Both the position numbers and the translations under genes were made by a program. Under the pieces are notes generated by a model. It worked only from the letters and a program-made list of their open reading frames with translations, searched no databases and was not told the DNA's origin. 64,000 nt of DNA from an uncultured virus (IMG/VR IMGVR_UViG_3300021255_000141). Its lineage: Duplodnaviria; Heunggongvirae; Uroviricota; Caudoviricetes. Location: IMG/VR virus record IMGVR_UViG_3300021255_000141; one strand, written 5' to 3'. Of the stretch, positions 1 to 64,000 are shown piece after piece (the first letter of the stretch is position 1; each line of letters starts with the position of its first letter).

Positions 1-438
1 ATTAAAGCACAGCGAGAGTATTTGAGAGTGCGTAGAAGCGAGGGTCAGGTATTCTGGTTGTGTAGTTGGCACGATGATTGTGCAGAGGACCACAAGGACT
101 GGCAGGGTAAGATATATGTTGATAGATTCTGGAGGAGTATGATAGTTGATGAGAGTGTCAGAAGCAGGGTTGCAGCGTATATTCGTAATCACGATACTAG
201 GTCCGTGCAGGATATTATGAGAGGTCCTGTATATATGACGACAAGACCGTATTGTAGACACAGATTTATTCCTGTTGATATAGATGAGGTTCTGTCAGGG
301 AGTGTTAATTCTATTAAAAAAAGCCACCGTGCTCAGGGTCACGTAGGTGGTAAGAGAGGCGACGGTAGACAGAGGTATTTAAAACTCAGGGATAAAATTC
401 ACACCGTGCTCGATATTAGTAATAAAAGGAGGATTTAA
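1..438 (+). CDS. Minor capsid / MuF-like head morphogenesis protein, C-terminal part (5' truncated by window)
   Basis: CSWHxxCAxxHxxWQGKIY...PYCRHRFIPV matches the SxH...HxxWQGKxY...NCRH pattern of Phage_min_cap2/MuF proteins; frame open from position 1. Confidence 0.7.
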   Translation: MKAQREYLRVRRSEGQVFWLCSWHDDCAEDHKDWQGKIYVDRFWRSMIVDESVRSRVAAYIRNHDTRSVQDIMRGPVYMTTRPYCRHRFIPVDIDEVLSGSVNSIKKSHRAQGHVGGKRGDGRQRYLKLRDKIHTVLDISNKRRI

Positions 439-671
439 AATGTCCTCCTATTTTTTACGTTAGGATATGCAGCGAGTAATGCCTGTCTGGCAGAATCGAA
501 ATCGTAATAGTTGTAATGTCCCTGAGCCCAGGAACCTGATACTGGGTCGTAAGAGTAACCCCAGGCGAAATCCTGTTCCTCTGGTCGGAATACTAATATT
601 ATATAATTATTGCGACTGTCAGCGTATTTCTCGAGTATAATCCACCCTAGATTCGTTAATTTAGTATACAT
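435..671 (-). CDS. Small hypothetical protein (cassette array)
   Basis: AGGAGG RBS; own promoter at 696-724. Confidence 0.8.
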   Translation of the reverse strand: MYTKLTNLGWIILEKYADSRNNYIILVFRPEEQDFAWGYSYDPVSGSWAQGHYNYYDFDSARQALLAAYPNVKNRRTF

Positions 672-727
672 GATGCAGATACCTCCTATACTAATATTAT
701 ACCATATATTATAAGAGAAGTCAATAT

Positions 728-790
728 TAAAAGTTAATTCATGCCAGAAATCCGCAGACCCCTTATATGAATTAACTGCGTTATTTTATA
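728..790 (-). ncRNA. Candidate hairpin small RNA
   Basis: TTGACA(824-819)-17-TATACT(801-796) promoter; 11-bp stem 732-742/767-777 then U-run; no ORF with RBS. Confidence 0.4.
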
Positions 791-863
791 CCTGAAGTAT
801 ATCACATAATATTATATGTGTCAATAATGTTACCGTGCTTAATCTGATTTAAGGAAAACCAGT

Positions 864-1214
864 CTATGCGACTGGTCTGATTCCTATTTCCCAGAATGAT
901 TGAATTTCATTTATTAATTTTTCTTCGTCGCAGTCATCGATTAGTGCCGATAAGAATTCCATGTGGTCATCCATATCACACCAGTCTAGGGCTTGTTCTG
1001 CCCAACCCTTAGCAGTTAGGATTCTATCTACAGCGAAGTCACCTCCTTGATAATCAGCGAAGCACTCATATTTTTTAGTGTCGTCGAATTTTAAATCGAT
1101 AAGTTTAACGCAATCGTCATAATTGTATGATTCAACCTCTCCAAGGAAGAAATTATCATATTTGGTTTTAACGCATTTTGCTCTTTCTTGTTCAAATAAT
1201 TGTAAATCCTTCAT
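864..1214 (-). CDS. Acidic hypothetical protein
   Basis: ORF coupled to the upstream gene; GAGGTG RBS. Confidence 0.8.
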   Translation of the reverse strand: MKDLQLFEQERAKCVKTKYDNFFLGEVESYNYDDCVKLIDLKFDDTKKYECFADYQGGDFAVDRILTAKGWAEQALDWCDMDDHMEFLSALIDDCDEEKLINEIQSFWEIGIRPVA

Positions 1215-1219
1215 TTTTA

Positions 1220-1462
1220 TCACCTCTTTAATTTATTATAAATACTTAAATACTGTCTCATAGCCTTGTCGTCCTCTACGAGGCTTCTAACGTCGCTATA
1301 AGTGTCTGAAATATAATCCTGTAATTGTGAGATATTCTCTTCTAAATCAAGGCTCATAATTGAATCTACGATTTCTTCTTTATCAATGTCACAAACTTCA
1401 TAAGGATTGATATATTTTACAAGATTATAAATCGCTATTGCTGTTTTTCTTGTAGTATCCAT
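1220..1462 (-). CDS. Hypothetical protein (start MDTTRK)
   Basis: AAGGAG RBS; promoter at about 1491-1519. Confidence 0.8.
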   Translation of the reverse strand: MDTTRKTAIAIYNLVKYINPYEVCDIDKEEIVDSIMSLDLEENISQLQDYISDTYSDVRSLVEDDKAMRQYLSIYNKLKR

Positions 1463-1608
1463 AGTCAAAATCTCCTTTCTTTGTACTTTTATTATAATAC
1501 AACTTATATCAAATGTCAATAGTTTTTTAAAAGATTGTTATGCACGGTATAGCATGATTGGTTAACCGTGCTATATCTGGGAGTAAAAAAAGAGGGATTC
1601 AATCCCTC

Positions 1609-2223
1609 CTAGTGTTTTTTGAATACCACTGATTGTCCTTTTTCTAGACTCCAGCATGATTTGCAGTGTTGGCAGTCTCCTATACAAGGTATAGCGAACT
1701 CTGGAATGTCTGCGTTTTTAGTTGAGTCCTTGAAAAATACATATGTGACAGGTAGATTGTAAGGATTTTCAACCTTAAATGTATTATCCCAGGCACTAAA
1801 TACTATTTTTAGATTGCTTGGAATTTCTTCTCCTGAGTCTAAATAGTTATTTACTAGATTAAATTTTTTAGTAAAGCATAAAAATTTTGTGAATGGCAGT
1901 TCCTTCGCCACTCTTATAATACCTTTTAAATATGTCTCATTTACTATATCTCCGCTTGAATGCCATCTAAAGAACTTGTAAACTACGTCTCCATTTAATT
2001 GCTCTATAATTTGATTAAAATAGTTGTCAGGGTCCTCAATAAATGCATCTAAATTGTTTTGTAGGCTCTTTTTAACGTTATCATATAACCAGTTACCTTT
2101 TAACGCATAGCAGCCTTTTTTACAAGGTGCGTCGGCTCTACAAGTCAATGCGGCTGGTAGATTGATACTAGGAATCATAGTTCCTAGTTTGCTGTTAGTC
2201 CTTGATATTTTTATTGTTTTCAT
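1609..2223 (-). CDS. Gp88-like Cys-rich protein (possible Fe-S/radical-SAM-like)
   Basis: NLPAxxTC...PCxxxCYA, RWHxSGD and C-terminal CxxxCxxCxxC motifs. Confidence 0.6.
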   Translation of the reverse strand: MKTIKISRTNSKLGTMIPSINLPAALTCRADAPCKKGCYALKGNWLYDNVKKSLQNNLDAFIEDPDNYFNQIIEQLNGDVVYKFFRWHSSGDIVNETYLKGIIRVAKELPFTKFLCFTKKFNLVNNYLDSGEEIPSNLKIVFSAWDNTFKVENPYNLPVTYVFFKDSTKNADIPEFAIPCIGDCQHCKSCWSLEKGQSVVFKKH

Positions 2224-2373
2224 GTTTTTATACCTCCTTAATACAACTTAATTATAATACATATTATAAGACTTGTCAATACTTTTGTAATAAATTATAT
2301 CATGATTGTTTAGCACGGTAAGTGGATTCATGAGTATCCGTGCTACCAGATGAGGATAAAAGAAAAACCCAGA

Positions 2374-2700
2374 TTATTTTCTGGGTTCTGGTTCAACTTC
2401 TTCTTGTTTACACACATCAAGATATCTTTCGTAGCGAATGCTACCACTAAGATACTCAATGTAGGCTCTTTCGTCAGCCGTTAGGTCTTCTCCAAAGAAG
2501 TAATAATCCATAAGGTTCCAAGGTATTAACTGCTCAACTTCTTTGTTCTGGTCTCCTAATCTTTGATATACTGCATAATAAGTTTGCTTTAATATATCCA
2601 CAAGTTCTTCTTTTGTGAATTGATAAGCATTGTTTGCAATAAAATCATACATATTGCCTTCTTTACAGGCTTTTAATAATTCTTTGTCTCTTTGATTCAT
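2374..2700 (-). CDS. Hypothetical protein (start MNQRDK)
   Basis: AGGAGG RBS; the longer ORF-track start runs through the promoter. Confidence 0.8.
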   Translation of the reverse strand: MNQRDKELLKACKEGNMYDFIANNAYQFTKEELVDILKQTYYAVYQRLGDQNKEVEQLIPWNLMDYYFFGEDLTADERAYIEYLSGSIRYERYLDVCKQEEVEPEPRK

Positions 2701-2833
2701 ATTTTTATCCTCCTTTATGGTACCTTTATTATACCATATACAATAATACATGTCAACAATTATTTGCAGCACGGTAAGTATTATTTTATTATCCGTGCTT
2801 ATCCAGATAAAAGAAAAAGAGGAACAAGTCCTC

Positions 2834-3013
2834 TTATTCGTCTTTACAAGATTTGCAGTCATGCATTAAATCGGATAGGATGTTTGCATATCTTGCTTTT
2901 TCGGAACCGTCGCTCCAGTCCATAGCCTCTAAAAATCTCTTGATTTGTGTAAGTCTCTCGCTTTCATCATATTCAGTTGTCTTGCCGTAGCAAGTAATAG
3001 TAAACTTTGCCAT
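2834..3013 (-). CDS. 59-aa protein MAKFTITCYGK...SCKDE (not in ORF track)
   Basis: Translated by hand; AAGGAG RBS; own promoter. Confidence 0.8.
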   Translation of the reverse strand: MAKFTITCYGKTTEYDESERLTQIKRFLEAMDWSDGSEKARYANILSDLMHDCKSCKDE

Positions 3014-3122
3014 ACTATTATCTCCTTTCTTCTATATTTATATTATACCATATAATATACAAGTTGTCAATAACAAAATGCAGCACGGTACATGACGCAG
3101 AAGAAAAGGAGAATTGCTTCTC

Positions 3123-3467
3123 CTAGTCATAATATTTATTTAAGTACGCTTGTACTACTTTATCAAATGTTTCATCATTAAGTTGTTCATTTATTTTCTT
3201 CATATTAATTTTAATTTTCTTACACTCATAATAATCAAAACAATGATATATGCAGTCTACAACAACATCTGCAATTAATTGTGTGTATGTTTTATCAACA
3301 TTATCCCAAACTGCTCTTACATAATTACATATGGCTGTAAAATCTTCATCAGTTATAGGTTTATCAACTGACCACAATGATGCTTGAACGCAACTTACTA
3401 TATCAAGCGATATTGATGCTTTAATTCCGTTTTTTTGTAATAAATCTCTAATCTCTATATATGTCAT
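3123..3467 (-). CDS. Hypothetical protein
   Basis: GGAGGA RBS. Confidence 0.8.
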   Translation of the reverse strand: MTYIEIRDLLQKNGIKASISLDIVSCVQASLWSVDKPITDEDFTAICNYVRAVWDNVDKTYTQLIADVVVDCIYHCFDYYECKKIKINMKKINEQLNDETFDKVVQAYLNKYYD

Positions 3468-3512
3468 ATTTAATCCTCCTCTTCACTAACATAATCTTCT
3501 ATTATTATTTAT

Positions 3513-3686
3513 TTACTCTTCTAACATTTTCTTTTGAACTTCTCTTATTCTTGTCTTAACAGTTTCATTGCTTACTTTTTCTATCAGGTCATCTAGGTCA
3601 TCAACATAGAACTCTGTTTCAAGTAATTCTTCTAAACTTTCATAAAATTATATCCATCTAGGTTTCCATTTTGACATTCTTCTCAT
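3513..3686 (-). pseudogene. Small gene with in-frame TAA at 3648-3650
   Basis: GGAGGA RBS, then MRRMSKWKPRWI*FYESLEELLETEF...KKMLEE*. Confidence 0.55.
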
Positions 3687-3688
3687 AT

Positions 3689-3907
3689 TTAATCCTCCTC
3701 ATCATATAAATAAAGACTTCCACATTCATTTAATGATATAAATATATCATCATTTACTTCTGAGCGATATGCTCCAATTTTCATTTTATCATTGAATACA
3801 TATTCACTAACATTATGCATTAACAAATTATAAACTATTGCTTTAATATTAATAATTTTTAATACATCTTTATTGATATTATCACTAATATATATTTTTC
3901 TTTCCAT
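3689..3907 (-). CDS. Hypothetical protein (start MERKI)
   Basis: AAGGAG RBS; promoter upstream. Confidence 0.75.
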   Translation of the reverse strand: MERKIYISDNINKDVLKIINIKAIVYNLLMHNVSEYVFNDKMKIGAYRSEVNDDIFISLNECGSLYLYDEED

Positions 3908-4036
3908 ACGTCTCATCTCCTTGTATACATAGTATACCATAACATATAATAATTGTAAATGGTTTTTTTATTTTTATTTACGCACGGATATACTCCCAGA
4001 TTCAAACCGTGCTATTCTGGATAAAAATAAAACAGG

Positions 4037-4213
4037 CTATTCGCCTGTCTCATAAACTCTGCCGTCGATTTCCCAGTAAACCTTATCAGGGTCAAGGTCG
4101 ATTGCTCCTCCATTTACATCTTCGGCTGAGAAGTCCCATAGTTCGCCATTGTCATATGCCTCTCCATACTTCTCTCTGTACTCCTCTAGAGTTTTACCAC
4201 ATAGTATTACCAT
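4037..4213 (-). CDS. 58-aa acidic protein MVILCGKTLEEY...YETGE (not in ORF track)
   Basis: Translated by hand; GAGGTG RBS; own promoter. Confidence 0.8.
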   Translation of the reverse strand: MVILCGKTLEEYREKYGEAYDNGELWDFSAEDVNGGAIDLDPDKVYWEIDGRVYETGE

Positions 4214-4314
4214 ACTAACACCTCTTTCCTATACTTTTATTATAGCATAAACAATAACATATGTCAATAAGAAAATATAGCACGGTATTGATTCTAAAAG
4301 AAAAGGTTGCCTTA

Positions 4315-4752
4315 TCAGCAACCGAACACTTCTTTTCTAAAGTGTAAACATCTTAGTTTGTTGTCTATTAACTTTTTAATTATGAAGTGATTACATCCGT
4401 CATGATGATGAGCCTCTATGTGAAGATTACCATATCTATCTTCATAGATATTATTCATATCCTCTAAACAAGCATAAACGGCTTTTGAGACGTTTTCAAA
4501 CTCTTTAGGATATATTTTATGTTTGCCATCCCATAAGCCTAATTCTCCTATAACAGCAACCTTTTGATTTGCTAGTGGAGAATACTTATAGTTTCCGTCT
4601 TTACCGAAGTCATCTTCAAAAGTTGATTTGATGTATTCATCCAAGTCCATATCAGTTGGAACATAGATATTATCACATCCATAATCCTTTCTTAATTCTT
4701 CCTGCTCCTCACTTGTCATCAAGTAGAAGTCTTTATAAATAGTGTGATTCAT
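4315..4752 (-). CDS. Hypothetical protein (GLWDG...HHDG motif)
   Basis: AAGGAG RBS; own promoter. Confidence 0.8.
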   Translation of the reverse strand: MNHTIYKDFYLMTSEEQEELRKDYGCDNIYVPTDMDLDEYIKSTFEDDFGKDGNYKYSPLANQKVAVIGELGLWDGKHKIYPKEFENVSKAVYACLEDMNNIYEDRYGNLHIEAHHHDGCNHFIIKKLIDNKLRCLHFRKEVFGC

Positions 4753-4857
4753 ATTATCAACACTCCTTTCCTTTGTCTTTATTATAATACATACAATAAT
4801 AAAAGTCAACAAGAATATTAAGCACGGTGATGAATCAAAAAGAAAGGAGTGATTGAT

Positions 4858-5160
4858 TCACTCCCAACATTGTTCAAGTTCATTCATAAACTTATTTAAA
4901 TAATCTAATTCCTTTTGACCATAAATTGAGAAGCAATAACCTTCAGGATGTGATTTAAATATAAAATTAATTTTTTCTCTGCCTTCAACCTCATCATCAA
5001 ACTCAACTATTAAAATTGGATATTCCTTGTCATTTTCGCTATAAAATGTAATTTTCTTATATTCAAACATTACATCTAGGCTACCAAACAACGAACAGTT
5101 TTTGTTATTAATCCACTGGGATACTATAAACATTGCTTTGCTTTTATCATATATTTTCAT
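4858..5160 (-). CDS. Hypothetical protein
   Basis: RBS, promoter and terminator present. Confidence 0.8.
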   Translation of the reverse strand: MKIYDKSKAMFIVSQWINNKNCSLFGSLDVMFEYKKITFYSENDKEYPILIVEFDDEVEGREKINFIFKSHPEGYCFSIYGQKELDYLNKFMNELEQCWE

Positions 5161-5255
5161 ATTAACACCTCTTTCTATTTATATTATATCATATAGTATA
5201 AGAAGAAGCAAGGATTTTTTCATGCACGGTGGAATCAAGAAAAAGAAAGAGGAGA

Positions 5256-5525
5256 TTAATTCTCCTCCTTTGTAAACAGCATAACTCTTTCAGCAATTAA
5301 GTCTACTTCATAGTTAGGTTCACCATATGATTTAATATGTCCTTTAATACCTACTGTTTTATTAATAAAATTATTTATTCCGTCAGGGAAGTTAGGTATA
5401 AGAACTTCAATATCATCAAACTCTTTTTTACCCTCAGCATTTAAGAATGGTCTTTGAACTTTAATTACTGCCCTATTGCTTTTTACCTCTTCTAGTTTAC
5501 CAATAATCATAAAATAATTGTACAT
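5256..5525 (-). CDS. Short SSB-like OB-fold protein
   Basis: IIGKL...VQRPF.N.EG...DDIEV...VGIKGHI...AERV pattern of bacterial SSB; no acidic DDxPF tail. Confidence 0.6.
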   Translation of the reverse strand: MYNYFMIIGKLEEVKSNRAVIKVQRPFLNAEGKKEFDDIEVLIPNFPDGINNFINKTVGIKGHIKSYGEPNYEVDLIAERVMLFTKEEN

Positions 5526-5673
5526 ATTATTCAACTCCTTTCTCTAATTATATTGTACACTATAATATCCTGATTGTCAACAGTTTATTTTTACACGGTT
5601 ATACAGAATCACATCAGGATTCCAATCTGGCTGCATCCGTGCTACATGTCTGTGAACAAAATAAAAACCAGCA

Positions 5674-5934
5674 TTACGCTGGTTGGAATAAATCATTAAA
5701 TTTTAAATCTTCATCAGGAACTTGTTTTTCAGGAATATTGTATTTTTTTCTTACTGATGTAAATATTAATCTGTCATCTTCACCAAACAAGTATAATGTG
5801 GCTTTATCATTTGAATGGTTCATATAAAACCAAGACCATAATATTGCTTCAAGTCCTTCAGCCACTTCCTTGACTTGACCTCTACCATTAACAACTACTC
5901 CTTTACATTTTTCTAAATCTTTACTTAATAGCAT
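5674..5934 (-). CDS. Hypothetical protein
   Basis: Overlaps upstream stop; GGAGG RBS. Confidence 0.75.
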   Translation of the reverse strand: MLLSKDLEKCKGVVVNGRGQVKEVAEGLEAILWSWFYMNHSNDKATLYLFGEDDRLIFTSVRKKYNIPEKQVPDEDLKFNDLFQPA

Positions 5935-6124
5935 CTTCTAACACCTCCATAGTATGCTCTAATTCGTCCAAAATCGCTTGTTTTACGAGTTTTAATTGTT
6001 TAGCAGTATATTTATAGAATGATTTGTTTCTAAACTTCCTAAAACTGTATATTGTTTGAAGAACTTCATTGGTTCTTCGTTCAGCGATACGCTTAAAATT
6101 ATTTTCTTTTTCTTCATCAGCCAT
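5921..6124 (-). CDS. Small basic helical protein
   Basis: AAGGAG RBS; promoter at about 6149-6177. Confidence 0.75.
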   Translation of the reverse strand: MADEEKENNFKRIAERRTNEVLQTIYSFRKFRNKSFYKYTAKQLKLVKQAILDELEHTMEVLEDAIK

Positions 6125-6257
6125 ATCAATCATCTCCTTACCTACTTCTATTATACCACCTAATATAATATTGTCAACAATATTTTGAAAAATATTTTTA
6201 AATTATTATAGCACGGTACATTCCTGTAAAAAAAGAGGTTCAGGATTGCTCCTGAGC

Positions 6258-6560
6258 CTACCATTTTTCAACATATTCAATTGTATACTGCATTGCTTCT
6301 TGGTTGTCGATATCAGGAATGTAATGGCACTCGATATGTGTTATATCTTTATAATCAATATCTTTTTTAGCAACTTTTTTAACTAGCCAATCATTGATAT
6401 CGTCTTTATATTCACTTCTATCAAGTCCACACTCATGATTACCCCACACATTAATAATTAATGTTTTTAATAACCTGCCATTTTCTACATCAGTTTTTGT
6501 TTTCTTACCTACAACCTTAGCATTTACTGAGCCATAGCCCATAAAGTGTTTTATTCTCAT
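6258..6560 (-). CDS. Hypothetical protein
   Basis: AGGAGG RBS; promoter. Confidence 0.8.
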   Translation of the reverse strand: MRIKHFMGYGSVNAKVVGKKTKTDVENGRLLKTLIINVWGNHECGLDRSEYKDDINDWLVKKVAKKDIDYKDITHIECHYIPDIDNQEAMQYTIEYVEKW

Positions 6561-6672
6561 ATAACGCTCCTCCTTATTACAATTATATTATATCATACAT
6601 TATAACAATCGTCAACTAAAATATTTAGCACGGCATGGTGGATAATAAAGAAGGGAATTACTTCCCTATCTT

Positions 6673-6945
6673 TTATTCACAATCTTCATTTAACTTTACT
6701 AAGATTGTTGTTGAGTTATCTTCCCAAAACTTATTTAAGTAATCAGTGTTTTTAATAATTACTTCGTTAAAATAATCAGTTCTAGAATAGGCAACATTGT
6801 ATATTTTATCTACTAATACAACTCCACCTTTTGAATGATTATGAATGGTTACGTTTGCTTTTGTAGTGGCAATGTAATCATTGATTACTTTGTTTTTATC
6901 TTTGGAAAACTCCTTTCTTAAAAATAATTTTGTAAAACCTAACAT
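6673..6945 (-). CDS. Hypothetical protein
   Basis: AAGGAG RBS; promoter. Confidence 0.8.
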   Translation of the reverse strand: MLGFTKLFLRKEFSKDKNKVINDYIATTKANVTIHNHSKGGVVLVDKIYNVAYSRTDYFNEVIIKNTDYLNKFWEDNSTTILVKLNEDCE

Positions 6946-7185
6946 ATTTATTTCTCCTTTCTCTAAGGTATCTTACCTTACAACTATATTATACTACATA
7001 GTATACAATAATGCAATACCTTTTTAAAACATTTTTAAATTAATAATGATAATTTATACGACGAGATAATAAAAACGTCTAAAACAGGCTGTTTTGGGCT
7101 GCACGGAAGGGATTCTGGAATCAGGTGAATCTGGGATTCTGTTCAGGATTCTAATACCGTGCATATCAGATGATAAAAAAGGAGA

Positions 7186-7560
7186 TTAACTCCTTTCACA
7201 TATCTTGTGGGCTAATCTCTTTATTTCATTTAAATCGGCTAGTTCTTGTTCTAGTTGAGCAACTCTACTTTTTAATGATGCATTTTCTAATTTCAGTTTA
7301 TTATTCTCTCTTCTAATACCATTATCAGCCAACGACATTATATCTCCTCTTACTAATGTATAACCATAGTCCTTAACGTAATTGGCTATCTTTTTAAAAG
7401 TTTCAGTATTGGTACTGCTACCTGCAAATCTATTGTTATATAGTTTGCTAACGTAAGATATTGATACCCCACATAATTCAGCAAAGGTTGAAACATTAAT
7501 CTCTTTACCTTTACCATACCCTTGTAGGTCAAAAAATTCTCTTAATGTTACTGTTCTCAT
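7186..7560 (-). CDS. HTH DNA-binding protein with C-terminal coiled coil
   Basis: VSTFAELCGVSISYVSKLYN helix-turn-helix plus leucine heptads. Confidence 0.7.
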   Translation of the reverse strand: MRTVTLREFFDLQGYGKGKEINVSTFAELCGVSISYVSKLYNNRFAGSSTNTETFKKIANYVKDYGYTLVRGDIMSLADNGIRRENNKLKLENASLKSRVAQLEQELADLNEIKRLAHKICERS

Positions 7561-7619
7561 ATCGATACATCCTTTCTATACTCTAATTATATACCATATA
7601 CTATAATAAGTCAAGAAAA

Positions 7620-7757
7620 TTATTTGGCACGGTTTTCTAGTTGCTTCAGGTAGTTGCTTGCAGAAATATAACTGTCCTGATAAGAGATAATTACATTGTT
7701 CGAGTTCACAACTATCCAACACTTATGCTTCTCTGAATATTTGATGTAGTATGTCAT
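7620..7757 (-). CDS. 45-aa protein MTYYIKYSEKHKCW...NRAK (not in ORF track)
   Basis: Translated by hand; AGGAGG RBS. Confidence 0.65.
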   Translation of the reverse strand: MTYYIKYSEKHKCWIVVNSNNVIISYQDSYISASNYLKQLENRAK

Positions 7758-7807
7758 CAGAATCCCTCCTTTGCACGGTCATGATTGTTTTAGAAAAGGG
7801 TAGCGAA

Positions 7808-8251
7808 CTACCCTAAACTAATTATGTTTTTAAGTTTTACATCGAAAATAGGTACCTCAGCATATGAGTAATCATTTTTAGGTTCAGGCAATGCTCCAAC
7901 CTCTACTAAATACTTATAATCAACCTCTTCACCATCTAGAAAGTATGTTGTGTGGACTTTAGATTTGTTTTGAGCCTTTGTACATCTTAATCTTAATTCA
8001 TTTGTCTTCTCATTAAGAATTAAGTACTTATTGTACCATTTACCATTGATATCATTGAATACTGTTTTTACATCAGCAATTGTTTTAATCTTTTGATATC
8101 TAACGCCTAGCCTTACCACTCTTGAGGTTATTTTAACTACTCTACCTTTGAATGCTTTTCGTAGACCACTTGGCTCTACCTCATATTTAATTTTTGTGTA
8201 AGTACCATTTTTAATGAATGGCATAAAAGTTAAGAAATCTTGTAATTCCAT
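7808..8251 (-). CDS. Basic hypothetical protein (start MELQDF) with structured 5' leader
   Basis: GAGG RBS; promoter at about 8368-8395. Confidence 0.8.
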   Translation of the reverse strand: MELQDFLTFMPFIKNGTYTKIKYEVEPSGLRKAFKGRVVKITSRVVRLGVRYQKIKTIADVKTVFNDINGKWYNKYLILNEKTNELRLRCTKAQNKSKVHTTYFLDGEEVDYKYLVEVGALPEPKNDYSYAEVPIFDVKLKNIISLG

Positions 8252-8326
8252 TTTGTTTACCTCTCTTTTCTCCCTCAAACTTTTTTTGTTAGACTTGGGA
8301 CTAACCATTGGTGTTTTAAGAAAAAG

Positions 8327-8356
8327 GGACTTTTTATAAGGAAGTCCAAAACCTCT
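8327..8356 (-). promoter_or_regulatory. Candidate H-type pseudoknot in 5' leader
   Basis: AGAGG-TTTT-GGAC-TT-CCTT-ATAAAAA-GTCC. Confidence 0.45.
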
Positions 8357-8518
8357 TTACGTATATAGTATACCATTATATATACTAACTGTCAACAACT
8401 TTTTATAAAAAATTTTTAGAGGATTTTGGCACGGTATGCAGCATGTCGTCTGGGAAGCGACTGTTCCAGATTGCTGGTCATCTGGAGGGCACGGTTTATC
8501 CAGCATAAAAAAAGAGGA

Positions 8519-8863
8519 CTAAGCCTCTTTCTGGTTTATTAAGTTTTCAAATTCATCAGGAAGCATAAACATTATTGGATATTCTCTAAACTCAGGTGTG
8601 ATTGCTTCTTTTTTAACTGCTACCCAACGTCCTGTAGGGTTTTCGTCTTCGCTTGGCTTCTCTACCAATAAAGTGTATCCTTTAAACTTTTCTTTGCATT
8701 TATCGCAAGGTTCAATAGAATTACATATCTGTTTAGGTGCCTCCACATCTCCTTTTAATTTACCCATCAATGCTATTCCAGTTGCTTCTCCGCAATAGAA
8801 ACAAACTGTCATACTTGGATTAACTCCGAACTTCTTACTTAATAATATATCTCCTTTAGCCAT
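8519..8863 (-). CDS. Zinc-finger protein (CxxC...CxxC)
   Basis: GVNPS...CFYCG...PCDKC. Confidence 0.75.
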   Translation of the reverse strand: MAKGDILLSKKFGVNPSMTVCFYCGEATGIALMGKLKGDVEAPKQICNSIEPCDKCKEKFKGYTLLVEKPSEDENPTGRWVAVKKEAITPEFREYPIMFMLPDEFENLINQKEA

Positions 8864-8973
8864 AAGCCATTCCCCCTTTTGCAACTATATTATACTATAT
8901 ATTATAAGTTTTGTCAACAATCCTGAACAATCAAATTTATGCACGGATGAATCCAGATAAAAAAGAAGAGGTA

Positions 8974-9240
8974 TTAAACCTCTCCTCCTTGTCTCCAAAT
9001 CATATCATCAATGGTAGCAGTTGTTCCACTAATAGTAGCCATTCTTTCTTCTGAGTATTCAAGTTCACTCATTGTCTTTACTACACCATTTCTAATGGCT
9101 CTTAATTCTTTTACTGATTTACCATTTAAATCTAAGATTTCCTTTACCTTATCCATTTGCTCATAAGTTATGAACGCCCTATTAATATTAAGTTTTTTTA
9201 ATTGTTTAACTTGGTTATCGTTAATTACAGCAAATTCCAT
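8974..9240 (-). CDS. Hypothetical protein
   Basis: AGGAGG RBS; promoter. Confidence 0.8.
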   Translation of the reverse strand: MEFAVINDNQVKQLKKLNINRAFITYEQMDKVKEILDLNGKSVKELRAIRNGVVKTMSELEYSEERMATISGTTATIDDMIWRQGGEV

Positions 9241-9319
9241 ATGCTCTTTCCTCCTTACGTCTTTATTATACTATGCATTATAAGCTAATGTCAATACTTT
9301 AAAATAAAAAGTGAGAAAA

Positions 9320-9535
9320 TTAATTCTCACCTTTATTCCTACGCATATCTGCTAGAATCAATCCTTTGATGTATGTCGCACGGTTAGTCATCCCAGCAAG
9401 ATACTCATTTAATTCCTTTTCTGTATTTGTGTTTACGCAGATAATGTATTTCTTTACATTGTTCTTAGCATATTGAGCAATGTACTTTAACTTGTTCTGA
9501 TAAGCAACTGTTTCCTTTCTTAATTTTGCTGCCAT
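9320..9535 (-). CDS. Small basic protein, possible ribbon-helix-helix
   Basis: KYIICVN...NRATYIKGLILADM; GGAGG RBS. Confidence 0.55.
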   Translation of the reverse strand: MAAKLRKETVAYQNKLKYIAQYAKNNVKKYIICVNTNTEKELNEYLAGMTNRATYIKGLILADMRRNKGEN

Positions 9536-9671
9536 ATTTATCACCTCCCTCTTCTGCTTCATGTTTTACACGGTATGTACAGGCGAATCAGATTCATCAC
9601 CAGATTCATGTGGCGATTCTCATCTGATGCACGGTCTTCGCTGTTAAAATTAAACCTGATTTGAATCAGGC

Positions 9672-9986
9672 TTAATCTGTTATTGAATGATAGAAACTTA
9701 AATCGTCTCCATTGAAGTTTTCATAGATGTAATCTTCACATTGTTGCCATAGTTTATTATATACCTTTGCTAATGGTTCATTTGTTTCATATAATTGCCA
9801 TATTTTATGATTGAGTGTCATTGCCAGTTCAGTCATATATTTAATATTGCCTTTAAAACTTTTTAAACTCCTTTTATAAGTGTCTTCAATGGCTGATTTA
9901 CCAAATTTATCTGCAATGGTGAAATCCTCCCAGAATGTAGTCTCGACTCTTTCATCGTTTCTATCTGAACAACTTGGTATTAACAT
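9672..9986 (-). CDS. Hypothetical protein
   Basis: AAGGAG RBS; promoter. Confidence 0.8.
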   Translation of the reverse strand: MLIPSCSDRNDERVETTFWEDFTIADKFGKSAIEDTYKRSLKSFKGNIKYMTELAMTLNHKIWQLYETNEPLAKVYNKLWQQCEDYIYENFNGDDLSFYHSITD

Positions 9987-10105
9987 ATATACCACTCCTT
10001 TCTCTATCTATATTATATCATATATTATAAATAAGTCAATACCCTGAAGACGAATCGTCTGCAGGATTCATGAGCACGGCATACACTCCCTTTAAAAAGG
10101 GATTT

Positions 10106-10210
10106 TTATCTCCCTTTATGCTTTTTATATTTAGTTAAACTACTTGCAAGATATGGCTTCAAATTATTATTGAGACACCATTCAAGATAGTCAATATACC
10201 ATTGTGGCAT
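10106..10210 (-). CDS. 34-aa peptide MPQWYIDYLEWCLNNNLKP... (not in ORF track)
   Basis: Translated by hand; AGGAGG RBS 7 nt upstream. Confidence 0.6.
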   Translation of the reverse strand: MPQWYIDYLEWCLNNNLKPYLASSLTKYKKHKGR

Positions 10211-10223
10211 ATCATACACCTCC

Positions 10224-10484
10224 TTAATTATTAATAATAATGCTTTCAACATTTGAATATTTTATTGTTGCATTATCATCAATTTCTAGAATATCTTCTT
10301 TAAAATCTAAATCATTAACATCAGCAAAAATTACTGTTGAATTAATGGTAATTTTAATTCCCTCTCTAAAAGTTATATATGGCATATCCTCTTTTTCTTC
10401 TTTTTCTAAAATGTTAAAATCGAATTTTAATCCTAAATCTACACATTGAGCCATAACATCTTTCATTATATCTTCTTTTTTCAT
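10224..10484 (-). CDS. Acidic hypothetical protein
   Basis: GAGGTG RBS; promoter. Confidence 0.75.
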   Translation of the reverse strand: MKKEDIMKDVMAQCVDLGLKFDFNILEKEEKEDMPYITFREGIKITINSTVIFADVNDLDFKEDILEIDDNATIKYSNVESIIINN

Positions 10485-10603
10485 TGCCCTCACCTCTTTA
10501 CACTTATATTATACCATATAATGTTATATTGTCAACTATATTTTTAAATTTTTTTCAATCTGGATAAGGCACGGATATCAGGAACAAAATAAAAGACTCA
10601 GGA

Positions 10604-10954
10604 TTATCCCTGAGCCTTCTTAGTTGGAACATATTTTTTATATGTTGGTAGAAGTTCATATGCTTGGTAAGAACCAAATCCTTGGAACCATTTAACGCCT
10701 TCCATTTTCTTAACTATTCCTAGTTTTTCAAGCAATGGCATTACCTTGTCCACTCCGTCATATTCTTTAGAGAAGAATTGGTTTTCTTCAAGTAATGGTG
10801 TCCCATCAACCCATACGCTACAATCACATATAGGTCCTTCCTCTAAATCCTCTACCTCTAGATAAGTTCCACCATTGGCATACTCATCTACTACCAATAT
10901 ACAATTTTTAAATGTTCCGAAATCGGTTTTTAATTGAAATGTTTCCATACTCAT
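10604..10954 (-). CDS. Hypothetical protein (DUF4313-like)
   Basis: YANG...EGP...GFGSY pattern; weak family recall. Confidence 0.55.
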   Translation of the reverse strand: MSMETFQLKTDFGTFKNCILVVDEYANGGTYLEVEDLEEGPICDCSVWVDGTPLLEENQFFSKEYDGVDKVMPLLEKLGIVKKMEGVKWFQGFGSYQAYELLPTYKKYVPTKKAQG

Positions 10955-11020
10955 TTCTCCTTTCTACACTTATATTATATCATATAGTATAATAGGTGTC
11001 AAGAAGAAATTTCTGCACGG

Positions 11021-11158
11021 TTAACATTCTTCAATTATTACTTTATACTGTTCATCAGGTTGCTGTTCTTGGCATTTTTTAATAAACTCAGCAGCCTTTT
11101 TAATGGTGTCGAAAACACCTAACTCCTTATCGTCGTTAGTAACAATATAATTCTTCAT
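11021..11158 (-). CDS. Small protein MKNYIV...
   Basis: AAGGA RBS; promoter-like sequence at about 11187-11220. Confidence 0.7.
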   Translation of the reverse strand: MKNYIVTNDDKELGVFDTIKKAAEFIKKCQEQQPDEQYKVIIEEC

Positions 11159-11254
11159 TTGTGTGTACCGTTCCTTTCCGATTGCAATTATATAATAACG
11201 TCCAATCATGCTGCTGTCAATATGCACGGATAACAATCTAAAAAAAAGAGAGGC

Positions 11255-11653
11255 TTAGTTAGCCTCGTCTATTAATACTTGTAATCTTTTAATGGCATCA
11301 CTTAATCTTTCATCATCACATTCAAATACATTGATTTGGGATTTGATGTAATCTAGACTATCTTGTGGAGTATAACCATTAAATTCTTCCATTGGTCTTA
11401 AAACTCTTTTAGTAAGATTAACTGTTCTTGTTTCAAATTCATCTATTACTATATTAAACTCATCAATTTGTTTCTCAATGTGTTTTTTCTTAGAATACAT
11501 AGTAACTAAATTTTGAACTCTAAATGCTATACGAGCACCTAATCCTCTATTTAAAATATCATCTCTTAATTCCTTAGGTGTCCAACCGTAGAATTCATGA
11601 GTTTCACCATTAACTGTTATTTTCGCCCTTCTATACTTTTGTTCTCTAATCAT
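11255..11653 (-). CDS. Hypothetical protein
   Basis: RBS, promoter and terminator present. Confidence 0.8.
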   Translation of the reverse strand: MIREQKYRRAKITVNGETHEFYGWTPKELRDDILNRGLGARIAFRVQNLVTMYSKKKHIEKQIDEFNIVIDEFETRTVNLTKRVLRPMEEFNGYTPQDSLDYIKSQINVFECDDERLSDAIKRLQVLIDEAN

Positions 11654-11754
11654 ATCAATCATATCCTTTCTATTTATATTATACTGTATGATATATCATT
11701 TGTCAACTCCTGATTTAGGCACGGATTTGAATCCTAAAGAAAAGCCTGATTGAT

Positions 11755-12144
11755 TCAGGCTCTTCTATATAATCCTGCTTTCCACAGATTATGTAGTGGA
11801 TGGTCTTCGCTTTCATAATCTTTTTGTCTTACTCTTATTAAATATTTTTCCACTTTTTCTACATCTTCTTTTTTATCACTCATACAATGCATACTCATAA
11901 AAAGTTTTTCACCATTGGTGTTTCCTAAGTAAATATATCCTCTTTCATAAATTAACTTAAATTGTTGATTTGGATATTCTTCATAAATATCAACAACTCT
12001 TGGGCTTTCTCCGTCATCGTTTAAATGATACCTTGGAATACGTCCTTTTTCATTGATTCTTTTTACTTCTTCATATTTAGGGTCCATTGCGTCAAACATA
12101 GTAGCAAACGCATTAGCCATTCCCTCTTTTCCTGTATAATTCAT
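11755..12144 (-). CDS. Hypothetical protein
   Basis: AAGGAG RBS; promoter. Confidence 0.8.
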   Translation of the reverse strand: MNYTGKEGMANAFATMFDAMDPKYEEVKRINEKGRIPRYHLNDDGESPRVVDIYEEYPNQQFKLIYERGYIYLGNTNGEKLFMSMHCMSDKKEDVEKVEKYLIRVRQKDYESEDHPLHNLWKAGLYRRA

Positions 12145-12247
12145 AATACATCATCTCCTTCTATCTATATTATACTACATAATAGTATACAAGTCAATAT
12201 CTAATATAAAATTATTGACACTATTATATTAGACGATATAAAGAACC

Positions 12248-12444
12248 TGGAATTTTTTTTGCACGGTAATATATATATATTATATATAAATATATATATT
12301 AAATTCTATTTTTTGTATTTTTCAGAAAATGTTAACAATTATTATAGAAAAATAAATTTATAATAAAAAGTTTATGATTTTTTGAAATTTTACAAAAAAT
12401 TAAAAGTTATTTATATAATAAATAAAATGTCAAAAAAAATTCCA
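12248..12444. repeat. 14-bp inverted repeat flanking an extremely AT-rich non-coding tract (candidate origin)
   Basis: TGGAATTTTTTTTG 12248-12261 / CAAAAAAAATTCCA 12431-12444; (AT)n run 12267-12300. Confidence 0.55.
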
Positions 12445-12473
12445 AGTAGTCTAAATATAAAAAAAAGATAGAT

Positions 12474-12710
12474 TTAATAATCTATCTTAACCCATTCTGA
12501 TGGTTTATATTCACCATCACTGTCTTCTATCCAATTTTGAACTGCTACAAGTGTTTTACCTTCATATATTTCTATATTCTCACCATAATGTGTTAAACTG
12601 CGAAAGTTTCTTTCTACATAATTAATGGCACCATCAACACCTCCAAGTCTCCATGTGGGATTATCACCATTTGGTAAATATACGCCTTTGATTGTATAAA
12701 CTGACAACAT
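12474..12710 (-). CDS. Hypothetical protein, tandem paralog of 12806-13039
   Basis: Shared TIKGxYLxNGxNPT...GAI.Y...GE...EGxT..A.Q.WI. Confidence 0.85.
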   Translation of the reverse strand: MLSVYTIKGVYLPNGDNPTWRLGGVDGAINYVERNFRSLTHYGENIEIYEGKTLVAVQNWIEDSDGEYKPSEWVKIDY

Positions 12711-12805
12711 ATTATCATCTCCTTCTATACTCTTATTATATCACATATTATAATGTTGTCAAGTGTTTTTTTTAACACGGTATATAACACATGAAAAAAG
12801 ATAGG

Positions 12806-13039
12806 CTAACGACCTATCATTTTCCACTTCTGAGGTTCCCAATACTCGCCACTCTCATCTACACCTTTAATCCATTTTTGAATAGCCATTGGCGTTTCAC
12901 CTTCACATATTACTACATCTTCACCTATGTGTATAAATTGAGAACTGCTGGCATATTTGATGGCTCCGTTAAGTGTTCCAAAATATGTTGGGTTTTCTCC
13001 GTTATTTAAATATAATCCCTTAATTGTAAAAATTGTCAT
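12806..13039 (-). CDS. Hypothetical protein, tandem paralog of 12474-12710
   Basis: Same shared motifs. Confidence 0.85.
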   Translation of the reverse strand: MTIFTIKGLYLNNGENPTYFGTLNGAIKYASSSQFIHIGEDVVICEGETPMAIQKWIKGVDESGEYWEPQKWKMIGR

Positions 13040-13118
13040 ATTATCACTCCCTTGTAATTATATTATACCATATTATATAACATAGTCAAGTAGTTTTTAA
13101 AAAAATATTTTTCGTCTG

Positions 13119-13147
13119 TTGACACGGATTATAAAAAATATTATAAT
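13119..13147 (+). promoter_or_regulatory. Consensus sigma70 promoter for head genes, divergent from the cassette array
   Basis: TTGACA 13119-13124, 17 nt, TATAAT 13142-13147. Confidence 0.8.
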
Positions 13148-13205
13148 TAGTGTAAGGATGACCAGTTCCATAATTCTGGGTATAACTCAAACGGAGGTAA
13201 CGTTA

Positions 13206-13970
13206 ATGAATAAACTTAATGAGGAAAATTTAATTGAAGAAAAGGACACTTCATTAGACGATACTCATGCGTCTATAGACGAGCCAACAGTCGAAGAGCC
13301 TGTAGGTGACGTTGAACCTAAACCTGAAGAAGATAATGTTCCAGTAGAGGATACTCCTGTTGAACCTGAAGTTCCTGCAGATAACACGGTTGAACCTGAA
13401 GCAGAACCAGAACCAGAAGTAGTAGAACCTCAACCTGAACCAGAAGCAACATTTACTCAAAGCCAAGTAAACGAAATGATTGGTAAAGTTAGACAAGAGG
13501 CTCGAGAGAGAACTATGAAAGAACTTTATGAACGTTATGGTGTAAATGATGATGAGGAATTGAACAGTATTTTTGGAAATGGTCAGAACTATGGAATTTT
13601 AAAAGGAGACTTCGATGGTCTTAATACAAAATATTCAGAAGCGATGACAGAAAATGCTCTTTTAAAAAGTCAGGTAATTCCTTCTAGATGGGACGATGTT
13701 AAAGCAATTCTATCTGCTAAGGGATTAGACATCACGGCTGAAAATATTGCAGCAGAGATGAACACACATCCTGAGTGGAACAGATATGATGGTTCTGTAG
13801 AGGCTCAACCTAAACAAATTATCACACCTGAGATAGCCGAAAATCTATCATCTCAAATGAAGCCTGAATATAAGCCAAGTGTGATTAGCAGACTTGGTGG
13901 TTCTATTCCTAAATCACCTGTTGAAGATGACACGGAAGAAGAAAGAACATTAAAGATGTTTAATATTTAA
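13206..13970 (+). CDS. Capsid scaffolding protein
   Basis: Acidic Pro/Glu N-terminus, TFTQSQVNEMI motif, coiled coil, position before capsid; GGAGG RBS. Confidence 0.75.
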   Translation: MNKLNEENLIEEKDTSLDDTHASIDEPTVEEPVGDVEPKPEEDNVPVEDTPVEPEVPADNTVEPEAEPEPEVVEPQPEPEATFTQSQVNEMIGKVRQEARERTMKELYERYGVNDDEELNSIFGNGQNYGILKGDFDGLNTKYSEAMTENALLKSQVIPSRWDDVKAILSAKGLDITAENIAAEMNTHPEWNRYDGSVEAQPKQIITPEIAENLSSQMKPEYKPSVISRLGGSIPKSPVEDDTEEERTLKMFNI

Positions 13971-13984
13971 TAGGAGGAAAGAAA

Positions 13985-14347
13985 ATGACTGATACAGAAG
14001 TTAAAGATGCCGTTCAGCAATTAAAGTCTGAAGGGTATGATGAATCTCAAATTATTGGTGGTTACTTCGATATGTTCAAAAATGGCGAAATTGATTTCGA
14101 TGGTTTCCAAGGTATTCTATCTGTAATGGGATACGAAGTTACTGACGAATTCAAGAATATGTCTGATGAAGAGAAGAAGAAACAAGAATGGAGTTCTGAA
14201 GAAGAGCCAACTGGTGAAACTGATGAACGAGCACCAAAAGAGATTGATGATGAGTCTGAGTCTAAGTCTGAACCTGAAGATGACGAAGAGTCTAAGGCTA
14301 TGGAAATGTTCGGAGTTAAGGACAAGAAGGACGAAGACGAAGAATAA
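13985..14347 (+). CDS. Acidic head-associated protein
   Basis: Between scaffold and capsid; C-terminus resembles scaffold C-terminus. Confidence 0.6.
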   Translation: MTDTEVKDAVQQLKSEGYDESQIIGGYFDMFKNGEIDFDGFQGILSVMGYEVTDEFKNMSDEEKKKQEWSSEEEPTGETDERAPKEIDDESESKSEPEDDEESKAMEMFGVKDKKDEDEE

Positions 14348-14422
14348 AAACATGTAAATAACACGGTTACCTGGAATTTTGCATAATAATAATTATAGAA
14401 AAAGGAAAGGTAAAAAAGAATT

Positions 14423-15625
14423 ATGGCAAATAATTATATTTCATTAATTACAAAGTATTCTACTAAGGCATTTGACAAGGTTTATAAACAAGAATCTCGT
14501 TCTGCTTTACTAGATGCACCATCAGCAAATGTTCAATGGACAGGAGCAAAAACAGTTAAAATCGGAAAGTTCCAATCTGGAGGATTAAATAACTATTACA
14601 GAAATAATAATGGTGACCCTAGAGTTAATACAGGAAGTACACCAGGATTATATGGATTCGGATACCAACGTTCACAAGTTGGATTCATTTGGGAAGAGTT
14701 CACTGTTAGACAAGACAGAGGAGCACAATATCCAATTGAATTATTCGATAATGAAGAAACAGATGGTAATGTATTAGCAGCAGCAACTACTGAAATTTCA
14801 AGAACACAAATTATTCCTGAAGTTGATGCATACTGTTTCTCAGAAATTGCATCTAAGTGTTCTGCTGATTTAGGAAACCTAGCAACTACTGCAATTACTA
14901 AGTCAAATGTATATGAAGAGTTAAATAAAGGTCTATTATACATGGAAGAGCACGAAGTTGAAGCAGATAATACAATTATCTTCACATCACCTGCATTATA
15001 TAATACATTACGTAATGCAAATGCTGATATGTCACGTATTGTTCAAAATAAAGAGAGCAAGGGTGTAAACTTCGCTATGGGAGAGTACGAAGGAAGAGAC
15101 ATCGTTTCAGTAGCACCTGCTCGTTTCAGAACTAATATTGACTTATCAGGAGAGGGAGTTGCATGGGGAGCAAACTCTAAGGCAATTGACTTCTTAATTC
15201 TTGCTAAGGATGCAGTAATGCACGTAGTTAAGTATAATAAAGTTAAGATTCTAGAAGGAGACGTAGTAACTGCTCTAGGATTTGATGGATACTTATTAAC
15301 TGCTCGTATTTATCACGATGTATTCGTACAAGATAATAAGAGATATGCAATCTACGCTCATGTAAGCGATACTGCAGCACTTGCTAATAAGTTAGTAGTA
15401 GATGTAGAAAACGGAAAGATTTCTGCGATGGTAACATTCCCTGGAGATAAGTTATACTTCGTAGGAACATCATCTGAGTCAACTACTCCATCAGTTGGAG
15501 ATACAGCAGATTCAACTAAGTTCACAGTAGCAAATATTGGAGACGCTGTAACACAAACAACTACATTCTTAGCAGTTGATAGTAACTACAAGGTTGTTGC
15601 TACATACACTGTAACAGTTGCTTAA
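14423..15625 (+). CDS. Major capsid protein (HK97 fold) with C-terminal extension
   Basis: GAKTVKI...GLxxYxR...QDRG...IPEVDAY...RIYHDVFV motifs; highly biased codon use. Confidence 0.85.
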   Translation: MANNYISLITKYSTKAFDKVYKQESRSALLDAPSANVQWTGAKTVKIGKFQSGGLNNYYRNNNGDPRVNTGSTPGLYGFGYQRSQVGFIWEEFTVRQDRGAQYPIELFDNEETDGNVLAAATTEISRTQIIPEVDAYCFSEIASKCSADLGNLATTAITKSNVYEELNKGLLYMEEHEVEADNTIIFTSPALYNTLRNANADMSRIVQNKESKGVNFAMGEYEGRDIVSVAPARFRTNIDLSGEGVAWGANSKAIDFLILAKDAVMHVVKYNKVKILEGDVVTALGFDGYLLTARIYHDVFVQDNKRYAIYAHVSDTAALANKLVVDVENGKISAMVTFPGDKLYFVGTSSESTTPSVGDTADSTKFTVANIGDAVTQTTTFLAVDSNYKVVATYTVTVA

Positions 15626-15640
15626 TAAAATAATAAAATT

Positions 15641-15669
15641 AAGGTAGGTAGAAATATCTACCTTTTTTT
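15641..15669 (+). terminator. Intrinsic terminator after capsid gene
   Basis: AAGGTAGGTA-GAAA-TATCTACCTT plus T-run. Confidence 0.8.
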
Positions 15670-15701
15670 GTTATAATTAAAATATAAGGTGGGGTGAGTA
15701 A

Positions 15702-16001
15702 ATGAAAGGTAAGAGTTTAGTTTATTATAAATTAAGCGAGGCGTATAGATTAAATAAAATTGCTAAAATGGGGAATTATAAGTTATATAAAGAGAAAAAT
15801 AGATTAATAATCGAGAGTCTAGGTATAATATATGAAAATAAAATTCCCACAATTTCATGTAAAGCACAGAAGGAGAAATATAAAGGAGAGTGGATTAAAA
15901 TCGATATATATTTTGATGATTATGTAGAGAATTATCACTTCTCGTTTCACATGCCGCTGAATATGGAGAGTAAAATTAGTAAATATATAGGTATTGATTA
16001 A
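15702..16001 (+). CDS. Basic hypothetical protein (moron-like)
   Basis: ORF with TATAAT at 15672. Confidence 0.65.
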   Translation: MKGKSLVYYKLSEAYRLNKIAKMGNYKLYKEKNRLIIESLGIIYENKIPTISCKAQKEKYKGEWIKIDIYFDDYVENYHFSFHMPLNMESKISKYIGID

Positions 16002-16058
16002 AAAATATAATTGATTTATAATATAATTATAAAAGTTATAAAAAGGAGAACGCATAAA

Positions 16059-17066
16059 ATGAAATACAGTGAAGAATCAAGTAAAACTGGTGGTGCAACT
16101 AAGTACACAGGAAAATATAGTAAGAAAGATTTAGGTGGGTTAGGAAAATTTATTTCTGACGACAGTTTTGGTAATTATCAGGAATCTACAGGTGGAGGAA
16201 CACCACTTGATAAGGGTGAAAAATTAAAAGACCATCCTGAGGCTAAAAGGGTTATGCAGCCACGAGATAAAGAAGGAAAGTTCACATATAACTCAGTTAA
16301 TGGTAAGACACTTGCGTATGGACCATCGAGAGGAACAACAATTCCACCATTTTTACGTGGAAGCAATGCTAAATTAGTTCAACAAGGGACTATTTTCAAT
16401 GAAATGAGTGAAGATAAGCAGAAGGTTGCACAACAATGGATGGCGACTATTGGTATGACTAAGGAAGAATTAATTGAAAGATGTAAGTACTTTATGGAGA
16501 AGAAGAGTGCTAGAGGAGATTTAAGTAATAAAGATGTTGGTGCTAGATTTGCTGATATGGGAGAAGGTTCAGTTGCTAAGAAGACAACATTCTCACCATC
16601 TGCCACATATAAAGCAGGAGAAGGAAATACAGGAGCCGTTGCTAAGACAGCATCATCTGTTAGAGGTAATCTAAAGGCTATTACTGAAGCAGCGAAGAAA
16701 TATAAAGGTGGAGATATTCCAGTTAGTTGGTTAAAGAAAAAGACTACACCAGCACCTGTACCTGCTCAAAAACCTACACCTGCACCTACACCTACACCTG
16801 ATAATACTCAAACTGGTGGGAAAACTGGTTCAGGTTCAGGTAGTGATAATAATGTTAAACAACAACCAACAAAACAACTAAATTTTGATGATGCTAAGAA
16901 TAATCCAGAAAAATTTATTAATGATAACTTTGATGAATTAAATGAATTAAATGAATTAGCAGAAAGCAAAGGAATTTCTTTGGATGTTGATGATTTAGTT
17001 AAACAATTTGGAGAAGGAAAATATAAAGACTTCCAATCTATTAAGGATTTAATTAATAATTTATAG
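16059..17066 (+). CDS. Putative internal head protein with PRDxxGKF motif and Pro/Thr linker
   Basis: QPRDKEGKFT; PAPVPAQKPTPAPTPTP; AAGGAG RBS. Confidence 0.55.
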   Translation: MKYSEESSKTGGATKYTGKYSKKDLGGLGKFISDDSFGNYQESTGGGTPLDKGEKLKDHPEAKRVMQPRDKEGKFTYNSVNGKTLAYGPSRGTTIPPFLRGSNAKLVQQGTIFNEMSEDKQKVAQQWMATIGMTKEELIERCKYFMEKKSARGDLSNKDVGARFADMGEGSVAKKTTFSPSATYKAGEGNTGAVAKTASSVRGNLKAITEAAKKYKGGDIPVSWLKKKTTPAPVPAQKPTPAPTPTPDNTQTGGKTGSGSGSDNNVKQQPTKQLNFDDAKNNPEKFINDNFDELNELNELAESKGISLDVDDLVKQFGEGKYKDFQSIKDLINNL

Positions 17067-17080
17067 GAGGATTAATAAAA

Positions 17081-18037
17081 ATGGCGACAAAATCAGATAA
17101 TATTATAGGTAATCCCTGGCACAGTGAAGCCGACGGAAAATTTGTATCAGGTAATAAAAATGATTTGCCGTCATTTTTATCATTCAAAACTGATGATAAT
17201 ATCAACGGTATAAGTTTTTTAAAAAAAGGCGGAAGTGTAAAAAATAGTTTATTTGATAAGGCTAAAAAAGACCGCTGGTGGAAGTATAATAAAAAACGTA
17301 CAGTTGATGATGTTGTAAAAAACATTGGAGATTATTTTGATGACGAAATTCTTGGCGTACTTGAAAAATATGGTTGGAAAAGTTGCGATAGTATGAATGC
17401 TGGCAGAACCAGTCATTCATATATTAACAAGCCGCTGTTAAACGCGATTGCTAGTAAGCAATTCAGACCACTTAATATAATGGATACATCAAAATTTGAC
17501 AATTTATTCAATCCTATTAAAAGAGCGGTATTAGGTTCGTATTATAATAAAACAAACGCACAAAGAACACAAAGTTATTCTTTTTGTGAAAGAGGATTTA
17601 ATAATAAAGATATAATAAATTATTATTTAGGAAGGAAAAGTCAAGATTTAAAATTACCTGCAGGTGCATGTGGTAGTTGTATATATACAGCGTATGACGG
17701 ACAAACAAGTAAATCTTATGGTCGTTATCAGATGAAATTTTTAGTTGATAATTCTAAGGCTTACACTATGACTGATAGAGATGCTAGATATTATAAATCT
17801 CAACTTGAAATGAGAATGCCAGAAATAGAACAAGGAATTAGAAATAAACTTGCTAATAACCCTAAATATGCCAATTATACTGATAAAGTTATACATATAT
17901 TTAAAAATAATTTAAGAGATGAGACGTTTGTTCCGCTATTAATGGGAGCCGACATGGTATACGAAGAGGGAAGCGATTATGGTTTGATATTAAATTTTGG
18001 TGATGTATATACTAGAGAGGACTGGGGAGATATATGA
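17081..18037 (+). CDS. Putative effector 1: shared leader plus ADP-ribosyltransferase-like domain
   Basis: Leader IGNPWHSEADGKF; ERG...GACGSCIYTA...SYG...GAD...YGLILN resembles phage ART toxin domains. Confidence 0.5.
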   Translation: MATKSDNIIGNPWHSEADGKFVSGNKNDLPSFLSFKTDDNINGISFLKKGGSVKNSLFDKAKKDRWWKYNKKRTVDDVVKNIGDYFDDEILGVLEKYGWKSCDSMNAGRTSHSYINKPLLNAIASKQFRPLNIMDTSKFDNLFNPIKRAVLGSYYNKTNAQRTQSYSFCERGFNNKDIINYYLGRKSQDLKLPAGACGSCIYTAYDGQTSKSYGRYQMKFLVDNSKAYTMTDRDARYYKSQLEMRMPEIEQGIRNKLANNPKYANYTDKVIHIFKNNLRDETFVPLLMGADMVYEEGSDYGLILNFGDVYTREDWGDI

Positions 18038-18246
18038 TATTAGATAAAAATGATGCTTTAGATAGAAAAGTTATGAAAGTACTAGTAGAAACAGACCCTC
18101 ATATAGATATTGTTGAAGATATTGATATGTATTTAAAGGGTATGACTCCTACGTTATCAGAATTTACAGTTAAATTTCTAGAAAAGAATCCAAATATGAT
18201 AAGTAATTTAAGAGAACAAATAAGAATCGCTGAAGAGGAGGATTAA
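18034..18246 (+). CDS. Small acidic protein, putative immunity to effector 1
   Basis: ATGA overlap with effector stop. Confidence 0.45.
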   Translation: MILDKNDALDRKVMKVLVETDPHIDIVEDIDMYLKGMTPTLSEFTVKFLEKNPNMISNLREQIRIAEEED

Positions 18247-18249
18247 TAT

Positions 18250-19209
18250 ATGAAGGTTAAAAATAAAAACGACATAGGCAATCCATATCACAGTGATTAT
18301 GACGGTAAATTTACTAGTCCATTTGGTGAATATTTAAATGTAGACGAAGAAGATAACAGCCCTTTGAGTATGTTTAAAGGTGATATAAAAAAAAGAACTA
18401 GGGATTATTTACCAAAAATAAAAAATGACGGAACTCCACGTACATTTTTTAATGAGGAAAATATTGATAAACAGATTCAAATATTAAGTGGAGCAAGAGA
18501 AGAGTTCTCCGATATATATAACGAAATACTAACTAGGTCAAGCAATCAAACTATTTTAATTAACAGAAATGAAGATAGAAAAAAATGGGTTGACGAGGTT
18601 ATTGCTGAACAGGAAAAAATGCCTAAAAAGAACGAAAGAAAAGCAGTTATCGTGTTAGGATTACCTGCGAGCGGTAAATCTACATTTTCTGAACCTCTCA
18701 TGGATAAAATGGGTGCATATTTAATTGATGCAGACATTATGAAAGAAAAAATACCAGAATTTCAAGAAAATAATTTGAACGTTAGTGCTGTACACGAGGA
18801 AAGTGTTATGATGAACGGCATTATGCTTGATAAAATCATGGCACAAGGAGGAAATATAGTTATAGGTAAAATCGGAGGATTCCCTCCTGAAAGCATACAA
18901 GAAAACATTAAAAGACTTCACACTAATGGATATGATATTAAAGTAGTATTTAACGATATTCCATATGATGTGGCTATCGAAAGAAATATTAGTAGATTTA
19001 GAAATGGAAAAACTAAAAGATTGGTTCCAATTTATAATATCACTAATAATGATAACGATATTCATAGAAGTTACGATGAATTAATCGGAATGGACGAGGT
19101 ATCTGGCGGAATGGTATTTTCTAACGATGTTCCATTTGGTCAAAAACCTAAAACAATAAAAAAAGACAAAGATAGTGAGGAATTGGAGGAAATTTATGAA
19201 TGGATTTAA
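18250..19209 (+). CDS. Putative effector 2: shared leader plus zeta-toxin-like P-loop kinase
   Basis: Leader IGNPYHSDYDGKF; GLPASGKST, IDADxxK, VHEES, RxxxR...RxVP. Confidence 0.8.
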   Translation: MKVKNKNDIGNPYHSDYDGKFTSPFGEYLNVDEEDNSPLSMFKGDIKKRTRDYLPKIKNDGTPRTFFNEENIDKQIQILSGAREEFSDIYNEILTRSSNQTILINRNEDRKKWVDEVIAEQEKMPKKNERKAVIVLGLPASGKSTFSEPLMDKMGAYLIDADIMKEKIPEFQENNLNVSAVHEESVMMNGIMLDKIMAQGGNIVIGKIGGFPPESIQENIKRLHTNGYDIKVVFNDIPYDVAIERNISRFRNGKTKRLVPIYNITNNDNDIHRSYDELIGMDEVSGGMVFSNDVPFGQKPKTIKKDKDSEELEEIYEWI

Positions 19210-19390
19210 TAATAAAACAAATATAGAAATAGAAAAATACAGAGGAATTGCTCCGATTATGACTGAATATAAAGATTTGACTGAGGAGCAGAAAAGAAAA
19301 TTACCTCCTATTCCTAAAGGGTATGAAGGATATAAAAATCCACCATTTGCTTGGATGGGATATGGTTGGGATTATATAATGAGGGATTAG
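19196..19390 (+). CDS. Small protein, putative immunity to effector 2
   Basis: Overlaps effector end; GGAGGA RBS. Confidence 0.45.
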   Translation: MNGFNNKTNIEIEKYRGIAPIMTEYKDLTEEQKRKLPPIPKGYEGYKNPPFAWMGYGWDYIMRD

Positions 19391-19393
19391 TAT

Positions 19394-19537
19394 ATGATGA
19401 GTGAAGCAAATAATATCGAATTAACTACTGAAGTTAATAAAAATAAAGAGTTGGATAAAGTTGAATTATCTGATGAAGAAATTTGTAAATTATTTAATAT
19501 AAAAAGTGGTGATAAAGATGGCGGTAAAGTCAAATAA
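19394..19537 (+). CDS. 47-aa peptide with scaffold-like DEEICKLFNIK motif (not in ORF track)
   Basis: Translated by hand; GAGGG RBS. Confidence 0.6.
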   Translation: MMSEANNIELTTEVNKNKELDKVELSDEEICKLFNIKSGDKDGGKVK

Positions 19538-20510
19538 CGTTATTGGTAATAAATATCATGACGAGGAAACAGGAGAATTTACATCTGCAGATAGTGTAGG
19601 TATAGAAAACGAAAACGATAATGACATACCTAGTTTTTTAAAACCTAAAAACCAGGTAAATTCTGGTAGTACATCCTTGTTCGATAAAATAAAAGCACAA
19701 CGTAAAGCAGCACCTAAGAAAAAAATAACTGAAATGTCTGAAGAAGAGTTAGATACTGAAATAACAGAAAACATTAAAGTTATTAATGCTGTGGGAGCGA
19801 GCATTGTTGGGAATTTTCTTGATAATGATAAAAGAATAAAATGTGATACATTGAGAGGAATTGTTGACGTTATAAATAAATATAAGGTTAATATAAATGG
19901 CATGAAAATACATCAAACTACATCAATGTCATATAACGCTACTACAGAACAAGAATTTATTCCGATTATGAATTTATCAGCACTTATTAGTCCAAAAGTG
20001 GATTTTCAAATGAATGCAAATGTTAACATAAGGTTTAATATAGTAACTAGACAAGATTATGACGATTTATGTAACCACCAAAGAAATGTTATTGCTAGAA
20101 AACATAATTCTTATGTTAACGATGAATATTTAGCATCTTATGATAGTTATCACGAAATGGGTCATGTATTGATGTATAGTATGATTTATGATTATGTTAA
20201 GAGCAAAAACGCATATGGAAAGCCATTATTGACAGTTAATAATACAAAAACAAAAGATGGAATAAGAGTACAAATTGATAATGTTACAGACGGATTCGCT
20301 GAGAATTTTAGAAAAGAAGTATATAATGAATATATTAAAAATTACCCAGATGTAACATACCCACAATTCTGTAATAAGGTTTCTCTGTACGGAAGAACAA
20401 ATGTTCAAGAATGGTTTGCTGAAAAATTTACCCAATTAAATTGTGGTCAAGCAGATGATGTCAGTAAAGCGTTAGGCGTAATTATCGAAAGAAGGGGGTA
20501 TAAAAAATGA
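19518..20510 (+). CDS. Putative effector 3: shared leader plus zinc metallopeptidase
   Basis: Leader IGNKYHDEETGEF; HEMGH (HExxH) and SLYG...EWFAE. Confidence 0.8.
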   Translation: MAVKSNNVIGNKYHDEETGEFTSADSVGIENENDNDIPSFLKPKNQVNSGSTSLFDKIKAQRKAAPKKKITEMSEEELDTEITENIKVINAVGASIVGNFLDNDKRIKCDTLRGIVDVINKYKVNINGMKIHQTTSMSYNATTEQEFIPIMNLSALISPKVDFQMNANVNIRFNIVTRQDYDDLCNHQRNVIARKHNSYVNDEYLASYDSYHEMGHVLMYSMIYDYVKSKNAYGKPLLTVNNTKTKDGIRVQIDNVTDGFAENFRKEVYNEYIKNYPDVTYPQFCNKVSLYGRTNVQEWFAEKFTQLNCGQADDVSKALGVIIERRGYKK

Positions 20511-20749
20511 TATTAATGAAAGATTATTATTTTATGTCTCAGCCACAATGGTTGGATGAAAATAGTGTTGAAATGAAATTATTGCCAGGAGCACCTAAAG
20601 AGGTTATTGATAGTTTTAATGAATTTCAAAGAGACTATAATAAGACAAAAAGCGAAGAAATGATTGTAGTAGAAGATGATGATGAAGAAATGATGAATAA
20701 TATGTTTAATATCAAGGAGGACAAAAAAGATGGCGTTCATAAACAATAA
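20507..20749 (+). CDS. Small acidic protein, putative immunity to effector 3
   Basis: ATGA overlap; W...L.P.AP.EV..SF pattern; C-terminal DEEMMNNMFNIK. Confidence 0.5.
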   Translation: MILMKDYYFMSQPQWLDENSVEMKLLPGAPKEVIDSFNEFQRDYNKTKSEEMIVVEDDDEEMMNNMFNIKEDKKDGVHKQ

Positions 20750-21560
20750 GAAATTTAATGAAATCATGAAGGCTGGAAAAAATAATGATGAAAAGGCATT
20801 ATTAGTTTTACAAGCATATAGAAATGGGGATTCACAAGATAATATTGACCGACTTGTTAACGATTTTTATGCCGTTCCTAGTGCTGAGCCAACTGTTGTT
20901 GAGCCAGAAGAGGCACCAGAAATGGAAATTGAAACTCCACAAGTTGAGGTTGAAGAGGGAGACGTTGTGAAGCCTATTTGTGATATTTCAGACGTTCTAA
21001 ATAAAGAATGTGAAGGACTTTTTGATGAAAATGAAATCGAAGATATTACTTTTGGGGATTATCTTGCTAATAAAAAGAGAGATAATAACAGAGCACGTAA
21101 GAATTTAGAATATTTTTCTGGATTTGATTTAGGCGGAAGAGAAAGTTATGTTTCTAATAAAAAAGAAGCATATAAGAATAAATTCGATAATAATGTTAAG
21201 GATATTGAAAGAAAATTTAATGATTATAATAAATCTATTGATGGATATATTCAAGGAGTTACAGACACACTAGATGATGATGTGGAATTAGATATGAATC
21301 AGGCAGATTTATCATATAATGATATTGTAGATAATGAAAATGTTATGCACTCATTTGGAAGATATTGGGATGAGGAAGATAATAACAGTGTTATTGAAAT
21401 ATTAAAGGCATTATGCGAAAAATATGGTAAGAAAAATGTCCTTGCTGCACTTAATGTATTAAAGGCAGATAATGAGAACTTTAAAAACTATAAAAACGGT
21501 CAAATCAATCAAGAGGTAGAACGTTATGGTAAGGCTCTTGACAAGGCTTTAATTAAATAA
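20730..21560 (+). CDS. Acidic helical protein, putative internal virion protein
   Basis: Last gene of the head-associated operon. Confidence 0.6.
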   Translation: MAFINNKKFNEIMKAGKNNDEKALLVLQAYRNGDSQDNIDRLVNDFYAVPSAEPTVVEPEEAPEMEIETPQVEVEEGDVVKPICDISDVLNKECEGLFDENEIEDITFGDYLANKKRDNNRARKNLEYFSGFDLGGRESYVSNKKEAYKNKFDNNVKDIERKFNDYNKSIDGYIQGVTDTLDDDVELDMNQADLSYNDIVDNENVMHSFGRYWDEEDNNSVIEILKALCEKYGKKNVLAALNVLKADNENFKNYKNGQINQEVERYGKALDKALIK

Positions 21561-21571
21561 TATAATTAAGT

Positions 21572-21637
21572 TGCAGATACAGGGTGACTTGCGTTTGTTT
21601 CATGTTTTTGGGCGAGTATTATATACTCGTCTTTTTT
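21572..21637 (+). ncRNA. Candidate ~65-nt small RNA
   Basis: TTGACA 21538-17-TATAAT 21561; terminator 21611-21637; no ORF with RBS. Confidence 0.5.
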
Positions 21638-21691
21638 ATTATTTACATTTTTTTTATAAAATAGTATAATTATAACAAGGAAGGTGTTAAT

Positions 21692-21991
21692 ATGGCAGGA
21701 ATACTTATAAATTTGGCAGCAGGTGAGGACCCAAGAGAATATACAAGAGATACTATATTAATTAAAAGAGATGATTCTGATGTGTTTTATTCTACTACCA
21801 GAGCAAGTTTCTTCGAGCATTATGATAAAAAGCAAAAATTGTTACTCGCTAAATATGAGGAAAAAATTAAAAGACAAGATGCTAAAATTGCCGATTTAAC
21901 ACAGGCGTTTAAAGATTTTACTGGTAAAGTACAAAAATCAAACGCTAAACTTATAGAATTAGTAGAAAACTTTATAAAGGAGAATCAATAA
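21692..21991 (+). CDS. Coiled-coil protein
   Basis: Promoter TTTACA 21642-17-TATAAT 21665. Confidence 0.75.
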   Translation: MAGILINLAAGEDPREYTRDTILIKRDDSDVFYSTTRASFFEHYDKKQKLLLAKYEEKIKRQDAKIADLTQAFKDFTGKVQKSNAKLIELVENFIKENQ

Positions 21992-21992
21992 C

Positions 21993-22898
21993 ATGGTAAA
22001 AACAATATTATTATTAACATCAGCAGTAGGAGCAACAGTAAATCCTGGTGCTATTATGGAAGAAAATGTAGATGAAAATCAAACTTCAGAAGTTCAAACA
22101 GTTGAAGATACAGCGTTTGTTAAATTTGATGTATTTAATGGCGGAGATGTATTTGCAAGTGTTGAAAGTGGAAAAGCAGGAGATATAGTAACACTAGTCG
22201 TAAAACCTAACTTTTTATATAAGTTAAAAGGTGTTTATGTAAATGGAACACAATTAACTGAAACAGAGAACGGTCAATATGTGTTTATTCTTGCCGATGG
22301 AGACAACACAGTAACTGCTGATTTTGAAATTGATAATGAACAAGTAAAGAAAATATATGATGTAATGCAAAGCGTTAAGAAAAATGGCGTTTCTAGTATT
22401 ATAACTCCTGGTAATGTTATTACAATGGTATCATGGGTTATTAATATGTTCTTTGCGAGTGGATTCTTTATTACTTTATTAAAGACTAAGAAAATTAAAT
22501 CAAAAACAATTGAAGCATTCTCTGAGGAGTGTAAAAAGGTTATCGCTGAAATTAATGCTGAGGAAACTAAGAAGTTCTTAGAAAGTGTTATGGGACCAAC
22601 ATTAAATAAGTTGTTAGATAAGATAGACCTTTCAAATGCTTCAGTTCAAACATTATGCAGATGTTTTGTACTAGAACAAGAAAATACACCTGAGGCTAGA
22701 TTAGCAATCATTGAAGAATTAACTAAACTAAATAACTCAGATAAGGATTTAAGCGACAAAATCAAGCAAATTGTAAATGAGGAAATTAAGACTCAAGAGG
22801 AAAATAAGCAAGCAACAATTGATTCTATCCAAGAATTAAAGGATGTAAATGAAAATTTAACTGTAAGAGACGAGGAAGAAACATATGGAAAAATTTAG
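21993..22898 (+). CDS. Membrane protein with InlB-B-repeat-like domain, TM helix and coiled coil
   Basis: Hydrophobic N-terminus; AGDIVTLVVKP...YKL..VYVNG...YVF...TVTADF; TM at about residues 143-163. Confidence 0.6.
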   Translation: MVKTILLLTSAVGATVNPGAIMEENVDENQTSEVQTVEDTAFVKFDVFNGGDVFASVESGKAGDIVTLVVKPNFLYKLKGVYVNGTQLTETENGQYVFILADGDNTVTADFEIDNEQVKKIYDVMQSVKKNGVSSIITPGNVITMVSWVINMFFASGFFITLLKTKKIKSKTIEAFSEECKKVIAEINAEETKKFLESVMGPTLNKLLDKIDLSNASVQTLCRCFVLEQENTPEARLAIIEELTKLNNSDKDLSDKIKQIVNEEIKTQEENKQATIDSIQELKDVNENLTVRDEEETYGKI

Positions 22899-23100
22899 AG
22901 AGAGTAATAAAACAGATATAACTGTAATAATTACAATGTCTGCATTCTTGCTATTAGGTATAATATTATTCAGCGTGGGATATGGTACAAGAATAGCAAG
23001 TTGGTTCCAAAAGTTTGGAATAGTTATAATTGTAATATCTTTACCAGTATTAATATATTTCATTTATAATTTTGTAACAAAAAAAATAAAAAGGATGTAA
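22885..23100 (+). CDS. 2-TM small membrane protein (holin-like possible)
   Basis: Two hydrophobic helices and a basic C-terminus. Confidence 0.55.
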   Translation: MEKFRESNKTDITVIITMSAFLLLGIILFSVGYGTRIASWFQKFGIVIIVISLPVLIYFIYNFVTKKIKRM

Positions 23101-23106
23101 AAAAAC

Positions 23107-24183
23107 ATGGACAAAAAACAAGAACAACAAATTGAGAGAGCAGTATCTGACAACAAATTGAATAAGTTTAATTTTACTAAAAAAACAGTTTATTCGGCAT
23201 TAAGTTTATTAATATGTGTAATATTAATATTCGTAATGTCATTAACACAGGCTGTATTTGATGCATCGTTATTAAGAACATTATCATATTGGGTATCATT
23301 AAGTATTTTAGTAGCATTATGTATATTTGGTATGACCGCAGGTCAACAAGTTGGTGATGATTACTTTAAGAATTTACCTAATGGATTGTTTAGAACAGCA
23401 TTAAAAAAGTTTGTTAAAGCGTTTCAAAGAGTTAATGATTCCGTTTTATTCGCTTATTTTGAGGATTGGCTAATATTTTATAGGGAAAGAAAATTAAAGC
23501 GTAAAATAGAGCAATTATTGAAGGATAACGGTATAAAACAAATGGAAGTTTTAAACCTTGATGTAAAAGAAGTTGAAAAACTAACTGATTATTACAAAAA
23601 ATCATGGGTTGGAACTGATTATGAAGGTAAATATAAAAATGATGAAACATATTTCTTAGTATATACAGAAGAACAAATCGAGATTATTAAATACTGTTTA
23701 ACTGGAAAAGTTAAAGTTAGTAATTTACCAAGAAGTTTCTTCGTAGATGCATTTAATCAATCTGAGAAAGATATGTGGGAATCATCTGCTAAATCTGGTA
23801 AGAAAAAGAGTATGTATTTGAGTGCTAATTATATTTATAAAATTTTAGCACTTATCGCTATATCTGTTGCCACATCAGGATTAGTTCCAGGGTCAAAAGA
23901 CTTAGGTAATGGTCAAGTATGGATTTCATTAGCACAAAGATTATTCTGTTTATCAACAGCATATGTGTGGGGAATTTATGTTGGATATGAATTAACTAAA
24001 ATGGATTCTTCATATTTAGAGTTTAAAACAGATATATTGAATTTATATTATGAGGAATTTAATTTGAAAATATTTGTTCCTGAGAATATAGAGGAAAAGG
24101 CTAAAAAAGGATATGAGGAGGCAAACGTAGAATATGGAGAACCAAGAGAATCAAGTGAACCAAGCGAACAGCAAGAAGAATAA
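23107..24183 (+). CDS. 4-TM membrane protein with large soluble loop
   Basis: Two hydrophobic pairs. Confidence 0.7.
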   Translation: MDKKQEQQIERAVSDNKLNKFNFTKKTVYSALSLLICVILIFVMSLTQAVFDASLLRTLSYWVSLSILVALCIFGMTAGQQVGDDYFKNLPNGLFRTALKKFVKAFQRVNDSVLFAYFEDWLIFYRERKLKRKIEQLLKDNGIKQMEVLNLDVKEVEKLTDYYKKSWVGTDYEGKYKNDETYFLVYTEEQIEIIKYCLTGKVKVSNLPRSFFVDAFNQSEKDMWESSAKSGKKKSMYLSANYIYKILALIAISVATSGLVPGSKDLGNGQVWISLAQRLFCLSTAYVWGIYVGYELTKMDSSYLEFKTDILNLYYEEFNLKIFVPENIEEKAKKGYEEANVEYGEPRESSEPSEQQEE

Positions 24184-24640
24184 AAAAAGAATTATATTCT
24201 GGACAAGATTTGCTGGATATGTAATTACTGGTTTGTTAATACCTATGATATTCTTAATCTGGAGATTTAATTTATTTGAAAAAGTAAGTAAAGTAAGTAT
24301 AGGTGGATGGGGTCTTGTATGTATTATATTTGCAGGGGTATTCTTAATATGTCTTGCTAAACAAGTAAAAAAAGGATTACCTTATTCATTCTTTACACAA
24401 TGTCTTACAGGATTTTATAAGATTATAATTCCATTAGCAATAGTAACAGCAGCATGTTTTGTATGTAAGGACTGTATTGAAAAATTATTTCATTTCTTCG
24501 CTATAGTAACAGTAAGTGAAATGTTTGCAATTCCACTTAATCCGCTACCTGCATGGATACATAGCCAGAGTGAAAAAGAGGATGAAGATAAGTTCTTAAA
24601 ATTTGCTAAAATATTTTGGGATAATAAAGAAGAAAAATAG
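24134..24640 (+). CDS. 4-TM membrane protein
   Basis: Four hydrophobic segments. Confidence 0.7.
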   Translation: MENQENQVNQANSKKNKKRIIFWTRFAGYVITGLLIPMIFLIWRFNLFEKVSKVSIGGWGLVCIIFAGVFLICLAKQVKKGLPYSFFTQCLTGFYKIIIPLAIVTAACFVCKDCIEKLFHFFAIVTVSEMFAIPLNPLPAWIHSQSEKEDEDKFLKFAKIFWDNKEEK

Positions 24641-24693
24641 CACTTTATATAATGCTATTTTTTTGTTATAATATAAGATATAGAGGTGATATA

Positions 24694-25074
24694 ATGGCTA
24701 GAGGTATGACGAATTTAAATACAACTAACAGAGGATTTTGGATACCATGTGAGTTCTGGAAGGTTTCTAAGGAAGATGTTAGTAAAAATAAAAATGAATT
24801 AGTTTATAATAAAATATCACAAGGTAAGTTTTTTGCTAAGATGATTAATAGTTATGATAATGATAAAACAATAGTAGCACAATCATTTTTATTTGATAAT
24901 AAATCTATGGCACTGCAAACAAACGATGAAATAGATGATTTAAATCAAAATGATATAGTTAAATGTTTTGATGAAATTTGGAGAGTTGATTCTGTTAATA
25001 AAAAACCAATACGTAATGCTAATCAATTAGATTCTAGAATAAGATTTACTTATTATGTATATTTGAGAAGATAA
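24694..25074 (+). CDS. Putative head-closure / head-tail joining protein
   Basis: Beta-rich; L..ND.V.....WRV.SV pattern; position. Confidence 0.45.
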   Translation: MARGMTNLNTTNRGFWIPCEFWKVSKEDVSKNKNELVYNKISQGKFFAKMINSYDNDKTIVAQSFLFDNKSMALQTNDEIDDLNQNDIVKCFDEIWRVDSVNKKPIRNANQLDSRIRFTYYVYLRR

Positions 25075-25442
25075 TGGAAGCAAACGATTTAAAGCATTGT
25101 ATTAGTTTTTTAAATCTTTTTAAAGAATCAGCATATAACAATTTGCATCCTCGAGGAATACCAGCCAGATTAATCGATAAAATATATTATAAAATTGATG
25201 GAAGTGATTTCTTAATAGTTGTACCTAGTGTTATTGCTAGACAGAATTATACGTTTAAGTTAAAAAAAGGTGGTAAAACCATTAAGAAAAGTATAAAATC
25301 GGATACGATATTTAAGGACGATAAACCTAAAATAATTAGTTTCTTAAATATCTGTTTAAAAGAGGCTATTGAGAACTTTGCCTCTTCTAATAATAAAAAG
25401 GTAAGTTCATATAGAACAATAAAAGGTGATAAACATGAATGA
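25074..25442 (+). CDS. Basic protein, putative neck/tail completion
   Basis: Position only. Confidence 0.35.
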   Translation: MEANDLKHCISFLNLFKESAYNNLHPRGIPARLIDKIYYKIDGSDFLIVVPSVIARQNYTFKLKKGGKTIKKSIKSDTIFKDDKPKIISFLNICLKEAIENFASSNNKKVSSYRTIKGDKHE

Positions 25443-26535
25443 GTTAAGCACAGAGAATATGTTTAAAATAAAATCTATAATGGAATTAATAACTAAACAA
25501 TTTAACGATTTAGTTTTAACAGATTTAGATTATTATAAAAAATATGATATATTTATAACAAATGAACAAATGTATGTTGATAATGAAACAAGAGAAGGAC
25601 ACGATATATTTGTGGTTGTTAAATTCCTAGCAGCAGAAATTAATTTTGGTCAAGATGTAATACCTGTTACAATTACCGCTGTTTCTGAATCTAACGCTAT
25701 AGAGGCTGTTCAAAGGTTATTATTAGAATATGCTCAATTATACAACCAAAATACGTTGAAATGGGACGGAAAATTAGTATATCAAAATTATTCATCTCCA
25801 TATTTTATATCTCATTTTGAGGTAGTATACGACGGATATAGAAGCGTAGCATCTATGAGCGGTTCATTATTGTTAAGTAGCAATATAAATCGTATATTCT
25901 TATACTATTATCCATATGAAGATGATGAAATATTAAAAGTTAATACATTACCTATAACTAATGTTACTGAGACTCATATATTACTTGAAAATGATAATGA
26001 GACAAATTTCTATAGACATTCTAATAATAAAATTTTAACACACTCTGAATGGGTAGCACTAAACGGTGATATTGCTAATTTAGATTATCAAGAAGGGTAT
26101 GACTATGTTAAATATTTAGGTTATATTTATGAATGGAACGAAGAGGCAGGTCAATATTTTTTAACTAATTATAATAATACAGATGTTTTATATGTATTAG
26201 ATGAAGGCGAATTAATCGAGCCATTAAACTATTCAGATTCACTTGATATAACACCAGATTCACAACCTTATTATAATACTAAAAACTTCTCGCAAAGTGT
26301 TAATAAATATGGTACATTTTCATTTAATATAGTTTCTTATTTGACTCAAAATAATTTAAATAATACTATATTAAAAATAACTAATAGAAAAAGGACAATA
26401 AACAAAAATTTCTATTTTAAAATAAGATTTGATAGTGGCGATGTTATTGATATTAGACCATATAAATTAATTCATGCTAATAAACAACAAAATATTGCTG
26501 AGATGCCTTGCGTTGTAATGGTATTTACTAACTAG
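25435..26535 (+). CDS. Putative tail/neck structural protein
   Basis: Position in structural operon. Confidence 0.4.
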   Translation: MNELSTENMFKIKSIMELITKQFNDLVLTDLDYYKKYDIFITNEQMYVDNETREGHDIFVVVKFLAAEINFGQDVIPVTITAVSESNAIEAVQRLLLEYAQLYNQNTLKWDGKLVYQNYSSPYFISHFEVVYDGYRSVASMSGSLLLSSNINRIFLYYYPYEDDEILKVNTLPITNVTETHILLENDNETNFYRHSNNKILTHSEWVALNGDIANLDYQEGYDYVKYLGYIYEWNEEAGQYFLTNYNNTDVLYVLDEGELIEPLNYSDSLDITPDSQPYYNTKNFSQSVNKYGTFSFNIVSYLTQNNLNNTILKITNRKRTINKNFYFKIRFDSGDVIDIRPYKLIHANKQQNIAEMPCVVMVFTN

Positions 26536-26546
26536 GAGGTGTTATT

Positions 26547-27113
26547 ATGGCTGAGGAAATTATTGTAAGAATTTCTGGGTTGATAGGTAAAGAAACCTCT
26601 GATACTGATAATGGTGAAAAGAAGCCTGAGGAAGAAAAAAACGCCCTTGCTGGAGGATTCAAGACGCTAAGCAAAATGTTACATCCTGTAAGTTCACTTA
26701 CCACTCATACATCTAAAGAGGGTGCTATGGTTTATGGAATGAAGGAACTAGGCGATAAAGCATATGATATGGTTTCTACAATGGTTACAAACTCCGTTAA
26801 TAGATATTATCAATTAAGTGAAGACTATATAGGACAAAACCAATTAGGAATGATTAAGCAAAATATCGGAATGGCTAAATCTATGGCTGGTAGTGTTTTA
26901 AGTGGTGCAACAGCAGGAGCAACTTTTGGAGGAGTTCCAGGAATGATTGCTGGTGCTGTTATAAGTGGAGCAGCAACAGGTGTTAATTTATATCAAAATT
27001 ACCAGCAAAAATTATTTAACTATTATAATTCTATGAATGCTATTAATATAAACACTAACTTTAGTGCTAGAAGAGCAGGATTATATACTGGTGGAAAGGA
27101 TACTTTAGGATAA
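26547..27113 (+). CDS. Glycine-zipper protein, putative ejection / mini tape-measure protein
   Basis: GATAGATFGGVPGMIAGAVISG. Confidence 0.5.
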   Translation: MAEEIIVRISGLIGKETSDTDNGEKKPEEEKNALAGGFKTLSKMLHPVSSLTTHTSKEGAMVYGMKELGDKAYDMVSTMVTNSVNRYYQLSEDYIGQNQLGMIKQNIGMAKSMAGSVLSGATAGATFGGVPGMIAGAVISGAATGVNLYQNYQQKLFNYYNSMNAININTNFSARRAGLYTGGKDTLG

Positions 27114-27114
27114 T

Positions 27115-30100
27115 ATGAACTACAAATGTAATATACATGGAATTGAACAAAAATTAGTTCAAGGATTTACAATTTCAGAAGAATATAATGAAACATTAGA
27201 TAGTGGTTCCGTTGTAATAGGTGCAAGTCCTTACATTGAAGACTTAGAGCCATATGATGATGTGTTTATTTACAGTGAAAAAGATATGAACGGTAATGAT
27301 TTCGTATTTAGAGGATATCCTGTAAATGAAACAAATTATCCTAATGGAACTATGCCACAATATTATAAGCATCTTCTTGTGGACCAATATACAGAAGAAC
27401 AATTATTCCTTGGTGATGCTGAAGTTGACCAAATATTTAAATATACTATACAGTTGTTTAGTGAAACTAAACGATTAGAGGTTATTCAACTTCCTAATAT
27501 TTCTATTACACAACCATTAAATAGTGCTAAAAAGGTTAGTATATATGAATATGCTGAGCAGTTTTTAGGATTATATAATATAAGTGTAAAGAAAAACAGT
27601 CAAAGTGGATGGGTATATCAAAATAAATATTCTTTATCTCCAAGTATTGAGGATATGTTTGAAAATACATATTCACCTGATTTTACATTAAATAATCCAA
27701 GTTTAAGAGATTTATTAAACAAATTATTTATTACTCGTGACTGTATACCTTATGTAAAAGATGATGTAATATATGCTCTTGATATTTCACAAAGAACAGG
27801 CGATTTTGATTATACTAAAGGAGAATTAAATTATATCACAGGTAGTAAAACAAGTGATGGATATTGTACAGATTTAAAAACAAATTATACAGATGCATTA
27901 TCTGAACCTAATAATGGTAAATATGTAGAATATTTAGGATTTAGAAATTCGGAATCAGCGTTAATGAAGTTTGAAGATTTACGTATTGAGACTAGATTCC
28001 CTATTTATAAAATTAACAAGATTTTTATGTGTTATTATAAGCAGATAAAAGTAAAGTTGGCTAATCATGAAAAATTGTTTGATGAACTTATTTATGAAGT
28101 TGGCTCACAATTAGTTTTATATAATTCTTTAAATTCACAAATAGATTATAAATCTCTAACTGTAACAATAAGAGAAGATAACTATTATGAATTTAATACT
28201 CCTAGTGGTTCTGGAACGCAAATTATATATTCAGAAGAATCTACAGAAACTCCTGGTATTTTTAGGGAATTTAAAGTTGATTATTCTGATGATAAAATTA
28301 CTAAAATTTATATAACTTGTAATTCTTTAAATGAAAATGAAGATTTTGGAGAGGGCTTTGGTGATGTCTATTATATTTTGTATGATAGTTTACAAACTGA
28401 ATCAAAGATGTTTTTATGTAAACAAGATATAACTCCTCTTGTAAAGTTAGATTCTGAAAGAAATTTATTAATACAAGACCCTGAATTGTTTATGGAAAAT
28501 GCTACAACTATTGAAGAAATTTCTAAGTTTAAAATTAGTACTGTTGGATATAGTATAGGTTCTACTAATATAAGTGGTTGGGGTACAAAATATACATATC
28601 CTAAAAATTTCTTTTACCAAAACAAAGAGGCAAGTTATATAGAAAATATATTTAATTTTATGGATAAAAATTATCCAACAGGAATATATGATAAAGCATA
28701 TATTTTAAAAGAAATTTTACATAAAAATGTATTAAGAGATATTGAAAATTATAGTACAGGAGCAATCACTGGTACTGGTAAAATCGTAAATCAACCCGTT
28801 GCTGAACTTGCATTATCAAAAATTAGTGGTAGTGGAAAGTTTGATGTTTTAGAAGACTTAATAATGGCTAAAAATATACCATTACAATTGAAGTCAATAT
28901 TCTTCCAAATCGAATATCAACCTTTCTTCAATGGAGTTATAACCCATTCTAAGACTTTTGGTAAAGACAATATTACCATTAATGATAACCAATCAACATC
29001 TCTTGCATTATTAAAAAAGGATGGAATATCTCAAATAGAGAAAATAAATCGTTTTTCTAATAAATCGCTTCAAATAATGGCTCGTTATACCGATATAAAT
29101 GACGTGCAGCCATTAGGAAGTGTTTACGGTAAAACACCATATGAAGATGTGGTGATTTATCACAGAGATATTTCTATTAATGATAATGTAATTAATGTTA
29201 ATTATGCTGGTATGAAGGATTATGTATTGAGAAATTATTTTACTAGTGTATTTGCTAGATATAGAACATATAATTTAATGTCATATGGTGAATCTGTAAC
29301 AAGAAGTGAAAATGAAAAAATGTATATTCTTATGTCTAGAGATAAATATTATAACGACGCTTTGAATGTTAATATTAGTAAATTTGATGATAATTTTGAA
29401 AATAATAAATTAGCGTTTTTAAAAAAATTCTTTAGTTTCTTTAAAGAAAATGCTATGGATAAAGTTACTAATTATAACGAGGAATTAATTAAAAAGATAG
29501 ATAATATAAACAGTGGATTTTTAGTTTATAATAATGAATATTATTCAAGTGATATTAATGCATTTGCTAGTGGTAATTCTATGTGTTTTAATGTATCTAT
29601 GTTTGATAATGTTTCTGCAGGTGTTTATATAAAAAGTTTAATTACAGACGTGGTGAAATATTCTCTTGAACCTTATTATTTCGGTTCATTTGGTTTAACT
29701 AGTGATGATTTGAATAATGATGATGATGAAGAGGGTCATAAAAATTATACAGGTACAATGATAGATTATCATTATATTATAGATGATTTTGAAACAGGTA
29801 AAACTCAAAATTTATCATTTATATTCTGTAATAGTAAAAACAATTATATACATGAGGAAGAATTTTTTGATGCTTATTCTGCTACAGGATATGAAAAAGT
29901 AGTGGAGGCTTATAATCAATTATATGAACTTCCTAGAGTTTTAAATTATGAAGAATCTGAAGAAGATGATGGAAATATTGTATTTTCTAATATAATTTCG
30001 TTTGGTAAAAATTATTATTTAGATAATAAAGAAAAACTTAATATGACATTTCAAATAGAGGTATTAAATGATAATACAATGTATGAAGACAAAAACGATG

Positions 30101-31254
30101 TATTATTTAATACTAATTTAATATCATTAAGTGATTTAATCACAAGTGATACGAGAATTGCTAAAGGGTTTGAAACTACAGCATATAAAGGTTCTAAGTT
30201 TGATATTAAGGATTTAAACGCATCAATAGATTATACCGACGGACTAAAAGATGATACAATTTTATACGATGACATTTATAAGGGAGTTTATAGAACTATT
30301 ATTAGTTTTAATATATATAAAGAGATAAAAAGTGGATATCACGTATTTAATAATGGAAGAATAAATTTTCCTTCTCAGAAACATAGTAGTTATAGATTTG
30401 GTAGAGAATATAGAGAATACGGATATAGTTCATATATAGATTTAAAAGGAATTACTATAAATTTAGCGAATAACGAGGGAACTGTAACTGTTGATTTTTA
30501 TAACTATATTCATGCCGCTCCAAATATTAGTGAAACTATAAAAGTTGGGGAAAATTCAATACAAGCAAATAATGTTAAATTTGTAATTACAAGAATAGAA
30601 GAAAACGGAATATTCAAATGTTATAACTTTAGGTTTGACGGTTATGCTGTTAATGGTTATTCATATCCTGATACGCCTGCATTAGTAAAATATAATAATG
30701 CAAATTTAGAATTAAATTATAGTTGGTTTTTCTATGCTAGAAAAATAGGAACAAAAACAGCAACTAGAAATGATATGTTCTTCCAATATATGGGACCAAA
30801 TCCTTCTAAAATTTATTCCGAACAAGTTGAATATCAAAACAATCTTGTATATGTTTTAGCAGATGAAATGAAGAAACATGAAATATATGATGAATACTCA
30901 ACACTTCCTTCTAATTTTGTGGAAATATCTGAAAGAGGTAATGATTTTACTATTGATATAAAGAAGGATAACGCTGGAAAGTGTTTCTTAGAAATTAATG
31001 TGAGCCGCAACATAGAAAATTATAAATCATTTAGATGCTATTATTTTAGAGGAAATCTTGCTAAAGTTGATGAAACTAGAACAGGTAAATATGAGTTTGT
31101 ATTCGCTATTAATAATCTTAAACAAGGTATAAATAAAATTTATTTATCTTTATTAAGACAAAGAGATATGAAGATATTAGATGATATGAATATGGATTCA
31201 GGACTAGAAAATTATAACTACGTTGCTCAACGAGGAAGAATGGTAGAAGAGTGA
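27115..31254 (+). CDS. Large 1379-aa tail/baseplate protein
   Basis: Size, beta-rich composition, position before fibre genes. Confidence 0.55.
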   Translation: MNYKCNIHGIEQKLVQGFTISEEYNETLDSGSVVIGASPYIEDLEPYDDVFIYSEKDMNGNDFVFRGYPVNETNYPNGTMPQYYKHLLVDQYTEEQLFLGDAEVDQIFKYTIQLFSETKRLEVIQLPNISITQPLNSAKKVSIYEYAEQFLGLYNISVKKNSQSGWVYQNKYSLSPSIEDMFENTYSPDFTLNNPSLRDLLNKLFITRDCIPYVKDDVIYALDISQRTGDFDYTKGELNYITGSKTSDGYCTDLKTNYTDALSEPNNGKYVEYLGFRNSESALMKFEDLRIETRFPIYKINKIFMCYYKQIKVKLANHEKLFDELIYEVGSQLVLYNSLNSQIDYKSLTVTIREDNYYEFNTPSGSGTQIIYSEESTETPGIFREFKVDYSDDKITKIYITCNSLNENEDFGEGFGDVYYILYDSLQTESKMFLCKQDITPLVKLDSERNLLIQDPELFMENATTIEEISKFKISTVGYSIGSTNISGWGTKYTYPKNFFYQNKEASYIENIFNFMDKNYPTGIYDKAYILKEILHKNVLRDIENYSTGAITGTGKIVNQPVAELALSKISGSGKFDVLEDLIMAKNIPLQLKSIFFQIEYQPFFNGVITHSKTFGKDNITINDNQSTSLALLKKDGISQIEKINRFSNKSLQIMARYTDINDVQPLGSVYGKTPYEDVVIYHRDISINDNVINVNYAGMKDYVLRNYFTSVFARYRTYNLMSYGESVTRSENEKMYILMSRDKYYNDALNVNISKFDDNFENNKLAFLKKFFSFFKENAMDKVTNYNEELIKKIDNINSGFLVYNNEYYSSDINAFASGNSMCFNVSMFDNVSAGVYIKSLITDVVKYSLEPYYFGSFGLTSDDLNNDDDEEGHKNYTGTMIDYHYIIDDFETGKTQNLSFIFCNSKNNYIHEEEFFDAYSATGYEKVVEAYNQLYELPRVLNYEESEEDDGNIVFSNIISFGKNYYLDNKEKLNMTFQIEVLNDNTMYEDKNDVLFNTNLISLSDLITSDTRIAKGFETTAYKGSKFDIKDLNASIDYTDGLKDDTILYDDIYKGVYRTIISFNIYKEIKSGYHVFNNGRINFPSQKHSSYRFGREYREYGYSSYIDLKGITINLANNEGTVTVDFYNYIHAAPNISETIKVGENSIQANNVKFVITRIEENGIFKCYNFRFDGYAVNGYSYPDTPALVKYNNANLELNYSWFFYARKIGTKTATRNDMFFQYMGPNPSKIYSEQVEYQNNLVYVLADEMKKHEIYDEYSTLPSNFVEISERGNDFTIDIKKDNAGKCFLEINVSRNIENYKSFRCYYFRGNLAKVDETRTGKYEFVFAINNLKQGINKIYLSLLRQRDMKILDDMNMDSGLENYNYVAQRGRMVEE

Positions 31255-31318
31255 TTGAAAAATCACTCTTTTATTTTTTAAAATAGAGTGATATAATTAT
31301 ATTATAGAGGTGATTATC

Positions 31319-31912
31319 ATGCTATTGTATTTTGACAACACAAGAACATTAAAAACTATAATTCCTCATGGGGAGCCTTGTAGACAAGGTGATACATTAA
31401 CGTTAGAAGTTCTTTTTGATAAAGAAGTTTTCATGGTAAATAATGTAGACGTATTCGACCAATGCACCATAGGATTTAGATATTTAAGACCAGGTGAGGA
31501 TAAATTCTCGGCGTTAATTCCGTTTGAAGAAAGATATGCTGAAAAAGTATTTAATAGAATAGATGAAAAAGAATTTATAGGAGCACTTGAAGACGGTGAA
31601 GAATATACAACTGTGGGAATAGGACCTAGTAGTGCTAATATTCAACGTATAACAGATAAAAATGGTGAGTTAAAAATAACTATATTAGTATATTATGGTT
31701 CAAAAGTTTTAGTTACATCTCAAACAGTTATAAATGTTGAAGATACATTGGGATTAAAACCTAATGAAGGATTAGGCATGACACAATCACAATATAATGC
31801 GTTAATGGAAGCGTTTGAAAATGTATTAGATTTTGATTTTACAAAAATTTTTAATCCATTAACGGCAAAGGAAATTAGAGATATTTGTGAAGATGAAATT
31901 ATAGGAGGATAA
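31319..31912 (+). CDS. Baseplate upper (BppU-like) fibre adaptor
   Basis: RQGD..L.V...F.RP...G.L.I.I pattern; precedes fibre genes. Confidence 0.45.
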   Translation: MLLYFDNTRTLKTIIPHGEPCRQGDTLTLEVLFDKEVFMVNNVDVFDQCTIGFRYLRPGEDKFSALIPFEERYAEKVFNRIDEKEFIGALEDGEEYTTVGIGPSSANIQRITDKNGELKITILVYYGSKVLVTSQTVINVEDTLGLKPNEGLGMTQSQYNALMEAFENVLDFDFTKIFNPLTAKEIRDICEDEIIGG

Positions 31913-31916
31913 AAAA

Positions 31917-32849
31917 ATGAGTGGAGAAACTAAAAAATATTTAGACGGTGACGGATTAAGTGTATTATGGACTAAAGTAAAAGCAGGAGACAATGCCGTA
32001 GCAGCAGGAGCGGCAGAAGACTTGCAGTCTGCAGTTACAACTATTAATACTAGTATTGGAGCGATTAATACTAGATTAAATGGTGGAGACCCTGTTTATG
32101 CAGCAGTTAGAGATGGTTCTGGAAATACAATTACAGAAACATATATTCCTAACAGTAATAAAGGAGTTGCTAATGGAGTTGCAACACTAGATAGTAATGG
32201 TAAAGTTCCTTCAACACAATTACCTTCATATGTCGATGATGTAATTGAGGCATATTATTATAATGGTTCTTTCTATGAAGAAGATACTCATACAACTTTA
32301 ATTACTCCAGAAACTGGTAAAATTTATGTGGATTTATCTACTAATAAACAATATCGTTGGGGAGGTTCAGCATACGCTGAAATTAGTGCCTCACTAGCAA
32401 TCGGTACAACTTCAGGTACTGCATTTGAAGGTAGTAGAGGATATGCTATTGAGCAGAATTATGTAGAAAAAATTAAGACTGTAAATGATGTAACATCAGA
32501 AATTTATAGAACCAGTCCCGCAGGAATATTAAGGTTTGATAGTAGGGGTTCTAATCGTAGAAATGTGTTTGATATACACCCATACAATGTAAACAACGAA
32601 ATTTATGCAACATATTCTCCAGTTGCCTCAGGTGAATTGAGCATGACTAAGACTGTTTTAAAATGCTCAGGAGGAACCGAAGTACCATATATTAATTTAA
32701 GTGTATATAGTTTTTACGAGGGTGGTTCTGCTCAAGGTGTCTCTAAAAGTTTAAAATTAACTTCAACATCAGTCACAATCGATGATTCCAAAATTGTAAC
32801 AGAATCTGACACATTAACAGAAAATGAAATAAACGCAATCTGCGTATAA
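31917..32849 (+). CDS. Tail fibre protein 1
   Basis: KYLDxDGL N-terminus; GVANGVATLDSNGKVPSTQLPSYVDDV motif. Confidence 0.7.
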   Translation: MSGETKKYLDGDGLSVLWTKVKAGDNAVAAGAAEDLQSAVTTINTSIGAINTRLNGGDPVYAAVRDGSGNTITETYIPNSNKGVANGVATLDSNGKVPSTQLPSYVDDVIEAYYYNGSFYEEDTHTTLITPETGKIYVDLSTNKQYRWGGSAYAEISASLAIGTTSGTAFEGSRGYAIEQNYVEKIKTVNDVTSEIYRTSPAGILRFDSRGSNRRNVFDIHPYNVNNEIYATYSPVASGELSMTKTVLKCSGGTEVPYINLSVYSFYEGGSAQGVSKSLKLTSTSVTIDDSKIVTESDTLTENEINAICV

Positions 32850-32864
32850 TAGGAGGCGATTTGA

Positions 32865-34862
32865 ATGCCTAAAAAATATTTAGATAGCGATGGACTAAGT
32901 GCCGTATGGGGGAAGGTTAAGAAACAAAATGAAAAATCCTTATACCATCTAGGAGCATTTGATACAATTAATGGTAATGTTATTACTAGGCAAACAGGAT
33001 ATGTTAAATTAGATGGTAGCGAAAGTTGGATGCCAGCAGGGACAACTGGTTATTTATTTCAAACAGAAGATTATAAAGCACCTTATAATAATCAATTTGT
33101 TAATAATCAATTAACTATAAGAACAGCCGATTATTTATGGCAAAATACTGATAGTGGTATAGCATTTGATATAAATAGAATAAATATTAGAATTGACAAT
33201 ATTACAACTATTGCTGATTTACAAGCATATTTAAGTGCTAATACAATTTATATTCAATACAAACTAGCAACTTCCTATACAGAAGAAGTTATAGAAAATC
33301 AACCTTTAAATACATTAGACCAAAAAGGAAGTAATTGGTTAAGAGATGAATGGAATAAAGGATTGAATTTATTTGACTATAATTCTACTCGTAAAGGTGG
33401 TTATTATTATTTTGATAATGGTAATTGGACATCCTCTAATCAATATATGGGAAGTGATTATATATCAGTTATTCCTAATACTATATATAGTGGTAATACA
33501 CTAGGTCATATATGCTTTTATGATATTTCTAAAACATATATTGGTGGCGTAGTTTTACAAGCCGATGGTAATATTACTACTCCAAATAACGCTTATTATT
33601 TAAAGTATTCACCAAATATAACTACTGATACTGTTATGCTAAACGAAGGAGACCACGCTTATCCTTATCAAAAATATAATGGGGCAATAGTTCATAAGAA
33701 AGATTTACCAGAAAAATATAATACTTCTGGCTCTTCAAAATATATAGGTTATAATGCCGAACTAAACTCATCACCAACTTATGTTGCCACATTTAAAGAT
33801 AATTATGATTTAAATGGTTTATGTTGTAGTTCAACTGATGCATTAAATGTAGGTAGGTCAAAATCATTATTATCTTATTCAGCAGGTGGAAATGATGATG
33901 TAGAGGCTTTACAAGATGCGTTTAACTATATTGATAAATCAGTTGGAACTGCTGTTAGATTAGAGCATGGAAGTGCTTATATGTCATTTGGTTATGCTTT
34001 ATCTGGATATAATTATGAACACGCATACGGCTCATTTCTAGTATTGGGTTATGGATTAACAAATCCAACTTATGTAAGAATGAATAATGGAACTTGGACT
34101 TCTTCATCATTAGCGTTAACAAGCGATGTCAATGCAAAACAAGACACTTTAGTTAGTGGTACAAATATTAAAACAATTAATGGTAATAGTATTTTAGGTA
34201 GTGGTGATATTACTATCAGCGGTGGTGGCGGTATTGAAGAACTATCAGCAAATGATATTTACATATACAATACTGCAAGTACAAGTGTAACAAAAATAAC
34301 AGAAAGTGGTATATATCTATTAACTTCTGATAATCCTACTCTTCACGTTAGTAGTTCAAAAACTATAGGAGTATATAAAAATACAATGTTATACGTAACT
34401 ATAAACGGTACTTATTTTAACTGGTGGTATATAAACAATCCTAATAACGCTAATAATACAAAAGAATTAACATTTGGTACTAACGGAACATATACTAGAT
34501 ATACGTTAAAAGACCACCCTCATTTATATATGCATAGAATAACATTTGATGGAAGAGACGATGGCGATTGCGGAACATTAAACATTACAATATATTCAAC
34601 TAGAAGCACCGCATATACTGCTAGTGGTGTATATAATTATTTAAATGATAACGGATATAGAGACACATATAATATGTATCCTGCTGTTGGTTATTCAACA
34701 GAAGATGTAAACGGAGTAAATGTAGGAGCGTGGGCTTCTGATAACGAAATTTGGACGAGATATGATAATGGGGATGGTTTTTCCACTCACGCTTGGTCAA
34801 AGTATGCTGGGACTGGTTCATACAGCGACAGGTTTACGGATTCTGTACACATGGTATTTTAA
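32865..34862 (+). CDS. Tail fibre / receptor-binding protein 2
   Basis: KYLDSDGL N-terminus; KQDTLVSGTNIKTING motif; mosaic beta domains. Confidence 0.7.
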   Translation: MPKKYLDSDGLSAVWGKVKKQNEKSLYHLGAFDTINGNVITRQTGYVKLDGSESWMPAGTTGYLFQTEDYKAPYNNQFVNNQLTIRTADYLWQNTDSGIAFDINRINIRIDNITTIADLQAYLSANTIYIQYKLATSYTEEVIENQPLNTLDQKGSNWLRDEWNKGLNLFDYNSTRKGGYYYFDNGNWTSSNQYMGSDYISVIPNTIYSGNTLGHICFYDISKTYIGGVVLQADGNITTPNNAYYLKYSPNITTDTVMLNEGDHAYPYQKYNGAIVHKKDLPEKYNTSGSSKYIGYNAELNSSPTYVATFKDNYDLNGLCCSSTDALNVGRSKSLLSYSAGGNDDVEALQDAFNYIDKSVGTAVRLEHGSAYMSFGYALSGYNYEHAYGSFLVLGYGLTNPTYVRMNNGTWTSSSLALTSDVNAKQDTLVSGTNIKTINGNSILGSGDITISGGGGIEELSANDIYIYNTASTSVTKITESGIYLLTSDNPTLHVSSSKTIGVYKNTMLYVTINGTYFNWWYINNPNNANNTKELTFGTNGTYTRYTLKDHPHLYMHRITFDGRDDGDCGTLNITIYSTRSTAYTASGVYNYLNDNGYRDTYNMYPAVGYSTEDVNGVNVGAWASDNEIWTRYDNGDGFSTHAWSKYAGTGSYSDRFTDSVHMVF

Positions 34863-34874
34863 AGGAGGTATATA

Positions 34875-35273
34875 ATGATAAATCTATTTAAACAAAATGA
34901 AGGTTTTTCTGCTTCAACATTTACAGGTTTAACTGAAGATGATATTCCTGAAGAAATTGTAAATGATATAATTAAAGTTGATGAACAAACTTTTAAAGAT
35001 TTACAAGATAGAAAGTTAATGTGGAATAATGGTGAATTAGTTTCAAATCCTGATTATGAAACTTTTGAAAAAAAGCAAGAATTAAATAATCAAAAAGTTG
35101 AAATCAAAAAACAAATCAATCATTATAAATCTCTATTATCTGAAAGTGATTATCGTGCTATTAAATATTTTGAAGGATATTATACTGAAGAAGAATATGC
35201 GCCATATAAAGCACAAAGACAAGAATATAGAGATGAGATTAATAGGTTGGAAGAAGAAATGGCGAGGCTATAA
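34875..35273 (+). CDS. Tail fibre assembly chaperone-like protein
   Basis: LLSESDY...RQEYRDEIN C-terminal motif; follows fibre. Confidence 0.55.
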   Translation: MINLFKQNEGFSASTFTGLTEDDIPEEIVNDIIKVDEQTFKDLQDRKLMWNNGELVSNPDYETFEKKQELNNQKVEIKKQINHYKSLLSESDYRAIKYFEGYYTEEEYAPYKAQRQEYRDEINRLEEEMARL

Positions 35274-35276
35274 TCA

Positions 35277-36098
35277 ATGAGCGTAAAAAAATATATTGAT
35301 GAGAAAGGTCTTCAAGAAATAATAAAATTTATAGATGAATACTTTGAAAGAAAATTAATTAGTGGTCAAAATATTAAAACGATAAATTATTCTAGCCTTT
35401 TAGGTCCAGGAAACTTAAGTGTTGGTAATGGTTTAAGTGCATTAACATATAACACTAAAGTTATAGTTAGTGCTAATCCTGCTATAAACGATATTATTGA
35501 TTTTAACCCTGCTTATTTATCAAGACAAGCAGTTCCAGAAGATAATATATCAGTTATAATTGAAAATACAACTCAAGGTGGTACATGGATTGCTAACGCT
35601 GAGGTAACAACAGTAGGTACTCCTGTATATGCTAAAATAAAATCACTATCACTTATTACAGGTGCTCCTGGAGCAGATGGAGCAGACGGAACAAACGGTG
35701 CAACGTTTACTCCACATGTATCAAGCAATGGAAATTTAAGTTGGACTAATAATGGTGGATTGCCTAATCCTGAAACAGTTAACTTAATGCCAGTTTTACC
35801 TGAAATTTATAAACATGAATTAGTATTAACTGACGGAACAGAATATATATATTTAACAATAATAAATAATTATTCGTCTAATTATGAAGATGCAGAAGAT
35901 TTACCATATGGTAAACATCCTGCGACTGGTTATGTTTATGTTGACTCATCATATTATCCTGTTATATATGTAGATAGATGGGATGACGATGAAGATATGG
36001 CTTATGTGACTTTAAAATATGTAAGAGGTAACAGTGTTCCTACTAAAAATATTGGAGCAGGATATACTGTTTATGATACTAAAACAAAATTGTTATAA
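35277..36098 (+). CDS. Tail fibre protein 3 with short collagen repeat
   Basis: KYIDEKGL; SGQNIKTIN; GAPGADGADGTNGATFTP. Confidence 0.65.
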   Translation: MSVKKYIDEKGLQEIIKFIDEYFERKLISGQNIKTINYSSLLGPGNLSVGNGLSALTYNTKVIVSANPAINDIIDFNPAYLSRQAVPEDNISVIIENTTQGGTWIANAEVTTVGTPVYAKIKSLSLITGAPGADGADGTNGATFTPHVSSNGNLSWTNNGGLPNPETVNLMPVLPEIYKHELVLTDGTEYIYLTIINNYSSNYEDAEDLPYGKHPATGYVYVDSSYYPVIYVDRWDDDEDMAYVTLKYVRGNSVPTKNIGAGYTVYDTKTKLL

Positions 36099-36113
36099 AA
36101 GGGAGATTTTATT

Positions 36114-36677
36114 ATGAAACATAATCCTTTTCTTGTAATGATTATCACATCTTGGATATTACTAGTGTTAGCGATGATATGTAAATTATTTGGAGCAGAC
36201 TGGTTTATTGCAAGTAGTGATAATAAAACATTTATAAGACTATGTAATTATATCGATAATAATAAAATCTTGTATAACTTATTGCCAATATTATTTAATA
36301 TAACTACAACTAGTATATATTTCATGGCAATTCTTAAAGAAAATAGACCACATTTACTGTGGTTTATTATTTTGATAGTTTATGCAAGTGTAAAAGTGCT
36401 ATTTTATAACCAGGTGGTATTCTTCATCTTAGATATAATTTTAATGATAGGACTACCGCTCGCTTTAAAACCAAAATACTGGCTAATAATTATAATAGGT
36501 TTCTTATTGAATTTTATATTTCAATTGATATCTATGGCTACCAAAATGAATCATTATAAGATGTTTGATGATAATACCTTGGTTGTATTAATATTAAATG
36601 TTGATTATGTGATAATGTTAGTGTTATTTTGGTTATATCGCATCAAACCAAAGAAGGAGGAAAACGAAAATGGGTAG
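36114..36677 (+). CDS. Polytopic membrane protein (about 6 TM), putative peptide sensor
   Basis: Hydrophobicity; coupled to peptide and AgrB-like genes. Confidence 0.6.
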   Translation: MKHNPFLVMIITSWILLVLAMICKLFGADWFIASSDNKTFIRLCNYIDNNKILYNLLPILFNITTTSIYFMAILKENRPHLLWFIILIVYASVKVLFYNQVVFFILDIILMIGLPLALKPKYWLIIIIGFLLNFIFQLISMATKMNHYKMFDDNTLVVLILNVDYVIMLVLFWLYRIKPKKEENENG

Positions 36678-36828
36678 ATGGGGATTATTATTCTTCGGAG
36701 AAAAGGACAGAATCATAATTGACGAAATAGCAAAAATGCATGATTTACCAAAGGGTGTTGTTGAAAAATTCTATGCAAAAATGCTAAAGGAAGCAAAAGA
36801 TGAAGTTCAAACTAAAACTGAGGCTTAA
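36670..36828 (+). CDS. 52-aa peptide MGRWGLLFFGEKD..., candidate signalling propeptide (not in ORF track)
   Basis: Translated by hand; AAGGAGG RBS 9 nt upstream; overlaps both neighbours. Confidence 0.65.
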   Translation: MGRWGLLFFGEKDRIIIDEIAKMHDLPKGVVEKFYAKMLKEAKDEVQTKTEA

Positions 36829-37360
36829 ATTTGCGTTTTATCATGTATTAGGGTTTCTAACAGTTTTGACAATATTAGGTATAGCCTATTTATTCGATAA
36901 GGTGTTAGAAACCTTAACTATTATTGTACTGTTTTACATATATAGAACAATGTTTGTAAAACAATTTCATGCTAAGTCATTATACTTGTGTAGTTTTATA
37001 TCAATAATAGTATTTTCTCTTGTAATACAATTAGAGTTAAAATTTAATATTTCAATTATATTTTCAAGCGTACTAACATTTATGATAACTTATTTATCCT
37101 ATACATTAAAAGAGTTTTTAGATTTAAAATCATATTCAACTTTAAAAGTTCCTAATAAATGTATTGAGAATTTGAGCGAAGATGAAATGGTAAAGTTATT
37201 ACCTGATATTAGAGAAGATATAATACATATTGTATATGGATATTTACATAGAGAGGGTGTAACCTCAATAGGCTATGCATACGGTCAAGGCATAAGCGAA
37301 GCAACATTATTTAGATATGTGAAACAAGTTAAGAAGAAATATGAGAGTTTAGGAAAGTAA
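36800..37360 (+). CDS. AgrB-like membrane peptidase fused to C-terminal HTH
   Basis: YR...FHAKSLYLC (His-x6-Cys as in AgrB) within 4 TMs; GISEATLFRYVKQVKKK HTH. Confidence 0.65.
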   Translation: MKFKLKLRLKFAFYHVLGFLTVLTILGIAYLFDKVLETLTIIVLFYIYRTMFVKQFHAKSLYLCSFISIIVFSLVIQLELKFNISIIFSSVLTFMITYLSYTLKEFLDLKSYSTLKVPNKCIENLSEDEMVKLLPDIREDIIHIVYGYLHREGVTSIGYAYGQGISEATLFRYVKQVKKKYESLGK

Positions 37361-37383
37361 AAATCCTAAACTTTTTTTATTTT

Positions 37384-37416
37384 TGATAGTTAATGAAAGT
37401 CATGTGGTTATAGAAT
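37384..37416 (+). promoter_or_regulatory. Direct repeat TGAWAGT x2 in place of -35, with TAGAAT -10
   Basis: TGATAGT 37384-37390, TGAAAGT 37394-37400, TAGAAT 37411-37416. Confidence 0.45.
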
Positions 37417-37442
37417 GTTGCTAAAGAAAAGGAGTGGTGTAC

Positions 37443-37820
37443 ATGCCAAACTATAACAACAATTTTAATCCATATAATCCATATAACCCTTATACAATGC
37501 CACAAACTAAAATAAATCAATATTCATTTGTAAATGGCATTGAGGGTGCAAAGGCTTATCAAGTCATGCCAAATCAAAAAATGATGCTTCTTGATAGCGA
37601 TAGACCAATAGTATATATGAAAACATCTGATGAATACGGCAAGTCATCTCTAAGATATTTTAAATTAGTTGAGATTAAAGAAGATGATTTAAAGGTTCAA
37701 CAACCAGAAAACAGTTCTCAATACGCTTTAAAGGCTGATTTAGAGGCTTTGAAGCAAGAATTGATTAATTTATCGAATAAACTTGAAAAGCCTCTTAAAA
37801 GTGAAAATAAGGAGGAATAA
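37443..37820 (+). CDS. Hypothetical protein (VNGIEGAKAY...YMKTSD family)
   Basis: First gene of a six-gene operon recalled from gut phages. Confidence 0.75.
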   Translation: MPNYNNNFNPYNPYNPYTMPQTKINQYSFVNGIEGAKAYQVMPNQKMMLLDSDRPIVYMKTSDEYGKSSLRYFKLVEIKEDDLKVQQPENSSQYALKADLEALKQELINLSNKLEKPLKSENKEE

Positions 37821-37822
37821 CG

Positions 37823-38077
37823 ATGAGTAATCCATTTTATAGTGGTGGAAATTTTCCACAGATGAATATGAATTATATAAAACAGGTTTACGACATGCTA
37901 AGAAACAGCGGAAATCCTACGGCATTATTAAACCAAATGGCTCAGCAAAATCCTCAATTAGCACAGGTTGTGAACTTAATAAAGGCTAATAATGGTAATT
38001 ATGAACAAACTTTTAGAAATATGTGTCAGCAAAGAGGGATAGATGCTGATGAGTTTATAAGGAACCTTAATAGGTAA
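37823..38077 (+). CDS. Asn/Gln/Met-rich small protein
   Basis: NP..LL.QM.QQNPQ; AGGAGG RBS. Confidence 0.75.
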   Translation: MSNPFYSGGNFPQMNMNYIKQVYDMLRNSGNPTALLNQMAQQNPQLAQVVNLIKANNGNYEQTFRNMCQQRGIDADEFIRNLNR

Positions 38078-38137
38078 TAACACTAAATTCTAGATATAAG
38101 TGATATTATAAAACTTTTAAGAAAGGAGGGACCTACA

Positions 38138-38773
38138 ATGGACGGAACTGGAATTACTCCTGTTATGAATATGGGAGGAAATGACGGATTCGGTTTCGGA
38201 GGTGGAGGGCTTTGGCTTTTCGCTATACTTGCTTTGATGTGGGGAGGTAATGGATTCTTCGGTGGAAACAACGGAAATACTAACGCTATTCAAGCAGATG
38301 TAAATAGAGGATTTGATAATCAAAACCTTCAAGCACAAACAAGAGATATTCTTAGTGCTGTAACTTCTGGAACTGCTCAAACTATTGCTGCTTCTACTGC
38401 TAATGCAACTAATGCTATTAACGCAATTAAAGACGGTAATGCTTCTTTAATTAGAGAATTTGGAAATGTTGAAACTGCCTTAACATCTCTTGGAGGAAAC
38501 TTACAAAATTGCTGCTGCTCAATTCAAAGAAACATTGACCAAGTAAATTATAATCAAGCATTAAATACTGCTTCAATTAATTCTACTACTGTTGCTCAAA
38601 CTCAAAAGATTTTAGATGCATTAGCACAAAACAAGATTGATGCTTTACAAAATAAGGTAAATCAACTTGAATTACAAAATGCTGTTGCTGGTGTTGTTAG
38701 ATATCCATCTAGTATGACATATGCATACAACGCTAACCCATTCTGCGGATGTGGATGCAACGGTAATATTTAA
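38138..38773 (+). CDS. Gly-rich TM plus coiled-coil protein with CCC and CGCGC motifs
   Basis: GGGGLWLFAILALMWGG...NCCC...PFCGCGC. Confidence 0.8.
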   Translation: MDGTGITPVMNMGGNDGFGFGGGGLWLFAILALMWGGNGFFGGNNGNTNAIQADVNRGFDNQNLQAQTRDILSAVTSGTAQTIAASTANATNAINAIKDGNASLIREFGNVETALTSLGGNLQNCCCSIQRNIDQVNYNQALNTASINSTTVAQTQKILDALAQNKIDALQNKVNQLELQNAVAGVVRYPSSMTYAYNANPFCGCGCNGNI

Positions 38774-38867
38774 TTAAGCCAATTCGGCACGACACTATGT
38801 CATTAATATATATTAAGGAACTGGCTTGCGAGTTAGTTCCTTTTTATTTAAAGAAAGGAGAATAATT

Positions 38868-39278
38868 ATGTGTAATGATAGTTTAATATTTATGACAACT
38901 ACAACAAATGCCTCAGTTTTAGCGAATGGTGTAATACCTTTAACAACTATTCAACGAAGAAGAGGAAGAGCGTTACAAGATGGAACAAATAGTGTTACAT
39001 TAACTGCTCCTGGATATTATAAAGTAAATGCCTCAATTACATTTACAGCACCTGCTGCTGGAACTATAAGTGTAAAGGCACAAAAAAATAACGTTGATAT
39101 TCCAGGCATAACTGCTTCAACTATAGTCACAACTGCCACAACAGAGGTTAGAACTTTAAATGTTAGTGGAATTGTAAGAGTGTTCTGTAATGAAGGAATT
39201 GCTTCTTTTACACTTGTAAATAGTGGTTTAGCAATTACAGTTCAAAATGTATCTTTAGATATTGAATATCTTGGATAA
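38868..39278 (+). CDS. BclA-C/C1q-like beta-sandwich protein
   Basis: VIPL...SVTL..PGYYKV..SITF pattern. Confidence 0.55.
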   Translation: MCNDSLIFMTTTTNASVLANGVIPLTTIQRRRGRALQDGTNSVTLTAPGYYKVNASITFTAPAAGTISVKAQKNNVDIPGITASTIVTTATTEVRTLNVSGIVRVFCNEGIASFTLVNSGLAITVQNVSLDIEYLG

Positions 39279-39499
39279 TGGATAAAGAATTTACATTTCT
39301 TGATATATTAACTATATTATCTTTTCTTGTAGGTGTGGAAAATTTAAATTTGAATATAAAACAGATTGATAGTTTAGATAAGCACTTACAAGAACAAGAT
39401 AGTATATTAATTGAACAACAAAATAAAATGCTTGAAAAAATAATAAATCAAAACGAGGAAATAATATCCTTGTTGAAGGGAGGAAAAAATAATGCATAA
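39278..39499 (+). CDS. Small coiled-coil protein
   Basis: Coupled ORF. Confidence 0.7.
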   Translation: MDKEFTFLDILTILSFLVGVENLNLNIKQIDSLDKHLQEQDSILIEQQNKMLEKIINQNEEIISLLKGGKNNA

Positions 39500-39926
39500 A
39501 TATCTAGTTAAAGAGGCTACAGAGCAAGATTTAAGAGAGTTTGCTGACGGAGCCTTATCTATGATAGAACATACTAATGAAGGTCTTTATGATGAACTTG
39601 AGTTATTTTTATATAAAAAAATTCATGGATGTCATTTTACAGATTGGCTACTTGACAAGGCTGTTAGTAAAATGCAAAATGAAGACGGCTCATCTGGACC
39701 ACATTGGACTGTAGAACAGACAACTTCTGTGGCAAAACAAAATAACATCATGTTTAGTAATTTTAATGAATATGACTGGAATTATGTAATGAATATGATG
39801 TATTCAGATTATTATGGTGCAATTCCTAATGAAACATCTTATTATGTTAAACTTTCTAGAAAATTTTTAGAAGATAAAGACGCTGATACAGGAAAGGCAT
39901 TAAGATATTATCTTGCCATGAAGTAA
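39492..39926 (+). CDS. Hypothetical protein (HWTxEQT...MNMMYSDY family)
   Basis: Last gene of the operon; terminator 39936-39966. Confidence 0.75.
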   Translation: MHKYLVKEATEQDLREFADGALSMIEHTNEGLYDELELFLYKKIHGCHFTDWLLDKAVSKMQNEDGSSGPHWTVEQTTSVAKQNNIMFSNFNEYDWNYVMNMMYSDYYGAIPNETSYYVKLSRKFLEDKDADTGKALRYYLAMK

Positions 39927-39997
39927 AAAAATAAGACTGGTGATGTTTACATTGCCAGTTTTTTTTGTTATAATAAGGTATCAATGGTGGTGATATT

Positions 39998-40420
39998 ATG
40001 GAATATACTCCAAGGTTCGTTACATCTGAAGAATTTTTAAATTACTGGGGAGTAGATTTAAACTCAAGACTTGTTGGATACGATAACAAAAGTAATAAAG
40101 CAGATATTTTTTTAAGAAGAGTAGAAGATAGATTAATGGCGTGGATTGATTCTAATACTTATAGAGATGTTCCATATGAATCTCTACAAGGTAAACAACT
40201 AGAAGCATGGAAATTGGCTATTTTAACACAGGCTAATTATATCTTTTCGAATAATGAAATCATGCTAGATTCAGGATATGACCCTGAAAAGGGAATAGTT
40301 GCCTCTAGAAGTGATTTAGAGAAAATAGAAATTTGTCAAGCAGCAATTGATTATATCAAGGTTGCAGGTCTATATAATCTATGTGTTTCAAATAAAAATA
40401 GATACCTTTATTATAGATAA
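39998..40420 (+). CDS. Putative head-tail connector (adaptor), displaced from structural genes
   Basis: FVT.EEF...R....ID..T...K.A...QA.YI...GL pattern; own promoter TTTACA 39946-17-TATAAT 39969. Confidence 0.5.
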   Translation: MEYTPRFVTSEEFLNYWGVDLNSRLVGYDNKSNKADIFLRRVEDRLMAWIDSNTYRDVPYESLQGKQLEAWKLAILTQANYIFSNNEIMLDSGYDPEKGIVASRSDLEKIEICQAAIDYIKVAGLYNLCVSNKNRYLYYR

Positions 40421-40504
40421 AAGCAAAAAAATAAAAAATAGTCATTGTTTTATTGACTTTTTTTTAACTTTAATGTAACCTATAAAAGAAGGACGGTGAA
40501 GCAA

Positions 40505-40777
40505 ATGAATAATATAGCACTTTTAAGAGGAGAACTTGGTATCACTCAAGAACAACTTGCTAAATGTTTGGGAATATCTAGAAGCAACCTTGCAATGTTA
40601 GAAAAAGGAACTGTAAAAAAGACAAGCAAAAAAACATTAGAAAAATTATGCTCTTTTTTTAACACTACTCCTATCAAATTATTTGGTCTTGATTCTATAA
40701 AATATGAATTACAAGACGGAGACAGAGAGTTTTTATCACATCTTTTAATGGAGGATGCAAGAAAATGCGAAAAATAA
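40505..40777 (+). CDS. XRE-family HTH regulator
   Basis: LR...GITQEQLAKCLGISRSNLAMLEKG. Confidence 0.9.
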   Translation: MNNIALLRGELGITQEQLAKCLGISRSNLAMLEKGTVKKTSKKTLEKLCSFFNTTPIKLFGLDSIKYELQDGDREFLSHLLMEDARKCEK

Positions 40778-41112
40778 ACAAGGTAATTGCTGATTTAGAA
40801 CAATTAAATAAGAAATTGAATCATTTTTTAGATGATAATATTAAATATAAGGCTGAAAAATATGATGAACTGTCTGAAAATATATCTAAAATAGATTTAA
40901 AAATTAAAACTGTTTCTAGAGGATACGACTCAGAAGGTAATCCAGTTATCAAAATAAAATATGAGGCACCCTTTATAGAATTAAAAATCGTGGATAATGA
41001 TATTGTCTATAATGAAGTTTTTAAGGCAATTAATATGTCAGGATTAGTATCTATGCAAGATATGTCAAGACTAAGTTTGATACTCGAACAAGAAAAAAAT
41101 AAAAAAATGTAA
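40765..41112 (+). CDS. Hypothetical protein
   Basis: Coupled ORF; GGAGG RBS. Confidence 0.75.
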   Translation: MRKINKVIADLEQLNKKLNHFLDDNIKYKAEKYDELSENISKIDLKIKTVSRGYDSEGNPVIKIKYEAPFIELKIVDNDIVYNEVFKAINMSGLVSMQDMSRLSLILEQEKNKKM

Positions 41113-41194
41113 AATGGTTATTGACAAAGTTTTAATTTAGTGTTATTATTAACTTGCCATTAGGGAAAAGGGAACACTTAGGAAAGGAAAAAAC

Positions 41195-41416
41195 ATGGCG
41201 AATACAGGTCAAAGAATTAAAGAGATTAGAAAAGAAAAAGGTATTTCAATAAAGGAATTATCTAAAGCAAGTGGAATTAGTTGCCAAACTTTAATTTCAA
41301 TTGAAAAAAACAAACATGTTCCAAGAGTTATTACTTTAAATAAAATGGCAAATGCTTTATCATACGACTTCAAAGAGTTGTATAAATTATTCAATAATAG
41401 CGAAGAAAGGAATTGA
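41195..41416 (+). CDS. XRE-family HTH regulator
   Basis: IKEIRKEKGISIKELSKASGISCQTLISIE; promoter TTGACA 41121. Confidence 0.9.
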   Translation: MANTGQRIKEIRKEKGISIKELSKASGISCQTLISIEKNKHVPRVITLNKMANALSYDFKELYKLFNNSEERN

Positions 41417-42408
41417 TGAAAAACATGGCTATTAAAAGTTCACAAGAGTTAGATTTCTCTAATAAAAAATTAACAATTTTGATTTATGGACGACCTGGTG
41501 TAGGTAAGTCCACAATCGCTTGCTCTGCTAAAAAAGTACTAGTAGTAGATATTGATGAAGGTATTGATAGAGTAGAACCTTGTTATAGAGGTGATACATC
41601 AGTAGTTGATTCAAGTAAAACTGCTAAAGAAAAGTTCGTTGAATTTAATAACGACTTAACACCAGAAAACTTAAAAAATTATGACGCTATTGCTATTGAT
41701 ACTTTAGGTAAATTCCAAGATTTAGCAATTCCAGTTGTAATTGATGAAAACAAAACAACAAACGCTCAAAAGGATGGAACAACTTTATCTATGAAAGGAT
41801 ATGGTGCTCTATTTAATAAGTTTAAGGAATTAAATAGAAAACTACATTCATTAGGTAAGCATGTCATCTGGATTTGCCACTCAACTGAACAAATGGACGG
41901 AGATGTGGTTAAATCAAGACTTAACTTAGTAGGTTCAACTAAGGATGACATCTGGAAGGATGTTGACCTAGGTGGTTTTGTTGAAATGCAAGGTGGAAGA
42001 AGAGTAATTCACTTTACACCTACAGAAAGATATGATGCTAAGGGAAGTCATGGTATCTCAGGTACATATGAATTACCAAAATTACCAACTACAGCAGAGG
42101 GTGGTAAGTATGAGGATAATCATTTCTTACAAGATTTATTAGATGTATGTATCGAAAATATCACTAATTCACAAAAACAATTCAATGAAGATAAACAGAT
42201 TTATGATGAAGCAATTAAAATTAAAGATGTTATTTTAAAGGCTAATAGCATTGAGGAACTAAATAAAGCCTATGATAAGGTTAAGAAGGCAAAACATGCT
42301 CTTACAAGCAAATTAGAATTATGGGATGCTTGCGTTAGTAAGGCAACTGAACTAGGAGCAACTCATGATAAAGAATCAGCAAAGTTTGTCGAAACTCCAA
42401 AAGAGTGA
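41416..42408 (+). CDS. AAA_24 / Sak4-like recombination ATPase
   Basis: YGRPGVGKST, DIDEG, IAIDT, ICH. Confidence 0.85.
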   Translation: MKNMAIKSSQELDFSNKKLTILIYGRPGVGKSTIACSAKKVLVVDIDEGIDRVEPCYRGDTSVVDSSKTAKEKFVEFNNDLTPENLKNYDAIAIDTLGKFQDLAIPVVIDENKTTNAQKDGTTLSMKGYGALFNKFKELNRKLHSLGKHVIWICHSTEQMDGDVVKSRLNLVGSTKDDIWKDVDLGGFVEMQGGRRVIHFTPTERYDAKGSHGISGTYELPKLPTTAEGGKYEDNHFLQDLLDVCIENITNSQKQFNEDKQIYDEAIKIKDVILKANSIEELNKAYDKVKKAKHALTSKLELWDACVSKATELGATHDKESAKFVETPKE

Positions 42409-43021
42409 GCCGTATTATAGAATTACCGCTACGTTATTAAATTCATGGCAAAACATATTTGATTGTGAACAATATGTAAAGGACTCCGATAATGCGGACG
42501 TTTGCTACGAAATAAAGGTTCAAGAGAAGAGAGAAGAAGCATATCAAAACTTCGTAAATCTTCTTTATAGAAAACCTATGGAACAAACAGATGCAATGAA
42601 ATTAGGATGTCAATATGAGGCTGATGTTTATGCTGGAAAAGACGAAGTTTTCAGTCCAATTGTTGAAAATGGAACATTCCAGTTAACAGTTAAAAAGAAG
42701 GTCATTGTTGATAATACTAGAGTTTTATTATACGGAGTCTTAGACGTATTGAAATGCGGAAAGATTTATGATATTAAAAGAACATCTTATTACAAATATG
42801 GGAAATTCAAAAATAGTCATCAGCATCCGATGTACTTATACTTAGTCCCTAGTGGTATGGATTTTACATATTTAGTATATGATGGTAAAGAACACCACAC
42901 TGAGGAATATCTTCGTGAAAATACCGAAAATATTCTAGAAGTTATATCAATTTTCATACGTTGGTTAAAAGCAAATGAATTGTTTGACGTATGGGTTGAA
43001 AAATGGGCAATGTATGAATAA
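42365..43021 (+). CDS. PD-(D/E)XK (Cas4-like) exonuclease
   Basis: G..YE...GVLD...IYDIK...QHxxY. Confidence 0.7.
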   Translation: MIKNQQSLSKLQKSEPYYRITATLLNSWQNIFDCEQYVKDSDNADVCYEIKVQEKREEAYQNFVNLLYRKPMEQTDAMKLGCQYEADVYAGKDEVFSPIVENGTFQLTVKKKVIVDNTRVLLYGVLDVLKCGKIYDIKRTSYYKYGKFKNSHQHPMYLYLVPSGMDFTYLVYDGKEHHTEEYLRENTENILEVISIFIRWLKANELFDVWVEKWAMYE

Positions 43022-43044
43022 TTAAAAAAATATAGGAGGAAATT

Positions 43045-43617
43045 ATGGATTATTCAATTAAAATTGATTATGAAAGTGAATTAATCACTGAAGGTGAATA
43101 CGAGGTTGTTATTAACAACGCAGAAATGAAGAAAAGTAAAAAAACTGGAGCAGATTATATCTCATTACAATTTATGGTAAGAGATGATATAGAACAAGAT
43201 TGTAAAGGTTTAATTGTTTATGAAAATGTTTTAAAGGTAAATGTTTATACAAGAGACGGAAAGCGTATTAAGAAGTCAGTATATGAAGGATTAAGTGATG
43301 CTGAAAAGTCTAGAGTTGCTATTACACAAGAATATCAAGACTTTAAGATTAGACCTTTATTATATGCTCAAGATGCTGATGAGGATAATAGAAAATTAAA
43401 CTTTGACTCAATTGAAGAAGTAGTTATGTTCTTAAATGGTATGAACTTAAGAGCAAAAATCACAAGAAATGATGCAGATGATTACCATGATAATGAATAT
43501 AATTCAATTGATTTCAGAAAACTTTCTAGAACTCAACATGCTCCAAAGAAGATTGGGCAAACAGTAACTGCTAATACTACTGCTAACGAAATTTCTGAAG
43601 ACGATTTACCATTCTAA
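43045..43617 (+). CDS. Phage single-stranded DNA-binding protein (DUF669-like)
   Basis: EGEYEVVI; C-terminal EDDLPF. Confidence 0.8.
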   Translation: MDYSIKIDYESELITEGEYEVVINNAEMKKSKKTGADYISLQFMVRDDIEQDCKGLIVYENVLKVNVYTRDGKRIKKSVYEGLSDAEKSRVAITQEYQDFKIRPLLYAQDADEDNRKLNFDSIEEVVMFLNGMNLRAKITRNDADDYHDNEYNSIDFRKLSRTQHAPKKIGQTVTANTTANEISEDDLPF

Positions 43618-43619
43618 AA

Positions 43620-43647
43620 AAGGTTTGCGGTATCCTTAAAATACCGC
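43620..43647 (+). promoter_or_regulatory. Candidate H-type pseudoknot or hairpin
   Basis: AAGG-TTT-GCGGT-AT-CCTT-AAAAT-ACCGC. Confidence 0.45.
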
Positions 43648-43656
43648 TTTATATAT

Positions 43657-43776
43657 GGGTAATACGAAAGTCAAGTTTTGAAGCCAAACGCTCTTTTCTC
43701 TAACAACCGATACAATTAATGTAATAGTATTATCACCTTGATTAGTCGTCATCTAGTGCAAGTCTAGAATTACCCT
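43657..43776 (+). ncRNA. tRNA-like element (acceptor stem plus T-arm, no canonical anticodon arm)
   Basis: GGGTAAT 43657-43663 / ATTACCC 43769-43775; TCTAG-TGCAAGT-CTAGA 43752-43768. Confidence 0.5.
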
Positions 43777-43801
43777 TTTTGTTTTACAATAAAAGGAGTA
43801 G

Positions 43802-46279
43802 ATGTTTATGACCGTTAACGAATTACAAGAAAAGTACAAAAAAGTACCAATAGATTTAAAGAAATTAAAACGATGGGTATGTTTTAATGAAAAGAAAATA
43901 CCTATAAATGCTATAAATGGTAAAAGTGCAAAATGCGATGACCCAATGACTTGGAGCAATTTCAATATTGCCATAATGGGATGTGAGAAATATCAATTAA
44001 AGGGTATAGGATTTATGCTAGGAGACGGAATATTTGGAGTAGATTTAGATAATCATCCAAATAAAACCACAGGTGAGTTAGAATTAAGTAGAGAAGAATT
44101 TAAAAAATTAGCCGATGAGTTTATAGGTACCTTGGACTCATATTCTGAGGCATCTATGTCTGGTGAAGGAGTTCATATTATATGTGCAGGTAAACTTCCA
44201 GGTACTAAAAGAAAAACCACTTGTGTAGAAATGTATGACGGAGGAAGATATTTCGCTTTTACTGGAAATGTATTACATGAAAAAAATGTAGAAAACAGAG
44301 AGCAAGAAATAATTCCTTTATATGAAAAGTATATAGGATATGAAGAGGAAACTCCTGAGGAAGAATTTGTAAGAGAAAAATCCGACCTTGATTTAAGCGA
44401 GCAAGAAATAATTGATAAGGCTATTAATAGTAAAGGCGGAGAAATATTCAAATTATTATATGAAGGAGATATTCAAGGAGCATATGAACTATGTGGAGAT
44501 TGGAAAGATGATAGCCACAGTTCAGCGGACCAGGCTTTTTGTAATAGATTAGCATTTTGGTGTAATGGTGATATCCAAAAAATGGATAACATATTCAGAA
44601 ATAGTGGTTTAATGCGAGATAAATGGGACGAAAAAAGAGGTAAAGATACTTATGGTAATATTACCTTAAATACCGCTCTTAGAATGGTTAAAACAGGTTA
44701 TGTTATAAAGAATCAACCTGAAATAGTAATTGGTAAGAAAGAAACATCTACTGAAAATATAAAAGTTAATAATGAAACTGGTGAGATAATTAGTTTCATG
44801 CCAACAATGAATATAGATGATTATGGAGAACCTATATTTAGAGTTAAAAATATATTTAAAAGATATCCTTGTAATGATACAGGAAATGCTGAAAAGTTTT
44901 ATGATTATTTTGGAGATTTATTCAAATATAATACAACTGATAAAATATTTATGTTTTGGACAGGTAAAACTTGGATACGTGATGAAAAGAACATTATAAG
45001 AAAATATGCTAATAAGTTTATTGAAATTTGTAAGCAAGAAATAACTACACTAGAAAAGGAATTAATAGATACAAAATCTGAAGGTAATGATACAACCGTT
45101 TTAGAGAACTATTTAAAGGCTTATCAGAAGAATCTTGATAGAATTTCCAATAAGGCTGGAAAAGACGCTATGTTAAGCGAATTTCAGTCAATTAAGGATA
45201 TTCCTGTAAAAAGTGATGAGTTTAATAAAGATGACTGTTTACTTAATACTGAATCTGGAGTTGTAGATTTAAGAACAGGTGAAATAAAAGAATTTGACCC
45301 TAATCTAAAAATATCTAAAAACACTAATATTCCAGTGTCATATGAAACTCCAGTTAACTGGATTCATTTCTTACATGGAATATTTGAAAGAGAAAATCCG
45401 CAAGAAACTGAAGAGATTATAGACTGTATGCAGATGTGTTTAGGATATTCACTAAGCGGTAAAACATCTGAGCAATGTATGTTCTTATTATATGGTAATG
45501 GTTCTAACGGTAAATCAACATTTAGTGAGCAAATAGCCCATGTATTGGGAGATTATGGAGATACAGTAAATAGTGAAATATTAATGCAACAAAAAGTAAG
45601 CCAAAATTCATCATTTACTATAGCAAAGTTAAAAGATGCTAGATTTGTTGAAACAGGAGAAACAGACGAGGGTGGAAAACTTGCTGAAGGTACTGTAAAA
45701 CGTTTAACAGGTAGTGATAAATTATCTGCTGCATTTAAATATGCTAATGAATTCTCATTCGTACCTAAGTTTAAAATATGGATGTCTACAAATAATAAAC
45801 CTATTATTCGTGGAACTGACTTCGGTATTTGGAGAAGAATTTTCTTATTCCCATTCCTAAAGATTTTCACTGGTAAAGAAAAAGATAGAAGTATGCCACA
45901 AAAATTAAAAGATGAAAGTGATAAGATTTTAGGTTGGATGATTAAAGGATTCTTAAAATATCAAGAGGTTGGTGAAATTGTAAAGCCTAAGTGTATTGAG
46001 GATGAAGTTAAAGAATACCAACAACAAATGGATGTTGCTGCTCAATTCATTAAAGACCAATGTATTCCAGAAGAAGGAACAATTGTTCTATGTGATGTAT
46101 TATATAAGAATTATAAATTATGGGCTATGGATAACTCTGAGTTTATATTAAAACAAAGTAAATTCTCAAGTGAAGTTATTGCTAAGGGATATCAACAAAT
46201 ATTAAGAGGAAATAAGAGATATTATTCTGGATTAAGACTTCTTAATGATAAAACAAGTGGAGGATATGACTATGCTTAG
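43802..46279 (+). CDS. Primase-polymerase / SF3 (D5/P4-type) helicase
   Basis: GVDLD, SMSGEGVH, SSADQA; YGNGSNGKST; TNNKP...GIWRR. Confidence 0.92.
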   Translation: MFMTVNELQEKYKKVPIDLKKLKRWVCFNEKKIPINAINGKSAKCDDPMTWSNFNIAIMGCEKYQLKGIGFMLGDGIFGVDLDNHPNKTTGELELSREEFKKLADEFIGTLDSYSEASMSGEGVHIICAGKLPGTKRKTTCVEMYDGGRYFAFTGNVLHEKNVENREQEIIPLYEKYIGYEEETPEEEFVREKSDLDLSEQEIIDKAINSKGGEIFKLLYEGDIQGAYELCGDWKDDSHSSADQAFCNRLAFWCNGDIQKMDNIFRNSGLMRDKWDEKRGKDTYGNITLNTALRMVKTGYVIKNQPEIVIGKKETSTENIKVNNETGEIISFMPTMNIDDYGEPIFRVKNIFKRYPCNDTGNAEKFYDYFGDLFKYNTTDKIFMFWTGKTWIRDEKNIIRKYANKFIEICKQEITTLEKELIDTKSEGNDTTVLENYLKAYQKNLDRISNKAGKDAMLSEFQSIKDIPVKSDEFNKDDCLLNTESGVVDLRTGEIKEFDPNLKISKNTNIPVSYETPVNWIHFLHGIFERENPQETEEIIDCMQMCLGYSLSGKTSEQCMFLLYGNGSNGKSTFSEQIAHVLGDYGDTVNSEILMQQKVSQNSSFTIAKLKDARFVETGETDEGGKLAEGTVKRLTGSDKLSAAFKYANEFSFVPKFKIWMSTNNKPIIRGTDFGIWRRIFLFPFLKIFTGKEKDRSMPQKLKDESDKILGWMIKGFLKYQEVGEIVKPKCIEDEVKEYQQQMDVAAQFIKDQCIPEEGTIVLCDVLYKNYKLWAMDNSEFILKQSKFSSEVIAKGYQQILRGNKRYYSGLRLLNDKTSGGYDYA

Positions 46280-47621
46280 AGATTACCAACAAGAAGTTTA
46301 TGATAAAACTAAAAAAGAATTATTATATAATAAAAGGGTAATATGCCAAATGCCTTGTAGGTCTGGTAAGAGTTACTTAATGTATGAGGTGTGTAAAAAT
46401 GCCGAAAAAAAAGGGACTAATGTTTTAATCTTAGCCCATAGAAATTTTTTACTAGACCAACATAGAGAATTAATTAATTTTAAAAATGTAAGAATTAATT
46501 CAAGACAAACCGAAGTAAAACACTTGGGAGAGTATGGCAAAGTGGATATCTGTCTAGTTGATGAGTGCCATTTATCAGCATCTGATACCTATAAAAAAAT
46601 ATTTAATTATTATTCTGATGCTATAATTATAGGATATACAGCCACACCTTGTAGACTTGATGGAAAACCACTTGGAGAAATATATCAAAAAATAATAAAA
46701 GGTCCAACAGTTAAATATTTAATTGAAAATGGCAATATAAGCCCATTTGATTATTATGCTCCTAAAGTTAATATCGACTTATCTAAAGTTCCAGTAAATG
46801 ACGGTGATTATTCGACAGTTCAGTTAGAGGACGTAATGTGTGACCCTAAAATATTTGGAGATATTGTAGGAAACTATGAAAAGTTAGCCAAGGGAAAACA
46901 AGCAATTGCGTATTGTGTTTCTATAAAGCATGCACAAGAAATATGTGAATTATTTAACAAAAGCGGTTATGAGGCTAGATGTATTCACTCAAAAATTCCT
47001 AAAAAAGAAAGAAAACAAATACTTGAAGATTTTAAAAAAAGAAAATTTACGGTTATTGTTTCTGTTGACTGTATTAGTGAGGGAATATCGTTACCTTCAT
47101 GTGAGGTATGTTTAATGTTAAGACCAACGCAGTCATATGCTCTTTATATACAACAAGGAATGAGAGCATTAACTCCGTTTCCAGATAAAAGAGCAACTAT
47201 AATTGATTATGTTGGAAATGTATATAGACATGGAATGCTAGACGAGGAAGAAGAGTTTTCTTTAACTGAAAAAAAGAGATGTAAGAATCCTTCAAGCGAA
47301 CCTGAGGTACTTTGTAGACAATGCAGCGAATGTTTGAGAGTTTATGAAGGTAAAAGCCCTATATGTCCTTATTGTGGTGCTAATAATGGTAAAACTAAAA
47401 AGGAAATAGAGGAAGAAGAAAAAGCGGTACTTGAAAAGATAACTGCTATAGAAAAGAAAGAAAAAAGACAAGAAGTCGGAATGCAAAGGACGTTCGAGGG
47501 TCTTGTCGCAATTGCTAAGGAGAGAGGATACGCTCCAGGTTGGTGTTTGCAGCAAGCCAACTTAAAACGTATACCAATTAAATGGGATTTATATAATAAA
47601 TTAAAAAGAGAGGTAAGATAA
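46272..47621 (+). CDS. SF2 (DEAD/DEAH) helicase with zinc finger
   Basis: LRDYQ, CRSGKS, DECH, TATP, QQGMR, CxxC...CPxCG. Confidence 0.92.
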   Translation: MLRDYQQEVYDKTKKELLYNKRVICQMPCRSGKSYLMYEVCKNAEKKGTNVLILAHRNFLLDQHRELINFKNVRINSRQTEVKHLGEYGKVDICLVDECHLSASDTYKKIFNYYSDAIIIGYTATPCRLDGKPLGEIYQKIIKGPTVKYLIENGNISPFDYYAPKVNIDLSKVPVNDGDYSTVQLEDVMCDPKIFGDIVGNYEKLAKGKQAIAYCVSIKHAQEICELFNKSGYEARCIHSKIPKKERKQILEDFKKRKFTVIVSVDCISEGISLPSCEVCLMLRPTQSYALYIQQGMRALTPFPDKRATIIDYVGNVYRHGMLDEEEEFSLTEKKRCKNPSSEPEVLCRQCSECLRVYEGKSPICPYCGANNGKTKKEIEEEEKAVLEKITAIEKKEKRQEVGMQRTFEGLVAIAKERGYAPGWCLQQANLKRIPIKWDLYNKLKREVR

Positions 47622-47624
47622 AAA

Positions 47625-48068
47625 ATGAAAGAAATTAAATTTGAAAAAGTAAGTTATTATAATAAAGGAATTATTCCAACAAGGGCAGATGACGGTTCTG
47701 CAGGGCATGATTTCTATACTCCTGTAGATTTTGTAATAAAACCAGGAGAAATATTTAAGTTTGAAACAGGAATAAAATGTAAAATGCCTAAAAATGTAGT
47801 TTTAACTTTATATCCAAGAAGTTCAATTGGAATAAAAAATAATCTAATGCTATGTAATAGCGTGGGCGTTATAGATGCATCTTTTTATAACAATGAAAAT
47901 AATGAAGGAAATATATCATGTGCCTTATTTAATTATGGAAATAAAGAAATTAGTTTTAAAAGAGGAGATAGAATATTTCAAGGATTATTTACTGAATATT
48001 TTGTAGCAAACAATAGCGAAGTTTTATCAGCCACAAGAAATGGTGGTATAGGAAGTACAGGTGTTTAA
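47625..48068 (+). CDS. dut: Trimeric dUTPase
   Basis: SAGHD, PRSS, GVIDASF, GDRIFQ, RNGGIGSTG. Confidence 0.95.
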   Translation: MKEIKFEKVSYYNKGIIPTRADDGSAGHDFYTPVDFVIKPGEIFKFETGIKCKMPKNVVLTLYPRSSIGIKNNLMLCNSVGVIDASFYNNENNEGNISCALFNYGNKEISFKRGDRIFQGLFTEYFVANNSEVLSATRNGGIGSTGV

Positions 48069-48246
48069 TATGGTAGTAGAATTTACTTCAGTAAATGACG
48101 GCTGGTATACTTATACAATTCATGATGGTAAGAAACAAGTTAGAATGTTGTTTAATGAAAGACTATCTGAAGATGATGTTGAAGAACAATATTTAGAAAT
48201 GAAGGAAAGAAATTATGAGTCAGACACCAGAACAGAAACTAGATAA
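48061..48246 (+). CDS. Hypothetical protein
   Basis: Coupled ORF. Confidence 0.6.
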   Translation: MFNMVVEFTSVNDGWYTYTIHDGKKQVRMLFNERLSEDDVEEQYLEMKERNYESDTRTETR

Positions 48247-48562
48247 GGAAATAATGATATGGTGTGGGCAGCATGATATGTTGTGCTTTCATGCTAATGT
48301 TGGTAAAATTATATATAGGGACGAAAGAACGGGAGAACGAAGATATTTTGATACAGGATTACCTGTAGGTTTTCCAGATTTACTTATTTTAACTAATGAC
48401 GGTAAAACTGTATTTTGTGAAACTAAAATTCATCCTAGAAAGCCAACACCTGAACAGGTAAAAACAATTAATTTGTTTAAAAGTAGAGGATTTGCTGCAT
48501 TTGTTAGTTATTCTTTAGAAGAATTTATTGAAAGTTTAAAGGAGTTTAAAATATATGAGTGA
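48215..48562 (+). CDS. VRR-NUC nuclease / Holliday junction resolvase
   Basis: GFPDL...FCETK...PTPEQ. Confidence 0.85.
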   Translation: MSQTPEQKLDKEIMIWCGQHDMLCFHANVGKIIYRDERTGERRYFDTGLPVGFPDLLILTNDGKTVFCETKIHPRKPTPEQVKTINLFKSRGFAAFVSYSLEEFIESLKEFKIYE

Positions 48563-49049
48563 GTATGTATATAAAGTTAAAGCAAAATCAAAAATGAAAT
48601 TAAGAAATTTAGGATTTAAAACACTTCCTAAAAAGATTTCATATAATAGACATGTTTTATATAAAGTAGTTCCACAACCAGTTGATGGCGACTGTGTAAA
48701 CGGACTATTTAATCGTTATAACAATGAAAAATGGCAAAAAACATTTTTAACAAAAGAAAGTATAGAAAATTACAAAAATATAGGTATGGAATTTGAAGAA
48801 TTATACCTTGAGGATGGAACTAAACATATGATATTAGTTGATACTCCAGAGGTAAGAGAAATGTTTTCTATGTGGAGATTAGAAGTTGATTATAACGATG
48901 ATGAAGGTTTATATTTATCATTTACAATCGGAGACGGTACGATTCCTTCGTTTTATAACGCTGAAAAAGTATTAGATAAATATTGTCCTAATGAGATAAA
49001 AGAACTTCTAGAAAAGGAATTAATCGAAAAAGAAGAGGTACAGCAGTAA
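48555..49049 (+). CDS. Hypothetical protein
   Basis: Coupled ORF upstream of terL. Confidence 0.7.
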   Translation: MSEYVYKVKAKSKMKLRNLGFKTLPKKISYNRHVLYKVVPQPVDGDCVNGLFNRYNNEKWQKTFLTKESIENYKNIGMEFEELYLEDGTKHMILVDTPEVREMFSMWRLEVDYNDDEGLYLSFTIGDGTIPSFYNAEKVLDKYCPNEIKELLEKELIEKEEVQQ

Positions 49050-49050
49050 T

Positions 49051-50607
49051 ATGAGAGAGGACATTTACGAAATAGTAGACGGAGTTAAAAAAATTAATAT
49101 TCACAAAATTATTGGTGGTGGATACGAAAGAGGTTGGTTCACTAATTGTAAATGTCGTTATAGATTATTTGAGGGAGCCAGAAACACTAAAAAATCCAGG
49201 GATATTTTAGGTTATGAGCCAATATTTAAGATATTATCTAATCCTAATAGAAATATTATGATATGTAGAAAAAATGATGTAGATAATAGACAGTCAACAT
49301 TTGCTAATTTATGTTATTGTATTCACGATTTAGAACTAGATGATGATTTTAAAACAAATATAAGCCCTCTAGAAATAGTTTACAAGCCTACAGGTCAGAA
49401 AATTGTTTTTAGAGGACTTAACAACCCAACATCTATTACATCTATTACATTTGAGGTTGGAGCCTTAACAGATGTATATATTGAAGAGGCTTTCCAGGTA
49501 GAATTTTTTGAAGATTTCCGTAAACTTGACGGTTCTCTTCGTGGTAAATTACCAGACGGATTAATTCTTCAAATTACAATGTGTTTCAACGCTTGGGACG
49601 GAGATTCTTGGTTATATGAGGAATTTTTTAAAGGGAGACTTGAAGATGATTATGAATTATTAGATAATCCTAGAATCAGGTATTTAGATTATCTTGACCC
49701 TAATTATGTAGGACCATTCGGAATAGGATTATATCTTCATAAATCAACATATAAGATTAACGAATTTAGAGATACTGATACTTATGATAAATCTGCTGAA
49801 GAGGCTAAATTAAAATATCCAGAGCAATATAAAGTAGAGTTCCTTGGAATGTTTGGAGTTACAACTGGAAAAGTATATACTAATTATTCTGATGATTTAG
49901 TAGTTCCAATTCAAAAAATAATAGGTGTAGACTATCATGGAGCACCTGTTATGGAATTTGCGGATTTTGCTATAGGTATAGATACTGGTTTATCTAATGG
50001 AGAAGGTAAGATTAAAGTTATTAAAAAAGGTCAGAACCAAGATGTTAAAATTAAAGCCGCTACAACTATGAATTTAACCGCTATAACAAGTGATTTAAGA
50101 AAACTTGTTTCTATTGATGAATATTTCCATAGTAATAATCCTAATGACAATATAGTTAATACAGATAATAGAGATGTTTATACTGAGCCACAACAAATTG
50201 ATGCATGTGCTAGACAAATCCATGACTGGATTAATGAATTTGCATCGTCTCCTACAATTTTAATGAAGGGTGCTATTAATGTGTATATAGACTGTGCGGA
50301 TATAGGATTTAGACAAGCACTTGAAATAAAATTAAGAGAATGGAATATTTATAACTGTAATAACTTAGCCTCAACTAAAAAGCCTATCAGAACAAGAGTG
50401 ACATTTACAAACCTTTTAATGGCATATGGAGACTATATAATCTGTGATAGATGTAAAAATCTTATCAGAGAATATAAAAACTGTAGAAAAGGTGAAAAGA
50501 ATGAACCAAGAGCAGATGGTAATGACCATGAGATAAATGCTCAAGAATATGCATCAGCAAATTTATATACTATGCTAGTAAGGTGGAAGGAGTTTAAAGA
50601 ATGGTAG
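49051..50607 (+). CDS. terL: Terminase large subunit (PBSX-like)
   Basis: GARNTKKS Walker-A variant, FRGL, IEEA Walker B, GIDTG, NDHxINA. Confidence 0.88.
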   Translation: MREDIYEIVDGVKKINIHKIIGGGYERGWFTNCKCRYRLFEGARNTKKSRDILGYEPIFKILSNPNRNIMICRKNDVDNRQSTFANLCYCIHDLELDDDFKTNISPLEIVYKPTGQKIVFRGLNNPTSITSITFEVGALTDVYIEEAFQVEFFEDFRKLDGSLRGKLPDGLILQITMCFNAWDGDSWLYEEFFKGRLEDDYELLDNPRIRYLDYLDPNYVGPFGIGLYLHKSTYKINEFRDTDTYDKSAEEAKLKYPEQYKVEFLGMFGVTTGKVYTNYSDDLVVPIQKIIGVDYHGAPVMEFADFAIGIDTGLSNGEGKIKVIKKGQNQDVKIKAATTMNLTAITSDLRKLVSIDEYFHSNNPNDNIVNTDNRDVYTEPQQIDACARQIHDWINEFASSPTILMKGAINVYIDCADIGFRQALEIKLREWNIYNCNNLASTKKPIRTRVTFTNLLMAYGDYIICDRCKNLIREYKNCRKGEKNEPRADGNDHEINAQEYASANLYTMLVRWKEFKEW

Positions 50608-51362
50608 AAAATGTAATATATCCTAGTTGCGGATTTGCAACAATAATGAATAATAACAAAATAGAAACAGTTAGACTTAAAGAATTAGATTTTTTAATGG
50701 AAAGTTTCTATAAAAAAAGAATGCAGAATACAATTCTTATAGGAGAAGCAGGATGCGGTAAAACAACTCTTATAGAATCACTTGCCTGTAAGATGAAAAC
50801 AACACATGTGTTTTACAATTTAAATCTAACTAGTTCTTTATATAATACTTCTTATAGAGGGCAATTTGAGGAAAAAATCGATAAATTTTTACAAGATGTA
50901 ATTGAATTTAATAAAACTTCAAGCAGAAAAATAGTTTTATTTATCGACGAAATTCACACGATTATGAAATGTGGAGATACTGAAGGAGCAATTAGTCTTG
51001 CTAACATATTAAAACCTTATTTATCAAGCGGAGAAATAACTATAATAGGTGCTACAACTACTAAGGAGTATAATGATATTATAAAAAAGGATGCAGCAAT
51101 TTCTCGTAGGCTATCTCCTATTAAATTAAAGCCATTAACTTATTCGGATACAATTAATATATTGCGTTCATTTAGTGAAAATACCTTGGATGATGAAATA
51201 ATTAAATATTGTTATGATAAATCATCTGAGGTTGAAGGAACTAATCCAGATAAAAGTATCGAGATAATTGATAGGTGTATGGCACGTAGAAAATTAAGAG
51301 GAAGTACGATAAATAAGAAAATGGTTGATGAAATCGTTAATTATATGAAGGGTGATGATTAA
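50601..51362 (+). CDS. Stand-alone ClpA/ClpB-type AAA+ NBD1
   Basis: LIGEAGCGKT, YRGQFEE, LFIDEIH, ANILKP, IGATT..EY, DAA..RR, PDK. Confidence 0.85.
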   Translation: MVENVIYPSCGFATIMNNNKIETVRLKELDFLMESFYKKRMQNTILIGEAGCGKTTLIESLACKMKTTHVFYNLNLTSSLYNTSYRGQFEEKIDKFLQDVIEFNKTSSRKIVLFIDEIHTIMKCGDTEGAISLANILKPYLSSGEITIIGATTTKEYNDIIKKDAAISRRLSPIKLKPLTYSDTINILRSFSENTLDDEIIKYCYDKSSEVEGTNPDKSIEIIDRCMARRKLRGSTINKKMVDEIVNYMKGDD

Positions 51363-51364
51363 AA

Positions 51365-52181
51365 TTGGAGGAATTACTTAAAAGACTTGAAAAGTTATGT
51401 AATTTAGAAAAATCACAATTTAAAATACCTTATAAAGGTCATATGATTGATAAAAAAGATTCCGAAATTTTAAGGCAAATTGATAATAAAATAAAAAATA
51501 ATTATTCTGCTGAAAAATTAAAGGAAGAAAGAGATGAACTTATAAAAGTTATATCTATTATTAAAAGAATATTAAGAGATAATCCGTTTATGTTTATTAA
51601 TTTAAATAATAAGGATTATAATAGAATTATGAGAGCGATTGATAAGTATGAGCGATGAATTATTGAAATTATTAAATACGTATAGAGTAAAAATAAGAAA
51701 GGCTACTAATTTAGAAGAAAAAAGAAAAATAAGAGAGGATTTCTATAATTTTAAAGATATTTTTAATGAAGATTACGTAGATTATTGTTGGGAGTATATA
51801 ATAGACGGAAGATTCAGTACTAAAAGATTAGGAGAATATATTGGGAGGATAGAGCAATGAAAATGGGAGAAAAAAGATGCGAAGATATAAAATACTGTGA
51901 AAAATGTCCATTTTTTAGCAGACAGGAAGTTTGTTTAAACTTTAAATTATCACAGACTTTAAATGAGGGATTTGAAATTCATAAAGATAAGTTTAATGAT
52001 AAAGAGATTCAAAAAATTCAAGAACGTCTTAACCAGGAGGCATAAAATGGCTTGTTGTAAAATCGAAGTAAAGTGTAGAGCATGTAATAAAAAACTAATT
52101 GGTGAAGAACAGTCATCAGATTTATGCAAAAAATGCATGTATGAGTATATTGATAAATGGCTTATGCCTTTCTGGAAATAA
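51365..52181 (+). other. Four small coupled ORFs (51365-51658, 51648-51860, 51857-52045, 52047-52181), two Cys-rich
   Basis: ORFs with RBSs; terminator 52184-52209. Confidence 0.65.
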
Positions 52182-52220
52182 ACAGAGGATAAAAAAATCC
52201 TCTTTTTTTATATTTTCTTA

Positions 52221-52249
52221 TTGACAAGTGTTAAAATATGTATTATAAT
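52221..52249 (+). promoter_or_regulatory. Consensus sigma70 promoter
   Basis: TTGACA-17-TATAAT. Confidence 0.8.
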
Positions 52250-52281
52250 ACAAGTGTCTTAAGAGAAAGGAGACGGTAAAA

Positions 52282-52953
52282 ATGAAAAAAATTTATGTTA
52301 TTTATGGAGGTCCAAAAAGTGGTAAATCCAGTTTTATTAGGGAATTTATTACTACTAAAGGACAAAGTTATTTAGAGACTGATGAGAATTTAAATAGGGT
52401 TAATTTTATTAAAAAATACAGTGGTGAAAATATTACATATAAAAATGTTGTAATTGATAATTGGAACTGTATTGGTGGTGCTAAAAGTGTAAAAGCACAA
52501 AGATTGGCGGCTAGCATTTTGGCTTGCGAGGAGCATTTTGACAATCTATTTATAATTTGCCATGAAAAAGAGGCGGCATATCCACTTACACAACGTTTTG
52601 AAGACCAGCGAGTGATTATTAAATATCTTGATTTTAACGATATTAATACAAAAAATATGGAAAATAAATTTCATAAATTAAGAGATTATATCAATGTTGG
52701 TAAAGATGGAGTTAACATATTCGGAAATTTAACATCTACTGATTGTATATTCCGTTATAAAGATGGTGATACATATATTAATTATCATCCATGTGGTATT
52801 TACGGTGGAGAGCGTGATTTCTTATTGGATTATTATGTAGTATCAATTATACCAGATTATATAGTAACTGAATTCGAGGACTTCAGCAGACATCATACAA
52901 ATACTACAATAAAACCAGTATTATATATTAATCTTAAAAAGGAGATTGAATAA
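52282..52953 (+). CDS. Protein with N-terminal P-loop
   Basis: IYGGPKSGKS; VVID. Confidence 0.6.
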   Translation: MKKIYVIYGGPKSGKSSFIREFITTKGQSYLETDENLNRVNFIKKYSGENITYKNVVIDNWNCIGGAKSVKAQRLAASILACEEHFDNLFIICHEKEAAYPLTQRFEDQRVIIKYLDFNDINTKNMENKFHKLRDYINVGKDGVNIFGNLTSTDCIFRYKDGDTYINYHPCGIYGGERDFLLDYYVVSIIPDYIVTEFEDFSRHHTNTTIKPVLYINLKKEIE

Positions 52954-52954
52954 A

Positions 52955-54321
52955 ATGTTAAAGAAAGATTTAGATGAAGTTATAAGATTATCAAAAAAAT
53001 ATTATAGAACAGGCGATGTAGATTTGTTAGATAAATATCATAATGCTAGAGAAAAATGCTTTGGTGATTTTTCAGGTTTTGAATGCGATTTGGTAGACTG
53101 CATTACTAAAAAAAGACGTGATTATAATGAGCCATATGAAACGTATTATAAAACGTTTGAGTTCTTTGGCTATAAGATAGAGGACGGTGAATAAAATTAT
53201 GAAATATATAAGAACTAAAAATGAAATAATTTATGTAGGGGATTTAATAAAAGATGAATATGGGAATTATTGCGACCCTAAAAATTATGAAACTGATATG
53301 GAAGTGCCAAAAGAATACATAATTAAAGAAGCCGATACGATAGAAGAATTATGTGATGGGTTTATTTTTAAAGATACTTGTACAAATAAATTACATTTAG
53401 CAGACCTAAACGATGGAATATCTATGTTAGGTGTAGCGTTGTTTGAAGAAACTTTAAGAGGTTTTATAGAAACTGATAAAGGCTTAATCTATGTTGCAAA
53501 GATGAACGAGAAAGGAGAATTAGAATTGATATGAGTAAATATGGTGACCATACAAAGAAAGAATTTATAAGTGAACAGTTGGATTATATAAGTTATAAAA
53601 TATACAATAAAGATTGGTATTATTTAACGCAAGAAGAAAAGGTAGAATTGGTTGGAGTGATACTTTCGATTATATCAGACAATATGATTGGTTATGATGG
53701 AAATTTTGAAGAGCCAATGTTAGAAGATAGGAGTGAGTAGAATATGTTGTTAAATTCAAAAGATGATTATAAATTATCATTAAAGCAATATAATGTATTA
53801 TTAAATTATTTTGATTATGAATATGATATTACTGATAATTATATAATGCAAAATAATTATGATGAAATAAGTAAAACTATTGGAAAAGTATTAAAGCAAG
53901 TAGAACCTCGTTATAATCCTCACGAAGATGATTGGGGTGATATACAATGAATAGATTAACAAGAAAAGCAAAAAATGATGAAACTTATGATTTAGATTAT
54001 ATGACTTGCGAAGGTGATTATTATCCTTTAGGGAATATAGTTGATATAGTTGATAAATTAGGTAAGTTAGAAGATTTGGAAGAACTACTAGGATGTCCGT
54101 TAGAAATTGTTATTACACCATATTTTAAAAGAGGTAAGTTAGAAGTATTTTATCATAATAAAATGAGAGAAGTAATTAGAGTTGTAGCCTTTGAAGAAGC
54201 AACAAGACCTTATATGGAAATCTTTTATAGGGATAATGAAAAAGAGAAATTTAAAGTAAAAACAATTTGGTTAGATGATTACAAAAAGACTTGGTGGTTG
54301 AAAGAAGATAGGAGTGAATAA
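52955..54321 (+). other. Five small accessory ORFs (to 53194, 53534, 53740, 53950, 54321)
   Basis: Tightly coupled ORFs with RBSs. Confidence 0.7.
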
Positions 54322-54324
54322 AAG

Positions 54325-54900
54325 ATGAAATTATTATTATATTGCACAAAAGCAAAACCCATATTAAGAAAATTCTATAATTATTTTTTAGATAAGCATA
54401 CTGACAATTATTATTGGAAAAAAGGACAAGTTGCTCCTTATAATTTTAATGGCAAAATTGTAGCTGAATGTGATTATGAGGTAGATAGACTATCTAATAA
54501 TAATATTTATAAAGAATATGTATTAGAACATAATTCTGAATTATGGGAAAATGATATTCTTACAAAATCTTGTCTTACTTATGATGAATTAAATAATTAT
54601 TTAAGTGGTAATGGTTATGCAATCCACATTAAGAACTTGCATATATTTGATGAGCCAAAGAAATTGAGTGAGTATTATTCAATAATAGATATGGGTGGTG
54701 GTATGTTAGGAACTAAACCTTTAATAAAAGCACCTCAAAATATGATGAGTGTTAGTTCTAATCAATGGGAATATTGTTTTTATAACCCAAATGATATAAA
54801 CATCTTAATCTCAATTAGACCAGAATGGCTATGCAAAATTCTAAATGGAGAAAAAACTATTGAGGTTAGAAAGAAAGTGTTAAAGGAGATGATTAGATAA
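54325..54900 (+). CDS. Circularly permuted ASCH-domain protein, copy 1
   Basis: LISIRPEW..KI..GEKTIEVRK at C-terminus; LYCTK at N-terminus. Confidence 0.75.
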   Translation: MKLLLYCTKAKPILRKFYNYFLDKHTDNYYWKKGQVAPYNFNGKIVAECDYEVDRLSNNNIYKEYVLEHNSELWENDILTKSCLTYDELNNYLSGNGYAIHIKNLHIFDEPKKLSEYYSIIDMGGGMLGTKPLIKAPQNMMSVSSNQWEYCFYNPNDINILISIRPEWLCKILNGEKTIEVRKKVLKEMIR

Positions 54901-55187
54901 TGTATTTTGAACTAATTTTTAAACTAATACTATGTCATTTATTAGGTGATTATGTATTACAAATAGATTATTTAGCAAAGACAAAAGGTAATAATTTTTA
55001 TCATTTACTAGCACATTGTTTTTTATATGCAGTTCCATTTTATATATGTTTTGGATTTATATGGCAACTTATACCATTGATTTCTTTACATATAATCATA
55101 GATTTATTAAAGGCTAGATATAAGTTAATACCTTATTGGTTAGACCAATTACTACATTATTTAACTTGTTTATTATATTTAATTTAG
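54900..55187 (+). CDS. DUF3307-like membrane protein
   Basis: HLLGDY.LQ...H...Y...H..ID...DQ..H. Confidence 0.75.
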   Translation: MYFELIFKLILCHLLGDYVLQIDYLAKTKGNNFYHLLAHCFLYAVPFYICFGFIWQLIPLISLHIIIDLLKARYKLIPYWLDQLLHYLTCLLYLI

Positions 55188-55203
55188 CAAAGGAGATGAT
55201 AAA

Positions 55204-58200
55204 ATGAGTAAAGAATATTTAGAAGCATTAGAAAAGATTGAAGAAGTTTTAGATAGTTATAATATAACAAGTTATTGGTTTAAAGAATTAGATAATATCA
55301 AACAAGCACTACAACGCCTAAATGCAATAGAAAACTCAAATCCTAGTGAAGCGATAAAGTGTTTAGAAGAAATATGCAATGATAAGACAATTCATGATTA
55401 TATACTTTATAATTGTTTAGATGAAGGGTTTACAACTGTAATACATTCTTTACTAAAGGTACAAGATTTAGAAAAAGAAAATGCTTATATTGAAAAACTA
55501 TTGCAAGTTATAAAACAAGAGTTTAAACTTGAATTATATGCCATGTGTAAAAGAAGATTAGAATTAGCAACAAATGCAAATAGAGATAATTTAGAGAAAA
55601 TATTAGAGTGGTTAAAAAAGGAGGAATAAGCATGACAGCAAGTGCAATAATATTAGTAGCAAGTTATACAAACGAAAACTGTTTGAATTGTGGTAGGCAT
55701 AGAGTTGAATTAGTTACGTTAGAAAATGGTCATCAATACAATATTTGTGAAAAGTGTCATTATATAAAAGAGCAAGATAGATATTGCGAATATATAGATA
55801 TGTCATTTGATTTTACTTCATTTAATAGAAGAGGAAGATTGGTAAAATGGCTAAAAGAAGATAGGAGTGAATAGAGATGCAATGTGGAGATAATCGATTT
55901 GAAATTATTGAAAAGGCTAAAAAACATTTAATTAATGCTACTAATATTAAAGATAGTCCAGAAGAAATGGAAGTTATTGATAGTATTTTATTTAGATGTT
56001 GGCAAATGGGTTGGTTAGATAAATATAATAATAAACCTGGTGAAGCGTTGGAGTATTTAGAACATATTAAAAAAGATGATTTTAATATGATATTAACAAC
56101 TTATCCGCCATTACCAGCATATAATGGTATAACTAAAGATGAAATGTTCAATAAAATAGAAGAAACACTTATTAATGCACGAGAAGATAAACGGAAACTT
56201 AAAATTTTTAAAGAATCATATAAAGAACAAAATGAAATGCTTGAAAATTTAGAAGAGCAAGCAAGAGAGCGATTACAAATGTTATTAATAATTAAATTTA
56301 AATTCGGTATGGATTTATATGATATTTGTAAAAGAAAATTAGAATTATGCACTTGTGCTGCTGATAGAAACCCTATTGAAAAAATTATTGAATTTTTAAA
56401 AAAGGAGGAAGAATAATGAAAGGAAGAAGATATTTTATTATAATAACTTGGTTTCCATACAATGAATTATTGGAAAATAGAACAACTGTAATAGATGTAG
56501 AAGAAAGTATGATAGAGAGATTTATATCTACACTACCTTTAAGTGAGATTGCAAAAATTAGGGTGGAGGAAAATAATAATGAGTAGAATTACAAAATTCG
56601 AGCCTAGTCCAAATAGTAAATTCCCTTATAAATTAAAAGATGATTGTCTTGCAACTGAATTAGATTGTATTCATAAACTAGGCGGACTAGAAGATTTAGA
56701 AGAAGAAATGGGTATTATTCCATTAGAAACAATTTTGAACTATATAAAAAATGGTTTTACTGATAAAACTGGTAAATATCATAAACAATGCTATTTAACT
56801 TATGTAGATAATGAGTGGTGTATTTGTGATTTAATTACTGATGAATGTTTTGTATTAAAGGAGATGTTATAAATGTATTTAAAAGATTTTACTAATAAAG
56901 GGTTTATAGTAACAAAAGAAGATGAAATAAAAGAATCTGATAAAAGAATATATAGAAGAGTAATGAAAGATGAATTTGAACATATTGAAATTATGAAATG
57001 GTTTACAGATGACAAAGATTGGAATGAAGTTAGAGATTATGCCTATGATAATTATAAGTGTTCATTAGTATGTATTCATAGTGGCTCAGATGGTTCTTAC
57101 CCTGTTTTAAATAAGTATGCAAAGGGTGAAAGAATTATTCTTGAACGAGAAGGTATTCAATTATTTATAGAGAAAGATGTAGATACAGATTTTATTTATC
57201 AAATTGATATGAATATAAATTATGTAAATGGTGGTGCTGGAACTGAAAACTTTTACAGAGCAGAAACATCTACAGATAAAACTACAGTAAATTATGTTCT
57301 TGGTTTAATTTTAAAGAAGAAATTTGAACTACTTGAAGAATCAGATGAGAGATTAGTAGAAGAAATTGAAAAATTACAATCAAGAAATAAATATTATAAA
57401 GAGAACTATTCAAAAGGAATAGGATTCTTAATTGATTGTGTTAGAATTTAGGAGAATGTTGTAAATGGAAAAGAAAATAATTGAATTAACTAACAAAGAA
57501 TTACTTGATTGGGTATCTAAAAATTGTGATTATTATGTTAAGGATAATTGTTATGGTTGTCCACTTAATATTGATGATAATTGTTATGTAGATATTGAAA
57601 CAGTAATGAAAACAAGAAAGGTAGAGGTGGAATAAGAATGACATTTGAAGAAGCAATTAAGCGTTTAAGACAAGAAACAGCACCTGCAACATATTGTCCT
57701 GATTTTGATAAGGAAGAATGTTTAAAGGTAATTGAAAAGGAACATAAGGCATTAGAGATTATTAAGAAATATTTTAATATTGAATTTAATGAAGAAACAA
57801 CTTCACAGGGCGATATTTTGGCTAGATTTGTATACATACAAGGAAAAGAATATGCTAGAAAATGGGATTACGTTGCAGCAGCTGACCTTGTTAATTATCA
57901 AGAAGATTTTAAAACGTTAAAGGAAGTGTTGTAAATATGTTTTCTATTGGTATATTTTTTGGAATAATAATTGGTGTTGTAATCACAAACATATTATTGA
58001 GAGGTGAAAGAAGATGAGTAAATATTTATATAGACCTCATTGTGGTGGGCTTGCTGATGCTATGAAAGAATTAAAAGAATTCAAGTCCAAGTATGAAATG
58101 TTAAATTATATTTATAAACATCATTCTTTTGGAGACGAAAATTCTATAAAAGATATTACTTTTCATAAATACGCTTCTGGAGATTATAGAATTGGCTGGA

Positions 58201-58310
58201 AAACCACTTACATAGTATGCAGCAAAGGAAGAGGTGGATGTGGGTGGTTTACAAAAGATTTGTCTAAGAAGGAAAGTCTTGAAATTTATACTAAATGGTT
58301 AAAAAAGTAG
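55204..58310 (+). other. Accessory ORFs: 55204-55629, 55632-55874, 55877-56416, 56416-56586, 56579-56872, 56873-57451, 57465-57635, 57638-57934, 58014-58310
   Basis: Coupled ORFs; several share mosaic segments. Confidence 0.7.
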
Positions 58311-58348
58311 GAATTTAAAATATTCCTATTTTTTTTATTAAAAAACTA

Positions 58349-58377
58349 TTGACACTAATTATAAGTAATGATATAAT
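58349..58377 (+). promoter_or_regulatory. Consensus sigma70 promoter after terminator 58306-58336
   Basis: TTGACA-17-TATAAT with TG extension. Confidence 0.8.
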
Positions 58378-58408
58378 TTAGTTGTAAAGAGAAAGAGAGG
58401 TAGATAAT

Positions 58409-60182
58409 ATGGAGTTAAAATTAACGAATTATCTAGGAGAGGTTACAAAAATAGTAGATATTAAAGAAGGAGATTATGTACAAATAGACGTAATTACTGG
58501 AGACTGGGTTATGCAGTTACCTTTTCATGTTGATACAGCAGACGACAGATTAACAGATTATTTTGATGGAAGTGTTAGTTTTATTGCCACAAAAGAAAAT
58601 GTTGATAAAGTAAATGCATGCAGCAATGAATATGATATTTTAAATATAAAGTTTGAGGTGATTTAAAATGAAAATTATGAATGAATATTTAGAAACGTTA
58701 AGTAATAAAATAAGATATAAAAAAGAATATATTGAAAATGATACATATAGATTATTTATCAAGAAAAACGAACTAGAGTTTTTAGAGAAAGAATTACAAA
58801 GATTAGAAACATTAGAAAATGTTAAATCAAACAAAGCATTAGAACATTTTAAACATTTTGAAAAATGGTATAGAAAATTAAGTTATAATGTTGTAACAAC
58901 TTATCAATTAGACAAAGATTTAGAAACTATCAAACAAACCTTATTCAAATCACAAGAAATGGAAAAGGAAAATGCTAGATATAAACAATTAGAAGAGCAA
59001 ATAGGTTGTCCATTAGAGGTTAGATGTAAAGTTGTAAGTGATAGCCATATTTATGATGAAAACGGAATTGAATATGATGTTGTTTACATTCACAAAGAAT
59101 ATTTTGACTGCGAAGACCCTCTTGACAATGATATAGGTTATACTAAACTATGTGCTTTTGAATGGAAAGATTATAAAAAGACTTGGTGGTTAAAAGCCGA
59201 TAGGAGTGAATAAAAGATGAAATTAAAAGAATATATAGGATATGAAAATTGGGAAGAATTATTAGATAAATATGAAAATGAAGATTTTGGTGACGCTGAA
59301 GTAAGAAAACATTTTAGAAATGATTTTAATGAAGTTAGTGAACTAATGTGGAGATGTTGGACTAAGAAGTTTGATGATATGGATATCAAAGCGTTAGCAG
59401 AAGTTTGGTGTTCTGGTATTGAACAAGGTAAAACTATGAAAGATACCTATGAAGAAGCGTGTGCTTATTTAGATTATTCAAGTGATAGAATGAATTTCGG
59501 TAGATGGATGCGTATCAGAATTTTATTAAATTATGATGTAAAATAAAATCAGGAGGAATAGATATGAACTTACCAAGATTAAATACTTATGTATATATAA
59601 TTACTTATGTAAATGGTTCACCTTATACCATAACAAAAGATAAGGTTTATATGAAGAATAAGAAATCATTTATCACAGAAGAAATGTTAAGTGATTGTTT
59701 TATACCAGAATTTCCTATGCCACTAAATGTAGATGATTATGGAAGATACTGGTGTAAATCATTAAAAGAATGTAAAGATATTCTTGAAAAATGGAGACAA
59801 GAAGAAATGAAATATTTTGGGAATAAAATAGAACCTTATAAACTTAAAAAGATTTCAGATTATTCTTGGAATGTAGAATAAAGGAGGAGTGATTAATATG
59901 GTAGGTATAACAGAATTCAAGAAGGATTTAAACGCTGTAATAGGTGATAAAGACCTTTGGATAGATTTATTTTTCCAAGATAAATTTGTAGGAACCATCA
60001 GATTTGACAAAGCCAAGAGCAAGAAGCAGGTGATGGATTCAATTACAACCGAAAAAGTATCCAACGATTATGATTATGAGAAAGATGATGGTTCCACAGT
60101 AGACTACATATCCTTGTGGATAGAGAATGAATTTGGGTACTGTTATTACATGTTTGATGAATATAAAATAAATTGTTATTAA
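58409..60182 (+). other. Five accessory ORFs (to 58666, 59213, 59546, 59881, 60182)
   Basis: Coupled ORFs with RBSs. Confidence 0.7.
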
Positions 60183-60204
60183 AAGGAGGATAAGAAGAAT
60201 AGAT

Positions 60205-60641
60205 ATGTTAATAAAAATCAATTTAAATGAATTAATTGAAACTGTAGTTGATACAACTGTTGAACATTATGTTGATGATACTGAAGATAGCATGAAATAT
60301 AGCCACAGAGAAATTCGTGATGAAAGTATTGATGATATGAAAATAGTTTAATAAGAAAATTAACTGCAATATTTGAGGATAAGAGTGAATAATATGGAAT
60401 GGTATCAAATTTTAGTCTTATATTTTCTATTGAAGCATTTATAAATGTGACCTTTATTATTATTACAGTAAATGGAGTAGGTTTTAAATATGAATGGGAT
60501 GTATATGTACCAATGCCTAAAGACTTTAAAGATAACACAGAAATGAATTGGCTTGGTTGTGTAGTTTGTTATATACTATTATTTATTTTATTACCAATTC
60601 CAAATATTTGTAAACTTGTTTATTGGTTATTTCATATTTAA
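60205..60641 (+). pseudogene. Two adjacent apparently frameshifted genes (60205-60392 and 60394-60641)
   Basis: Adding one A near 60341 gives ...MKNSLIRKLTAIFEDKSE*; adding one base near 60420 joins MEWYQILVL to IFSIEAF... Confidence 0.5.
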
Positions 60642-60655
60642 GGAGGAAATTAATT

Positions 60656-62411
60656 ATGAATAAATTATATTATATAACATTCTCTGAAAAAGAATGTCCA
60701 CATATCAGAGTTAATGAATATGAAGTTACAGAAAAAGTAAATGATACCTATTATGTAAAAATAGGCGATAATGAATATACAGATGATGTTCGTAAATGGG
60801 AAATAGATAACTTTGATACAGGATTAAATACTTATGATTCTTATGAAGGTGGATATTTTGCTTATATGTGGCTATCAAATAATGATAGGGATAGTATTTT
60901 AAAGTTTGAGAATGAAGTTCTTAAAATACTTAATAATAGAATAGTTAGATTAAATAATGAAATGGAAAGATTTGAAAAAATGAAAATGTTAGTAGGTGAT
61001 TAGAATATGAATGAATTTTTAAAAAATAACCCATTTATTGTAGTTGAAAGTGAGGCAACAGATGAAAACCCATTTGCAGAAAATAAAATTAGATTAGCAA
61101 CGCCAGATGAATTTGGTAAGAAAGTATTAGAACATTTACAGGATGAAGATTTTGTGAATATGTTAAAAGATTTTGAAAATAATGAGGTGTGAATTGTATG
61201 AGTAAAATAATTAAAGTAAGAATTACATATAATACAGGTTTTGTCTTAGAAACAAATATGGAAGAAGGCACTTTTGATTATTATGCAAAAAATAGAAATG
61301 TTATGTATAATCCTAAATATCCTACTGTAGATGTTAATATAGGAGATACTGAGTTTATTAGTTTATATGGAGCAGTTAAATTAGAAAGGTGTGAATAAAA
61401 ATGACACAAGAAGAAAAAGATAATGCAATAGAAAACAAAGATTATCAAGATTTTGTTGATAGATTAATCTGTAATGGTTTTTATTTTAAAATTGATTTAG
61501 AAGAGAAAAGAATGTATATCTCTACATATCAACAGAGAGAAGAAACTTGGAGTGATATAGGATTCCACTATTATGGAAAAGCACAAACTCATTATATTAA
61601 AATTAATGATTTAGATGAAGTATCAGATATTATAGGCGATGCAGTTAGTACTATGAAAGAGTATATGAAAAATGAAACTGCAAAGAAATTAAAAGATGTT
61701 ATAGTTCATCATTTAGGAAGAAGTGAGTAATATGAGTATGATAGAAAGAATAATTGCAATGAATAAACAAAGCGAAGATATAAAATTATCTCTTCCCATG
61801 TCAGATGGCATGTTGAGAAGAGTTGGTGAGGCTAGTGAAATGGCTCTTGATGAAAGAATTAAATATCAAAAAGAAACTATGAATAATTTTATTAAATATA
61901 AAGGTAAAGGTGGAAGGAAGTTATAAAATATGACACAAGAAGAAATTAAAATTTTAAGTGAAAGTATGGTAGAATCATCTAAATTAGGAGCAGTTAATGC
62001 TTTAGGTTATATTAAAGCAGGTTTTGAAGCATACAAGGCAGTAGAAATACCTATTGCTAATGAGTATAGAAAAAGAATACCTTACAGAGAAGATAAAGAA
62101 GTTCAAACATTTATAGACTTTATGCTTGTATATCTTGACGAGGCAATTAAAAGTTTGGAGAAGAAAAAGAGTGAATAAGAATGATTAAGATATTAAAAAA
62201 AGGTAAAATACCAAAGCCTACAAAATTAATCTATAAAATAACTTGTCCAAACTGTAAATGTAAATTTGAATTTGAGAATGAAGATTGTATTATAGGTAAA
62301 GGAATATTTGGAACTATGACAGTAAAATGTCCTTGTTGTCATACAGAAATGACACAACGTCATTTTGACAATAGAATAGTGGAGGTAGATGAAGATGAAA
62401 AAGAAAATTAA
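60656..62411 (+). other. Seven accessory ORFs; the last (62181-62411) is a Zn-ribbon protein
   Basis: Coupled ORFs; CPNC...CPCC. Confidence 0.7.
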
Positions 62412-62994
62412 AGCATTATTATATTGCACAAAAGCAAAACCTATATTAAGAATTGCAAAAGAAGAAATGAAAGGTCAAAAAAGAGCAAGATGTTATATTA
62501 AGGAAGAAACTAAATATTTTACTCAATATATAGAAGAAGAAATGTATGAGGCAAATGGTAAAATAATTGCCGAATGTGATTATGAGGTTGAGAAGATAAT
62601 ACCTATTAATGTTGATGATGACGATTATAATTACGGACTTAATAGTGGTAAAAATCTATTAAAAGAAAGTTGCTTAACTGATTATGATATTTATGAATAT
62701 TTGAAAGATTATAATGGAGAAACTATTTTTAAAAAAGGTTATGCAATACACATTAAGAACTTACATATATTTGATAAGCCAAAGGAATTAAGTAGTTGTT
62801 GGGCAAATACAAACGCTTGGATATTTGACAATGAGAAATTAGATGTTGCTCCTCAAAATATGAGGTGTTGTGGAGATTGGAATTTGGAAAAAGCAATTTT
62901 AATTTCAATTAAACCTGAATGGCTATGTAAAATCCTTAATAGAGAAAAGACTATTGAGGTTAGAAAGAAAGTATTAAAGGAGATGTTAAAATGA
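62395..62994 (+). CDS. Circularly permuted ASCH-domain protein, copy 2
   Basis: Paralog of 54325-54900. Confidence 0.75.
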   Translation: MKKKIKALLYCTKAKPILRIAKEEMKGQKRARCYIKEETKYFTQYIEEEMYEANGKIIAECDYEVEKIIPINVDDDDYNYGLNSGKNLLKESCLTDYDIYEYLKDYNGETIFKKGYAIHIKNLHIFDKPKELSSCWANTNAWIFDNEKLDVAPQNMRCCGDWNLEKAILISIKPEWLCKILNREKTIEVRKKVLKEMLK

Positions 62995-63443
62995 ATAAAG
63001 AAGAATGGAAAATTATTCAAGATTTCCCTAATTACGAAATAAGTAATTATGGGAATGTTAGAAAGAATAAAGTTATTATGGCTACAACAAATGATAATGG
63101 ATATAAGGTTATTTGCTTATATAATAATGGCAAAAGAAAAAAGATAGGTGTTCATATTCTAGTTGCTAAATATTTTGTTGATGGTTATAAAAAAGGATTA
63201 GTTGTTAATCACAAAGATGAAAATAGAGAGAATAATTATTTTGAAAATTTAGAATGGCTTACAAGAGGTGGTAACGTTCAATATTCATTATCAAGACCTG
63301 TGAAATCTATTGATGATAATGGCAATGAAACATATTATAAATCAATATCCGAAACAAGATATTATGGATATAGTTATGGTGATGTTCGAAGAGCGTGTGA
63401 AACAAAAATAAAACATAAAGGTTTGAGGTGGGAATATGTCTAA
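62991..63443 (+). CDS. NUMOD4-HNH homing endonuclease
   Basis: WK.I..FPNYEISNYGNVR; VHILVA..F; VNHKDENRENN...NLEW. Confidence 0.9.
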   Translation: MNKEEWKIIQDFPNYEISNYGNVRKNKVIMATTNDNGYKVICLYNNGKRKKIGVHILVAKYFVDGYKKGLVVNHKDENRENNYFENLEWLTRGGNVQYSLSRPVKSIDDNGNETYYKSISETRYYGYSYGDVRRACETKIKHKGLRWEYV

Positions 63444-63999
63444 AGAATTAGATGCACTAGAAACATTTAACTATATAATGGCTAGATGTAAAGATGAAGA
63501 TAGTTATATTATAAAATTCCCTTTAGGTATTCAAAAAGGAACAACTTTTGGTGAAGATATGGAAAAAGCATATAAGGTTATCAAACAAGCCTTACAAAGA
63601 CTAGAAGCAATAGATAATGCTAATCCTAGTGAAGCATTGAAGTGGCTTGAAAAATATAGACTAACTATTTTATTCAATACAAGTATTGTTGAAAATGCCT
63701 TAATCAAAGCACAAGAACAAGAAAAGGAAAATGCTAAATATAGACAGTTAGAAAAAGAACTAGGTTGTCCGTTAGAAATTGTCGGTAGATTATTATTACA
63801 TAAAGAACGTTATATGTATACTATCGAAAAAAGTAAATTAACTGGTGAAGACTTTATGGATAAACACAAAATAGTGGGAGTAAGTGAATTCGGAGTCTGT
63901 ATTTTAATTACAAATTATATATTAAAAACTGAGCCTAAATATTATGAGTGGAATCAATATGGAAAGACTTGGTGGTTGAAACCAGATAGGAGTGAATGA
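63436..63999 (+). CDS. Mosaic accessory protein (MSKE...GCPLE...WWLKxDRSE family)
   Basis: Segments shared with 55204, 58668 and 53947. Confidence 0.75.
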   Translation: MSKELDALETFNYIMARCKDEDSYIIKFPLGIQKGTTFGEDMEKAYKVIKQALQRLEAIDNANPSEALKWLEKYRLTILFNTSIVENALIKAQEQEKENAKYRQLEKELGCPLEIVGRLLLHKERYMYTIEKSKLTGEDFMDKHKIVGVSEFGVCILITNYILKTEPKYYEWNQYGKTWWLKPDRSE

Positions 64000-64000
64000 G

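Follow-up and report, generated by a model that had tools for sequence, protein, structure and literature searches.

The window, which is the whole 64-kb stretch of DNA analysed here, is the first part of a complete phage genome of 73,242 bp with direct terminal repeats, and the RNA and DNA sequencing runs containing this phage are gut and bovine gut metagenomes. Between long tail-type genes (assigned by eye) on the 5' side and a six-gene operon on the 3' side lie three overlapping genes on the plus strand, each in a different frame, at the coordinates where a sequence-only reading of this DNA had placed them. The first gene (36114-36677) encodes an orphan six-helix membrane protein of 187 aa, a candidate receptor or exporter partner of the third gene product. 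The second gene (36670-36828) encodes a 52-aa peptide that appears to be a leaderless, Cys-free AgrD-like precursor, consisting of the initiator Met, an eight-residue head, and a charged helical follower. The strong ribosome-binding site noted earlier for this peptide was found as AGGAGG at 36655-36660, 9 nt before the ATG. The third gene (36800-37360) encodes a 186-aa protein with a truncated AgrB domain (residues ~18-124) and a C-terminal three-helix HTH-type domain (residues ~127-183), as judged from a PF04647 match, conservation, and a structural model. A stop in the AgrB frame, ending at 36787, rules out that the window encodes one fused protein here.

The order of membrane protein, peptide, and AgrB was kept in homologous loci, and the peptide ORF showed pS higher than pN in all eight comparisons with homologs (e.g., 0.48 vs 0.11 and 0.69 vs 0.22). 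Conservation of the peptide ORF, on which the sequence-only reading had staked its case, is thus borne out, and the substitution pattern indicates that the peptide is under purifying selection. Because of this pattern and the conserved gene order, the triad is not a chance arrangement; it is real, conserved together, and found in RNA libraries. No match to PF02518 (HATPase_c), PF00072 (Response_reg), or PF04397 (LytTR) was found in the complete genome, with positive controls being detected, in agreement with the earlier statement that no kinase or response regulator accompanies these genes. No tyrosine or serine integrase match was found in the complete phage genome either, so a role in lysis-lysogeny is without support.

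The AgrB-HTH protein and its membrane partner

The 186-aa protein matched the Pfam AgrB family (PF04647) over residues 18-124 with an E value of 1.9e-8 and a score of 34.3 bits, above the curated cut-off of 23, in line with the proposed AgrB fold. The match spans profile positions 32-134 of 185, and the last AgrB helices are therefore missing (profile positions 135-185). According to both the profile match and the model, the full six-helix AgrB membrane domain is not present; four N-terminal hydrophobic helices are followed by a C-terminal three-helix bundle of ~60 residues. The search against Pfam gave no HTH match for this protein. The top Foldseek rows for the model were KorA and sigma region 4, with probabilities of up to 0.99 but E values of at least 0.49, none of them significant, and few of the 98 aligned relatives hit HTH families (Mga, 5; Sigma70_r4_2, 4; HTH_23, 3; GerE, 2). 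Of the earlier description of a 4-TM AgrB carrying an HTH, the AgrB match, the four helices, and the three-helix bundle stand, and the HTH assignment is weaker.

The protein carries the motif R49-x7-H57-x6-C64, with H57 encoded at 36968-36970 and C64 at 36989-36991. In the excerpt of PMC10196373, S. aureus AgrB requires R70, G75, H77, and C84, proteolysis depending on G75 and AIP formation on K129-131. The His-Cys spacing in our protein is the same as that of S. aureus H77/C84, whereas the Arg lies eight residues before the His rather than seven. The position of G75 is occupied by Gln or Thr and not by Gly, so that the canonical Gly-Gly-x-His context is not kept. H57 and C64, predicted to be conserved, were present in 29/29 close homologs (30 from the homolog search minus one fragment), and R49 was present in 25/29 and replaced in the other four. 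The His/Cys dyad was likewise found in 98/98 aligned relatives, five of which had been found by a pattern requiring the dyad, and R49 in 87/98; 93 of the 98 match AgrB at E ≤ 0.01. One fused gene (L091:4046-5026) apparently lacks the AgrB part after the catalytic His, including the Cys, and the repeat unit downstream of it differs.

The ~6-TM first protein seen earlier was modelled with confidence (pLDDT 88.8, pTM 0.81); the model has six long helices and, in addition, a short amphipathic one. In 40 membrane-protein homologs, K24, P115, and D164 were at least 90% conserved. The protein belongs to no Pfam or NCBIfam family, and fold searches gave no PDB Foldseek match and no named Atlas family. 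In a structural search (VIA), it reached a best Z of 5.8 at an rmsd of 4.4 over 119 aligned residues, a score common for helical bundles; the outcome of these family and fold searches lends no support to an AgrC-type sensor and would also be compatible with one. By Foldseek, the membrane model also matched a 429-aa viral protein named AgrB in BFVD (TM 0.83, E 5e-5).

Fusion of AgrB to the HTH is the usual form across proteins that are ~20% identical. A profile search gave 401 representatives at E ≤ 0.001; among the best 150 of these, 26 were longer than 330 aa, and 18 of the 26 carried the membrane-protein profile in their N-terminal half. In three fused genes whose DNA was available, the peptide is nested out of frame with its own ribosome site (L038:2581-2682, L091:4566-4694, L093:2245-2415), the nested peptide of L091 ending in a hydrophobic helix. 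Eight loci instead have peptide and membrane protein joined in one reading frame. Three loci (L097, L102, L108) encode an AgrB of ~120 aa without HTH, together with five-residue Gly heads and no downstream repeat; these are possibly minimal pentapeptide cyclases. L023 has a close homolog of the HTH as a separate gene ahead of the same operon, and a matching site is present there too. The sequence-only reading had proposed a one-component switch in which the AgrB fold directly controls a DNA-binding domain. The single polypeptides of membrane protein, AgrB, and HTH in relatives, a repeat-promoter that tracks the HTH subtype, and the top genome-wide score of the site noted earlier at 37384 (see below) are in line with such a switch. 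Direct control of the HTH by AgrB is not supported, the HTH homolog at L023 being a gene of its own, and nothing was found for or against eavesdropping on the host. The membrane gene at L002:5294-5878 is split into pieces of 35 aa and 118 aa and is intact in the near-identical L010, pointing to a frameshift or an assembly error.

A tblastn search with the AgrB-HTH protein of the window matched no cultured phage, so that an isolated host is lacking. MAG contigs carry four relatives; the labels of these contigs are Christensenellaceae, Eubacteriales (two), and Gastranaerophilales, three of the four being Clostridia-type. Since 17 of the 29 inner branches of the AgrB tree were left open, no order of events is claimed.

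A family of leaderless peptides with Gly2

The head of the peptide consists of Gly2-Phe9 (36673-36696) and is followed by a charged helical follower of 43 residues. To compare heads, loci were gathered via AgrB or the downstream operon and never via the peptide. With repeated contigs, heads that were nearly identical, and chance pattern hits (5/24 and 12/16 in two scans) removed, 34 distinct heads from 35 loci remained for counting. Gly2 occurred in 28/34 distinct heads, compared with 4/237 other ribosome-site ORFs of the same loci. When two second-ATG starts were left aside, the count was 26/34, and the background among small-residue ORFs was 4/77. Fisher p-values for such counts overstate the significance, since related loci enter them as if independent.

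Of the 28 Gly heads, 24 had F, Y, W, or M at position 9, followed by a polar tail. Within these 24 heads, position 10 was Gly in 16 and position 11 charged in 20, positions 3-7 were hypervariable, and Gly and Pro were enriched in the middle of the head. The remaining four Gly heads have five or seven residues, and six heads have no Gly2. Two close relatives without Gly2 have a head one residue shorter, so that the head stays eight residues long when the Met is counted. The head rule appears in each of five AgrB clades with strong support, the tree being otherwise poorly resolved. In the follower, I20, K22, V31, and Y35 were invariant in 11 close homologs.

The peptide was described earlier as having neither the usual leader nor a ring Cys, and this is correct: the core starts at residue 2, Gly occupies the ring-Cys position, and there is no Cys anywhere in the peptide. 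Only 2/34 heads have a long N-terminal part, and the ~24-residue amphipathic AgrD leader is absent in the window. Within the eight-residue heads, Cys at the ring position (position 5, for a five-residue thiolactone) was found in 1/24 and Ser in 1/24. An AgrD-like eight-residue core with a charged tail beside agrB is present, and the peptide is adjacent or nested in every true AgrB locus of two scans (19 and 4 loci). Judging from the aligned heads, the lack of a leader and a Cys seems to be the norm for this family and not a flaw of one member. Cys-bearing heads do occur in the same family (L005, L082, L099, L129), with or without a long N-terminal part. The L129 head has both Gly2 and Cys5 and is a possible intermediate between the thiolactone and head-to-tail types; it lies on a 4.9-kb contig that is labelled Gastranaerophilales and may be mis-binned.

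For comparison, the excerpt of PMC10482373 gives an AIP core length of 7-9 residues and a staphylococcal AgrD follower of 14-15 residues. Taken together, the hypervariable positions 3-7, the Gly2 rule, and the boundary at position 9 lead us to infer a leaderless AgrD whose ring would be closed by Gly. The four Gly heads of five or seven residues and the six heads lacking Gly2 count against this reading.

Repeat-promoters, downstream operon, and RNA-library cover

A terminator-like hairpin with a U-tract (37345-37379, plus strand; -12.3 kcal/mol for 37340-37385) lies over the stop of the AgrB-HTH gene, and similar hairpins were seen by eye in most close loci. After the hairpin, the close loci share the consensus TGAnAG-N4-TGAnAG, 11 nt, and a TAnnnT box, with the same geometry in 10 close loci. 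In the window, this downstream repeat-promoter reads TGATAG-N4-TGAAAG, 11 nt, TAGAAT (37383-37416, plus strand) and is a predicted HTH site straddling the -35 position. Repeats straddling the -35 position are the geometry of lambda CII-type activators. An internal repeat-promoter, TGATAG-N4-TGCAAG, 11 nt, TATTTT (36372-36405, plus strand), lies within the membrane gene, 298 nt 5' of the peptide, and is the predicted driver of the peptide RNA. A repeat matrix was trained on the other loci, with the window left out, and both strands of the genome were scored. The two highest-scoring sites genome-wide were those at 37383 (19.8) and 36372 (16.2), so that the promoter placed at 37384 by the sequence-only reading is the best-scoring repeat site in the whole genome. 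The third-best site (15.3) has no -10 box and lies in the terminal repeat, at window positions 12-45 and also at genome position 73147. Both repeat-promoters were missed by a generic sigma-70 scan, which gave 29 sites against 30 expected.

Clear copies of the internal site are confined to the closest clade (L001, L002, L010, L012); in L002, L010, and L012 the site lies ~300 nt upstream of the start codon of the peptide. L004 has a weak version, and none is present in L003, L013, L015, L016, L017, and L094. Over codons 80-99 of the membrane gene, 13/16 were identical in three sequences, compared with 47/99 gene-wide, and one Leu codon there has a usage of 7%.

In 30 held-out loci, matrix scores of at least 12 were reached only at the two most window-like HTHs (L017, 18.2; the stand-alone L023, 12.0). 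The other 28 scored 5.5 or less, including L091 with a related or intermediate HTH (2.1). Repeats with a period of 10 or 11 after the gene were found in 15/34 loci compared with 1/34 controls, the units differing between subfamilies, and the repeat test was not significant in the other 19/34, including the window taken alone (p 0.11). None of the three HTH-less loci has a downstream repeat. From these sequence comparisons, the downstream repeat-promoter is seen to track the HTH subtype. L017 has four tandem repeat units after its AgrB-HTH gene (L017:4556-4600) instead of two.

The operon behind this promoter (37443-39926, plus strand) comprises six genes, which include Gln/Asn-rich, Gly-rich, BclA_C-like, and DUF7841 products (ORFs with Pfam/PHROG assignments), and ends at a terminator at 39933-39962. 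It is common in gut phages and is the predicted regulatory target of the HTH; a literature search on its function gave nothing relevant. An AgrB gene lay within 4 kb in 9/71 operon loci and not in the other 62, with some flanks cut short. An RNA contig of a related strain covers 37458-39892 with one gene skipped. The related strain in runs X3-X5 is without most of a 73-aa operon gene (window 39278-39436).

RNA cover of the triad was read from contigs of two or three studies, in which strand, true start, and level are unread and DNA carry-over is possible. A discrete RNA-library contig (36421-36824) covers the peptide gene together with the 3' portion of the membrane gene. Runs X3, X4, and X5 (one study, related strain) gave contigs from 36421, 36423, and 36422, respectively, to 36824, with adapter at 36824 in X4 and X5, and these contigs start 16-18 nt after the internal -10 box. 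Runs X2 (contig 36446-36807) and X7 (contig 36472-36807) have several contig ends in common and may not be independent. Across 20 kb, the RNA contig cover was patchy and not even, and uncovered parts and contig depths were excluded as evidence. The RNA piece lying just after the internal repeat-promoter and covering the peptide is suggestive of autoinduction.

A possible kinase-free circuit and its alternatives

We propose that the triad may form a kinase-free autoinduction circuit. MetAP removes Met before Gly, Ala, Ser, Thr, Pro, and Val, and removal of Met from the peptide would free the amine of Gly2. The His/Cys pair of AgrB would cut the 52-residue peptide after Phe9, and cleavage after residue 9 is probable. 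The Gly2 amine would then resolve the acyl-enzyme into an all-amide, eight-residue, head-to-tail ring, a closure to which we give slightly better than even chances. The six-helix partner would sense or export the ring peptide. That it is a receptor coupling the signal to the HTH is an even call, the fusion and the conserved charged residues being the sole basis of this role. The fused HTH would activate both repeat-promoters; going by the site patterns, it likely acts at the repeats, and it probably activates rather than represses. The internal promoter would then re-make the peptide in positive feedback, and the downstream promoter would drive the six-gene operon. The whole chain, from an AgrB-made ring through a sensing or exporting partner to an HTH driving peptide and operon, falls just short of an even chance. 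Counting against it are the truncation of the AgrB domain together with the lack of Gly at the G75 position and the Arg-His spacing of eight, the scarcity of AgrB among operon loci together with an HTH able to stand alone, and the restriction of the internal site to one clade.

The same genes could also work as an intracellular proteolysis switch, in which the helical follower, which the aromatic head would hold at the membrane, is the functional part; cleavage by AgrB would set this follower free or degrade it and thereby alter HTH activity, with no diffusible signal. In the close clade, conservation of the follower (I20, K22, V31, Y35) equals or exceeds that of the head, the 43 follower residues far exceed those of staphylococcal AgrD, and in-frame fusion of peptide and membrane protein in eight loci would suit such a switch. 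However, followers differ fully between clades (coiled, acidic, or hydrophobic helix) and the Gly2/eight-residue rule persists, positions 3-7 of the head look like specificity variants, and L096 has a window-type follower but a different HTH. The four in-frame fusions examined also keep a purine-rich ribosome site before an internal Met-Gly, and we consider the proteolysis switch unlikely. The circuit might alternatively be the same except that the acyl-enzyme is hydrolysed, giving a linear octapeptide signal in which Gly2 serves Met removal or receptor fit. The window head has no ring Cys, Ser, or Thr, position 5 is Cys in only one of the 24 eight-residue heads, and AgrB is truncated where S. 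aureus mutants described in the excerpted source keep peptidase activity and lose AIP formation. Met removal would also allow Ala, Ser, Thr, Pro, and Val, however, and the excess of Gly (28/34 vs a background of 4/77), the fixed head length, and the mid-head Gly and Pro fit ring closure, so that a linear product is improbable.

The usual occurrence of the AgrB-HTH fusion across highly diverged proteins and the HTH-type site 5' of the peptide in the close clade both speak against two modules joined for economy, in which AgrB, peptide, and membrane protein would make a signal directed at agr receptors of the host or of rivals, with the HTH regulating the operon independently of the peptide. Because this HTH-type site recurs upstream of the peptide, the HTH is tied to peptide expression. 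The lone HTH homolog with its matching site before the same operon at L023, the HTH-less AgrB with five-residue Gly heads, the 62/71 operon loci without AgrB, and the existence of phage agr genes without a response regulator (PMC3901668, excerpt) do fit separable modules, and we regard this arrangement as a rather doubtful one. A non-catalytic AgrB, whose His/Cys would bind uncut peptide or metal within a membrane-tethered sensor complex of the three proteins, is very improbable. The Gly-Gly-x-His context, the last helices, and the exact Arg spacing are indeed not kept, but 29/29 unbiased homologs have both the His and the Cys, and the sharp change from hydrophobic to small and charged residues at positions 9/10/11 is as at an AgrD cut site.

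Returning to the autoinduction circuit, a more far-reaching form of it, which we offer tentatively and as somewhat unlikely to hold in full, is that the cut-down AgrB is a direct head-to-tail macrocyclase acting on leaderless, Gly-initiated octapeptides in gut and rumen phages. The orphan six-helix receptor would relay the signal through the membrane to the HTH that the enzyme itself carries, and the hypervariable rings would serve as per-phage channels, in a system distinct from arbitrium and a new class of minimal peptide-cyclising enzyme. No precedent for direct amine closure by AgrB was found in the open literature. S. aureus AgrB could not process a Ser precursor (PMC10482373, excerpt), and the excerpt of PMC11953309 predicts AIPs through Cys or Ser only. 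Clostridial homodetic AIPs arise via a Cys thiolactone and an S-to-N shift after leader removal (PMC8251862, excerpt). They share with the predicted product the principle that all-amide rings can serve as agr signals, whereas here closure would occur directly by the N-terminal Gly, in a ring of eight residues (five in the HTH-less subfamily).

Like staphylococcal and clostridial agr, the locus has an AgrB-family His-x6-Cys with an upstream Arg, an adjacent short peptide with a hydrophobic eight-residue core, charged follower, and hypervariable middle, and an apparent positive feedback on peptide expression. In contrast to agr, its AgrB is reduced to about four helices and carries an HTH, the genome has no gene for a kinase, receiver, or LytTR protein, the peptide has no leader and no ring Cys/Ser, the gene order is membrane protein-peptide-AgrB, and the six-helix partner is an orphan. 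By these sequence features, the locus would work like agr and is not a member of the four-gene system, the peptide failing two of three AgrD features.

Among phages, the agr3 locus of C. difficile phage phiCDHM1 likewise has transcribed, phage-borne agrB and agrD and no response regulator (PMC3901668, excerpt). It has a 453-aa AgrC with HATPase_c and a 197-aa AgrB, taken from the host, whereas the present locus has no kinase and an AgrB with its own DNA-binding domain. The Brevibacillus phages Davies, Emery, and Abouo have, in the excerpt of the same source, a kinase-less cassette that comprises AgrB, a short peptide, and membrane proteins. In Davies, the peptide is also Cys-free, and Davies gp46 matches the AgrB profile of the present family (E 5e-15). 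Davies differs in having a full-length AgrB (172 aa) without HTH and a peptide that follows AgrB and has a long N-terminal part, and the next gene looks LytTR-like by eye. The two Davies membrane proteins were rejected as homologs of the membrane protein (E 6 against its profile).

No AgrB-HTH fusion or Gly-closed AgrB product was found in searches of the open literature, and the module has apparently not been described in print. If the proposed circuit is true, it would be a second phage-encoded peptide communication system and would extend AgrB chemistry to a setting without leader, ring cysteine, second protease, or kinase. The minimal AgrB needs for cyclisation and kinase-free sensing from membrane to DNA could then be tested in a 1.3-kb unit. 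It would also open the regulation of a widespread gut-phage operon to study for the first time and supply a small candidate macrocyclase making eight-residue rings. The cut site, the product mass, and the two promoter positions are specific predictions.

Elsewhere in the window, consecutive genes at 16011-20510 share an N-terminal Gly-Asn-x-aromatic-His motif, which is clear in the genes starting at 17081, 18250, and 19506, and differ in their C-terminal parts. One gene of this set (18250-19209) matches Zeta_toxin (E 2e-13), and from the shared motif the set looks like cargo proteins with a common targeting tag.
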